A stretch of DNA of 64,000 nt from Octopus vulgaris (lineage: Eukaryota). Where the stretch lies: positions 50,902,001 to 50,966,000 of the forward strand of contig OX597830.1 in the NCBI GenBank assembly GCA_951406725.2, read 5' to 3'. Within the stretch, counting starts at the first letter, position 1; the number at the start of each line of letters is the position of its first letter. A model generated the notes under the pieces. The model saw nothing but the letters and a program-made list of their open reading frames with translations. It did no database searches and was not told where the DNA came from. The translations under genes and the position numbers were made by a program. Positions 1-64,000 of this stretch are shown in pieces.

Positions 1-116
1 AAAGAGTACGATAGAATAAGTACTAGGCTTACAAAGAATAAGTCCTGGGGTCGATTTGCTCGACTAAAGGCGGTGCTCCACCATGGCCGCAGTCAAATGA
101 CTGAAACACGTAAAAG
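1..116 (+). mobile_element. SINE 3' portion (family 1 tail), truncated by window start
   Basis: gatagaataagtact..ggggtcgatttgctcgactaaaggcggtgctcc..gcagtcaaatgactgaaac recurs at ~5950, ~31930, ~37720 and inverted at ~58260. Confidence 0.85.
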
Positions 117-608
117 GGATCTGTTAGAAATGACTGCCGCAAATATCCCTCACTTCAGACACTTAAAATAAACAACACGTTCGATAAATGTTGCCCTTGA
201 TAGACAGGGCTATTTATGGTTCGAGTGCATTTGATTAGAGGCTTGCTCTTCCCCAGTCCCTAGATCTGGGTTGACTCGGGGCAAATAAACAAGAACAAGA
301 TCAACAGCACTAGCAACAACAACACCTACAACTACAATCATCATCATGTTCTCAGGATGACGTCATCACTTCGTTACGGTAATATGCGATTTTTTTGTAA
401 CTTTTTGTGAAGGAAACATTTAAATAAAAGATATATGATTACATCACAATAATTAAAGTGTAGAGTGGGATTATAAAATAATTAATGGGATTTTGTTGTT
501 GTCGTTTATTGTCGACGTCATAAGAATCCAGAACCTTCGAGAACAGTGAATAATTCGTTTTAGAAAATGTGAATCTCGAAATTCACTATTTCTAATAAAT
601 TTACATCA

Positions 609-1047
609 TCTCTCTCTATATAAACGGCAGTTTGTCTGTGTGTGTTTCTGTGTGTCTGTTTGGTTGTACCCTCACCCTGACCACGGCTTTCAACCGATTC
701 TGATGAAACTTGACACACACATAGCCCAATGTCATAATTCAAAACTGACGCAGAGTATATTTTGAAAAGTTCCCCCAGTTCTGAAAAAATCGATAAATTC
801 GACATGGGGTCGAGAATCTAAGCTTTTTATATGCAACACATTTTCTGTCTAGGGGACACAACTCGACCTTTTTATCGCCCAAAGGGACAGCTAGGAACAT
901 CGTATACACAGAAGTATTCGAGTGAAGAGAAGACATTGCAACCTACATATGCGCCTTCGTTCCCTAGAGGGAAAGGACCAGATTGGGATTAGCCGTTGCC
1001 TTCTAGGGGCTCTTACATACCCGGGCAACGCCGGGCTATGCTGCTAG
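609..1047 (+). mobile_element. Non-autonomous Helitron
   Basis: Starts A|TC(tctctctatatataaa). It has a subterminal hairpin cccgg-gcaacg-ccggg (1020-1035) and ends CTAG|T, with no TSD. Termini are shared with 26634-27022. Confidence 0.85.
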
Positions 1048-2449
1048 TCACTGGTAAGAATCAGTTTTCGAAAATAAAGAAACTCGAAAGGTTGGTTTGA
1101 ACCAGTGGTAGAACGTCTGTGATCTCTACAGGATGAGTAGGGTCGAGTCCCACGAGCAATCATTAAATTTTTCAATCCAAAGTTTATTTTTAACCTAATA
1201 TTTACACACTACTTTTTTATAGCCTTATTTGCTTCGCGATTTACCGTTTTTAAAAGGAGACTTTCTTGTGCTTTTATTTATTGTAAATAATTTTAATATT
1301 GTTAGTAATTTTGGTCAGTAACTTCAAAATATTGAATTCTATATCACAACTATTCAGGTACTCTAGCTGTTCTTCTAAACTACATCATTTCGAACTTATT
1401 ATTGTTGATGCTTTTAAGATTCAGGGATCAATCTTGATCTAATTGATTTATGATCGAAAGTGTTCTATTTATAACCACCCTCTTTATTTTGTCAGTTGAA
1501 GGAAGTATTTATCATGTGTCTCGTTTCTTTGGAGAGTAAAGGTGGATTTTAAAGGATATCTTGTTGCTATTTCTAGCAGACACTACGAGTCTAGACATGC
1601 GCCTGTTGAATTAATAATTCACATTTTAAATCGTTATTGGTCCAAGCAATAAAATAATGAAGCAACAGAAGTATTTTTAGCTTTCAAATCCTATCAACAT
1701 TATGGTGTCTTGTTCTGCATCCCCAGACACAACAACAGCAACAACAAAATAACACCAGTCAATTTGTTGTTGTTGTCGCTGATCTTATTCTTGTTGATGT
1801 TGTTATTGGTCAGGCGAAGTTCGGCTCTGATATAACAGACTTATGATCAATCATTTTTCTTTGATATTCCAATAGTTGTGTCATTGTGTTTCCTATTATA
1901 TCATTAGGCTGCCTATTTTTATGTCTGTAGGGTGTGGTTTATAGCCAGATCTAACTTCTTTTTCTAGCGTATCGGGTGACAACGCATTGGTTTCGTCGTT
2001 ATAACAACGTGTAAATATCTCAGCATATGAATATTAAAACACTTTTAAGAAGCACTGGAATTAGACTGCAATTGATACAATATGTGTGCGTGCGTGTGTG
2101 TGTTTGTGCGACTGTATCTCTATATGTGTGTGTGTGTGTGGAGTAATAGAAAGGGAGAGAGAGAAAGAGAAAGAGAGAGAAAGAGAGAGATAGAGGGCGA
2201 GAGGCGGAAGCAGGGCTACATCCAGATGTTTAGAGATATATGTATCGATACGTTTCTTATCGTTTATTTGTTTCAGTGATAAGTCTTTGCCCATGCTGGG
2301 GCATCACCTTAATCGGTCAATCCTCCGGAGAGCGTTTTATTTTAAGGTGGTGGGGATCAGAAACAGATACAAAGAGTCTCGCACCACCTATGTATGTACG
2401 TATTTATCTATGTACATATACATGCATACATACATATATACATACAAAC

Positions 2450-2488
<39 letters not shown>

Positions 2489-2758
2489 CATATATATGTG
2501 TGCGTGTGTGTGTGTGTGTGTAAGAAGTGAGATGACAAAGGAATAATTGATTATCTTATGAACTACATTAGCTTGCAGTGGTCTCATAGTTCAGTGCCTG
2601 AGTAACAACTTAGTTTCATCAAAGCCTCAAACATGAAACGGAATTTATTTGCAAATTATTTATCACTGTACTGTACCTAACTAACGTATCGTTCACCAGA
2701 AGAAATGTGTTGTAATACCAATAGCCTGGATTAGGTTAATAGTATCGTAATACCTAAG

Positions 2759-2797
<39 letters not shown>

Positions 2798-2800
<3 letters not shown>

Positions 2801-3026
2801 CGAAGAGCTCCGCTCGAAACGTTAAACCCTCCTTCTTCCCTTCTTTTCTGAGCGAGGACGTGGAACAAATATAGTATTATTGGACGCTCAGGAAAGGAAA
2901 GAAGGAGGGTTTAACGTTTCGAGCGGAGCTCTTCGTCAGAAACATAGGAGAAGGAAAGATACAGAGAAGGGAAGACAGAGGAAAAAAAAATCGCCAACGG
3001 TACACACGCGGCCACATTTTGAATCT
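2798..3026 (-). mobile_element. Short Penelope-like (pLTR-type) element, family A, with inverted partial duplication, within (TA)n
   Basis: 2798-2854 is the reverse complement of 2885-2939. Homologous copies lie at 32760-32970 and 52008-52252. It carries a hammerhead motif. Confidence 0.7.
2909..2943 (-). ncRNA. Minimal type I hammerhead ribozyme motif
   Basis: Minus strand reads gttt-CTGACGA-a-gagc-tcc-gctc-GAAAC-GTT-aaac: stem I gttt/aaac, stem II gagc/gctc, palindromic AACGTT stem III. Confidence 0.75.
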
Positions 3027-3049
3027 ATAAATATATATATATATTTTGA

Positions 3050-3089
<40 letters not shown>

Positions 3090-3156
3090 ATATATATATA
3101 ACATTATTGGTGAATTGAAGAAATGGAGCTGAACGCAGATTGAACAGAAATCGTTT

Positions 3157-3250
3157 TATTTCATTCTACACGTGTTTCGAAAGGCACAAATTACCAAAAT
3201 CCGATGGAATAATGGGACCATATTGTGTCTTTCTCTTCAGGAAGAAAATA
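3157..3250 (-). ncRNA. Type I hammerhead ribozyme motif (mirror copy of 4200-4293)
   Basis: Reverse complement of the 4200-4293 motif. Confidence 0.75.
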
Positions 3251-4199
3251 GGAAATCCGTTGGAAAAACAAAAACAGAACAGAGGCGGAGCAAAAACAAA
3301 TCGAACTATGCTCCTAAGAGCCCATGGCGAAACTGTTTATCAGTGTATGTTGAGAACCGGTGGCTGAAGAATTCAACGGGTCAGGCATCGGTCAATCATG
3401 TGGGTGAGGGGGCGTAGATGTTCTTTGTGACCGAGAATAAAGTTCTGACTATTTAAGGAATATTGGATGTTTTATAAGGGGCGAGAAAAAATCTACTTAG
3501 AGACGTGTGTGTGTGTATACTGTTCTATATACGTGTGTGTTGGCGTAGGGGTAGAAAACATTTTTTGTGTACGTGTGTGCGTTTGATCGTTCGGCTGTCA
3601 GTGGCTACTGCCGTGATGACCGTTGGGTGGCAGAAAAAAAATATACATCATGTTTTATGTGTGTGTGTGTTCTCATCTAAACCTGCCTTGTCAAGGAAAC
3701 CCCCCGCTGTGAAAAAACCAAGCCCCGTTTGTCTTACAGGAGTAATTCCCCTTGCAGTGGTTAATCGTAGATATCTTAAAGGCTATTTCAGAATTTGTTA
3801 CCAAGGGCTATGGGTGCCGGTATTATTTATAAACGCTATTTAAAAGCCAGATAAGTGTAACGCCGCCAATGGGGGCATCGAAAAGCCGACTGTAAAAGCC
3901 CGTTTACCATCCGGCCTCTGGCAAACAAAATATGGAAGAGTTCGGAGACACAAAGTCTCTTTTTCTCGCCCCTTATAAAACATCCAATATTCCTTAAATA
4001 GTCAGAACTTTATTCTCGGTCACAAAGAACATCTACGCCCCCTCACCCACATGATTGACCGATGCCTGACCCGTTGAATTCTTCAGCCACCGGTTCTCAA
4101 CATACACTGATAAACAGTTTCGCCATGGGCTCTTAGGAGCATAGTTCGATTTGTTTTTGCTCCGCCTCTGTTCTGTTTTTGTTTTTCCAACGGATTTCC

Positions 4200-4293
4200 T
4201 ATTTTCTTCCTGAAGAGAAAGACACAATATGGTCCCATTATTCCATCGGATTTTGGTAATTTGTGCCTTTCGAAACACGTGTAGAATGAAATA
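4200..4293 (+). ncRNA. Type I hammerhead ribozyme motif with extended stem II
   Basis: tattttcttc-CTGAAGA-gaaagacacaa...ttgtgcctttc-GAAAC-acgt-GTA-gaatgaaata. Stem I has 9/10 pairs, stem II 10/11 pairs, and stem III is palindromic ACACGTGT. Confidence 0.8.
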
Positions 4294-4506
4294 AAACGAT
4301 TTCTGTTCAATCTGCGTTCAGCTCCATTTCTTCAATTCACCAATAATGTTCTAATTTCAATTATCCGCACCAACGCACGGTTGCAACACCATATGGTTGT
4401 ACCTCCAGCCGTGCTGTTTTACTGCTGTGATTTTTGCTACTAAGGTATCGGTTAAACTTTTGATTAATCTACTACAAGATTATTCATCTTTCTATTTCAC
4501 ATAAAT

Positions 4507-4582
<76 letters not shown>

Positions 4583-4695
4583 ACGATGGCGGTTATCCGC
4601 AATATGAAACCAAAAGGGAAAAATTCAATCGTCACTAATTGTGACTGACAGTGAGCAGAGCAGTACATATATTGCTAGAAATAAGAATGAAAATC

Positions 4696-4752
<57 letters not shown>

Positions 4753-4758
<6 letters not shown>

Positions 4759-5440
4759 AAATAATTTAAATCCTAAATAGCAAAATTCATAATATAATAA
4801 ACATAAATTAAGCTGAAATGCTATAACTTAATCCATTTTCATTAATCAATTTATATATTTTATAAACATTTAATTTTCATCTTATTCTAATTATGTAATA
4901 TACACTATATAATCTCATGCTAATTTATACACATTTCACTATTACAAATTATAACTCCAACAATTAGTAACATAAAAGAGGGTTTATATACACAAATTAG
5001 CAATATGCTCTGGTTTCCATAACTTCGGAAATTTGAACTATGAACTTTTATGCTTCTTTTTTCTGTCGTCTTTCCACCTCCTCATTCTTTTCTCCTTTTC
5101 TCTATGTCGTCATCCTATTAATATATACCATTCTCAATTTCCCTATTTTGTTTTCCATATTTGTCTCTGATGATGGAATATCCCATACTCGGGGATATCC
5201 CAGAAACAGCTGTAAGATTTTGAATTTCTTCCTATAACAGCATTGTATATAACATGAGATGTTTGCCTAGCCTTAATGTTTGCTGTCCTGTTTAACAATT
5301 ACATATCCTCTGTATCGGAAATCTGCAATGGTTCAATAATTATCGTCTCGGCTATAACCTTGGAGCCCCAGTAATCTGTTAAAGCACTTACCAAGCGTAT
5401 TTAATCGTTTAGCTCACCTGTGAACTAAACCCCCATAATT
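4753..5440 (+). mobile_element. Putative Penelope-like element fragment, family C, between (TA)n tracts
   Basis: Bounded by TA arrays, with a pyrimidine-rich tract followed by a hammerhead motif. Boundaries are approximate. Confidence 0.55.
5163..5218 (+). ncRNA. Type I hammerhead ribozyme motif
   Basis: gtct-CTGATGA-tggaatatccc-atactcg-gggatatccca-GAAAC-agct-GTA-agat, with palindromic ACAGCTGT stem III. Confidence 0.8.
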
Positions 5441-5448
5441 TGTGTCTG

Positions 5449-5479
<31 letters not shown>

Positions 5480-5522
5480 CAAGTCAAAAATAGAAAATGG
5501 TAAAATAATTTTATAGTGAACA

Positions 5523-5566
5523 TTTCAGTACCGGTTTCGGTCATTTTGAGACCTTTTCAACTGTAA
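5523..5566 (-). ncRNA. Hammerhead ribozyme motif, U3-A8 core variant (family D)
   Basis: Minus strand reads ttacag-TTGAAAA-ggtc-tcaaaat-gacc-GAAAC-cg-GTA-ctgaaa. The host fragment ~5474-5780 sits between TA tracts. Confidence 0.65.
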
Positions 5567-5794
5567 CGATTAAATAATTAAATTTAGAAAAATTAGAAGA
5601 AAAGTTTTTTTAAAGGAATATTTCTATAGTAGTGTTCAGATATAAGTGGCATTCTGCCTTTCTCTGACTCCCTTGTTTGCACTTGTGTGTTGGAGGTCGT
5701 TGTGAGTTCTTGGTAAGGTAGTAGAAGAAGAAGGCTGATGAGGAAAGGGGGTGGGAAAATCTGGGAGTGCCCTGATGGTCGTATTTATATATGT

Positions 5795-5839
<45 letters not shown>

Positions 5840-5858
<19 letters not shown>

Positions 5859-6090
5859 ATTTGTGTGTCTGTGTTTGTCTCCCTAGCATTGCTTGACAAC
5901 CGATGCTGATGTGTTTACGTTCCCGTCACTTAGCGGTTCGGCAAAAAGAGACCGATAGAATAAGTACTGGGCTTACAAAGAATAAGTCCCGGGGTCGATT
6001 TGCTCGGCTAAAGGCGGTGCTACAGCATGGCCGCAGTCAAATGACTGAAACAAGGAAAAGAGTAAAAGAGTAAAAGAGAGTAAAAGAGTA
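5840..6090 (+). mobile_element. SINE family 1 3' half after (TA)n(TG)n, with (GAGTAAAA)n tail
   Basis: Near-identical to the reverse complement of 58243-58460. Confidence 0.9.
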
Positions 6091-6912
6091 GGTATATTGT
6101 TAAAATTTAAAGAAAACAGAAGACATAAGGGGAGGCGGCAACAAGCTTTTGTATTAGTTTGAAGCTTAGGAGGAATGGGAAAATCTTTGACGTTTCCAGC
6201 CTAGCCTCTTTGACAGAAAGTGTTGAGAAGAAAAAAAGTGGAGTGAAAACGAAAGACCAAAAGAAAACGGAGAGAAAAAAATGTGTGTCAGCGCGCGTGT
6301 GTGTTTGTGTATACATAGCATACTGTTCCGTTAAGGTACGACGAACAAAACTTGTACAGCATCGAATGAGACATAGAAATAATTTAACGTACACATTATA
6401 GAGATATAAGCTCCTAATAATTTCTTGCCTGGACACCTGGGTCGCAGGTGGGAAAAAACCCTGTCCGTTAAACTATTCTACAACCAGCTTAATTACGCCT
6501 TTACGATTAGAGGGAACGTTACACTGATTTTCTTTCGATTTCCTTTCATTTTCCGTTTTTTTTTTATTTTCCCTTCCACGTTTTGCACCAACCTTCTCCT
6601 TTTTTCTCATGATTTCCCTTGTACCAGCGTCCTGATTTGCAAATTGAATAAATCATCCAATTGACTGTTAGTCGCCCGTACCTTTATACTGAGTACATTA
6701 AATGAAATACACACACACGTACGTACATTTTTGTGTGTGTGTGTGTGTCTGTCTGTCTGTGTCTATGTACGTATATAAGTTTATCTTTCTCTGTATATGT
6801 ATATATGTATGTATCTGTGCGTGTGTGTATGTACGTACGTATGTATGTATGTGTAATTGTATGTATGTTACTACTGCACTAGTTGAATTTTCAGTATGGG
6901 TTGGCGTTCATA

Positions 6913-6988
6913 TCCATCTATCTATCTATTTATCTATCTATCTATCTACATCCTACCTACCTACCTACCTACTTACCTACCTACCTAC

Positions 6989-7066
<78 letters not shown>

Positions 7067-7078
7067 GTCTATCTATCT
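6913..7078. repeat. Compound (TATC)n/(TACC)n microsatellite
   Basis: Direct reading. Confidence 0.95.
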
Positions 7079-7382
7079 GCACGCCTGCCTGCGTGTTAGT
7101 GCGTGGGTGTGCGTGAATGTATGTAACTACTTTTCCTTTACATGAACTTTAACCCAACGAATATGCTTTAACTCCAAATTCTTCTTCAGCGACTTAATGT
7201 CTGTTGAATACTACCTCCGCACGAAAGCTCCAGTAACGAAAAATAATTTAAGTTAGACAATAATTATATATATATATATTCTACTAGATATATCAACTGC
7301 TATTTATTTTGTACATATTTCTACTTGTACACCTACTATCAATAAATATACGTGAACTACACATGGAGAGAGTTACGGAGGA

Positions 7383-7468
<86 letters not shown>

Positions 7469-7919
7469 GCATAAACATATTCCTCTGTATCTATGTGCGT
7501 GTGTGTGTGTGTGTTTAAGTCATAATAAAATAATATACTCGGGAACTATAATAAAATGCGTTATTTACGCACAATCTGACATTGTTAACAGCCTAATTTC
7601 GCGTCGGTTCTAAAACAAACTGATGTTGCTAAATGGTTGGAACCAAACAAACGGCCAGTCACATGTCAATTACTGAAAATGGTATTGTTGGCAGTGATTT
7701 AGTTTCTAGAACTTTCCGTGATGGAATAATGGTAAAATGCTAGCTATCTCAGAAATATATTGATTCTATTTGATATATTTATTCGATAGTGGTCTTCATT
7801 GACGGCAGCTCAGAACTGATCGCGCGAAGGCATTGTAGCCATAACTAACTCATCTTATCTCTAAATAGATCTTGTACTATACATAAAATAATTCGGTAAA
7901 ATGGTGGAGTGGTGATTAA

Positions 7920-8040
7920 TGTAGCGAATTGGTAGGATTGCTAGAACGCTGAATACAAAGCTCTCCCAAAGCTCCGAGTTCAAATCAGGTTGAGGTCACA
8001 TATGCCTTTCATCATTTCGATATCGATAAATACAATACTA
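7920..8040 (+). mobile_element. Degenerate SINE family 2 copy
   Basis: gagttcaaatc..gaggtc..gcctttcatcatttcga..tcgataaa resembles 45975-46211. Confidence 0.6.
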
Positions 8041-8224
8041 ATGTTTATTCTTATTCCTTCTCACTCTCCATCTGCCTGTCTGCATACATATATATATATA
8101 CGCGCACACACACACACATATATATATATATCGATGCGTTATCAATAACTAGCTATCCCGTCAAATTTCCGTTTTCTTTCTCTCAGCCACCCACTCTCTG
8201 TCTTTATATGCATATAATGTACCC

Positions 8225-8275
<51 letters not shown>

Positions 8276-8549
8276 GTGTGCATGTGCTTTCCTTCAGTCT
8301 TTTTATTAATCTTTCTATCAATCAATCTATCTACCCTTCATGTTCGCAGTCTCTTTCTCTCTATATTTAACTAGCTTTCTCTGTAGCCCTGTATCTATAA
8401 GCACATATAAATACATAATTGCACAAATATATATTGGTACACTCTTGTACACACACGATGCTTGGCATAATTCTATTATGTACATATATATATGTATATA
8501 TATATATTCATATATGCAAATAACACTGTGTACGTATGTGTGTATGTGC

Positions 8550-8610
<61 letters not shown>

Positions 8611-9207
8611 CAATCGTGCACTCATCTATTCGTAACATGCATTGAAAAGCCTAAATATCTCCCAGAGAATGCCATATTCTTTCACCAAAAGCAGCAGTAA
8701 CCTAAGACAGATCCAGATTCTCATGAAAACCAGTTCGATCGGCTTTTCTTTACAAAAGAGCATTAGATCGGAATATAAAAGCTTTCAGAATAGCAGAGAA
8801 CGATTTACTGTATATTTATCACTAAGTTGATTATAGAGATCCTAATAGCAACGAGGCATTGGTAAACTTTAAACTATTTCTAAAAAAGCAACCAGCATAA
8901 AACCATTTTCTTTCCTGTAAGAAGAACTAGGTTTATACACATACACAATAAACAACATAGTACAAGAGAATCGGTCCGTAAAAATAAAAAGAGGATTCTT
9001 CGATATATTTGGCAATGGTATTTATTGATAAACCGAGCATTTCCGGATTTCTTTTTGAAATTTATTTTTTTAAATCTCTATATATCGCTTCAAACTAAAC
9101 TAGAAAGGAATAATGCCTGCAAATGCAAAGAGCATTATGCGTGAGTGTATGTATGTGCATGTTTATGGGCACGTATTCAAGTATATATGGACATAGCTGT
9201 CTGTGTG

Positions 9208-9550
<343 letters not shown>

Positions 9551-9929
9551 ATATGCGTTTATGTAACATATGTATCTGCAAATGTATGCCTGTATCGATA
9601 TACTCACTCAAGTACACACACATGCACATACACTCTCTCAAATAAAAACACATATATAATCTGAACAGTGTTACTACCACCATTCCGGCATTACAAGAAC
9701 AACAACAAAAACAGTAAGCAGCACAACAACAACCACAACAACACTACAACGATCACAGATCTGGGTTTAATGATAGAAAACAGAAAATATAAACGAAAAT
9801 ACACAGAAACTGAAATCCAGTAATAAATGTCTCCTAGTGCAAGCTAGCACCACCTACCGGAATTTAATGGAGATATAATTATAATATTAGTGGATGGCGG
9901 TAAGTAATCCTTTGAGCTAATCTAATTGG

Positions 9930-11220
9930 TGGAAATGCTTATAAGACGGTGTGTATATGAGTATGTTTTAGAAGTACAGGTATATACAGTAATAGTCGGA
10001 ATGGTGTGTTTGTTCAGTCTGTACAACAGCAATGGTGGGGATTTGGTATCGGTGTATGGTGGCGGGGCGTAGTGGTGTGGGTTATAGAGTTGTTTAGTTT
10101 GATGTATGCTGGAGTAAAATTGTGTGGTTGAACATAGTGTATAGCGGAGTGGTTTGGTTCCATGGTGAAGTGTAGTGGAGTGGTGTATTGTGGAGTAGTG
10201 TAATGTATGTAGCAAGATGTGGTATACGGCGGTATATGATGAGGTAGAGCATGGTGTGTGCTGATGTGTGATGAGATGGAGTGTGGTGTATGGCGGTGTG
10301 CGACAAGGTCCCTGGAGTGTATGGAGGTGTGTGGTAAGGTGTAGTATGGTGTATGACGCTGTGTATCGAGGTGTTGTGTAGAGTACGATGCGGTGTCGTG
10401 AGTGTATGGCAGAGTGTGACGAGATGTAGTATGGTATATAGTGGTATGTGACGAGATATGTTGTGTATTACGGTGCTTGACAAGCTTTTGCAGTATGTAT
10501 GGCGGTGTATGACAAGGTGTCGTGAGTGTATGTGTGAGGAGATGTAGTGTGGTATATAGTAGAATATGATGAGATGTAGTGTTGTGTATGGCAATGTTTG
10601 ACAAGCTTTGTACGATGTATGGTGGTGTATGACGAAACATTGTGGGTGTATGACGGTGTGCGTCGTGTTGCAGCGTGGAGTGAAGTGATGTGCGGTATAT
10701 GGTACTGTAATGCGGTGTAGTATACTGCAGACTGCAGTGTATGACTGCATAGTTTAATTTTATGATAGCATTGAGTATGGTGTGGTGTATCGTGTTGTAG
10801 TACATTTCGTTGTATAGATGTGTATGACGAGGTCTAATATGGTGTACAGCTGTGTGGAACGAGGTGTGGTGTATGTAATATAGTTTGGTATATTGTAGTC
10901 CGGTATGGCATGGTGAATGTATGACACTGTGGTTAGGGTATATAATAAGGTGTAGGACCTTCTATTTTGGATAGTGTAGTGCATAACAATGTGTGACGGG
11001 ATGTAATACAGTGTATGACAGAGTGTAATAGTCAGCGGCCTGTTGATGTGATGTGGTACACTGTATTACTGTGTATTGGTGCGTGGCAAATTATGTTGTA
11101 GTATGGTGTATGGCGGTATGGGGGACGAGGTATGGAGCGGCGTACTGCGACGTAGTATGGTGTGCATTGTACGATGTAGTACGGTATGGTGTAGAGTGAG
11201 TGTCATGGTTAGGTTGGTGG
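9930..11220. repeat. Degenerate G/T-skewed low-complexity repeat
   Basis: Recurring gtgtatgacg/gtagtatggt words; ttgacaagctt recurs at 10477 and 10598. Confidence 0.75.
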
Positions 11221-11549
11221 AGTGATTTGAAAGCAGGAACAGTTTTCGTGTTTCTGCATCAGCAAAATATATCAATGCTGCAGGTCTCTCACGCAATCAT
11301 ACCAAAACACTAATTGTATATGCACGGAGAAACAGAGATGTGTGGCTGTGGGTGTATATGTGCGTGTGTGACTGTTTATTTGCATGTGTATTTGTGTGTG
11401 CAGAAACTTTTATTTATAGATTAATGTATATATTAAGCATGCATGAATGTAGATATGTATATGTTGATGCATATACATGTATACACACACAAACAAAGAC
11501 AAACATATATTTGTATGTATATGAATGTATATATATATTCATATGAATG

Positions 11550-11590
<41 letters not shown>

Positions 11591-11736
11591 CACATATTTA
11601 TAATATATAAATTGATAGATATGCATATATATATACAAACAAAAACATATATATGTACATATATATATGTATATATACATGTATGTATGTATGTATGTGT
11701 GTATATCTATTTGTGAATACGTGTATATGCCTACAC

Positions 11737-11813
<77 letters not shown>

Positions 11814-11885
11814 TACAGAGATGCAAATACATATGTTTATGTATGTATGTATGTATATGTACGTATGCATGTATATATATATATA

Positions 11886-11923
<38 letters not shown>

Positions 11924-12260
11924 CATATACGCATATACACACATATGTATCACTAATACAGCTACACAAAAACATAAAGAAAGCAGCCGTCAATCGTGCA
12001 TGTCTTCTGCAAAGTCTAAGAGTTTGATGAAGAGATTTAGAATCCCCGAGAAGAAGGGAATGAGAAAATTCTAAGAAATCTGAAGAAATTCTTTCTTCAT
12101 TCGACTTGATGTTATCCTCTGCTAACGTAATCCTACACAAAACAGTATATTCATTGATTCGTATACGTTCGTATACACACACATGCGCTTTAATACAGTG
12201 CGTAACAATGACGTTCTGGTTACGCTGAGACAACCCGACTTACGGTCATGTACGCACGAA

Positions 12261-12391
12261 AGCACACGCATATTAACATAGCCAAACGCAGACGTATACA
12301 TACAAGCATACATACGTACATACAGACATATATACACATACATGTGTATATATATGCATATATATGCATATATATGTATATATATTATATA

Positions 12392-12443
<52 letters not shown>

Positions 12444-12522
12444 CACACATATGTATGATTTTGATTTGATTTTGATTTTTCCAGTTTCAGCTCATGAGCT
12501 GTGGCCATGCTGGGGCACCGCC

Positions 12523-12593
<71 letters not shown>

Positions 12594-12697
12594 CAAGTGT
12601 ATATATGCATATATATACACATGTATATGTATATATGTTTGTATGTACGTATGTATGCTTGTATGTATACGTCTGCGTTTGGCTATATACGTGCTTA
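12261..12697. repeat. Local inverted duplication flanking a SINE-tail fragment
   Basis: tagccaaacgcagacgtatacatacaagc.. (~12279-12365) is the reverse complement of ~12600-12685. A minus-strand SINE tail lies at ~12455-12525. Confidence 0.85.
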
Positions 12698-12980
12698 TTG
12701 AAGTATACAGTTGTATGTGTATATGTGTGTGTATATTTATATACATATACTTTTTGTTTGCTTCTGTCTGTTGATGTGCGAGTGCTGGTCTATGAACTTG
12801 AGCATTGCAGTGAATATAATTGTTAACGTTTAGAGATACGTACACACACGCGCGCATGCACGAACACACGTATGTATAAAACATGAACATACGTATGCAC
12901 ACACACCTATCGTAATGCAGACACCGTTGTAAGTGTACACAGCTTGCGTGTTCATAGACGTGCATACACACATATGCAGG

Positions 12981-13013
<33 letters not shown>

Positions 13014-13077
<64 letters not shown>

Positions 13078-13106
13078 GGATGGATGGATGGATGGATGGA
13101 TGGATG

Positions 13107-13165
<59 letters not shown>

Positions 13166-13178
13166 GGATAGATGGATG

Positions 13179-13238
<60 letters not shown>
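13014..13238. repeat. Compound (TAGA)n/(TGGA)n microsatellite
   Basis: Direct reading. Confidence 0.95.
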
Positions 13239-14934
13239 CACTCACATACATATGTATGCGCATGCATACAGGCGCACATACATATACACATACACAACAT
13301 ATGTATAAATATACATATATATGTATTATAAAGGAATTTACAAGTTAATGAATTATAATTGTCATAATTATAAACAGATAGATAGATTGAGAGAGAGAGA
13401 GAGAGAAATGCGCATGTGTGTCTGTGTGTGTATGTGTGTGTGTGTGTGTGTGTGTGAGTGTTTGTGTATGTTTGCACGCGTCATATCTTTCACTTCACAC
13501 CATTACTTGTTTCAAGAACGAATCTGATGGTGAAGTGTTGTGATGTGGTTATTGTTATTTTGGTCATACTATTGTTCGTGAATGTTTTAATGATGGTAGG
13601 TGCCGTGTGGGGAGGGCGCTGGTGGCGCTGATGATAGTGATTGTAATGGGGCCCGTGGCGATAGAGGTGTTGACACCAATTCCATTGTACTCAAACGTGG
13701 CTAATGAGAAAGCCGTTATTAAATATCGCGTAATGAACTTTATAAGAGTGCGTGGGAAGAATGAAGACGAGAAATTAGTGACGTCTGTTTAAGAAAAATG
13801 TCTTTGAGAAGAGAACTTTTGAAATCTTCATTCTCCACACTGCTCCAATCAGGACGATAATGGTATGGAAATAGTTTGAATAACATTAGGCTACTACAGT
13901 TGTTCTCGTGTATATTTATGTCTAACGATTGGTAACTCTTGTGAATGTTGTACTCTTGGAATCTAAAATTACAATATTTGATTGTCAGTGATTTTTGATT
14001 ATGCTCACCGTTTCCTCCCTCTCAACCCTAACCACCGACTTTGAACAGTAATTAAACGGAAATCTAGTCAATAACATATGGATGGTTTTATGATGTATGT
14101 TATTATTATAAAGATCAAGAGCGGGCAACTGAAATGTCAAACATTCACCGTTCACAACCAGTCGGGTATGATAGTAGTGAGAAGTTCTACGTTAGCAATA
14201 TATATAAATCTAGTTCCGAGAAAAAGTGATGGCGTTTCGGAAGATTTTAGGTCCGAGAACTATAATGGCCTCTTTGAGAAATCTTCGACCTGATATTGCT
14301 ACCGTGGAGCACTGCCGGTTAGGGTTAAACTCATTAGGCACGGAGATGCTGTCAAATAGGAATGTTCGGTCTGCAAGCATTCATGTTGGTTGTGGTTGTG
14401 GTGGTGGAGTAGTTTTATTATTACTCCAAATATATTGCCGATACGGGAAGTAGGAGGGGCTTTGGTCTGCAGTTGCAATATTTGATGTCATCTTTTAAAA
14501 TACAAACTAAATACTGCGAGATATTTTATGGTTCGCGCCATTGAGATTGGAAACCATAGGTATTGCGAGAAAATCTGCTTACGATCTAATGAAGCAATTC
14601 TCAATCTTCAAGAAGACTACAGCCCTAAAGGCAATAATATCAGAGACAGCGGAGATATGTTCCGGCTTGATATAATCAAAGAGGAACAAAAATGACCTCA
14701 ATACCCCTTGAAAGCAATATGTTTGCATTTTAACGCTAAGGAAGCATTTCAAAGTAAGCCACTGTGATAGCGTTGACGTATCATCACTACCATGTCAAGT
14801 AACTTGGTTTCTTCTTTAAAAGCCGAGTCAATGGAGAGCAGTTCCAACCAGATGAAATTTCCGTACATATTCAGAGAGCGCGCTTGGTTTAGTGGCGTGT
14901 TTGGTTTAGTGGCACGGAACGTTTCTCTCATATT

Positions 14935-15093
14935 CTTCTATTCTTTTACTTGTTTCAGTCATTTGACGGTGGCTATGCTGTCGAAGAAATTGACACCTGG
15001 GCTTATTCCCTGTAAGCGTGGTGCTTAATCCATTGGTCTCTTGTCAAGCGATGGTGGTGGTGGGGACAAACACAGACACAAACACACATATAC

Positions 15094-15161
<68 letters not shown>

Positions 15162-15231
15162 ATATACATATACATATATATACATATACATATATATATA
15201 TATACATATACATATATATATATACATATAC

Positions 15232-15281
<50 letters not shown>

Positions 15282-15380
15282 ACACGACAGGCACAAGATC
15301 CCGATAGAATATGTACTAGATTTACAAACAGTATGTCCTGGGTTCCATTTGGTCGACAAAAGGCGGTGCTCCAGAAATAC
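14935..15380. mobile_element. Two degenerate SINE family 1 tail fragments in opposite orientation around a microsatellite
   Basis: ttttacttgtttcagtcatttgac (minus, ~14944) and ccgatagaata..ggcggtgctccag (plus, ~15301-15374). Confidence 0.7.
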
Positions 15381-15901
15381 AAAAGAAGAATTTTGAGAGA
15401 AGTATCTACGAAACTAGTTTTTGAATAGCGAATGGCTAAGGGCTCCAGCAGTGTAAAATAGTAAACAAAAGGTCCCATATGTAGAAAAAAAAGAGAAAGA
15501 AAATAGTAGAGAACCACTTCTAAATCAATCTTTATGAAGTATATTTTTCATCAGAGGCATTCTCCGCCCATGATCGTCTCGTCTATATTTTCACTAGATA
15601 CAGTCTTTTCTGGGTTTCGTTAACCAAGATAGCCTTTATGAGGGTAGTACGTCATAGTATGTGGATGCGGGTCATATAGCTGTTATTTCTAGTTAGTTGT
15701 TACATTGTGGTTGACTTGGTATCTCCTAGGTAAATCAAGATGGCGATAATATCGTAATTGCAACCGTTTTTCTTTGAATAGGAAGTACTTAAGATGAGTT
15801 ATCTATATTTAATGCTGATATATCTACGTCATCTATTACAGAAATATGCATATATTTCACATTACAGGCAGGAACAGCGAGAATGCAATTCACAAATTGT
15901 G

Positions 15902-15934
<33 letters not shown>

Positions 15935-16064
15935 TCACAAAAATATGTGGGTACGTTTGTGCGTGTAGAGATGTGGATATATTATAAGTTTATAATATTC
16001 ATTGGTATATTGTGAGCGCACGCGCACATTTGCGTGTCTATCTGTACGTAACTGTGTATTGTAG

Positions 16065-16127
<63 letters not shown>

Positions 16128-16144
16128 CTCTATATATATATATA

Positions 16145-16199
<55 letters not shown>

Positions 16200-16273
16200 A
16201 TATATATATGTATGTATATATATATATATGTATGTATATATATATATATATGTGTGTGTTATATATATATATG

Positions 16274-16333
<60 letters not shown>

Positions 16334-16701
16334 TATATATTTATATAAATAAATATATATATATACACACACATACATATGTATGTATGTATGTATGCAT
16401 TTATGTATCTATATCGTGAGGGAGAGAGAGAGAGTAAGTGATTAGCGTATATATGTATATATGACTGCAGATTACAAATTGAGAAGATGAAATTTACGCG
16501 AAGATTTATTGAACAAAAGAGAAAGAATTTCACAGAAAACTTTGCATATGAATTAAGCATTCAGAATAAAGGAAACCTTTGTAGAACGAGGAATTACAGA
16601 TGAGATCGATTATACTAGTGGCATCGTAATTACAGCCTCCTATACTTACATACCCATACATAGGTGTATGTATATACGTAAATACATGCATGCATAATTA
16701 C

Positions 16702-16742
<41 letters not shown>

Positions 16743-16847
16743 TAAACACACATGTAGATGGCGAGACTGGGAAGGCGAGATTGTAATTCTGCAGCACGAG
16801 GTGACGAGACAATGGCTCGTTACAGCTATATTATGCCGTAACATATC

Positions 16848-16898
<51 letters not shown>

Positions 16899-17366
16899 TG
16901 TGTGTGTGTGTTTGTGTGTGTGTGTAGGAAAGCGAGAAGGAGACTTTAATTCGATGGCCGGCTTTTGTTAGTAATGCAATATTCTTTTACGTTGGAGGAA
17001 AAAAAAAAGGAATAATAATGAAGTAAAAAGTTTGAAGATTGCAGCATAACTGTAACAATTGGAAAATATTATATAAATGAGAATTTGGTTAATAGGAATC
17101 GATCGTATTATATGAAAGAAGAAAAAACAAAAACAAAAACAAAAATACATGTGATGTCTTCATCATTTCAATGATGGCATTGGAACAATAATTTTCAACA
17201 CAATTCTTAGGTTAGAAATGTCTACATGGGCGTTCAAATCCGCAAGATTAGCAGCCAAATCTTCCTCAAATCATTTTTATAAAACGGTTAAATTTATTAT
17301 CATTATATTCTACAAACTCCCAAAAGTGATCGTAGGCATACTCAAGAAAAGAGTGATCTAGGTCTA

Positions 17367-17525
17367 GGGCCGGTCCTATGGTTGCTGGCGCCCCGAGCAA
17401 GCTGATATTCAGCGTATACAAGCTGACGGTTATGGAAATTCCTTTGTCTTTGTCAGGACCTACTTGGCGCCCCCTAGCACATGACGTCCCGGGCGACCGC
17501 CGGAGTTGTCGGTGCCGACCGACTA
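17367..17525. mobile_element. GC-rich MITE-like fragment (possibly hAT-type)
   Basis: Begins agggccggtcct with repeated ggcgcccc subterminal motifs in an AT-rich context. Confidence 0.4.
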
Positions 17526-17614
17526 GGTCTATACAAAAAGAACAACAGCTAGATAGAAGTAATGTATTCGCAAAGACACTTTATAAATGTAATTGTATTC
17601 ACCTCAATAGACGT

Positions 17615-17757
17615 CATTGATTGGTTGAAATTGACGAAATACAAGAAATTAAACAAGAAATAGCTTATAAACTACATTCTACCAGTGTACAAAGTTTTAA
17701 AGTGTTTAGTTACAAAGAAATTATTTTTAAAATCTGCCGGTCAAAGTGAAAAGATCC
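17615..17757 (+). repeat. Unclassified interspersed repeat, terminus ..ccggtcaaagtgaaaagatcc
   Basis: A second copy at 63391-63575 ends at the same base. Confidence 0.8.
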
Positions 17758-18462
17758 GTCATTTCCTTTGATTTCTTGACAGAAGCAAATAGGAAATAAC
17801 ACTTGCTGACCAGAGACAAAACAATAATATAAAATTTTGTTACACAGTGGGATTCAAAATTCCAGTCTTATTGCATGTTGTCTCACGCTGATTCTACTTC
17901 AGCATTATATTAAGGGTGCATGTACCCGTACAATACTCAGCCATTGTATTCTACCAGCCCGAAATGTTAATTGAACAAATAAAGTAGGTCAGGTGATCGA
18001 ACAACTTAATCATCATCGTCGATAGCGACGGATGACATATGTGATATCATAACAGAAGCAATTAACAATGTATATATTTTTCCTGTCAAATTTCTTTGCT
18101 CTTAAGTTGAACTTACCCAATTGAAGTGACTGACGAACTCAGAATAAACAATGTGTTGAAAGAACCAGTCAATACTTGAAAATTTCATGCTTGGCCACAG
18201 ATTCACTTAACCGTAACCAATGATTCGCTTCTAAGAGTTAATATTTACATAATATTTCAATCAATCAATCAATAATGTACGAAGATTCTCTGATATTAAT
18301 GCTTTGCGTCGTCATGGAGAACTTAGCCACTACCTGGTTGCTGGACATGCTAGCAAAAGTAATCAAATCTGCTTCAAATCATATGCTATCACTCTGAAAA
18401 TTAACGGGCATATTCAATCGGAGAACGATAAATGTCTTTTATCAATAATGATAATAATAATA

Positions 18463-19031
18463 GGATGCAGTACCATAGCCCTGATGCAGTACCAGGCAGT
18501 GGCTTTCATGACTTCTGATCTTAACTGATTGGAAGTGTTATCATGTACCTTGTTTTGTCTTCGTATAAAAGATGGGCTGCAGCAAATATTCTGCTCAATA
18601 CTATAGATTTGCTTGTCAGTTGTTTGACCATAACCAGTTGAGCATGTCCCTTAGTGGCTGACGATATGTGCATCTTTGATGATGAGCAAAAGTAGTGGAG
18701 GAGCATCATAGCCGTGTGTTGAAAGGGATTCTTTGGGGTTTTAATAATTCACCTCTGGAAACATGGGGGAGTTCTTTCAACATCCTTAAACAACCCTTAT
18801 TCAGGGACCTTTTGAGCGGGATGGGTTACTCGACCAGAAGAAAATTCTAACTGGGCCCCACCTGCAAGGTCATGTGCTATTTATCTTGATATGTGATCAC
18901 CATATCGCGCACGTATGGTTGTGTTGCATGTGCGTAGTGTTCCCTTATCAGACGGATAGTCATGATGGGTATACTGGGCTTCGTATATTATACCCCAGTG
19001 TCACTTTGATGGCATGCACTGCTCTCTCACT

Positions 19032-19032
<1 letters not shown>
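18463..19032 (-). mobile_element. ~570-bp element inserted in (AAT)n, probably non-autonomous non-LTR type
   Basis: Sharply bounded by AAT repeats on both sides, with a terminal duplication gatgcagtacca. Orientation is inferred. Confidence 0.55.
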
Positions 19033-19100
<68 letters not shown>

Positions 19101-19124
19101 GTAATAATTTCTATTATAAGCACA

Positions 19125-19315
19125 AAGCCTAAAGTTGGCAGGAGGGGTTAATCGATTATACCGACCCCAGTATTTCACTGGAACTTAATTGATCGATCCT
19201 GAAAGGATGAAAGGCAAAGACGACCTCGGTAGAATCTGAACAGAGAACGTAGCGGCGGGCGAAATTCCGCCAAACATTTCATCCGGCGCGCTAAAGGTTC
19301 TTCCATGTCGCCGGC
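19125..19315 (-). mobile_element. SINE family 2
   Basis: cgaccccag..gaaaggatgaaaggcaaag..gacctcgg matches 55624-55850. Confidence 0.8.
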
Positions 19316-19399
19316 TTGTCACACAAAGTTGTGGTATGATCTGGGAAGAGGTAAGGGAAATGGATGATCTGCAACTGTTCACAAAATCTGAGAAAGAAA

Positions 19400-19830
19400 T
19401 GGTCAGCCTTGTTATGGCGTTCAAGTCCCCCACTAACATTAAAGAGCGTGGCATCCCAAGGAAAACTTGCAAACGTCTTAAGAAGTCTGGCTGCCCCGCG
19501 CCCGTGCGGGTGTAAACAACGATTAGTCTAAAGGCACCACTTTCACTGTCACTCACGTCCTGGATCAACAAATTACTTTGTGGGTTCAAAAAAATCGTCC
19601 GATTTTCGAGATCCAGGCCTTTCCTAAACAGCACTGCAACCCCGCTTCCCATTCTGGGCCAACCAAGTGATGCCTAGATCTCATAGTTGTCAAAAATGAG
19701 TGCAAGATCGCGTGTGTCGGAAATCCTGGTCTCACTACCTGCTATCACACCCAAACCCTAGCGACCTTGCTTTCAGGGTGACCTCAGGTCGCGAACGTTT
19801 ATACAGCCCACTCTGACAGCTCGAAAGGGA
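19400..19830 (-). pseudogene. Apurinic-like endonuclease remnant of an L1/Tx1-type LINE
   Basis: VGCINVR..SETR..GVAVLFRK..FRLIVVY..LMLVGDLNA are APE motifs; stop codons are present. Confidence 0.8.
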
Positions 19831-20249
19831 TGAGGAAAAGAAAAAAGGGTGACATTACTTACCCTCCTGGAGTTGTTGGCAGCCCGGTGACTTGCGATCC
19901 GGATTTGCTTCCTCTGGGAAACCGGCTAAAACTTTCTTCGTAGCGTGGACGTTTAGCCTTCCCACGTCATGCGGGAAATCAAATTTCTTTGTATGCTATG
20001 AGAGCTGGCTAAATTAGGGTGCTGATGTCGTATAATATACCCTCTTTCTTAATCTTCTTTCTGGCTACGAGAGCCAACACATTTTTGTTGGCTATCCTAG
20101 GGAGAATAACAACGACTATCAAATTCGAAGAGGATTCGTTTTTTGGGGTTTGTTTTTTTCCCCCCGAAGACACATATAATTTGAGGAAGATGTGCCTCGT
20201 CTTTTTAGCAGAACGTCCCCGGCACAGGCTCATAATCGTCCTAATATTG

Positions 20250-20640
20250 ATTTCAAATTTTGGCAAATTTTATCGACCCTGAAAGGATGAAATGTACAGT
20301 CGACCTCGACAGAATTTAAACTCAAATGGTAAAGACGGACGAAATGCCGCGAAGCATTCTGCCCGGCGTGCTAATGATTCTTCCAGCTCACTGCCTTTAA
20401 TCGCGCTGATATTAGTAATTTGTAATAAGGCAGCGAGTCGCTAGACTCTCTAGCAATGCTGGGCCAAATGCTTAGCGTCATTTCGTCCGTCTTTACATTC
20501 TGAGTATATATTAGCCAAGTTCGACTTCGCCATTCTTCATTTTGTGGCCCATAAAATAAGTATCAGTTGAGCACTCGGGTCCATGTAGCCGATTTACACT
20601 CTGCCACCAAAAAGTTGGCCTTATACAAAAATTTGAAACC
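20250..20640. mobile_element. Head-to-head pair of SINE family 2 copies
   Basis: Minus copy at ~20250-20398 and plus copy at ~20428-20640. Confidence 0.75.
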
Positions 20641-20758
20641 AATATAAATAGTAGCATTAGTAGTAACAGTAATAGCATCATCATCATCAGTAGCAGCAGC
20701 AGCAGAGGCAGCAGAGCAGCAGCAGTAGTAGTATTAGTATTATTATTATTATTATTAT

Positions 20759-20796
<38 letters not shown>

Positions 20797-22168
20797 ACAG
20801 CAGCAGTTCTAAATCAAGCAGGAATAACAATTACGCTAGTAATATAAAATTTATTTAAATATTTTATTTTCTATATTGACTCACCCACCCCCTTTAATAA
20901 ACAACAATCAACAACAAAGATGAAATTTTCCAATAATTTTTGGGAGAAAAATAACAACAAAAACTCACAGAATTATCTTTCGGTTGCATCTCCTGGTATA
21001 GTAATCTTCGATTAATGTGGTTAGCATTATTGTAGAATTTTGGTAATATTTGTCTAATGTTAGGCTAATCATTTCAAAAGAACCAACAGTAATCAAAATA
21101 TAATAAAATGTCAGCGTATCGATATGGTATGATTGACTAAAAATTGAATTACAATCTGTTTTGTATTTTTACTTTTGAAGTATTCTACTTCAATGAGAAT
21201 TGAACCATAATAGCAGCCATCCTCTGACCTTTCTCTGAGAGTTCGTGGAAATAATTCCTTTGTTTCTTATGTGTGTGTGTGTTTTTTTTTTTCACATTTT
21301 GAAATATATTTTTGTTTTAATGTATAACTCGTTGATTAGTATTGTTTCAATTATAATTACGATGAGCCAAAGAGCAGCTGCAATTTGTCATTCCATCTGC
21401 TAGAAATACTAACGAAATCTCACTTACATCACATTCTGCCATATTAGAAAATGAAGACCACACTGGTCAATATGATTGTAGATATATATAAAATGTTGGG
21501 GGATGGTCATAGAAAGGATGTTTTCAGTCAAAAAATATGATAGACTTGGATTAAACAAAAATATGATATGAGTTTTATCGTAGAGACATGATAGTTTAAG
21601 GAAGAAGTACATTCAATTGTATTGATCACATCATTTGTCTCGTGTTATGTTTTATGGATAACTACCCCACCCAAAGAGTATGGAAGAGAAAGTTGCTCTC
21701 AGAGGAATTTGAACGCAGAACTTAAACAGACATGCTTAAATATCATAAAGCTTTGTATTCGACTCTAACGTTTCTGCCAACATGACAGATGTACAGACAC
21801 CCACACACACACACACAAACACGTAGGCATGCACAAACATAAACCCATATATACACACGAACACACACACACACACTCTCATTCTCTGTTTTCTTCTCAT
21901 ACAAACAAGACCACCCAAAAACATAAAGTTCACCACGCAGTTTTAATTAAAGCTGCTACGGAACGTCGCAAGCATTGCTAAAAATATTACTTATATAGTA
22001 CGATTATACGATTATCATGAGCGCGACTCTAAGATAGAGTGGAAAAGTAGAGGCCGCTCTCAAGAATCACGGATCCCATATCTTTTCCATTTCTAGATTG
22101 GTGTTTGCAAATATCATTTGTCACGATCTATATGTTTGTGCGTGTTCTCTGCTTCACTGTGATATCTG

Positions 22169-22224
<56 letters not shown>

Positions 22225-22367
22225 TAATGTGAGATTCATAAAATATATTGGTCTCAAATTATGGCACTAGGATGGTAATTTTAGGGAGGGATAAGTCAGT
22301 TACATTAACCTTAGTAATCAGCTGATATTTATTTTATCGACCTCGAAGGGATGACAGGCAAAGTTAG

Positions 22368-22422
<55 letters not shown>

Positions 22423-23613
22423 GCAAGCTTTATCTGATTTAGAACTTAAGTTGGGTAGAGAAGTTAGATATACTTATTATATCAACAGTTGACAGTCGCC
22501 TCTATGTTTAATCTTTATTATAGGCATGTAGCCTGAACCAAGAATAGACACAACAAGGACGGACAACACAAAACATAGGGTACATGTAACGAAGGATAGA
22601 TACGAAATGGAACATTTATAACGAATAGAATGGAATGGATTACGAGCCTCCCCCCTCCAAAGCTCGCAGTTTCATTTTACTGTTCTTTTATACAGTTTAT
22701 AATCTTTTGTTTTTTTAATTTCTCGTCTGTTAAAAAACTCCATCAATTTTTCCTGTGCAACAACATTCGGCAGACTCTCATAACGGACGTACACACTTGA
22801 TTTCATTATACTTCTAGGAAACAATCCTTCCATTCTTTCCGCCTTAGCAATTCGTAGACTTTTGATATAATATGATGCAATAATATTTTATGACGTAATA
22901 AATATTATGTGTTTGTATATGTGTCTACCACTGAAAAGTGATGAACGCTAGCCGACGCAATGGAGAGTATGGGTGTTTGTGGAGATCGAAGAATAAATAC
23001 AAGAAGTACATTGCATTTCTTTATTAATTTCTTTAGAAATCCTGTGTAAAACTGGGACTATTGTCACAAGCTAAATTCACATCATAAAGACGCCACTAAC
23101 GTTGTCCTAATGTAAATATTTGCTGTCTAAATATAACAACTTTTTATGTGTTGTTACGTAACTTGTGTACAGAATGTTTTGTAGTCTTACGTCCATGACT
23201 GATAACGCGTAGCTGTGTAAATGTTAAAAGTTGTTACAATGTAAAATGCTGACAAAAAAAGAGAAAAAAAAGATCGAACTTAAGAGTCGGTGGACAGCAT
23301 CTTTTAATGAGAAAGTTTCAACTTTTGAATTCTAAAGAGAACAGTTCTGCTGTGAATGCTAAAAGATTCGTGTTGTAAAGTGTAAAGTAAATCAAACTAT
23401 CGCCATATTTAATGCTAATCTGATAATGGAGTGAAATAGATGTGATATCAGTATTCATTGTTTTCAACATGTTATTATAACAATAAACGAACTGATTGTT
23501 TGTCGCGTCTGTAGAAAGTATCAGTGGAAAACATCAGTGGATGGAAGTTGTTGACCCGTATGACATCTGAGATACTGAGTGGTAACGACTTGAAAAATGA
23601 GGTAGATAGCCTA

Positions 23614-23773
23614 TAGGAGAGAAGGAGAGAGAGGGGGATGAGTAAGTGTGGGTGAGATGCAGACGATTGAGGGTAGGAAAGATGGGGATGAGGTAGGAGA
23701 GAAGGAGAGAGGCGGAAGAATAAGTGTGGGGGAGATGCAGACGATTGAGGGTAGGAAAGATGGGGATGAGGTG
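23614..23773. repeat. 80-bp tandem duplication within purine-rich tract
   Basis: taggagagaaggagag..gagatgcagacgattgagggtaggaaagatggggatgagg occurs twice. Confidence 0.9.
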
Positions 23774-24624
23774 AGGCTCAGGAAAAATAAAAGAGAGAGA
23801 GTTAAGTTTAAGAAGAGATGAAAAAGGAAGAGAGAGAAAAGCAGGGAGAGTGAACAGAGGAAAGGGAGAAGTATATATATACAATGAACGGTGTGTGTGT
23901 GTGTGGGGGTAGAGAGACAACAAAGACCTTCAAACAACAGAAGACAGCGATACTGAGAGAGAGACAGAAGTGTAATGTAAATAGACAGCGAGACGAAGAT
24001 GTGATGCAGATAAAGAGATAGAGAGATAGTGTAGAAAGACAAAGAAACGGGTAAAGAGAGGGAGAGAGAGTTTGGGGATAGAAAGACAGAAAGAGAAAGA
24101 AGTTAGAAACCAGAGAGACTGTGAAGTAGTAGAAAGAGGCAGAGAGAGAGAGAGATAGATAGATGATGATGATGAGGAGGAGGAGGAGGAGAAGGAGGGG
24201 AGAAAGAGAGAAGTGATGAGCTGGGGTCGAGGTGTTGTATGTTCTCATCAAAGATCATTTGTCTTTGTTACAATTATCTGATCTGAGGAATTTAACAATA
24301 AAGCATTATTTTTCCTTTTTTCTAATATTATCTGCATCCCATCACTATGTTATATAAAACTATCATACTATACCATTTTACACCAACGGCAGGGTATACC
24401 ACCAGTACTGTATACAAAACCACGGTAAAGCATACTATTGTATCACACCAGATGCCACAATAAATCGTATTGTCCATTCCACCACGTCATACCTTGCCAC
24501 TTCTCATCTCACAACAACATACTACACTAGTCTACAGTACACTGCAGCACAACACGCAGTACACTTGCACACTGCACTACAACATACTACAAAACACAAT
24601 ATTATATTGAATTTTTTTATATGG

Positions 24625-24830
24625 TGGCCAGGTAGCAGAATCGTTAGCACGCCGAGAAAAATGCTAAGCAGCACTTCGGCCGTCTTTACTCGTTGAGTTC
24701 ACATGCCATTGAGGTCGACTTTTTCTTTCACCTTTTCGATGTCGATAAAACAAGTACCAGTAATCGACTGGGGTCGATGTAATCGACTACCTCCCTAAAC
24801 CGCTGGCCTTGTGCCAAAATTTGAAATCGA
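24625..24830 (+). mobile_element. SINE family 2
   Basis: gcagaatcgttagcacgcc..gaggtcgact..gtcgataaa..ggggtcgatgtaatcgact. Confidence 0.8.
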
Positions 24831-24959
24831 TTTGAAAAAAAAATAACACCAGACAAAATCAAACAACACCAGACTATGTACTAGAGAACTCAATCACACA
24901 GAACATCATAACACTCTATGACGTTACATTGCAGTACAACCGACTCCTTAACTCACTTG

Positions 24960-25194
24960 GTCTGAACCATACCATCTTCCTGTCTATAGACCCCTTTGAT
25001 TCCTCTTTCACTCTACTGGACCTCCATAGCTATTAGTGTTTATATATCTAAAAACTTTACTGTATTTTTATAGTTAGATGTTATTATGAATTGTATAAAA
25101 TAATAAAAATATTTTATATATCGTAGAACTTATTACACAATAATTTTAACAACAAAATCTTATATAGACACCCCTCCAGAGTTGAGAACCACTG
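24960..25194. mobile_element. hAT-type MITE remnant
   Basis: The right TIR gttgagaaccactg is identical to that at 43536-43549. The left end is degenerate. Confidence 0.5.
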
Positions 25195-25574
25195 ATGCCA
25201 TACACTAGAACACCACGGAACACCATATCGTACAACACGTTATACATCACCACATTACATATTACTAACCTACAGGAAACCACACCTCATCACTTTACAC
25301 CAAATCGCACATCTTCCCCAAACAACACTGAACTGTATTAAATCACAATACATCATACTACATCACACGACATGGCACCAAAACACACTAAGCCACGACA
25401 CATCCTGTCACTTTATGATGCCACCCAGATAACAGTGACCCCAGCCTACGCCTCAATGACACAGGCCATCAAAAAGCATTACAGCATATCAGGGACCTCC
25501 ACACGATATGAGCAACAACTTGCACTTCTCCAAAGAGCTTCCTGCCTATCATTCTCTTCGTTTTTGGAAAGTAG

Positions 25575-25765
25575 CACGTTGGCAGAATCGTTAGCACGCC
25601 GGGTAAAATACTTAGCGGATTTCATTCTTCTTTACGCTCTAGATCAAATTCTGCCGAGGTCGACTTGGACTGTCACACTTCCGGGGACTGAAAATAAATA
25701 TGAATTGAACACAGGAGTCGATGCAATCGACTTAGCCCCCTCCCACGAAATCGCCAAAGTTTAAA
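25575..25765 (+). mobile_element. SINE family 2
   Basis: tggcagaatcgttagcacgccggg..caaattctgccgaggtcgact. Confidence 0.8.
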
Positions 25766-26633
25766 ACCATCATTATCTCTCTTGGTATTTATTTATTCTT
25801 GAAGCGCAATGTCAACCAAATGTTATAGTAAATTACTTTTGTGGCGTTAAACGAGAAAAGAAAGTACCCAGCACCCTTTTAAGGCCCTTTCCAGGAGAAA
25901 CCATTTGTTTCGTTTCTCCATTGAATTCTTCCACTAATTCATTCTATCTGAACTCCTACTGAAGTTGCAGGGGCGCTGCTGTGTTGTGCGGCGTGCTGTG
26001 GTGTGAGCTGGGATGACGTTTTGTATTGTAAAATGATTAGCTGTTTTGTTGTGAGGTTCATTGTTGTGTAGCGTAGTATCGGGCACATGTAAATTTGACA
26101 CAGAGAACGCCCTCTTCAGATTTAACCACAACGAGGAAGAGACAGAGAGCGAAAGAGAGAGAAAAAGGATCGGCTTCAATCTTTGAACAGTGATTGATTT
26201 ATCGAAAACATAAGATGTAAAGTAAATTTGACGTCGGTGTGATTTGAACGTAAAATGTCAAATCAAATAGTAAAATGTATCTTTCGGACACCATAATGAT
26301 TCAGAACCGATTTGATAAGATATATTGTATTTAAACGACATTCGCGTGTACCGACATTTGTTGTACCTTCACACATATGTCAAATTTAGTTTTAATTGCA
26401 CCATCAAAGAGGCCTCTATGTAGTTGTTTAACCAGGTTGAAACAGTGATTGTATGTCCTCCAGTTCAAACTCTAACGTTTTGAAGAACAATCCACAGCAT
26501 AATGTGATCTTGGTGACTGCAATTAGAAAAAGAATTGTCTCCGTTTTAAATCTTCTCAACCAGAGACGTCTTGGAGTTGACGAATATTAACACGTGGCTT
26601 TATATTAAATTCTATTACTACTTTTATAAATAA

Positions 26634-27022
26634 CTAGCAGTATCGCCCGGCGTTGCTCGGGTTTGTTTCGACCCTTTAGAATTGGAATTTTTGAAAAGTG
26701 AAAATTTTGCATTATGTAGCTTGTTATCCTCTTTAAGTGAACATTTTACTGGTTGAAATACACCAAAAAATGGTGACACAGCAGTCAAAATATCGTAAAA
26801 AATAGGGATTTTCATAGGAAAAAAGTACCTTTTTGATGTAAATAATTTTTGGTGTTAACATGGTCCAATTTGAAATTTTTACGGAAGGAAGAGCAAGCCT
26901 TCTTCTATCATACTCTCAATTTTGGTCAGCTTGCGCCGCAGGGTCTTGGAGGAGATAGTGTTAGTTGAAGGCTATCAAACCTGCCATACACAGACAACTT
27001 CAGATTTATATAGAGAGAGAGA
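26634..27022 (-). mobile_element. Non-autonomous Helitron
   Basis: Minus strand has an A|TCtctctctctatataaa start, a cccgagcaacgccggg hairpin and a CTAG|T end. Confidence 0.85.
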
Positions 27023-30000
27023 TTCAGAAATTATGCATCTCCTTGAAATCAGCAGTGCCCTGATTATATTTCCAAAACACTCAGCACTCCCTAGCTCAGC
27101 TGAACTAGATGAAAACAGATAAGAAGTAGAGTTTTCGTCCGAGAATGATCGTGATGTTTGCTGTTTGACTCTGAGTCAGCCTTTACAGAGCAGCCCTTAT
27201 ATGCGTTCCTGCAATGATTATAACAAAATGACTGGCATTTTAACAAATCAGACAATCACGTATAACTGCCCCTGTTGTCTTGAGACTGCAACACTTTTGA
27301 ATCAAAGTTACCCGCCAACTGACCAAGCAACTGTTCATAATGGAGCCGTCTATGCTACTTGTTAATGACCAGTAGATAACGGTCAGGAGTCAACTTTGAG
27401 GTCAACGAAGTTTATAAATCGACATATCGTTTAACAAAACGAAGTACCTGCTCAAAGCAAGCTGGAAATACTGTAATAGTTTCAGACAGTTTGCTGAGTA
27501 ATTAAACAATGAGATTTGTGTTACGTTAACCTTTTAACAGTATATCGGTTATTACGACAAGACATCATGATGTAGCATGAACAAATATTGACACACGTTA
27601 AAAACATAAAGATCGTTTCATAAACTTTAACTTTATTCAAGATCGATGATGTAGTTTTTGATGAATAGGAGACCATATTTGTCCAACAAAACGACCTGAA
27701 ACGAAGACATGACGTGAAGAAATAATTATTTCAGCAGAGATATTATTCTGCATGTCACGATATGTGGCAGTGGTGACAGCTGATAGCATTTTAACAAACT
27801 AAAAGTTATGGAACAAAATTATCAACATAATCAAAATATTTAACTTAATGAAATAATATCAGGGAGATTTAGTAATTTATCGAACAAAACAGAACCAAAA
27901 ATAGATATAAACTTTCATCCATACTGTACTTAACTGCTTATTGGATATCAACCCTGTTTTATCAGACATATAATCATAGGTAATCTAGTCGTGACCAACA
28001 CGCTTTCATTACTAGTTAATGTGCATTCAGTATATAATTATTCAATTGATCCATCTTTTAGTATACTAAGATATACTATGCACTACCAATGGTATATTTT
28101 TGGAATCGGTAACTCGATGGAATAAATGTGTTGCCATATTTAGATATAGTCTATAACATTTTTAGTTCAAATCACGCCAGAATTAGATTTGCTTTTCATG
28201 GTTGCATAGTCACTAAAATTAGTAGCAGATTATGTACTGGTATCGACTGGTTCTTCTCTTGCAATTCGTGTTCTTGTGACTGTCAGTAACACGTATTAAA
28301 ACTGGTGAAGTTGCAGGGTTACCCCAGAGTCGAATAGAATAACATATACTGATACTCCTGACTTTCTGCCTTCTCAATTCAGTACCCACCAGAGTCAGAT
28401 TTGTCATCGATAAAAAGAAAACGAAACACTTGATTTGGTGGGGTTGATACTTCTCACCGAGATAGAAATCTCCTCAAGTCAAATCTAGAGACGAATAAGC
28501 TGCGAAAGATATAGCTGGTCATGACATATCAAACGTCACTCTCAACACTCTATAAGAGTTGTGAAATCAATGCAATAGGCATTGAAATATTTAGAATGGA
28601 GCATTGACAAAATCTGGTAGAACCTCATAGAGATTAATTAACTGAGTTCAAATGATGCCCGGGTTGATAGTGTCATTATTACAAGTTCTATATTTTATGT
28701 ACCAGGTATGTGCAGGTATGGGTGACGGCCTTAAACTGCTTCCTTGTGTAACACCAAAATCTGGCCCATGAATGATTTTCATAGTATCTATTCTGTTTCA
28801 AGCATTCATGAAAAGTTTTTCTGCTCCTTTCTCTAAAATGTCTCAGCGTCTCCATAAAAAGACAATGCGTCCTGTCTATACGAGATCAAACCCATTTGAG
28901 TTTTAGGATCAATCTCACAAACTGATTCTTTCCAAATCATTGTGTCACTTTTTCTTTTTCCTCCAGTCTCGGAGAAATGGGTGTTGGCTACCCTTCCTGA
29001 TTGTGATAAACCATAAATATTGAATACTTTTTAAAAAAATTTTATCTTCTTCTAAAATATTGATTCTTTGTCTATATTTAAAATGTTTTGGTCAAATAAT
29101 TACTTGAGAAGGTTTTCCTTGGGGCTAAACAACAAAAAATGTTTTATCAATCGAAATTTTGCTTTATTTGATTATTTTAAAATGTCTCAAATAAGAATGC
29201 ATTATAGTCAGTTTGTTTTGTTTGTTTTATAAATTATTTATCAATTGACTTCGTTTATAAATTTGTTAACATAACATTAATATTTATTAATTTTAATTAA
29301 TTTAAATTCTGCAGAGGCTTACGCTGCTTCGGGATGACTTAATTAATTTGCTAATTGTTCCTCCAAATGATTTTCTTTTCTAAGAACTTTCGTAATTCTA
29401 ATTTACTAAACTAAAATTTATTTGTCAACTAAGTTAACTATTTTTGTGATATTCACTTCATTATTAGACATTACAGTTACTCTCTATCGATTTCCTGGTG
29501 ATATACTTTGGTAAATCGACAAATTCTTCAGAACTTTATTCTGTTTGCAATTGCTATTGTGTAGATTTGAAGCTTTTGTTGGATGGTTTGAATCAGTGTC
29601 CGGAAGGAGACAAAGAAGAAGTAACTGAATGGGTTATGTGTCTAATAATTGCCAGCATACACTGGCACAAACATTTGTGTTTGTTAACTTTTCCTATTGT
29701 ATAATATGAAACGTTATACAATAGAAAATCATGTTACATACACACCACACAATAACACATACATACTAGTCTGATAATATAATCACTGACCATCATGCAG
29801 GAGGAAATAAAGGAATAGGGGAATGCTTTGATCAACAACATTAGGTAAATATGCCTCTCCTACCCGAAGTAAAAGAATATCATGGAAACCTTACGACAAT
29901 ATGTATTGATTATAAAATTTAATTCTATTCCTCACTCACGGCTCCAGAAGCCACTGCAGTTGGGGCAAATTCCTGCTGCCTTAGCTGCTGACATTGACAG

Positions 30001-30094
30001 GCTATCAAAAACCTACGTTACAATCCTTGCACGTGTAACTGAAAGAGGAATGATTGCCTCCAATGTTACTAAGTTTTCTAATGTTGTTTTGGTT

Positions 30095-30305
30095 CCAAAT
30101 TTTGGCAAAAGGTCAACAATTTCTAGGAAGTGGGGTAACTCGATTACATCGACCTAGGTGTTCAACTGTTACTTATGTTATCGACTCTGGAAGGATGGAC
30201 GGCAAAGTGTACCTCAGCGAAATTTGAACTCAGAACGTAAAGACACATGAATATCCGCCAAGCATTTTGCCCGGTGTGCTAACAATTCTGCCAACTTGCC
30301 ACCTT
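30095..30305 (-). mobile_element. SINE family 2
   Basis: Similar to 55624-55850. Confidence 0.8.
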
Positions 30306-31724
30306 TTTCTAATGGAATATTCCAAAGTTCAATCTATCTGTATTTCTGTTAATTTTAACTCTAAATCTACCGACATATCTCTTCTAAAGAGAGACCACTC
30401 ATTACCTTTATATAGAAACTATTCTTTTGGGTTTTTGGATTTGGTTTGCAAGATTCTTTATATGAGTTCGTGTGTTGAAGCATAATCTGTTGTGTCTGGG
30501 GAGAGTCATTTTCTTTTTGTGCCTTATTATGTAACACACTCACCGGTAAAAATTTCCACTTTTTTCTTATTATTATTGTCCTAAAATTTTCGTTGCGTCT
30601 TGCAACCTTTCCAATCAAGACGCAACGAAAACTTTTAGGACAATAAAAATAAGAAGATAGTGGAAATTTTACCGGTGAGTGTATTACATTATAAGGCTCA
30701 AAAAGAAAATGACTCTCCCCAAACACAACAGAATATTCTTTTGGGATTACTAGACAATACAGAGATGCACAGTCACTAAATATTTCATCACTGTTGCGAA
30801 TCTTCAGACTGACGAACGTTTGTAAAATAAACGATGCGTTTAATCGATTCAGAATAGTGGAATCATTCCTTATTTGTTTATGTCTAAATTCTGTGGTCTC
30901 AGCTATGAGCTGGCATGCGGATGCGGATGCGATACGTGAAGTCGTGAAGTTAATTTTCTGTATAGAAGAGAATATGATAAAAACAATAACATTGGCTTCA
31001 TCAACTTGTGAGTTTGTGCTGTGTGTATAAATAGTGGTGGCAGAATGCCATATGAGAAGACATGGACCTGTGTTCGAGTGATGCAAGGAGAATCTATATT
31101 TTGTAAGATAGAGGTTGTTATTGAACAGATAACATTTTGCTAGAGAAAATATTAATTTATGGGACAGAGACCAGAATGCAACGGAAGAGATAGGAAGGAA
31201 GCGGTTCAAATATAGTAGAATAGTAATCGATAGATGAGTGATAAAGTGATACAGAGTGAACGTGTCAATGTAGGATAGGAGATAAAAGACAGAAGGTGCA
31301 CGTACACACACACACACACTCAGACACTCACACACCACATATGCTACATACACGCATACATACATACAAATATACATAAGTGCGTACGTACGAACATAAG
31401 TACATACATACATACATACATACATACATACATGCACGCATACATACATACATACATACATACATACATACATACATACATACATACATACATACATACA
31501 TGCACGCATACATACATACAAACATATATACATACATAAATACAAACATACAAAAGTACCTTGTTGTTGATGTTGAAGCTCCAATGGCGGAGACTTGGAT
31601 CTAGGTGAGAAACCGGTTCTTTCTCTATTGGCAAGAAATCTTGAAATAAACTGAATAATGACATACATACATAAATACATATATACATACAAAAATACCC
31701 TGTTGAGGTTGTTAAACTTGGGTC

Positions 31725-31766
<42 letters not shown>

Positions 31767-31849
31767 ATGTGTGTGTGTGTGTGAGTGTGAGTGTGTGTGT
31801 GTGTGAGTGTGTGTGTGTGTGTGTACGTGTGTGCATATGTTTGTGCGTC

Positions 31850-32040
31850 TGTGTTTGTCGCCCCAACATCGCTTGATAATCGGTGGTGGTTTGCTTACGT
31901 CCCCGTAACTTAGCGGTGCGGCAAAAGAAAGGATAGAATAAGTACTAGGCTTACAAACAATAAGTCCTGGGGTCGATATGCTCGACTAAAGGCGGTGCTC
32001 CTGCACGGCCACATTCAAATGGCTGAAACAAGTAAAAGAA
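31850..32040 (+). mobile_element. SINE family 1 3' half
   Basis: Matches 5870-6060. Confidence 0.85.
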
Positions 32041-32128
32041 ATATATATATACATACATACAAATATGTATATATATATATATATATATTTAAAAAAGGAG
32101 ATGTGGAACACGAGTTGTGATATATAAA

Positions 32129-32374
32129 AAAGGAAATGAAGACAATGCTGACAAAATAATTTAAGTAATGTAAGTAATTTAATTAGGTGAAAGTTCTTTT
32201 TACCGGTTGCGCATTTGTTATGCTTATCAAAAGTTTTTTCCTCTTATCTGACGGTCAGATAAGAGGAAAAAACTTTTGAAAAGCATAACAAATGCGCAAC
32301 CGGTAAAAAGAACTTTCACCTAATTAAATTACTTACATTACTTAAATTATTTTGTCATCATTTTCTTCATTTCC

Positions 32375-32377
<3 letters not shown>
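32129..32377. repeat. Near-perfect 249-bp palindrome containing hammerhead-like motif in each arm (family E)
   Basis: 124-bp arms around a 1-nt centre (32253), with 3 mismatches by eye. The motif is acttt-TTGA[A/T]AA-gcat-aacaa-atgc-GCAAC-cg-GTA-aaaag. Confidence 0.85.
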
Positions 32378-32446
<69 letters not shown>

Positions 32447-32450
32447 GTGT

Positions 32451-32655
32451 GGAGACGCAATGACCCAGTGGTTAGGGCAGCGGACTCGCGGTCGGAGAAT
32501 CACGGACCGGATGTTGTATGTGTTTATTGAGCGAAAACAACTAAAAGCTCCACGAGGCTCTGGCAGGAGGGTGGTAACCCCTGTTGTACTCTTTAAAAAA
32601 TGGCGGTGCCCCAGCATGGCCACAGCTCGTGAGCTGAAACTAGATAAAATAAAAA
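32451..32655 (+). mobile_element. tRNA-derived SINE family 3
   Basis: Head cccagtggttagggcagcggactcgc is shared with 35263 and 50872. Confidence 0.85.
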
Positions 32656-32716
32656 AATTTAAAAAATATATATATATATATATATATATATACATTAATA
32701 TACATACATACATATA

Positions 32717-32759
<43 letters not shown>

Positions 32760-32761
<2 letters not shown>

Positions 32762-32970
32762 CCTCGACCTCGTGAGTACCGCCAGCGATTTTTTTCCTCT
32801 GTCTTCCCTTCTCGGGATCTTTCCTTCTCCTGTGTTTCCGACGAAGAGCTCCGCTCGAAACGTTAAACCCTCCTTCTTCCCTTGTTTCCTGAGCGTCCAA
32901 TAGTACTTTATTTGTTCCACGTCTTCGCGTTGGTGTGTTTATTTTGTGTTTTCTTGTTTGGATTAACTTT
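32760..32970 (+). mobile_element. Penelope-like family A copy in (TA)n; hammerhead at 32834-32868 with U4C change
   Basis: gttt-CCGACGA-agagctccgctc-GAAAC-GTT-aaac, homologous to 2855-3010. Confidence 0.75.
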
Positions 32971-32973
32971 ATA

Positions 32974-33029
<56 letters not shown>

Positions 33030-33067
33030 TATATATATACATGCATACAAATATATATGTATGTGTG

Positions 33068-33144
<77 letters not shown>

Positions 33145-33894
33145 ATATACAAACATAAATGCTAACACATACATATAGTTTGAACATGTCGTGAATCATT
33201 AAAGAATTAAGGGAATTTATTGCCCTGAAGTAACCGTAAAAGACATATGGACGAATCTTATAAAAGATTACAACCGTACAATGTTGTATGTTCAGTGTAA
33301 GATACGCACAGACATGTATCATAAATACACATATATATATATACACGCACATGTATAAATACATGTGTGTTTGTATGTGCGTATACGCGTATTTATATAC
33401 GCATATATGAATGTCTATATTATACACTTTCCCGCCTTCCTACTTAACTTGAGAAACCACAGCGATGCGCAGTATTTTCGGTTTATACAAATAGCGGAAA
33501 TATATTTAGCGAAGAAAGCCATCATTGTAATACAGTTCTTCTGTTTCTTGCACTTAATTCATTATTTCTGTTTTCTTTTCAACTAATTAAATTGCTATGT
33601 TTGCCCTTTGTTTATAGTAAATTCTAATGATTTAATGATGCACATTGCCAATTCCATCTTCTTGCAAGCACATTATTAAAGCCAATTCCTGCCGTTTGTT
33701 TGGCATCAACTCTGCATAAGTTATTTTGGCTGTTTTTTGAAAAATTAATTCATTCGTCTCTTATTAAGAAATAAAAAAAAAGAAGAAAAAAAAACGAAGG
33801 CATACGTTATTCCTGATTTATTGCGTGCGTAGATAGACGCAAACGCACACACAAACATGCACACACACAAACCCACACATACACATACACACAC

Positions 33895-34330
33895 ACACAT
33901 ACAAACACACAAACGCGCACACATTCACTGGAGCGCACACATACACATATATTCACAAATACACACATATACATACACGCACACACATACAAACACACAA
34001 ACGCGCACACATTCACTGGAGCGCACACATACACATATATTCACAAATACACACATATACATACACAAACACACATACAAACAAACAAACAAACAAACGC
34101 GCATACACTCACTGGAGCGCACACATACACATATACACAAATACACACATATACATACACGCACACACATACAAACACACAAACGCGCACACATTCACTG
34201 GAACACACACATACACATATATTCACAAGTACACGCATATACATACACACACATACAAACAAACAAACAAACAAACAAACGCGCACGCACTCACTGGAGT
34301 CCATACGTACACATATACACAAATACACAT
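33895..34330. repeat. Minisatellite, five 86-96 bp units
   Basis: cactgga anchor at 33926, 34014, 34110, 34196 and 34292. Confidence 0.9.
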
Positions 34331-34769
34331 ACAGACACATATAGAACACACGCATATATACACATGCACATACGCATACATATACACACACACAGACGCG
34401 CACACAAACACGCACATGCACACATACACCCGCATATGTATGCAGTGCACGTTTCTCTAGTTATCTGTATGCGTGTTGTTACGTGCATGTCTGTTTGCGC
34501 ATGCATCGCTGTGTCTCAAAAATTCACTCCTTTTAGACGCAGCATATACGTGACTGACTGCATATATTGTGTTGTGAGTGTATGTATATCTGCGTGAGCT
34601 TGTGAGTGTATACATCTATGCATATTAAAAATGATGTATAAGAAATTAACAATTACTTGGGGCTGTAGTAATTGCAAACGTCTTTTGAATATAATATATC
34701 TATATCCTTTACGCATAAATATCTTTATATACACGCATATATATACAAACATATATGTGTGTGTGTGTA

Positions 34770-35225
34770 TTCTTTCTTTTACTTCGTTCAGTCGTTTGGT
34801 TACGGCCAAGCTGAAGCACCACCTTTAGTCGAAAAAATCGACCCATTAACTCATTCTTTGTAAGCCTAATACTTATTCTACCGGGCTCTTTTGCGGAAAC
34901 GCTAAGTTATGGGGACGTAAATAAACCAACATCGGTTGTCAAGCGATGGTGGGGAGGATAAACACAGACACATAGACAAATATACACACACACATACATG
35001 TATGTATATATATGTATATATGTGTACATATATATATGTGTATGTCTGTGTGTATGTATATATATATACGAAGGGCTTCTTTCAGTTTCCGTCTACCAAG
35101 TCCACTCGCAAGGCTTTGGTCGGCCCGAGGCTATAGTAGAAGACACTTCCCAAGGTGCCACGCAGTGGGACAGAACCCGGAACCATGTGGTTTGTAAGCA
35201 AGCTTCTTACAACACAGCCACGCTG
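34770..35225 (-). mobile_element. Full-length SINE family 1 (tRNA/CORE-like head, internal microsatellite, tail)
   Basis: Same layout as 58243-58678. Confidence 0.85.
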
Positions 35226-35262
35226 AGCTTACATACACACACACACACACACACACACATAT

Positions 35263-35570
35263 ATGGCCCAGTGGTTAGGGCAGCGGACTCGCCGTTGTTG
35301 GATCGCGGTTTCGATTCCCAGGCCGGGCGTTGTGTGTGTTTATTGAGCAGAAACACCTAAAGCTCCACAAGGCTCTGGCAGGGGATGGTGGCGATCCCTG
35401 CTGTACTCTTTCGCCACAACTTTCTCTCACTCTCTTCTTCTGTTGGTCTGCCCGCTTAGCCAGCGGGGTGGCGTCATTTGAAGGCTAAAACAATGCGAAG
35501 TGCATTGTGACCAGCGATGTGTAGCAACATCTGATAGCCTCGTCGGTCATGGTGATCATGGTGGTGATAT
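35263..35570 (+). mobile_element. tRNA-derived SINE family 3
   Basis: A-box-like tggcccagtgg and B-box-like gtttcgattccc. Confidence 0.85.
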
Positions 35571-35699
35571 GTATATATATATATATATATACCATTTAAC
35601 CATTCAGCAAAATATACACGTGCTTAGGGCATCAGGGGAAGGAGTAGTCACCACAGAAATGGTAAATGGTTTACGGCACAAAAGAAATCACTTCAAACT

Positions 35700-35835
35700 T
35701 ACTAAAATAATATTTAGGATGCTTTTATCTCTAGTAAGTATAAATGGAGATGTGTTACATGAAATTAATTTTGAGGATCTGATGAAGCACTTTGCAATTC
35801 AAAATCGTAGGAGGAAACTTTTCAAATATAAATAA
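35700..35835 (+). pseudogene. hAT transposase C-terminal dimerisation-domain remnant
   Basis: LSLVSINGDVLHEINFEDLMKHFAIQNRRRKLF resembles the hAT C-terminal consensus, judged by eye. Confidence 0.55.
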
Positions 35836-35869
35836 AGTGGAAGTATACAAAAATAAACATTATTTTCCC

Positions 35870-36510
35870 TCCTACACTTTCGTTTCGTACCCTTAACGTA
35901 AATCTCGGAGATTCAGCGTCGTGACACAGAATTTGACAAGGCCGACCATTTGAATTACAGATACGACTTATTTTTGCCAATTGAGTGGACTGGAGCAACG
36001 TGAAAGGAAGCGTGTTGCTCAAGGTTTAAATGCATCCTTAACCACTAAGCCACGTTTCTTCATCAATTCAATCATACGTACATGCATATATACGCGCATA
36101 TATACACATATGAAAACATAGGTAGGTATATGTGTGTGTAGGTATTCGTGCATAAAACGTACACTTTTATGCTCATAAACGCATGTATAAAGTTGCTGTT
36201 GTTTTACCCAAGTCAACCACATCTTAAGCACTTAAGCAGATTCATAATTCAAAAAATGATGCATCACAGAAGTAGTACAGGTATATGGCTTAGTGGTTAG
36301 AGTGATGAACTCATGATCATAAGATTGTGGTTTCAATTCCTAGACCGGGCGATGTGCTGTGTTCTTGAGCAAATCACTTCGTTTTACGTTGCTGCAATCC
36401 ACTCAGCTGGCAGATAAGCTTAATCTTGCGACGGATCGGCGCCTCGCCCAGATGGAAACCGGTAAACCGGCCTTTTATGAGTCGATACGACTCGAGAAGG
36501 AAACTTCTCG
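35870..36510. mobile_element. Two CORE-like SINE copies (minus ~35870-36055, plus ~36275-36510)
   Basis: gagtggactggagcaacgtgaaa..ttgctcaag and its complement ttcttgagcaaatcacttcgttttacgttgctgcaatccactcagctg. Confidence 0.7.
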
Positions 36511-37124
36511 TTACCTATTTACAGAAGTAATTCAAATTATGACCCTGGAGCCAGGAATACATTTTTAAAAAAACCGTTATAGCCGCCTGTGAATCTTCTG
36601 TATATCTAGATAATATAAAAATTTCCAGTGTGATAAATTTACGAATAGTTATATGCATGCTGCTTCTAGCAAGACGGATCACCATTTAGTGTCACTGCCT
36701 ATTTGATGCGACAGTCCAAGTGTATATCTCTAATTAACTAAATAACTGTCTGTCCTTAGTTCAAACGTCTGCAAATGGTTTGTTCTACCTGAGAGCAGTG
36801 TAATTTGGTTTACCTGTGTACATACTCATACTTGTCTGCTACACTTAATGAAACCTCTTCAAATCTTCCCGGCAGTAAGCTTTGTCTTTCATGTTTTTAC
36901 TTGTTATAAACTTACTTCTTTATACTTCTAGGCATACCAGAGACAGCTCCAGGTCTCTGCACTTCTGATGTTCACTGTATCTTTTTCTCTCTCCATAAAT
37001 ATGTGCGTGTACGTGCATGCGTGCATCTCTGTGTGTATTTGTGCAATACGTATGTGCATCTATTTTTCTTTTCTCTTTGCCAAAATATCTTGCAAAGAAA
37101 CACGCACACATATATATCTAAATA

Positions 37125-37155
<31 letters not shown>

Positions 37156-37466
37156 TTGCATATGTATATACACACACACACATATATGTATATACATTTT
37201 TATATATAAAATATGTGTGTATAAGATATGTATGAGTGTGTGTGCACGTGTTCTAAGTCTCTCTAAAGGAGATTACGGCATCGTTACTGGATATTAATAG
37301 TTATCGCCATACTAATATGGTAGTCTATAAATATAAGACTAAAGCTGTCGCTGATTAGCTCCAAGTGGCCATTGCCTCTAGCTAGCTATTTGACACTCGA
37401 ACCTGCGTCCATTACAAACCTTCGAACAGGGGAGGTCAGCCGCTTCACCTTGCTAGTCAGACATCT

Positions 37467-37503
37467 GCAGACATGTTTCAGGGTTGTTGCCTTTATCAAC
37501 GTC
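37467..37503 (-). ncRNA. Hammerhead-like motif, U3-A8 variant, weak stem I
   Basis: Minus strand reads TTGATAA-agg-caacaac-cct-GAAAC-at-GTC-tgc. Confidence 0.45.
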
Positions 37504-37504
37504 A

Positions 37505-37690
37505 CAGTTGTCTCATCTAAAGCAAGGACCATGTACTGCAATAGCTTGGGATTCAAGGACCCATAGATATTTAACTCCTTGCCAAAACATCTGAGGGATC
37601 TCCATGGAGTGAGGGTAGCTGTTTTCAAGAAACAATTTGACCTCTTGCTATCCAAGTTCTCAGATGAACCAATACCAAGGCAGGAAATTC
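37505..37690 (+). pseudogene. CR1-group LINE ORF2 C-terminal remnant
   Basis: YCNSLGFKDP*IFNSLPKHLRDLHGVRVAVFKKQFDLLLSKFSDEP. Confidence 0.75.
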
Positions 37691-37869
37691 AAATCACCGT
37701 TCGACAAAAGAAAGAGATACAATAAGTAGTAGGCTTATAAAATATAAGTTCTGCGGTCGATTTCTTCGACTAAAAAGAAAATTCTTTAAGGCGGTGATCC
37801 AGCATGGTCACAGTCAAAGGAGAGAAACAAGTAAAAGAGGAATATATATAATTAATTAATTAATTAAAT

Positions 37870-38857
37870 TAAGTAACAGGATGTCCACTATTAGTGCAAT
37901 ACGACCATTTCAAGCGGCTCCATTTAATTGAACACTATTAATATTGCTATCTTCAGTTGCAATAAATATGGATTTTCCAGACAAGATATATTAAGTTAAT
38001 GTAATTTTTCCCAAATATTTTATCAGAGTTAGAGGATGAAAGAATTTCATGTTGCAAGAATAATCTAAGAGAAGAAGTACAATTTTGGAGTGGCATGGAA
38101 CACAATAGGGAGGGGGAAGTCATCGGATTATAATTTATTTCTAATTTTTTTCATGTACCTTCTTATCATCGGCAAAAGATCTAAGACTAGAATAATACGA
38201 TTACTGACAATAAAGAACATTGTGATTTGATAACTTAGAGCTGGCTGCTGGTCATAAATAAATGTTACTAGATGTTTCTCATATTCCTTAATTTCTTACT
38301 GTCATAAGTACTCTTCACCACAAAAAGAAACACTTCAATTTCTTACTGTCATAAGTACCCCACTTTCTGGGCATTTACTGCTATCTAATTAACTCATTCT
38401 AAATTTTTAGTGGTGAGGGGTACTTATGGTAGTAAGAAATTAAGGAATCTAGTAATATTTATTTATGACCAACAGCCAGCTCTGAGCTGTCAACCCACAA
38501 TGTTCTTTATTCTCAATAAACGTAGTATAGTTTGTTAATACCGTAGATAATTTGTTGATAAGAAGAAAGCAGATAAAAAATCGATGACCACCACTGTGTT
38601 CCATGGCGCTCTAGAGTTGTAGTTCTTCTATTAGATTATTCTAGCTGCATTGGTGGCAACATGAAATTCTTTCATCCTCTAACTCTAATAAAATATTTCA
38701 GAAAAATGATATTAATATATCTTCTCTGTTAAAAATCCATATTTATTGCAACTGAAGATAGCACTGTATTTAAATTTATGTAATGCTTCTATTGTTCAGT
38801 TAAATGGAACCGGTTGAAACGGTCGTATTGCACTAATACTTGACATCATGTTACTTA
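37870..38857. mobile_element. Foldback/MITE-like element with ~450-bp diverged inverted arms
   Basis: Termini are taagtaacaggatgtc and gacatcatgttactta. The arms match through ..caccac (~38320) and gtggtg (~38410). Confidence 0.8.
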
Positions 38858-38942
38858 TTTTCCTTTTATTCACCTTCGTGCTGTCCAGATAATACTGGAC
38901 TGACCTGGTACCTCAGTTTAAGGTACCTAATTCAACTGAATC

Positions 38943-38975
<33 letters not shown>

Positions 38976-39343
38976 CTCCTTTGGCAAACACGAGACGTAT
39001 CTGTAATTGAAAGGGCCAGCCTTCTCACATTCTGTGTCACACTGAATCTCCTCGAGAACTACATTAAGGGTACACGCGTCTACTTGCTCGTTAATTTCAC
39101 GAGCAAGCTGTTCTGTTGATCGCAGTAACTGGAACACTCGTCGTTTATATATGAATATAAATGAATTATGAAGTAAATAAAATATATAAAAGTATGGTGT
39201 CTGAAAGCGTAATACACAAGTGAGGTGGGAAGTGTTGCAATTATCTGAAATAAAATAAATTCATATATTTGTCTGTACACTTAATGTTAGTCAACAGTAA
39301 ACCGTTATGAATTACCGAGTTTATGCACAAACTGACGCGTTTT

Positions 39344-39353
39344 ACTACTACTG

Positions 39354-39395
<42 letters not shown>

Positions 39396-39399
39396 ATAC

Positions 39400-39453
<54 letters not shown>

Positions 39454-39480
39454 TAATAATAATAATAAAATAATAATAAT

Positions 39481-39548
<68 letters not shown>

Positions 39549-39580
39549 TAATAATAATATTAATAATAATAATAATAATA
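39344..39580. repeat. (ACT)n(AAT)n microsatellite
   Basis: Direct reading. Confidence 0.95.
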
Positions 39581-40924
39581 CCGCTTCTGCTGGTGTTGAG
39601 TTCAAAATAACAACGTCATGAATATTAATTTTTGTTGATTATTGTATATAGACATATGCATGTGTATATGTATATATATATATATACACGCGCACGCATG
39701 CACACACATATATTCATATATATGTATATATATGTATGTGTTTGCGTGTGTGTGTTTGTGTGAACCTAAATCCCCGCCCACATATGTATCAATGTGTATG
39801 TATGTGTATGTAAGCATTCCTATTCATACAGGCATGTGTGTGTGTGTCTATGTGAAAGGAGGAAATTACACTGAAGGTCTCTATCAGCGACTGTGTTATT
39901 CAGAGTACGGTTCAGCATAATAGCAACACGTCATGTGATTATATTATTTATATATTATTCGAAGTGAAAAACATTCTAAAACAGCTAAAGAACTCTTCTC
40001 CGGAAATATATAACTGTGCAAGACACCATTGTCTGGGATAAATGTGAAGTAATTTTCCTAAAATAAAGACTGACTATGATACTTTGAGTCTATGATGTGT
40101 TTTGTTAATTGAGAAATTTTGGAAGAACTTTTAATTTCATATTCTTCTCTGGCAGACTTTCATTCCTAAACAGATTTGATTGCCAAATACTATTCTACGC
40201 TAAATGTTTAAATAGATTTTCTTGTCTAATGTTTTCTTTGATGAAACTGTTATTCCCAAAACAGAATAAATCAGGCTTAATTCATCAATTCGCCGGTTTC
40301 CTGAGCAATATATTAACGAGTGTATTATATTATTTGTTTGAAGTTCTAAAATATAGGTCAGACAGCAGCATATTGAATTTTTCCATCGAGGTCGTTATTA
40401 TCGCATGATCACTGATGGTCTAACTGCATCATGCTCGCCTCAAGCTTTGTAGCATTTCTAACTTCCATACTTTGCCTTGCACCTACAGATGATGTAGCGT
40501 TTGCATCAATATTATATTTCAATGAGCAGGCGGCAATTTTTCTTCTCCTTAGCCTCTTGTGTGTCCGAAACTGTTTACTTTCCAACACTTACGTTCACCA
40601 ACCGAAGCAACATTCTGTAACTTCCTTCTAATTTCTCCTTTTTTTTTTGTTTACTGATAGAGTCACATGTTTCTTCTTATGATTATTATTCTTTATTCGT
40701 AGAAAATGATATAAAATTAAATGCAAAAAATGCTTAATTATGGAAATATTAATGAAAAATTGTAACACAAATTGGCCAGTGTTGTGTATGGTAGATTCTT
40801 TCACAGTGTGCACTGTGTTACTCTTTTGAACCTGGATAGAAACCCTTTGGGTAGCTTGAGGTGACTTGATCTTGTCTTATGATTTATAAGATTTTAAGAA
40901 CAAAATACTATCAGATTATGACGG

Positions 40925-41247
40925 AAAAGGGTAAAGACCCCTTTCGGTTACGAAGGACCATGGGATTGCACCTAGAATGTTTCTCTTCCAGGAACAAGTC
41001 TGAGCAAGGTTGTTTGTGGAAGACCAGCCGTTGCTCATGCAAACCAGTCTCCCTGATGGCGTTCAAGGGAAAGGCAGAGGCCAATGCAGCTTGACATCAG
41101 TGATGTTGCAATGCATTTCTACAGCTGAGTGAACTAGAACAACGTGAAATAAAGTGTCTTCCGCAATACACAGCCCGATCCGGGAATCGTACTCTCAACG
41201 TCACGATTGTAAGCCCGACAATCTAACCAATGAGCCATGCATCTTCA
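40925..41247 (-). mobile_element. CORE-like SINE family 4
   Basis: Homologous to 57003-57588 minus its nested insert. Confidence 0.8.
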
Positions 41248-41393
41248 ATGTCAGATTATACAACCATAATATAAGAACAAAATCATAAAGAAAACCTGTC
41301 TTCAGTTAATGTTCTGAAATGAATTTATACATACAATTTCTCAACATAAAGTGTAGTGTTTATTAGAGTGGAGTGTGAAAGAGAAACAGTAAG

Positions 41394-41457
<64 letters not shown>

Positions 41458-41458
41458 T

Positions 41459-41590
41459 ATTTATTTTATAGAAGGAGCTTCTACAGGACTAGAACTGTTT
41501 CATTCAAATGAAATCATCAGGAAGCTTCCTGATGATTTCATTTGAATGAAACAGTTCTAGTCCTGTAGAAGCTCCTTCTATAAAATAAAT
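41459..41590. repeat. Perfect 132-bp palindrome (family F) in (TA)n
   Basis: 66-bp arms centred on gaag|cttc (41524/41525). The element continues to ~41658. Confidence 0.9.
41523..41573 (+). ncRNA. Type I hammerhead ribozyme motif (identical copy on minus strand 41476-41526)
   Basis: agcttc-CTGATGA-tttc-attt-gaat-GAAACAG-ttctagtc-CTGTA-gaagct. The first stem II pair is U-U. Confidence 0.7.
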
Positions 41591-41680
41591 TAATTTACTC
41601 TGCTATGTATTGAGTACCTTATTTACTGTGGTTAACCCCGGCTCAACCCGGGACCTACATATATATATGTGTGTGTGTGT

Positions 41681-41730
<50 letters not shown>

Positions 41731-42838
41731 CAAACAGAATATAGACAGAGAGAAGCAGGAAGAGGATGTGGAACTTAGAAATAAGGTATGTATTTTTGAC
41801 AGTGGTGTAAAACGGATGAGAAATACGAGGTGAACTGATAAAATACAGTTCGCCTCCGGTCTATATTTTTCTCACACTCCTTTTATCCTACCCTCTGGTC
41901 AGTGTCGTATTTTGATTCGATTAACTGTAAGATGTTTATGGGTAGCTCACAAAACCTGTCACAATATTTTCGGACCCGGGAACAGAAAAAAGTAGTGTTT
42001 TATTATGGTTCATGATTTTATTATTGACTGATCCTAACATTTCTGATGATTTATCATCTTTTGTAAATGTGAAGCACTCAAATACCCTCTCAATTGACGA
42101 TGGAAGTTAAAGCTGAGTCATTTATCTTAGACTTCGTGTATTTTATCTGATATCCACAAAACGTGATCCAGTTTAACGAGGAGCTGCCATATATATTATT
42201 AGAAGTATTTAACTGATTACTTGATTAAATCTTATCTGACAGAAAATAAGCTAAGAGGTTTGTTGATGAAAATATTATATACATTTAGTTTATCTTCATG
42301 TTGTTGACACACACACACGATGGGATGAAAAATTATCCAACACCGCAGGTTTATTTCATAATGTGATTGCAATTCATATCAGGACATCTGAGGAAAATAA
42401 TGAACGACAATATAACACATTTATTACATATGACGTATGTATTACATTTTTGTCTACAACTTTTTATGTAATATGGAATATAAGACGCTCGTTTACGGAA
42501 ATGAAAATTACATCAGTTTAGCTTCTCTTTCTTCCAAGTAATTATTATTCAGTCTGTGAGGATTATGATATGCCTACTGGATATATTTACCATGGAATCG
42601 AGAATTTCTCCTTATATCATTAGTAGAAGTATAACTCATCGTCCTTCGGTTATTGGAATTCTACGTTATCCAAGTTCCAACATATAGCGGCGATGAGTCA
42701 ATCGCCTGGATAATCCTTATTCTTTCAATTATTATAACCACACAAACACACGCACTCACGCATCCTCCCCCTCCCCCCACACACCCAGAATCATACCTCC
42801 ACAGACACATGTCTGTATGTATACATGTCTGTATGTAT

Positions 42839-42887
<49 letters not shown>

Positions 42888-43295
42888 TGCGTGCGTGCAT
42901 GTATATATATGTGCGCAAATCAGTTCGCTTGACTGCCTTCTTAAAGTAGCATGGATGTGGTCTTAGATTCATTTGCATTGATGTGGCAAAGACAGGTACC
43001 TTTTGCAGTAGGTGTGCGTAGACTTACCATCCACTCTGACACATTCCTGTATGTCATCGGGGAATCTCTTCATTGAATATTTTGCCTTTGTTGACTACGA
43101 CCATATATAACATGCAGCATATAATAAAAATATCAAAACTCATGCAATGCTTGTATCGGAAGCTGTTTAAACATGGGAAAGGCTTTGTGCAGAGTCATAG
43201 CTACTCTCAAAACAGCGTGTATAAGAAGAACTAGTCTACATCATTCGAAGCAAACTAAATCGCAGATGTTAAACTCATATTTTCCTTCCCTTGAG

Positions 43296-43549
43296 CATTG
43301 GTTCCCAACTGGGGTCCATATGGCCCTGGGGGTCTACATTATATTTTGTTGTTAAAAATCATGTGCAACAAATTTTTTATATTTCTACGATACGCAAGAT
43401 AGTTAAAAAAAATTAATACAGTCCCTAATAATATTTAATTATGAAAATATAATAGGAATTTTTTAAAGCTTCAAATGGCTATGCGGCTCCTATTGGAGTA
43501 AAATAAGAATCGAAAGGGTCCACAGGCGTAGAATGGTTGAGAACCACTG
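43296..43549. mobile_element. hAT-type MITE
   Basis: TIRs are cattggttcccaac and gttgagaaccactg, with a degenerate 8-bp TSD cccttgag / tcctagag. Confidence 0.75.
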
Positions 43550-43638
43550 TCCTAGAGAGATGATTAAATATCTACTTGAGATCGCACCCACACACTAATA
43601 CATACGCACATACACACACTCATACATATACACACATA

Positions 43639-44425
43639 AGCCTCAACCTATCAAAATCCGTCGTTCATGAGAACCTGGTAAAGCTTGGGTACACAAATCG
43701 CCACGATGTTTGGGTACCATATGAGTTGAGTGAGAAGAACCTTTTGGATCGCATATCCATCTGTGATTCGCTTTATAAACGGAATGAAAACGCGTCTTTT
43801 TTAAAGCAAATTGTGTTAGGTGATGAGAAATGGATTATCTACCGAAATGTTTAGAGAAACCGATCCTGGAGTAAGCGACATGAGCCACCATTAGCCACCC
43901 CAAAAGCGGGTCTTCATCCTAAAAATCTTGTTTTGTGTCTGGTAGGACTGGAAAGAAATTCTGTACTATGAGCTTTTCCCAAATAACCAGACAATTAATT
44001 CTGAGAAATACTGCACACACCTGGACGAGTTAAAAGCAGCAATTCAAGAGAAACTCCCAGAATTGGCCAATAGGAAGGGTGTTGTTTTCCAACATGATAA
44101 TGCAAGACCGCATGCTTTTTTGGGAAGCAGACCAAAATTGCCGCAGATATTGCTCCTTTGGATTTCCACTTTTTTAGGTCTCTGCAGAATAGTCTTAATG
44201 GTAAAAATTTCAAATCCTTGGATGACGTAAAAAGTTACCCTGATGAATTCTTTGCCATGAAACAACCTCAATTCTGGGAAGAGGGTATTTTCAGTTGAAA
44301 GGAAAGATGGAGACGCACTGTGCAACAAAGTGGTACATATCTGGTAGATTAAAAATGTAATGGCAAGTATTTATTGACCTTTTTCTTGCCTTTAAAAATC
44401 AGCACGAACTTTCTGGACAACCCAA
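43639..44425 (+). pseudogene. Mariner transposon relic (5'-truncated, internally deleted) with 3' TIR
   Basis: Motifs WVPYEL, GDEKW, QHDNARPH and PDIAPLDFHFF, with stops and frameshifts. It ends gcacgaactttctggacaacccaa|TA. Confidence 0.92.
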
Positions 44426-44949
44426 TACTTTTTAATCGAAAACTCATTGTGAATAATAATAAAGCTAAAACTACGAATGTTGTTGCCCAGTGTATGTGTG
44501 CGTGCGCATGCGTGCGTATGTGTATTAGTGTGTATCTGTGTATGAGTGTGTGTGTGTGTATGTGTATTAGTGTGTATCTGTGTATGAGTGTGTGTGTGTG
44601 TATTTGTCTATGCTTGCGCGTATGTGCTTGTGTGTGCATGTGTATGAGTGTGTGTATGTATTTGTGTGTGTGTGTGTGTTGATTGCTCTGTTTTGTGTGT
44701 GGGCGTCGTCAGAAATACTTATGGAATGTCTTGTAGAGTTTATGAGTTTCTATTATCTACAAGAGAATCTTTTAATTCTGTGGATATGGCTTGCATAAAA
44801 CTGAAATATCAGAAACGGTTATTTTGGTACGGTTCCATAAACCAAACTAACTGACATTAAATCAAAACACAATTATAAAAATCTAACTCGAGAAACAATA
44901 TTTCTTCTCTTTTGTTTATTCATGAATGTATTTAAATTCAATTATGTTC

Positions 44950-45400
44950 AACAACACCACCACCACCGGTGCCGCTATCGCCTCCGCCGCTGCCACTATC
45001 GTCAGCTCCGCCGCTTCCACTATCGTCAGCTCCGCCGCTATCGTCGCCGCCACCGCCCGCTGTTGCCGCCTCTGCTATCGCTTCCGTCGCTATCCCTTTC
45101 GGGGCAATCGCTTCCACGACTGCCACCTCCATCAACATCAGCAGCAGCAGCATTGCTACCACATCCACAACCACGATCACCATCATTATCAACATCCACT
45201 ATCATCTTGTCATCATCATCATCATCATCATCGTTGTGGTCATTGTCATCGTCATCATCATCATCATCATCATCAACATCACCATCATCATCATCATCAT
45301 CATCGTTGTGGTCATTGTCATCGGCATCGTCAACGTCAGCAGCGGCAACAATAGAATCATATCAGACACTATCTCCCCACCATCACTACACCATCTTCAT
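44950..45400. repeat. Trinucleotide (GCC/CAG/CAT) low-complexity tract
   Basis: Direct reading; includes internal duplications of ccactatcgtcagctccgccgc and catcgttgtggtcattgtcatcg. Confidence 0.85.
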
Positions 45401-45974
45401 AGAATTCCTTATTCTACCACGATTGTCGTAATTGTCTCCCACCCTCATGCCCCTTTTCTCAACCTCCCCATCTTCATCACCGATATACTCGCTGTCATTA
45501 TCTACATGATAGACAACTCTCTACACCCATCCCTATACCCTTGCTTTTTACGAAACATTCTTGTCGTCTCCATGGCTGTCAACGTCTTACATTGTATTTA
45601 TATTTATTGCCTAGAATAAGGCCGCAATCTTTTAATTGAGTAATTAAATGCTAATTGTTGTCTATTTATATCAGCCGTTATGTGTTGCAGATATATGTAT
45701 TGTGAAAGTATATAGTATACACACCCAGACACCCACTCACTTAATACATATATACATTCACAAACAAATACATATATACATACACAAATATATACGTACA
45801 TACAAAAATACACAGGCACATGCATGATTGAAAATGATGAGACGATATGTGTGTGTATACGTATCTATATTCTTATATGTATATATATATATTTATGTAC
45901 ACATATAAACACAACACACACAAGTACACACATATATTTGAAAGCTCATAATAGACAATGGTATTTCCGCGCAT

Positions 45975-46211
45975 TAAGGCAGCGAAGGGATGGCAGAATC
46001 GTTAGCACGCCAAGCGAAATGCTTAGCGGTATTTCGTTTGCCGTTACGTTCTGAGTTCAAATTCTGCCGAGGTCGGCTTTGCCTTTCATCCTTTCGGGGT
46101 CGATAAATTAAGTACCAGTTATGCACTGGGGTCGATGTAATCGACTTAATCCGTTTATCTGTCCTTGTTTGTCCTCTCTGTGTTTAGCCCCTTGTGGGTA
46201 GTAAAGAAATA
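45975..46211 (+). mobile_element. Full-length SINE family 2 with perfect 15-bp TSD
   Basis: GGTATTTCCGCGCAT at 45960-45974 and 46212-46226. The central gcctttcatcctttcggggtcgataaa..gtaccag resembles the Meta-SINE domain. Confidence 0.92.
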
Positions 46212-46295
46212 GGTATTTCCGCGCATGTATGTGTATGTCTATGCGTATGTATGTGTGTGTACACAGAGAGAGGGGTGAGCGAGAGAAGTAGATAA

Positions 46296-46375
<80 letters not shown>

Positions 46376-46689
46376 AAAGACAGAACACAAGTCTAACGAC
46401 TTGAACAACAATTTCCAGATTACGAGATTGGCCACAGTAACTCATGTACAAGAGGATTTACGATGGAGTGTGGAATGAAGATTCCTCAAAGTAAATCGAA
46501 GTGCAATGAGCAACTACAGCTACGCAAAGCTTCAGACACTGCTGAAGGGCCTAATTCAAGGTCTATTAGTCTGTCAGTCGAATGAGGACTAGCACCAGGA
46601 GGCAAACGACAGTGCTGAGGGCCTCTCTGCTCAACTTGTTCAAGTAGAGTGGATGAGTTTGAAAGCTCCTAGATCTTCGAGAAGAAGCC

Positions 46690-48260
46690 GCAGCTGAATT
46701 TGTTATCAGCGACGGATGCTAGACAGTTCAGTTGGATGGAGACCTAGACATCATCCTGGACAATATTTTGAAAATTGACGCAGCCAGGAAAATAAGAATC
46801 ATTGTAAGTTGTACACCTGGCATGACAACATGCCTTTGGTGTAAATGAAGTAAAACTAACAAGGTGTGAGATCCTTGTATGAGGAAGAGCCAGATCGGAG
46901 AATTAAGGTAAGACCTGATACAGCTGAAGAAAAGGTGGAAAGATAAAGGAAAAATAGCTTTTAACCAGCTTAACTCAGATATAGGAGAAACCTGTCCCAA
47001 ATTGGCTGGGACGAAATCTCCGGAAACAGCGGAATGAATGACAGAAAAAGGCGAATGCTAGAAAGTCCACTTTTAAAATAACATTGTTCACAGCTGACCT
47101 TCATGACAAGCTTAAAAACGGAAGCTGTTTTGTTCCAAAGAAGAGGTGGAGGGGAATGTAGCAGCAGTACCTGGTGATCCCAGGAGAAATATTCCATTCC
47201 GAAATTGTCCCTACTTAATGGCACGCTCAAACTTCACACTCCTCTCACTTTCGAGAAATTGAGATTACTGGTTGCAAGTGCTCGGTAAGTTCTGTTCAAG
47301 GGTCACCACAAGATTTATGAAATCTGCCCCAGTGCTGCCAAGAAAGCTAGCAAGACTTGTAAGTTTGAGCTAGAAGACGCACATTGCTTCTAACTAAACG
47401 TGAGGAAGTTAGACACAGCAACAAGATCATGAGTTGTGACAGACTGTGAAAATCCAAGGAAGATGCGAAAGAAGCAGAAACATAGTTGGAACATCAAGTG
47501 ATTGTTAAAGTGGTCTGTCAAGGAGTGTTAGAAACATGGTAACTACAGCGCCAAGATGTAGGAAAATACCAATGCCAAGTACAACACTGCAAGGAATTTG
47601 TAGTCCAAGATAGAACAATTTAAAGGCAGTAGTGCTTGCCTACTAGGGTTAACGGAGACGGGGATGCCAGATGCTCGAGAGCCTTTCTTCTCTGGAGAGA
47701 ACTCTGGAATAATAACGAGGAAAAAAAATTGTCCCTTCTCATTTGTGCTGTCGCCAACCTCTTCTCATTCCCAAATGACCCTAAAATATAGGGCAAAGCA
47801 GAAAACACTCCTGCAAGTTCTATAGGACAACTTTTTGTACCCTTGACAATATTTTCCAGGGAGAAGGCCGAAACCAGAGCTCTGGGTGAAGGTCGAAAAC
47901 AGAGCAATGGGAGAAGGTTGAAACCAGTGGAAGCACAACAAGAGCTTAAAGCCAACGAACAACAGCCACCACTAGACTAGTTTATCGACTCGTAATGGAG
48001 GGTGATAAGGCTCTTATGATGACAGCAACATTAGGGGACCCACATTTTATTTTCCATCCGACTTTAGACTGGGATATGACAGTAAAATTGAGGGGTAGAC
48101 TTGTCATCCTAGAGGCGGTAGAGTAAAGATCGTTCTGACCAGAATATTTCTGCTATCCAGGAGTGCAAAAGCAATCATCGTAGTTGAACTTACAATGCTG
48201 AAAAAAGACACACTTGATATTTTCAACCAGCAGAAGAAAGCAAAATAACAGACGTTGGTT
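46690..48260 (+). pseudogene. Decayed RLE-type non-LTR retrotransposon (HERO-like), internally deleted
   Basis: Collinear fragments QLDGDLDIIL, SQIGELR*DLIQLKKRWK, KIYEICP, LSLLICAVANLFSFPNDPKI*GKAE, ALGEGR and IFLLSRSAKAIIVVELT match the HERO-type ORF order. Confidence 0.7.
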
Positions 48261-48405
48261 GACATAAACATTAATTCATTAATTGAGGGACGATTAGACC
48301 TAAGCAACAACAAAAAATAATAATGTTAACAGGCGAAAAAGAATTGCAGACATGATGGGCACTGCCTTGTAAACAAAAATAAATAAATAAATAAATAGCA
48401 CCAAA

Positions 48406-48463
48406 TGCCAAAACCCAGGATTGAACCAGAGATATTTAGATCTTCAATCTATCGCAATCCCAC
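48406..48463 (-). pseudogene. tRNA-Phe(GAA) pseudogene, 5' end lost
   Basis: Minus strand gggattgcgatagattGAAgatctaaatatctctggttcaatcctgggttttggca aligns to eukaryotic tRNA-Phe. A T-run follows downstream. Confidence 0.8.
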
Positions 48464-49173
48464 CACAGTGAAGAAAATAGGATAGCCATGTTTGGAACCT
48501 CAACCAAAGCTAAAAAAAAACAAAACCATTGTGTATTGCTCTCAGAAAAGTCATGTTTAATTTGTTTTTCCTATATCAGCGTTGTTATTTAGGCAACAAA
48601 TACTTTTCTTTGTCACCATTCTAGTAAAGTTTCCACCGAGAAATCTTATGTTTTAAGAGGCAAATATATTTATATTTTATTTTGATATATATTTTATATT
48701 CATATTTAATACTGAAATTTTCGTTTTTTCTTGTTTGTTTCTGCAACATAAAACTAAAAAAGAAATCCAGAACTGAGTTGCGATGACACACAAGTTGTGA
48801 ATAAGAGAAACAGTGTCAGATATTTGGTAGCTTGACTTTAAATAAGATAGATTGCCGTTAACCAACCAACATAAAAATGCAAATCGATTCTAGTGAAATA
48901 TCACAATTCTATTATGGTTTTTAGCCTGATATAATGTAATACTATACAAATCAACATACGTACTTTGCATGAATGTATATATACACGTACGTATGCATAT
49001 ATGCATACCCATACATATATGTATATATATATATATATATGTATTATCTCTGTATGTACATGTATATAAGATGCGTGTTGATGCATATCTTCATAATTTA
49101 TTTGTGCATTTATGTGCATGAATGATATATATACATGTAATATACATAAATATATATATATACAAGTACATAT

Positions 49174-49226
<53 letters not shown>

Positions 49227-49475
49227 TATGTACATATATATATATATGTAGATATATATATATGTACATATATATATATGTAGATATGTGTATTTATATA
49301 CAAACACACACTTATATGAATGTGTAGATATGTATATATATGTATATATATATATCTATATATATATATATAGATATATATATATATACATATATATATA
49401 TTTATAAATGCGTTTATATACATATATACATATATAAGTATATATGTGTATATATATATATATGTATATATAGAC

Positions 49476-49517
<42 letters not shown>

Positions 49518-49597
49518 ATATATATCATACATTCACATAGATGCACAAATAAATTATAAATTATATATATATGTATATATATATATGCATATGTGTG

Positions 49598-49652
<55 letters not shown>

Positions 49653-49872
49653 GTTTGTGTGCGTGTACAAGATGCAATATGCTGTTTTCATAGAGCTTTT
49701 AGGATAAAATGATACGCAAAAAGCAGAAAACGAAGCCGATATGTCAAACACGTCATAACATGCACTGCATTTATTATTATATATATATTTTTTTTTTTTG
49801 AAAAAAAAAATAACTCGAGTTTTGTAATGGGTATGTGCTGACTGCTGTCATTTTACAATGTGATAAAGTCCG

Positions 49873-49962
<90 letters not shown>

Positions 49963-50119
49963 ATGTGTATATGTATATGTATGTATATATACACATGCAC
50001 AACACATATGCATGCGTATATATTTACGTCACAACAATTTAGAAACTTCGAGAGACCTCAATACGATTTTAGTGGTGTAACTCGAAGAAGATACAGCTAT
50101 AAATAGTCCTTTTTTAAAT

Positions 50120-50320
50120 ATCAGTACAAGGCCCAAAATGTTGAGAGATAGGGTGTCGAGTTAATTACATCGGCTTCAGGGCAAAAATGGACTAATTTTA
50201 TCGAACCCGAATGTATGACAGGTAAGACCGACCTCGGTAGTATTTGAACCTAGAACGTAAAAACGGACATGCTGCTAAGCATTTTCTCCAGTTGCTAATG
50301 GTTCAGCCATTTCGCTGTCT
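50120..50320 (-). mobile_element. Degenerate SINE family 2
   Basis: ttttatcgaacccga..gacctcggtagtatttgaac..gctaagcatttt. Confidence 0.7.
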
Positions 50321-50377
50321 CAGGTAAAGTTATAAATTTCGGTTTTATAGGCCCTTTGGACTGCTTGTATGTATATC

Positions 50378-50704
50378 ATTATCACCTCCGCCTTACAGAG
50401 GTTGTCTTTGAACAAGATATCTCAAGAATCGCTGGATCGATTCGAATGGAGCTTTCAGAGATGTTTGGCGTCGTGACTGACACAAACTGATTAGATTTTG
50501 GGATCGATCTGGTAACGAACAAGGATTTTATATTAGTTTGCCTGTTTTTTTTTTTTTTACTTAATTCTTGAGAACGGTAGGATTCATTTTTAATATTCTC
50601 ATTTGTGAGAGCAGTCGAATTTATTTCAGATATTCTCTGGCTAATCGTTCGGAGGATATTGGTGTTGCCTTGGCGGAGGTTTGCGCTCCCTGAATGCTCT
50701 TGTT
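50378..50704 (+). mobile_element. Helentron-associated (HINE/DINE-like) element
   Basis: Subterminal inverted repeats acctccgcc (50384) and ggcggaggt (50672), followed by a short hairpin remnant and TT. Confidence 0.7.
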
Positions 50705-50871
50705 TAGATTTATTTTTAGATTTCATGGCAATAGAGAAAGAACTGTTTTGCAACCTAGATACAAGGTTCTTTCTTTTGTGGCATTCTTGCATGTCAGTGT
50801 GCGTGAGTAAAATATCTGCTGTCAATATCTCTGTGCATTTGAATTGTTTTCGTTATGTATGTATTCTCATG

Positions 50872-51170
50872 TGGAGGCGCAATGGCCCAGAGTATAGGGC
50901 AGCGGACTCGCGGTCGGACGATCGCGGTTTCCATTCCCGGACCGGGCGTTGTGTGTGTTTATTGAGCGAAAACACCTGAAGCTCCACGAAGCTTCGGCAG
51001 CGGGTGGTGGCGACTCCTCTTGTACTCTTTCGCCCCACCTTTCTCTCACTCTCTCTTCCTGCTTCTTGAGTAACGCTGCGATGGACTCGCGCCCCCTCCA
51101 GCTGGGGCTGGGGAACAAATACACCACAGAAACTGGGAAACCGGGCCCATGAGCCTGGCTAGATAAAAAT
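50872..51170 (+). mobile_element. tRNA-derived SINE family 3
   Basis: Head shared with 32451 and 35263. Confidence 0.85.
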
Positions 51171-51267
51171 TAAAATGTATTCTCATATGTACAGCTGAAG
51201 GTCTAGGCATGTTATTATGTACTTATATGCTGAACTTCTGAAAAGTTACACATATGCTGACAATTTC

Positions 51268-51314
51268 CTTGGTAGTTTGTATGCTTGGTAGTTTGTATGC
51301 TTGGTAGTTTGTAT
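51268..51314. repeat. 3 x 16-bp tandem repeat cttggtagtttgtatg
   Basis: Direct reading. Confidence 0.9.
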
Positions 51315-51884
51315 CTGTAACCATCTAATTAGGCTTCTCTTCTCTGATTTTGAGAACCTGAACTTCGTAAGATTGATGCTGATACAGTTCATAACAGTGC
51401 TCCGATTGTTACTATAAATTTAAACGTGTAACCCGGGTAGAACACTCGCAATATATATAGTTACTCTTCTCTATCCAAAATCCCAATATCTGGTTTATTT
51501 TGCTTGCATTTTATTGAAGTTTACACTGAAACATTCCACCACTGTTTCTTACAGATTATGTGTGGTTATGACCTCTAACACACCGCGGGTTCTTATCTCA
51601 CTGGTGTCAAGACTATCCTTCCCACGGATTTCAATGTACTGTACCTAAGCTACAGCATGTCTCATCGGTAGATGCTTGTACGTGTGTACATATGTACGTA
51701 TGCATGAGTGAATGTATGTTTAACGTTATGTAAGAGTTCGAGAAATATGATTTACGTAGCGCAAATATTTTATGATAAAAGAACTCAATACATTAGTCAT
51801 TGTATCAATAGTTGTCAGTTTGCTTCGTATCTGTTTTTTCTTTAGCTATTTACCATAGAAAAAACTGTCAGCGTTATATATATC

Positions 51885-51916
<32 letters not shown>

Positions 51917-51972
51917 TGTATGTATATATGTATGCATGTATGTATGTATGTATGTATGTATGTATCTATCTA

Positions 51973-52007
<35 letters not shown>

Positions 52008-52009
<2 letters not shown>

Positions 52010-52252
52010 AATCCAGACATGAAAACACAGAGAAAACACAACAACGCGAGGACGTGGAACAAGTATGGTGTTATTGGACGCTCAGGAAAGGAAGGAAAGA
52101 AGGAAGGTTTAACGTTTCGAATGGAGCTCTTCGTCAGAAACATAGAAAAAGGAAAGATCGAAAGAAGGGAAAACGGAGGAAAAAAATCGCCAACGGTACA
52201 CGCGCGGTGACATTTTGAATATATATATATATTCAAAATGTGACCGTTGGCG
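52008..52252 (-). mobile_element. Penelope-like family A copy in (TA)n; hammerhead at 52107-52141
   Basis: Minus strand reads gttt-CTGACGA-agagctccattc-GAAAC-GTT-aaac. A short inverted copy of the end lies at 52231-52252. Confidence 0.75.
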
Positions 52253-52259
52253 ATATATG

Positions 52260-52385
<126 letters not shown>

Positions 52386-52512
52386 GTAGATGGATAGATA
52401 GATAAACTGAAAACTGTGTACAAATGACAGGAAATGACACACAACGTGCCTTCTATTGTATATGTGTGTGTATGTGTATTTATGTGCATGTGTTTATGTG
52501 CATGTGTTTGTG

Positions 52513-52543
<31 letters not shown>

Positions 52544-52757
52544 TACGGTATATATTTTTTATTTAACCCTAGGTTTGTACTCGTTCATCGAAGTTATGAA
52601 ATAATGCAATGCGGCCTCCTATGTTCAGGTCAATATGTTATGTTGGAGTATTTTATCTTGACATCTGTTGCTACCATTTAATCATTCCCTCTGATGGTGA
52701 TTTATGGAAATTCTGTGACCAGTTCTTGGCATTTAATGGTTTTTCATCCTTTCACAG

Positions 52758-52772
52758 GTTTCGTTTGTACTG
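52758..52772 (+). other. Candidate 15-nt microexon
   Basis: tttttcatcctttcacAG|GTTTCGTTTGTACTG|GTGAGT; splice signals only. Confidence 0.35.
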
Positions 52773-53219
52773 GTGAGTCTTTCAGAAACCTCTCTGAACA
52801 CCATTATATTCATTGTAAGTATATATGCTAATAATTATAGCATTTGATACCTACATAAAATGGAAGGATAAAGTGGTTCGTGTTGTCGTTGAGAATGCAA
52901 ATAATTCAGATAATCTAAATTGGAGGGTTTTTGATCATAAGTCTTCTTGATCAGAGCTTTCTTGAGGCAAAACAAGAAAAGCAACATCACCAATTACATG
53001 AATATGAGAAGCAGCAACAACAGAAACCACAATTTATTTCATTCCTCAGTCTATTAATCTCTGTATCTCACGGTCTCCAACCTATATATATATATATTTA
53101 TATATATAGACATAAATGCGGGCGTATGCATGTCTAATGTGTGTGTATGTTTGTGTTTGTGTGTTTTTGTGTGTGTGTTTGTGTGTGTATGTGTGCGTGC
53201 GTGTGTAAGCATGTGTGCG

Positions 53220-53257
<38 letters not shown>

Positions 53258-53363
53258 TATGTGTTGTTTCGAGCTTGATATTCCCCAATGTCTAAATTCT
53301 AATGAGCTATTCTCGAAGTGATACCAGTACTAATCCCATATGCACACGCGCACACACAGACAT

Positions 53364-53395
<32 letters not shown>

Positions 53396-53574
53396 GTGTA
53401 TATATATATGTACATATATGTATTATATACATATCTATACATATATATGTATATATATATGTATGTGTATCTATATGTAGGTATATACGTATATATATAT
53501 ATGTGTGTATGTATATATGTACGTATACATATGTATATATACATATGTATGTATATACAAACATATATATATAT

Positions 53575-53608
<34 letters not shown>

Positions 53609-55439
53609 TTATATACATATATGTATACACGCACACACACTTAGATTCTTTGAAGTACTGAGAGAAAAGGTCCACTTGAAATGAAGGGGAATTACTGAAG
53701 TTAATCCCAAGCTAAATGTCATCAATATTTCACTGAAATCCTTATTAAGTGGAGCGGAATTGCAATGTCTTTCATCTCTCAATGTTCTATAAATTACCTT
53801 CCATTCACCAATCATCTCCTGTACGGGTCTCCAAGATGCAGTGTATCTCAGTTGTGGTTCTTGATGTTACTATCGTTGTTGTTACTTTTGAAATTGTTGT
53901 TTCTGTTGTTCTTTAGCTCCAAGTCGATCCTATCTCCCTAATCAATCGTATTTTCTGATCAAACCATCATATTTCAAAACGTCGTGATCCCCATAATTAC
54001 ACGATTCAATATGCCCTTTTTAAAAGGTTGCAGAGCGGTTTTCAAGGAGATTTAGCTGTTATTTATAATATGACGATCTTTCACGTTGGTTTGAGCCAAC
54101 TTCGCGTTGCAGATATTTGCGGTTGATTTAATTAACATTAATTAACTGTACGATAGACTTGATTCACTGAATAATTGTGATCCAGTGCCTAAACGAGAAC
54201 CACCTCATGAAGGTCTTGAAAGGTATGGGTTGCTTTCTCTTCTTTGAAAATTAAATTCATTATTCTCTGCATTGAAAGATTTCAGGGACCGGATTAATGA
54301 ATTAAGTGAGAGTTAATTTCGGTGATTAATTTTATTTAAAAATGTGCTGGGTCACGCTAGAAAGGGAAATTATAGCAGGATCTACCAGTTTTAGCGAAGA
54401 CATACCAGAAATTAGAGAAAGAGAGAATCAAATTATTAGAAATGATAAACAGAAAGGGCATTGATACTCTGCGCTTTTGATGTGCTGGTGTTGGGCGAGA
54501 ATAATTCTTGACGACTTCTTCGATACCATACTCGAAGAACGCACTGTTCGTGACAGAGCGGGTACACTTATACACGAGGGGGTCGATAGACGTTCGATGG
54601 TGGAAGGCGATCGATGTGTAAGTATGGCAACAACATGACCATTCTTATCGATATGTAGTATCCAATTCTAAGCAGATGTGTGTGTATTTCATCAATGGTA
54701 TTTCACCGAATCATTCGCAGCTCTCGGTCGAAGAAGCAAAGTGCTACAGAAAACCAATTTCCTCAGATAGAGTAGTGAATGCGTTGGGTGGCTGTGATGT
54801 GGACGAATCACCATGGTTGGACATTGTGGACTAGGAACATTACTGTTGCATTTCAAACCTTTTTTCACTGTCTTATCAGCAGTCGGTTTCAACTGATTGT
54901 GATTGCAAAATTGAAGCATCTGATGGGTGTTAAAGGTATGGAAATAGGACCCAAAAATGATGTTAATGTTAAGCAAATTTTAGTTTATAACCCTGCTGAA
55001 CACAGGCACGATTACTTTATAAAAGTAGTCGCCAAGACATTGCCGCGTATCGTCGGTAATTCAGTCGGAGGTAGGCGAAATTTTACGAATCCGGGTATGC
55101 TTATTCATGACAATCTATACCTCACGTGATACACACCTGTTTTTAGTAGGGCCCTGATCAATTTAGATCGTAATTACTACATTGATCGTCCTCTATACGA
55201 TGGATATACCTATTAATATAGCAGGCAAAGTCTACTAAATTTACAGCTTACTGTCATAAAAAGTGGATGGACACAGGAATATTTTAGTGTAAGGTATACT
55301 GGTTGGAAAGATTGACCCCGTTGTCTTGGCTGAAAAGATATTGATCAGGCTTGATATGGGACAAACCAATAACACCATCTTACATCACCAGAAATAAGTC
55401 CGAATGTGATCATGTGATCATTCGTCAGATAGAAATGGC

Positions 55440-55850
55440 TATTTCTTTACTACCCACAAGGAGCTAAACACAGAGGGGACAAACAAGGACAGACAAACGG
55501 ATTAAGTCGATTACATCGACCCCAGTACGTAACTGGTACTTATTTAATCGACTCCGAAAGGATGAAAGGCAAAGTCGACCTCGGCGGAACTTGAACCCAG
55601 AACGCAGCGAGAGACGAAATACCTATTTCTTTACTACCCACAAGCGGCTAAACACAGAGAGGACAAACAAGGACAGACAAACGCATTAAGTCGATTATAT
55701 CGACCCCAATGCATAACTGGTACTTAATTTATCGACCCCGAAAGGATGAAAGGCAAAGTCGACCTCGGCGGGATTTGAACTCAGAAGATAACGGCAGACG
55801 AAATTCCGCGAAGCATTTCGCCCGGCGTGCTAATGATTCTGCCAGCTCAC
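55440..55850 (-). mobile_element. SINE family 2 tandem dimer (full copy plus 5'-truncated repeat)
   Basis: A unit of ~185 bp is repeated, with a degenerate TSD cgtcagatagaaatggc / cgtcagctagaaatagc. Confidence 0.9.
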
Positions 55851-57002
55851 CGTCAGCTAGAAATAGCGGTCGAAATTGCAAGCTGTCGTAAAAGAGATAA
55901 ACATTGGTTAAATGGCCCTGGAAAAAAATGGGTTTATCTTAGCTGGAGTTCTTGCGATCATATACATTTTCGATCACAGTTAACCTGGAGCTAAACGACT
56001 CTACCCCACAAGACAATAAGGGAGCCTCTTCGATATTGTTGTACGTACTGGAAATAGCAGCCAGATTATCTAAGTGCTCAACCTGCAGTCCTAAGTAAGG
56101 AAATAATACATTTGGATAATGTCGTCCGAGGCATCTTAAAATGTGTAGTATCGGCTGGAATACCTTAGATTAGAGCTTAGGCCTGCTCGAGTCTTGGTAA
56201 CCCAGGGATAAACAGCGATAACAGATAAATACAAGAATATTTTTGAATAAAATACGTGATTTATTTTGAGAGCGAAATAACAATTCATTATGTTGGCCTC
56301 GTCCTACAATAGGGTTAGGAAATTTACAATTAAAACGAAATTCGATTGAAATTTAAAATGAGATTATTTTAATTTTCCTCTAGAAGTTGGTAATATTCCA
56401 GAAATGGTGCATTTCTGTTTTATCAATTAATATTTTATTGATCTTCGTTTACTTTTGGTCTATCGATTCCATTTATAATTCATGCTGCAATTTTTACAGT
56501 CTGCATGCGGGTCAGCTTGTGATCGTTAAGTTTTAAACACACGTGCCAGTAAGTGTACGCAGTTTAGTTGTGGCGGTGATGTTGGTGAGACTGGTGGTAG
56601 TGTTGGTGTTGTTGGTGTTGGTGGTGTTGCTGTTGGCGGCGGAGTTGAAGTTGCCGGTAGTGGTGGTGGTGGTGGTGGGGGTGGGGGTGCTGGTGGAGGG
56701 GTGTTGATATTATGTTGATGATGTGGGTGATAGTGTGTTGGTGTTGGTATTGGTGGGATGGTTGGAGTCGGTGTCGATTTTAGTTCCGATGATGGCTAGC
56801 CTATTTCTTGCTCGATGCTTCAATGCCAACTCTTCGTAGACAATTACAACTCCGACATAAACATAATTGTCATTATACATACACATGTGAGTGCGCACAC
56901 ACACACAAAAAGACATCCAGGCACACACATATATATATATGCATATAAATATATAGATGTATATAGATATATAGATGTATATACATATATATATATATGC
57001 TG

Positions 57003-57588
57003 CTGAGACCCCCTTTGGTCATGAATGATGATGGGATTGCACCTAGAAAGTTACCCTCCCAAGCACAAGTCCGGGCAAGGCTGTTTATGGAAGACCAGCA
57101 GTCGCTCATGCATACCTTTTTCTTTATTGTCCACAAGGGGCTAAACACAAAGGGGACAAACAAGGACAGACATAGGTATTCAGTCTATTACATCGACCCC
57201 AGTGCGTAACTGGTACTTAATTTATCGACCCCGAAAGGATGAAAGGTAAAGTCACCTTCGGCGGAATTTGAACTCACAACGTAACGCAGACGAAATACGG
57301 CTAAGCATTTCGCCCGGCGTGCTAACGTGTCTGCCAGCTCGCCGCTTTAAGCTCACCTATGCATACCGGCCTCCCCTCTCCACGCCACCAGTGTTATCCA
57401 AGGGAAAGGTGACGATACAGCTTGGCACTTGTGACGTCGCAACTCATTTCTACAGCTGAGTGAACTGGAGCAATGTGAAATAAAGTTTCTTGCTCAAGAA
57501 CACAACACGCAGCCCGGTCCCAGATTCGAACCTCACAATCTCACGACCGTAAGCTCGACGCTCTAACCACTAAGCCATGCGCCTTCAC
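57003..57588 (-). mobile_element. SINE family 4 interrupted by nested SINE family 2 (57117-~57350)
   Basis: The host matches 40925-41247; atgcatacc is duplicated at 57108 and 57359. Confidence 0.85.
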
Positions 57589-57627
<39 letters not shown>

Positions 57628-58242
57628 ATGTATATATGTATATATATATATATATATGTACATATGTATATATATATATATATACATATATATGTATGTA
57701 TGTATATACACACATAGCGACACACAGACACACACACACACACACACGCACACAGACACACACACACGCACACAGACACACACACACGCGCACACACATA
57801 TATAATTGCAGTGGCAGTTTGACTGATATCTCAAGTTTAAGGTAACATTGGCTGTCAATGGGTGATGAGCAACTATTTTTCTCATTGGCTGCTTCAGTCA
57901 CATGGTGGGATTTGAGGCTATCGATTTAGTGCCGGCTGCTAGCGGATAGAGGCTACTACGAGCTGTAGGGTGGCTACCTCAATTCTCCAAAGGTTAATCA
58001 GCTTTCATTTACGATTATAAAAAGAAAATAGATATGAGGTCCTAAATAGTAACGTAAGGACGTCGCATGAATTGATCGACGTGGTTTTTCGGAATTTGGT
58101 ATCCTTGCACTTTTCTTCGGATCGATATTTATTTCGTGTGTGTGTGTACGTTACGTCTTAGTTTGTGATATTTTTTAGATATGAGTGTATTGGTGCATTT
58201 TTTTTTTTTTTGCATTTCTTCTTTTATTCTATACTCTCTCAC

Positions 58243-58456
58243 TTTTACTCTTTTACTCTTTTACTTGTTTCAGTCATTTGACTGCGGCCATGCTGGAGCA
58301 CCGCCTTTAGTCGAGCAAATCGACCCCGGGACTTATTCTTTGTAAGCCCAGTACTTATTCTATCGGTCTCTTTTGCCGAACCGCTAAGTGACGGGGACGT
58401 AAACACACCAGCATCGGTTGTCAAACAATGCTAGGGGGACAAACACAGACACGCAA

Positions 58457-58516
<60 letters not shown>

Positions 58517-58678
58517 GACAGGCTTCTTTCAGTTTATGTCTACCAAATCCACTCACAAAGCATTGGTCGGCCCGGGGCTATAGCAGAAGACACTTGCCCA
58601 AGATGGCACGCAGTGGGACTGAACCCGGAACCATGAGGTTGGTTAGCAAGCTACTTACCACACAGCCACTCCTGCGCC
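58243..58678 (-). mobile_element. Full-length SINE family 1 with internal microsatellite
   Basis: Head at 58515-58678, (TA)n/(CA)n at 58455-58514, tail at 58243-58455. Confidence 0.9.
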
Positions 58679-59686
58679 TATGTGCAAGAATATATACTTT
58701 AAATGGTTATCAGAATTTAATATACAGAAAATGGTAGGAGAACTGCTGAAAACTAAACCTTTTAATCATGTTGATCATATTTGCTTCAAAATCACATGGC
58801 GGTGTTTCGTCCGTCTTTACGCTGCGTGGTGCGTTTCAACGTTGCTATGTGCGCACGTGCATTTTATATCTCTGTAAAATTTATATTTTATTCTTTTATA
58901 TAACCTGTTATCACCGCAACCATAAGCACACCACGTGCACTCATATCTTAGATTTTATATTATCATACACTTATGGTGCATTCATATAAATTCTCACCAC
59001 ATTCTATTTCAGCAGAAACACACAGAAAAGCTCTCACACCAATACACACTCACACACACAAAATACGTCCGCATATACACCTACTGCGCGAAATAAAAGC
59101 ACTGCTTCCACGTACTCACAACACACATACACACGCACGCGCACGCAAACACACATAGACATGAACATATTCTTACATAGGCGTATAGACACATATGTGT
59201 ACGTCTCTCAATCAAATAACAAATGTATCAGTTTGGGAGTGGTAAAAACAAATCAAAATAACAGTCAAATCTGTTAACTGTCTTCTTTAGGTGATAAGCG
59301 ACCACGTGACACCCACGCTTCTTACTTTACACGCTGCAATAATTCGTCGAGAATATCTTGGTGAATAACATAAACTAAACAATGTATTTATCTCTAACAG
59401 ATTTGACAAGTGAATTCTTCAGTTTCTAATCTGAAGAAGGAAACAATTAGAAAGGCACTGATTTAACTGTTGCATATCATTGTAAAACGTGAATTACTTA
59501 ACTTGACCGAGAGATTGTGAATCCATTTCTCGGTCTTAAGAGATAAAACGCCAATATGATATACCTTACTCATTTACACTTTTGCTGCATGCGGACAATG
59601 TGCAACGACCATGCCGGAAGACGGCAGTTACACACACACATGCATGCATGCATGTATGCATGTATGTATGTATGTATGTATGTATG

Positions 59687-59720
<34 letters not shown>

Positions 59721-59730
59721 TAGACATATA

Positions 59731-59773
<43 letters not shown>

Positions 59774-59800
59774 CTAAATGCGTACATTCATGAACATATC

Positions 59801-59940
59801 GAAGTGGCTGTGTGATAAGAAACCTGCTTCCCAACCACGTTGTTCCGGGTTCAGTCCCACTAAGTGACATCTTGGGCAAGTGTCCTCTACTCTAGACTCG
59901 GATTCACTAAAGCCTTGTGAGTGGTTTTCGTAGAAGGATG
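59801..59940 (+). mobile_element. SINE family 1 head
   Basis: gtggctgtgtg..ccgggttcagtcccact..ttgggcaagtgtc. Confidence 0.8.
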
Positions 59941-60000
59941 AGTTTGGAAGAGGTTCTTGGAAGTGGATGCGTGGAGTTCAATGATATAATAATATATATG

Positions 60001-60276
60001 CATATGTAGGCACAGGACGTCACGAAACGTGTACAACAAAAAATACGAAGTACGAGTATATGGAATATGAACTATTTTTTCGAACAACGAAAGACACAAA
60101 CCGGAAAACAAGACAAACAACGCAAAAAACGAGATACGCTTTCGATAAAACAGTTGATCCTGCGTTTGTTTTCCATTTGGGTCTTTCGTTGTTCGAAAAA
60201 AATAGTTCATATTCCGTGTACTCGTACATCATATTTTTCGTTGTACACGTTTCGTGATGTCCTGTGCCAACATATG
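60001..60276. mobile_element. Inverted-repeat element (~110-bp arms) in (TA)n
   Basis: catatgtaggcacaggacgtcacgaaacgtgtacaac.. is mirrored at 60166-60276. Confidence 0.8.
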
Positions 60277-60341
60277 GATATATATATACGTATAAATGTA
60301 AGTATGTATATATGCGTATATTTATATATTATTTATATCAT

Positions 60342-60376
<35 letters not shown>

Positions 60377-61832
60377 TATATATGTATATATATGTGTGTG
60401 TGTGTGTGTATAGGGGGAGTGGGAATGTGCCTATGTATGAAGATGAGGTCGCGTGTGTGTACGTCTGTGTGTGCGCGCGTATTCATGTGTACATATATGC
60501 ATACATATATATATATATATGTATGATGGTAATGTTTTGGAATGGATGAGGGACATGAGTGGCTACTATTTCTCTTAAGTCGAGCGATCGCTTAAAGCCT
60601 TCTTCCCGCCATTGACTGACATTAGTTCGCGTAGTCCAGTGATAGAGCAGACCGCAATAAATCAACTGTAATCTAATAACATTTCATTAAAAACAATTTT
60701 ATTAAATAGAGGAGAAACAGTAATTACAATTATTTTGTAGAATTAATTACAAATATTAAACTAATACCATTGTAATCTGACCTTTAAATGATTTAATTAT
60801 ATGTAAATATATTGAATAAAACACTATGTATTCAAGAAAAATATCTTTATTTATGCAAAATCAAGAACTTCTAATAGGAGGCAATTCTTAATTTCTGGAA
60901 CCATTAAGTCTCTAACTCTAGTAAAGAATTAAGTAATAATTTTGAGGTTAATTAATATTTTCATTCTTAGAAATTTACGATTTAGGTATCGTTGACAGTG
61001 TATAAAATCTGATTCTGCTTAACAATAGAATCTTTTCTTTGAAGTAAGAGAATAGGTGATACAGCTCTGAAGAAGGGTAATAAACCAGAAACATTTGACG
61101 CATTGTCTACCGGTACTTCCAAGATTAGACTTAATCCTAACTGCATTAGTCTCATTCTAGTTTAAAGTAACTTTAATTAAATAAAATCGTAGTTTGTTTC
61201 TTATGTCTCTCTGGATTTGAAATGACGATTCAAGTAAATATTATATTCGACGAAAGAACATTTTATTTAATCAAATTTCATTGACGCCATTAACAAACTT
61301 TGCATCCACAAATATATATTGTGTTCTTTTTATGCAGAGCGCGTCCCAAGGTATTTATCTCCACCACCCCAGCCTTCCTTTGTTTGGATGCCGCTTCCTG
61401 CTTTACCATACTTTACCGTTACTTCGCATTTAACTCCAATATCCATTTGCATTTCGCCAGTTGCCAAAAGCTAAAACTAATTCCAAAATTCTATAAGTAT
61501 CTGATCAGTTGAATAAATTTCAGCTTTACAATCGGCCGGCTTTGATTAGCGAACCTTTTAACATGTAAAATTGGTTAGAACAATGTTCTATAGACTATAT
61601 TCTGGGAATTGAATTCATTCCTGACGAATAACTAATGGAAAAGTTTATCTTGATTGCATCTGAAATGGTTTATCATGTGCCAGTGAGTTGTAAAGTATCT
61701 ACACCAGGAAGCCTACCCCCCACCACACACACTCACACTCATGCACAATTATATTATTATAAATACAATATATATACACATGCATATATATATATATATA
61801 TATATATATAAACATGATATATATGCACATTC

Positions 61833-61875
<43 letters not shown>

Positions 61876-62976
61876 TATTATACACACTCCCACACACATA
61901 AATACTCACACATACACACACGCGTACACGCGTGCATACGCATATATATATATATATATATATATATACGTACGTGCGCGCTTATATATGTATATTTATA
62001 TGGATAGATGGTTACATACATACATACACACAGACTCTCTCTGTCTCTCTGTCTTTCTGTCTCTCTGTCTCTCTCTCACTCTCTCTCGCTCTCTCTCTCT
62101 CACTCTCTCTCTCTCTCTCTCTCTCTCCCTCTTTCTCTCTCTCTCTCCCTCCTCAGAATGCGTACCAGCAGATCAATTTTTTAAGGAAAAAAGTTTTACC
62201 CGAGTGTGAAAACGTGTTTCGCGTGGAAGGTGTGGATGTTTAATATTTTAATACGTAAGTTACACCACTTTGATCGTCAGCAATTCAGGTTTTAATCGTT
62301 ATATACCAGAAAGCGTATTAGGAAATGTAGATTCGCGCCCACCAGATCAGGTCTGCAATGTCAAATCAATAGTATCCATGCTGAAGTCACATCAAACAGG
62401 CAATATAAAACGATCAAAAAGAAAGCTTTTATATTGTTATGTATAAGAGAGATTTGAGAAAAAAGATTTTGTAATGATGTTTCATCATTAACACAGAGGC
62501 AAATGTAACGCGACTTTTTAAAGCTACATCTTGACATTCAGGGACAGCAGCTTCATTAACAACATGCAAAGGTAGGTTCTCGAAACATGAAATCCAGCGT
62601 TAGAGGATCAACGAGATACAGCTTCATTACATCAGAAAAGAGATACATGCAAAAAGACAGGCTGCTAAAGCCGAACTACTACAACTATTGACATTGCAGA
62701 ATTAATATATTCACCAGATGTATCCAAAACGTCGAGTTTCATAAATCGAATTGGAAGTTACCTCTTACGCCAGGATGACTACACTTCAATTCACCAGGAT
62801 ATTATAGAATGCCATTGCAATTCTTAATCTGATCAATGTGCATGCATAGCATATACGTATACTTTGTGACAAACTTAAGAAATACCTAGAATTTGAGGCA
62901 TTTCAACGAAGCATCGACATTAGATATCCATACCATAAACTATTTCCTCAACTACACAAGAACCAATATTACATAT

Positions 62977-63197
62977 GTTAGTTAGTTAGTTAATTTTTTG
63001 GCTCAAAAAGCAAAAATCAAGGCCATGTAGGGGGACAGGGAGTTATGTACAGGGTGGTGTTCATGTAAAGAGTTCAGGCCACTTGAGGTCAAGGGAGACT
63101 TTGAACCGAGCGGTCGTCGGCATCTTCACCATCTCGTCTGGCAGCTTATACCACGGATCCGCAACCCGGACGGAGAAAGCCCCTCTCCTTCGATTGA
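62977..63197 (-). pseudogene. CR1-type LINE 3' end with (TAAC)n tail
   Basis: NRRRGAFSVRVADPWYKLPDEMVKMPTTARFKVSLDLKWPELFT* followed by a short UTR and tetranucleotide tail. Confidence 0.85.
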
Positions 63198-63390
63198 TAT
63201 AAACACAAGTAAATTCTGTTCCACGTAATAATGAATACATATTAGTGAATGTTTTTCTCTTTCAGAATTTCAGCTGAATTAATTGTCGACGATTCAAGCG
63301 GCGCAAGTTTTACTTTAAAATCCTGAGATTTTCTCTCCCATTTATTAGCAAAGCAAACATGCCCACATAAATAACGCAGATCTTTACACA

Positions 63391-63575
63391 TTAATTGGTT
63401 GAAATTGCCGAAATACGAGAAATTTAACAAATAGCTTACAAACTACATAATTTTCTCAAGAACGCCAAGAGAAAAAGATATTTTATGTGATACATTCTAC
63501 CAGTATACGAAGTTTTAAAGTGTTTAGTTACAAAACATTATTTATTAAAATCTGCCGGTCAAAGTGAAAAGATCC
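63391..63575 (+). repeat. Second copy of unclassified repeat at 17615-17757
   Basis: Shared sequence and terminus. Confidence 0.8.
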
Positions 63576-64000
63576 AATAACGCTTTTCTCGAAATAACTC
63601 GTACTACCAACAGCCACATCCGAGACACAATTGAGGAAAGTTAAGTAATATATCTTTTATCGGACAGTTAAAGAGATAGAGTGGCCATGAATAGATCGTA
63701 TTTCGATCGAAGCTTTGCTCAATAGAAGGCGCCCTGGGACTAAATGACAATAAAAACAAAAACAATCTATCATTCTACAATATTACCAAACAAAAAAGTG
63801 AATAAAAACTATACCGAAATAAATCACTAACACACTACGTCTCTGATATCGATCTATAACAAATCAATAATTTAATCAAATCTATTAATATTTATTGTAG
63901 TTCCTTTTACTTGATTTTAAAAACACATTTGCAGAGATTTTATCGATGAGAAATATTTTTCTTACAATACACTCCTAGATTCTTCATCACAAATCGCGGA

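What the first reader, a model, noticed from the sequence alone, without database searches (positions are those of the whole stretch)
32129..32377. 249-bp palindrome with twin non-canonical hammerheads (UUGANAA / GCAA)
Both arms carry stem I, stem II (gcat/atgc), palindromic ACCGGT and GUA, but with U3-A8 and GCAA in place of GAAA. The only mismatch in the inner ~100 bp of the arms is at N7, the freely variable core position. It is either a new core variant or an inactive copy duplicated after mutation.
Basis: partly seen in the sequence, partly recalled or inferred. Interest (0 to 1): 0.7.

Follow-up and report, generated by a model that had tools for sequence, protein, structure and literature searches.

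The report
Broken ribozyme pair from retrotransposon insertion
This 249-base mirror-image sequence holds two back-to-back copies of a damaged self-cutting RNA (hammerhead) motif; it is likely an ordinary inverted scar left by a Penelope-type jumping gene and is predicted not to cut, so it is probably not a new kind of ribozyme.

Summary
The palindrome is real: 124-bp arms, a 1-nt spacer, 3 mismatches. The hammerhead-like motif is not chance (2 to 978 of 100,000 shuffled arms, strict to loosest descriptor).

U3-A8 is a known natural variant, including in Penelope-like elements (PLEs). A motif at 5560-5529 has the same UUGAAAA core and ACCGGU palindrome but GAAA. Head-to-head twin hammerheads with canonical cores also sit at 3.1-4.4 kb and 41.5 kb, so the layout recurs here and matches known inverted PLE insertions.

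The two motifs lie on opposite strands, and a read-through RNA folds into one 124-bp hairpin. The N7 mismatch is no evidence of selection (P about 0.5).

Verdict: likely a decayed PLE hammerhead, copied after the damage. Whether GCAA is a subfamily consensus stayed untested: no eukaryotic genome collection was searchable.

The parts
32129..32252 (-). Left arm, 124 bp; likely a 5'-truncated PLE end reading leftward
32254..32377 (+). Right arm, 124 bp; likely a 5'-truncated PLE end reading rightward
32248..32258 (.). Centre CTGAC-G-GTCAG: head-to-head junction with 1-nt spacer (32253); proposed fold-back point
   Evidence: sequence; fold-back role inferred
32273..32277 (+). CTTTT: pairs with AAAAG (32306-32310) as a 5-bp helix, but its last two T's are U3/U4; the motif is 2 nt short of having both
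32276..32282 (+). Core box 1, U3 U4 G5 A6 N7(A) A8 A9
32283..32295 (+). Stem II GCAT/ATGC with G10.1-C11.1 and a 5-nt loop; P about 0.9 in an isolated arm
32296..32299 (+). Core box 2, GCAA (C13 at 32297 instead of A13)
32299..32305 (+). Palindromic ACCGGT (dimer-type stem III) and A17; a cut would fall after 32305
32306..32377 (+). 72-nt AT-rich stretch from the would-be cut site to the element end
32201..32230 (-). Mirror motif: TTGATAA core (N7=U at 32226), stem II, GCAA (C13 at 32209), ACCGGT, A17 at 32201
32120..32128 (.). Left flank, short (TA)n then AA
32378..32441 (.). Right flank, AA then long (TA)n; likely target
5529..5560 (-). Comparator, not part of the locus: complete U3-A8 minimal hammerhead with ACCGGT and GAAA

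Best explanation
The 249-bp palindrome is two head-to-head copies of one 124-bp sequence, each with a hammerhead-type motif carrying U3-A8, GCAA and a 2-bp stem I; it is likely the inverted, 5'-truncated end of a Penelope-like retrotransposon insertion whose ribozyme was likely already damaged in the source copy, and it is predicted not to cleave. Steps: (1, inferred) the element's endonuclease nicked a (TA)n tract and reverse transcription started about 72 nt downstream of the hammerhead cut site. (2, inferred) cDNA stopped 22 nt upstream of the core and folded back at the short CTGAC-N-GTCAG palindrome, or two cDNAs annealed there, giving the second arm. (3, shown) both arms share C13 and the 2-nt shortfall and differ at only 3 of 124 positions; that the lesions came from the template is inferred. 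(4, shown) the motifs lie on opposite strands, so they cannot form the same-strand dimer that an ACCGGU stem III needs. (5, predicted) a transcript crossing the locus meets the antisense arm first and forms a 124-bp hairpin. Its only likely output, if transcribed, is double-stranded RNA.
For: Motif beyond chance. It matches the PLE minimal-hammerhead plan: G10.1-C11.1, palindromic stem III, U-rich 5' and AU-rich 3' flanks. An inverted 5'-truncated copy next to the 5' end is typical of PLEs, and opposite-strand hammerhead pairs 100-700 bp apart were seen in S. mansoni. The same outward-reading layout with canonical cores occurs at 41459-41590 (0-nt spacer) and 3097-4353 (469-nt spacer). The 5560 motif keeps GAAA, is the window's best or near-best non-self match to the arm (shuffle p 0.005-0.025), gets a sub-threshold Hammerhead_HH9 hit (E 0.012) and forms stem I with P 0.78-0.98 at short flanks, against 0.00 here. 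A13 changes cost 10-100-fold (citing earlier work); gaaa-to-gCaa was built as a laboratory mutant in Perreault 2011 Table S1 (its result was not seen). Hammerhead mutants do not block PLE insertion in vitro. P(G10.1-C11.1) in the whole palindrome is 1e-16.
Against: No RT or GIY-YIG sequence ties the arm to a PLE: none in 145 of 420 open frames scanned. No second copy of this family was found (window; proteins; prokaryotic genomes). The folding test discriminates weakly: canonical controls at 2939, 4210 and 41529 also gave low stem I probabilities, and 5560 fell to 0.00 with long flanks. Two-bp helices I are known in Drosophila, Culex and Oikopleura PLEs, though G-C. Tail similarity to 5560 alone is not significant (p 0.07), so its kinship rests largely on the core by which it was picked. 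The Anolis PLE hammerhead cleaves only with protein, so weak-looking motifs can work.
Confidence: 0.72

Rival explanations
1. Same PLE origin, but the inserted copy was intact (GAAA); the lesions arose later in one arm and were copied to the other by arm-to-arm repair. GCAA is then private to this locus.
For: A 1-nt-spacer palindrome can template its own repair (general knowledge, recalled). The inner 104 bp has 1 mismatch and the outer 20 bp has 2.
Against: That gradient is not significant (P 0.096). The N7 mismatch lies between the two shared lesions. The 30.5-30.7 kb palindrome has drifted to 87%, so homogenisation is not general here.
Confidence: 0.12
2. GCAA is the selected consensus of a PLE subfamily and the U3-A8/C13 core cleaves as a protein-assisted dimer from tandem copies elsewhere; this locus is a silenced by-product.
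For: Young arms (2.4% apart) sharing C13 imply a recently mobile source with GCAA. Stem II and the dimer helix are intact and predicted to form at short flanks. Natural core variants exist; protein assistance is shown for one PLE.
Against: C13 is not among the natural variants named in the section read; all 56 box-2 entries printed for the 2014 PLE alignment are GAAA, one with an extra A before it. Stem I is defective, and the 5560 motif has GAAA.
Confidence: 0.06
3. A MITE or foldback DNA transposon reduced to its terminal inverted repeats, with a captured or accidental hammerhead-like motif.
For: MITEs can lose all internal sequence; TA flanks on both sides; a mariner-type transposase fragment lies at 43946-44227.
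Against: With a TA target duplication the two outermost bases would mismatch (AA/AA), where TIRs are usually best kept (recalled). The motif is rare by chance, and the same layout carries canonical hammerheads elsewhere in the window.
Confidence: 0.05
4. A host hairpin-RNA gene (miRNA or endo-siRNA precursor) kept for its double-stranded structure.
For: Sub-threshold miRNA model hits, best 71.9 bits; near-perfect hairpin.
Against: All hits are far below gathering scores and reflect pairing only. No conservation or expression data.
Confidence: 0.03
5. An assembly or library fold-back artefact.
For: Perfect palindromes can be artefacts (recalled).
Against: Three arm mismatches; both arms stop at the same base with different flanks beyond.
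Confidence: 0.02

Closest known systems
Minimal type I hammerheads of metazoan PLEs, U3-A8 variant of S. mansoni Cercyon (Cervera & de la Pena 2014, PMC4209133)
   Same: UUGAAAA / UUGAUAA box (S. mansoni 3 and 4 in Fig. S3), G10.1-C11.1, palindromic stem III needing a dimer, opposite-strand pairs close together.
   Different: GCAA instead of GAAA; no extra base after A9; stem I of 2 U-A pairs against a 3-bp consensus; 4-nt palindrome insert as in Aedes and Marsupenaeus rather than the bare form.
Inverted pLTR / 5'-truncated inverted PLE copies (Craig et al. 2021, PMC8557442)
   Same: Inverted truncated copy directly at the 5' end; microsatellite target.
   Different: Both copies are cut to the same point (1-nt spacer) and no ORF is left.
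Poseidon PAc of Anolis (Frangieh et al. 2024, PMC11167929)
   Same: Element end lies tens of bases past the hammerhead cut (about 85-92 nt there, from +26 to +111-118; 72 nt here); AT-rich targets; hammerhead dispensable for insertion in vitro.
   Different: PAc has a canonical, protein-assisted core; no protein is available for this family.
Natural core variants (Perreault et al. 2011, PMC3088659)
   Same: U3-A8 covariation known in nature and active in vitro.
   Different: The variants named include C6, A6a, U13a and U15.1-A16.1, not C13; core mutants in repeats were treated as cryptic, rejected hits.
Non-LTR retrozymes (bioRxiv 10.64898/2026.07.22.740005)
   Same: Non-coding, type I hammerhead, PLE-related.
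   Different: Retrozymes are head-to-tail tandems on one strand; this is head-to-head.

Membership tests
Hammerhead ribozyme (PLE minimal type I) | Box 1 CUGANGA or the U3-A8 covariant | tested here: met
   TTGA(A/T)AA in both arms, but only if stem I is cut to 2 bp
Hammerhead ribozyme (PLE minimal type I) | Box 2 GAAA (G12 A13 A14 A15.1) | tested here: not met
   GCAA in both arms
Hammerhead ribozyme (PLE minimal type I) | Stem II closed by G10.1-C11.1 | tested here: met
   4 bp, P 0.9-0.97 in isolated arm at short flanks
Hammerhead ribozyme (PLE minimal type I) | Palindromic stem III from A15.1 to U16.1, then H17 | tested here: met
   ACCGGT then A; intermolecular P 0.92-1.0 at short flanks, 0.03-0.14 with the full tail
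Hammerhead ribozyme (PLE minimal type I) | Stem I of 3 or more bp in catalytic register | tested here: not met
   2 U-A pairs, P 0.00; 2-bp G-C helices have precedent
Hammerhead ribozyme (PLE minimal type I) | Second copy on the same strand for the dimer | tested here: not met
   Copies are on opposite strands; no other copy in 64 kb
Hammerhead ribozyme (PLE minimal type I) | Self-cleavage | not testable with these tools
   needs an assay
Hammerhead ribozyme (Rfam clan CL00010) | Covariance-model match | tested here: inconclusive
   None for the arm; controls: 5560 sub-threshold, canonical 41.5 kb arm none, so the models are insensitive to this class
Penelope-like element | RT plus GIY-YIG ORF | tested here: inconclusive
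   None in 145 of 420 frames scanned; not expected in a 124-bp truncated end
Penelope-like element | Hammerhead-type motif near the 3' end | tested here: met
   72 nt from the end; degenerate
Penelope-like element | 5' truncation with adjacent inverted copy | tested here: met
   Head-to-head, motifs reading outward; truncation itself inferred
Penelope-like element | AT-rich or (TA)n target | tested here: met
Penelope-like element | Dispersed family linked to full-length tandem copies | not testable with these tools
   No eukaryotic genome collection; indirect searches empty
MITE / TIR element | Terminal inverted repeats matching to the last base inside a target duplication | tested here: inconclusive
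   Arms are inverted, but the two bases next to the TA tracts mismatch; a duplication cannot be told inside (TA)n
MITE / TIR element | Many uniform-length copies | not testable with these tools
   One copy in the window

The most novel reading that the evidence does not exclude
A recently mobile Penelope-like subfamily has fixed a U3-A8/C13 core with a slipped stem I and still cleaves as a dimer when its own protein holds the RNA. That would be a natural C13 hammerhead, tolerating a change that laboratories build as a core mutant, and one that GAAA-based descriptors would miss throughout animal genomes.
Probability: 0.06. Interest if true: 0.65.

Novelty: new member of a known kind. Interest (0 to 1): 0.2.

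Why it matters
As a single decayed copy it matters little. Two things could make it useful. First, both young arms share the lesions, so the source copy probably moved with a broken hammerhead; a genome-wide count would test in vivo whether PLEs need their ribozyme, which is open. Second, three or four head-to-head twins in 64 kb, with spacers of 0, 1, 13 and 469 nt, are a record of how PLE second strands are made, and each would give long double-stranded RNA if transcribed.

Tried and rejected
Rfam: no gathering hit in the window; only hairpin-driven miRNA hits locally; no hammerhead hit on the arm.

Reading GCAA against GAAA in other copies through translated proteins (Ala against Glu in one open frame): no hits in three searches. 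Exact 21-base pattern in prokaryotic genomes: 0. These blanks are expected for a eukaryotic non-coding repeat and say nothing about copy number.

Supplement searches for family motifs found nothing relevant: Craig 2021 (file cut when stored), Octopus vulgaris repeat paper (its library is on Zenodo, out of reach), Perreault 2011. One of two Cervera 2014 supplement files was not searchable. Lunse 2017 is not held, so its variant list stays unseen. Full-text search 'hammerhead'+'A13C' gave 0 papers; this single search does not show that C13 is unreported.

Rejected: N7 mismatch as a sign of selection; tail homology to 5560 (p 0.07); homology to the ACCGGT region of the 30.5 kb repeat (p 0.03-0.20 over 7 targets). 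Automatic alignments did not register the motifs. The first pattern search had one N too many and found nothing (corrected).

Rows dropped: 5 of 14 (two core mismatches, among them GGAA, TAAA and AAAA boxes) and 2 of 9 (13761, 33737; no palindrome insert, within the chance rate of 0.3-0.8 per window).

Full report
Observation. The window is microsatellite-rich, AT-rich, animal-like DNA; no host gene was found in 145 of 420 open frames scanned, only a mariner-type transposase fragment and weak low-complexity hits. It looks like cephalopod DNA, but that label is recalled and comes from no call. Positions 32129-32377 are a palindrome of two 124-bp arms around one G (32253), with mismatches 27, 105 and 110 nt from the centre. 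Both arms end at the same base and abut (TA)n. Read outward, each arm has 22 nt, then TTGA(A/T)AA, GCAT-aacaa-ATGC, GCAA, CCGG, T, A, then 72 nt to the end. Shuffled arms match in 2, 59 and 978 of 100,000 trials under tailored, relaxed and loosest descriptors; simulated windows gave 0 tailored hits in 80 runs and 0.3-0.4 relaxed hits per window. The motif is therefore hammerhead-derived.

Stem I is not intact together with the core. If the last two T's of CTTTT are U3 and U4, only two U-A pairs form. If CTTTT pairs with the AAAAG that starts exactly after A17, the helix is 5 bp but the core shrinks to GA(A/U)AA. Either way the motif is 2 nt short. Folding gives P 0.00 for the catalytic register at all three flank lengths; the 5560 motif gives 0.78-0.98 at short flanks and 0.00 at the longest. 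Canonical controls at 2939, 4210 and 41529 also scored low, so this test is only suggestive. Both arms thus share two lesions. The motifs are on opposite strands, whereas palindromic stem III hammerheads work as same-strand dimers. On either strand the antisense arm is transcribed first, and in the whole palindrome stem II has P 1e-16. The N7 mismatch is uninformative: P 0.46-0.55 that none of 3 mismatches falls on the 22-28 constrained positions.

Context inside the window. A broad scan gave 14 rows; 5 with two core mismatches were dropped. Of the 9 left, 7 have GAAA and 2 are this finding. They include a perfect 132-bp palindrome at 41459-41590 with CTGATGA...GAAA in each arm, and 394-bp identical inverted arms at 3097-3490/3960-4353 with CTGAAGA...GAAA-CACGTG-TA, both reading outward like the finding. 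A further 87% palindrome at 30478-30740 appears by eye to hold a truncated U3-A8-type remnant with GAAA (not found by the descriptor). The motif at 5560-5529 (-) has UUGAAAA, a G-C-closed 4-bp stem II, GAAA, the same ACCGGU and A17. It is the best or near-best non-self match to the arm (p 0.005-0.025) and has a sub-threshold Hammerhead_HH9 hit. It is a different family, not a copy: tails alone are not significantly alike. It shows what the intact form of this core type looks like here but does not give this family's consensus.

Mechanism. PLEs carry minimal type I hammerheads in their pLTRs, are 5'-truncated, and often have an inverted truncated copy directly at the 5' end. In the Anolis element, reverse transcription starts about 85-92 nt past the hammerhead cut, targets are AT-rich, both strands are nicked and extended, and hammerhead mutants still insert. 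The finding fits this: 3' ends outward in (TA)n, 72 nt past the cut site. A 1-nt spacer is too short for a loop, so I infer fold-back, or annealing of two cDNAs, at a short palindrome already in the template. The arms differ by 2.4% (95% interval 0.5-7.1%). If the organism is an octopus and the calibration of JC 0.09 = 25 My applies, that is about 3 My (0.7-10); this is conditional. Lesions shared by such young arms most simply came from the source RNA. GCAA may therefore recur in a subfamily (my estimate about even odds) and still be dead.

Is C13 functional? U3-A8 is known in nature and active, with about 1,300 hits in S. mansoni and UUGAAAA/UUGAUAA boxes in the 2014 alignment, whose 56 printed box-2 entries are all GAAA. 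A13 changes are reported to cost 10-100-fold (second-hand). Perreault 2011 lists primers for gaaa-to-gCaa mutants; that they were meant as knock-outs is my inference, and I did not see their result. PLE minimal hammerheads are already weak in vitro. Against this, one PLE hammerhead needs its protein and 2-bp helices I exist, so activity is not excluded. I put it at 0.06.

Works like versus is. The locus was made like a PLE inverted end (structure met; ORF and family link untested). The motif is hammerhead-derived but fails three defining features here (GAAA, stem I, same-strand partner), so it should not be filed as a hammerhead ribozyme.

What was read. PMC4209133: parts 1-2 of 4, supplement 2 passages and part 2 of 3. 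PMC11167929: parts 1-2 of 4. PMC3088659: sections 8 and 17, passages, supplement search, Table S1 part 1 of 2. bioRxiv 10.64898/2026.07.22.740005: part 1 of 5. Passages plus supplement searches: PMC8557442, PMC13282606. Passages only: PMC9901934 (plus its file list), PMC3907566, PMC4075628, PMC8969392, PMC6962438, PMC6155905, PMC6765202, PMC11014351. Lunse 2017: not held, seen only as a citation; its data, one Cervera supplement file and the Zenodo repeat library could bear on whether C13 or this family is already described.

Verdict. Real feature, known kind, most likely inactive. Interest 0.2; novel case 0.06 probable, 0.65 if true.

Noticed in passing
window 41459-41590: Perfect 132-bp palindrome with no spacer; each arm starts at stem I of a canonical CTGATGA/GAAA hammerhead with a U10.1-U11.1 mismatch and a hairpin stem III containing CTAG. 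Cleaner twin than the finding.
   Followed up: partly
window 3097-3490 and 3960-4353: 394-bp arms, 100% identical, 469-nt spacer; canonical hammerhead with a long stem II (55 nt) and CACGTG palindrome in each arm. Probably a very young PLE insertion.
   Followed up: partly
window 5473-5780 (-), motif 5560-5529: About 300-bp insert between (TA)n tracts with a complete U3-A8 minimal hammerhead; best assay control. A pyrimidine tract, CTAAT and CAG lie just before the core, like the intron end at helix I described for Drosophila Penelope (by eye, untested). An ATG in stem II opens a short hydrophobic frame.
   Followed up: partly
window 30478-30740: 87% palindrome with a 13-nt spacer; by eye a truncated U3-A8-type hammerhead remnant (G at position 6, GAAA intact) at the centre.
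   Followed up: partly
window 2799-2981, 32796-32968, 52006-52220: One repeat family with a bare minimal hammerhead (CTGACGA A GAGC-tcc-GCTC GAAA CG TT); the 32838 copy has C4, the 52.1 kb copy a broken stem II, and 2799-2981 is a tail-to-tail pair. Shows routine core decay in copies.
   Followed up: partly
window 59992-60285: About 89-bp inverted arms (91%) with a 116-nt spacer in a TA-rich flank; MITE-like, no hammerhead by descriptor.
   Followed up: no
window 43946-44227 (+): Mariner-type transposase fragment (Pfam Transposase_1, E 1.9e-9).
   Followed up: no
window 19145-19313, 20266-20638, 24623-24826, 25568-25751, 30093-30305, 45974-46219, 55432-55852, 57112-57350: Abundant 160-240-bp dispersed repeat, SINE-like, including a tandem pair at 55.4-55.9 kb and an inverted pair at 20.3-20.6 kb.
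   Followed up: no
window 1-116, 5879-6060, 15290-15374, 31861-32040, 34774-34956, 58257-58436: Second dispersed repeat family of about 180 bp; one copy lies 90 bp left of the palindrome.
   Followed up: no
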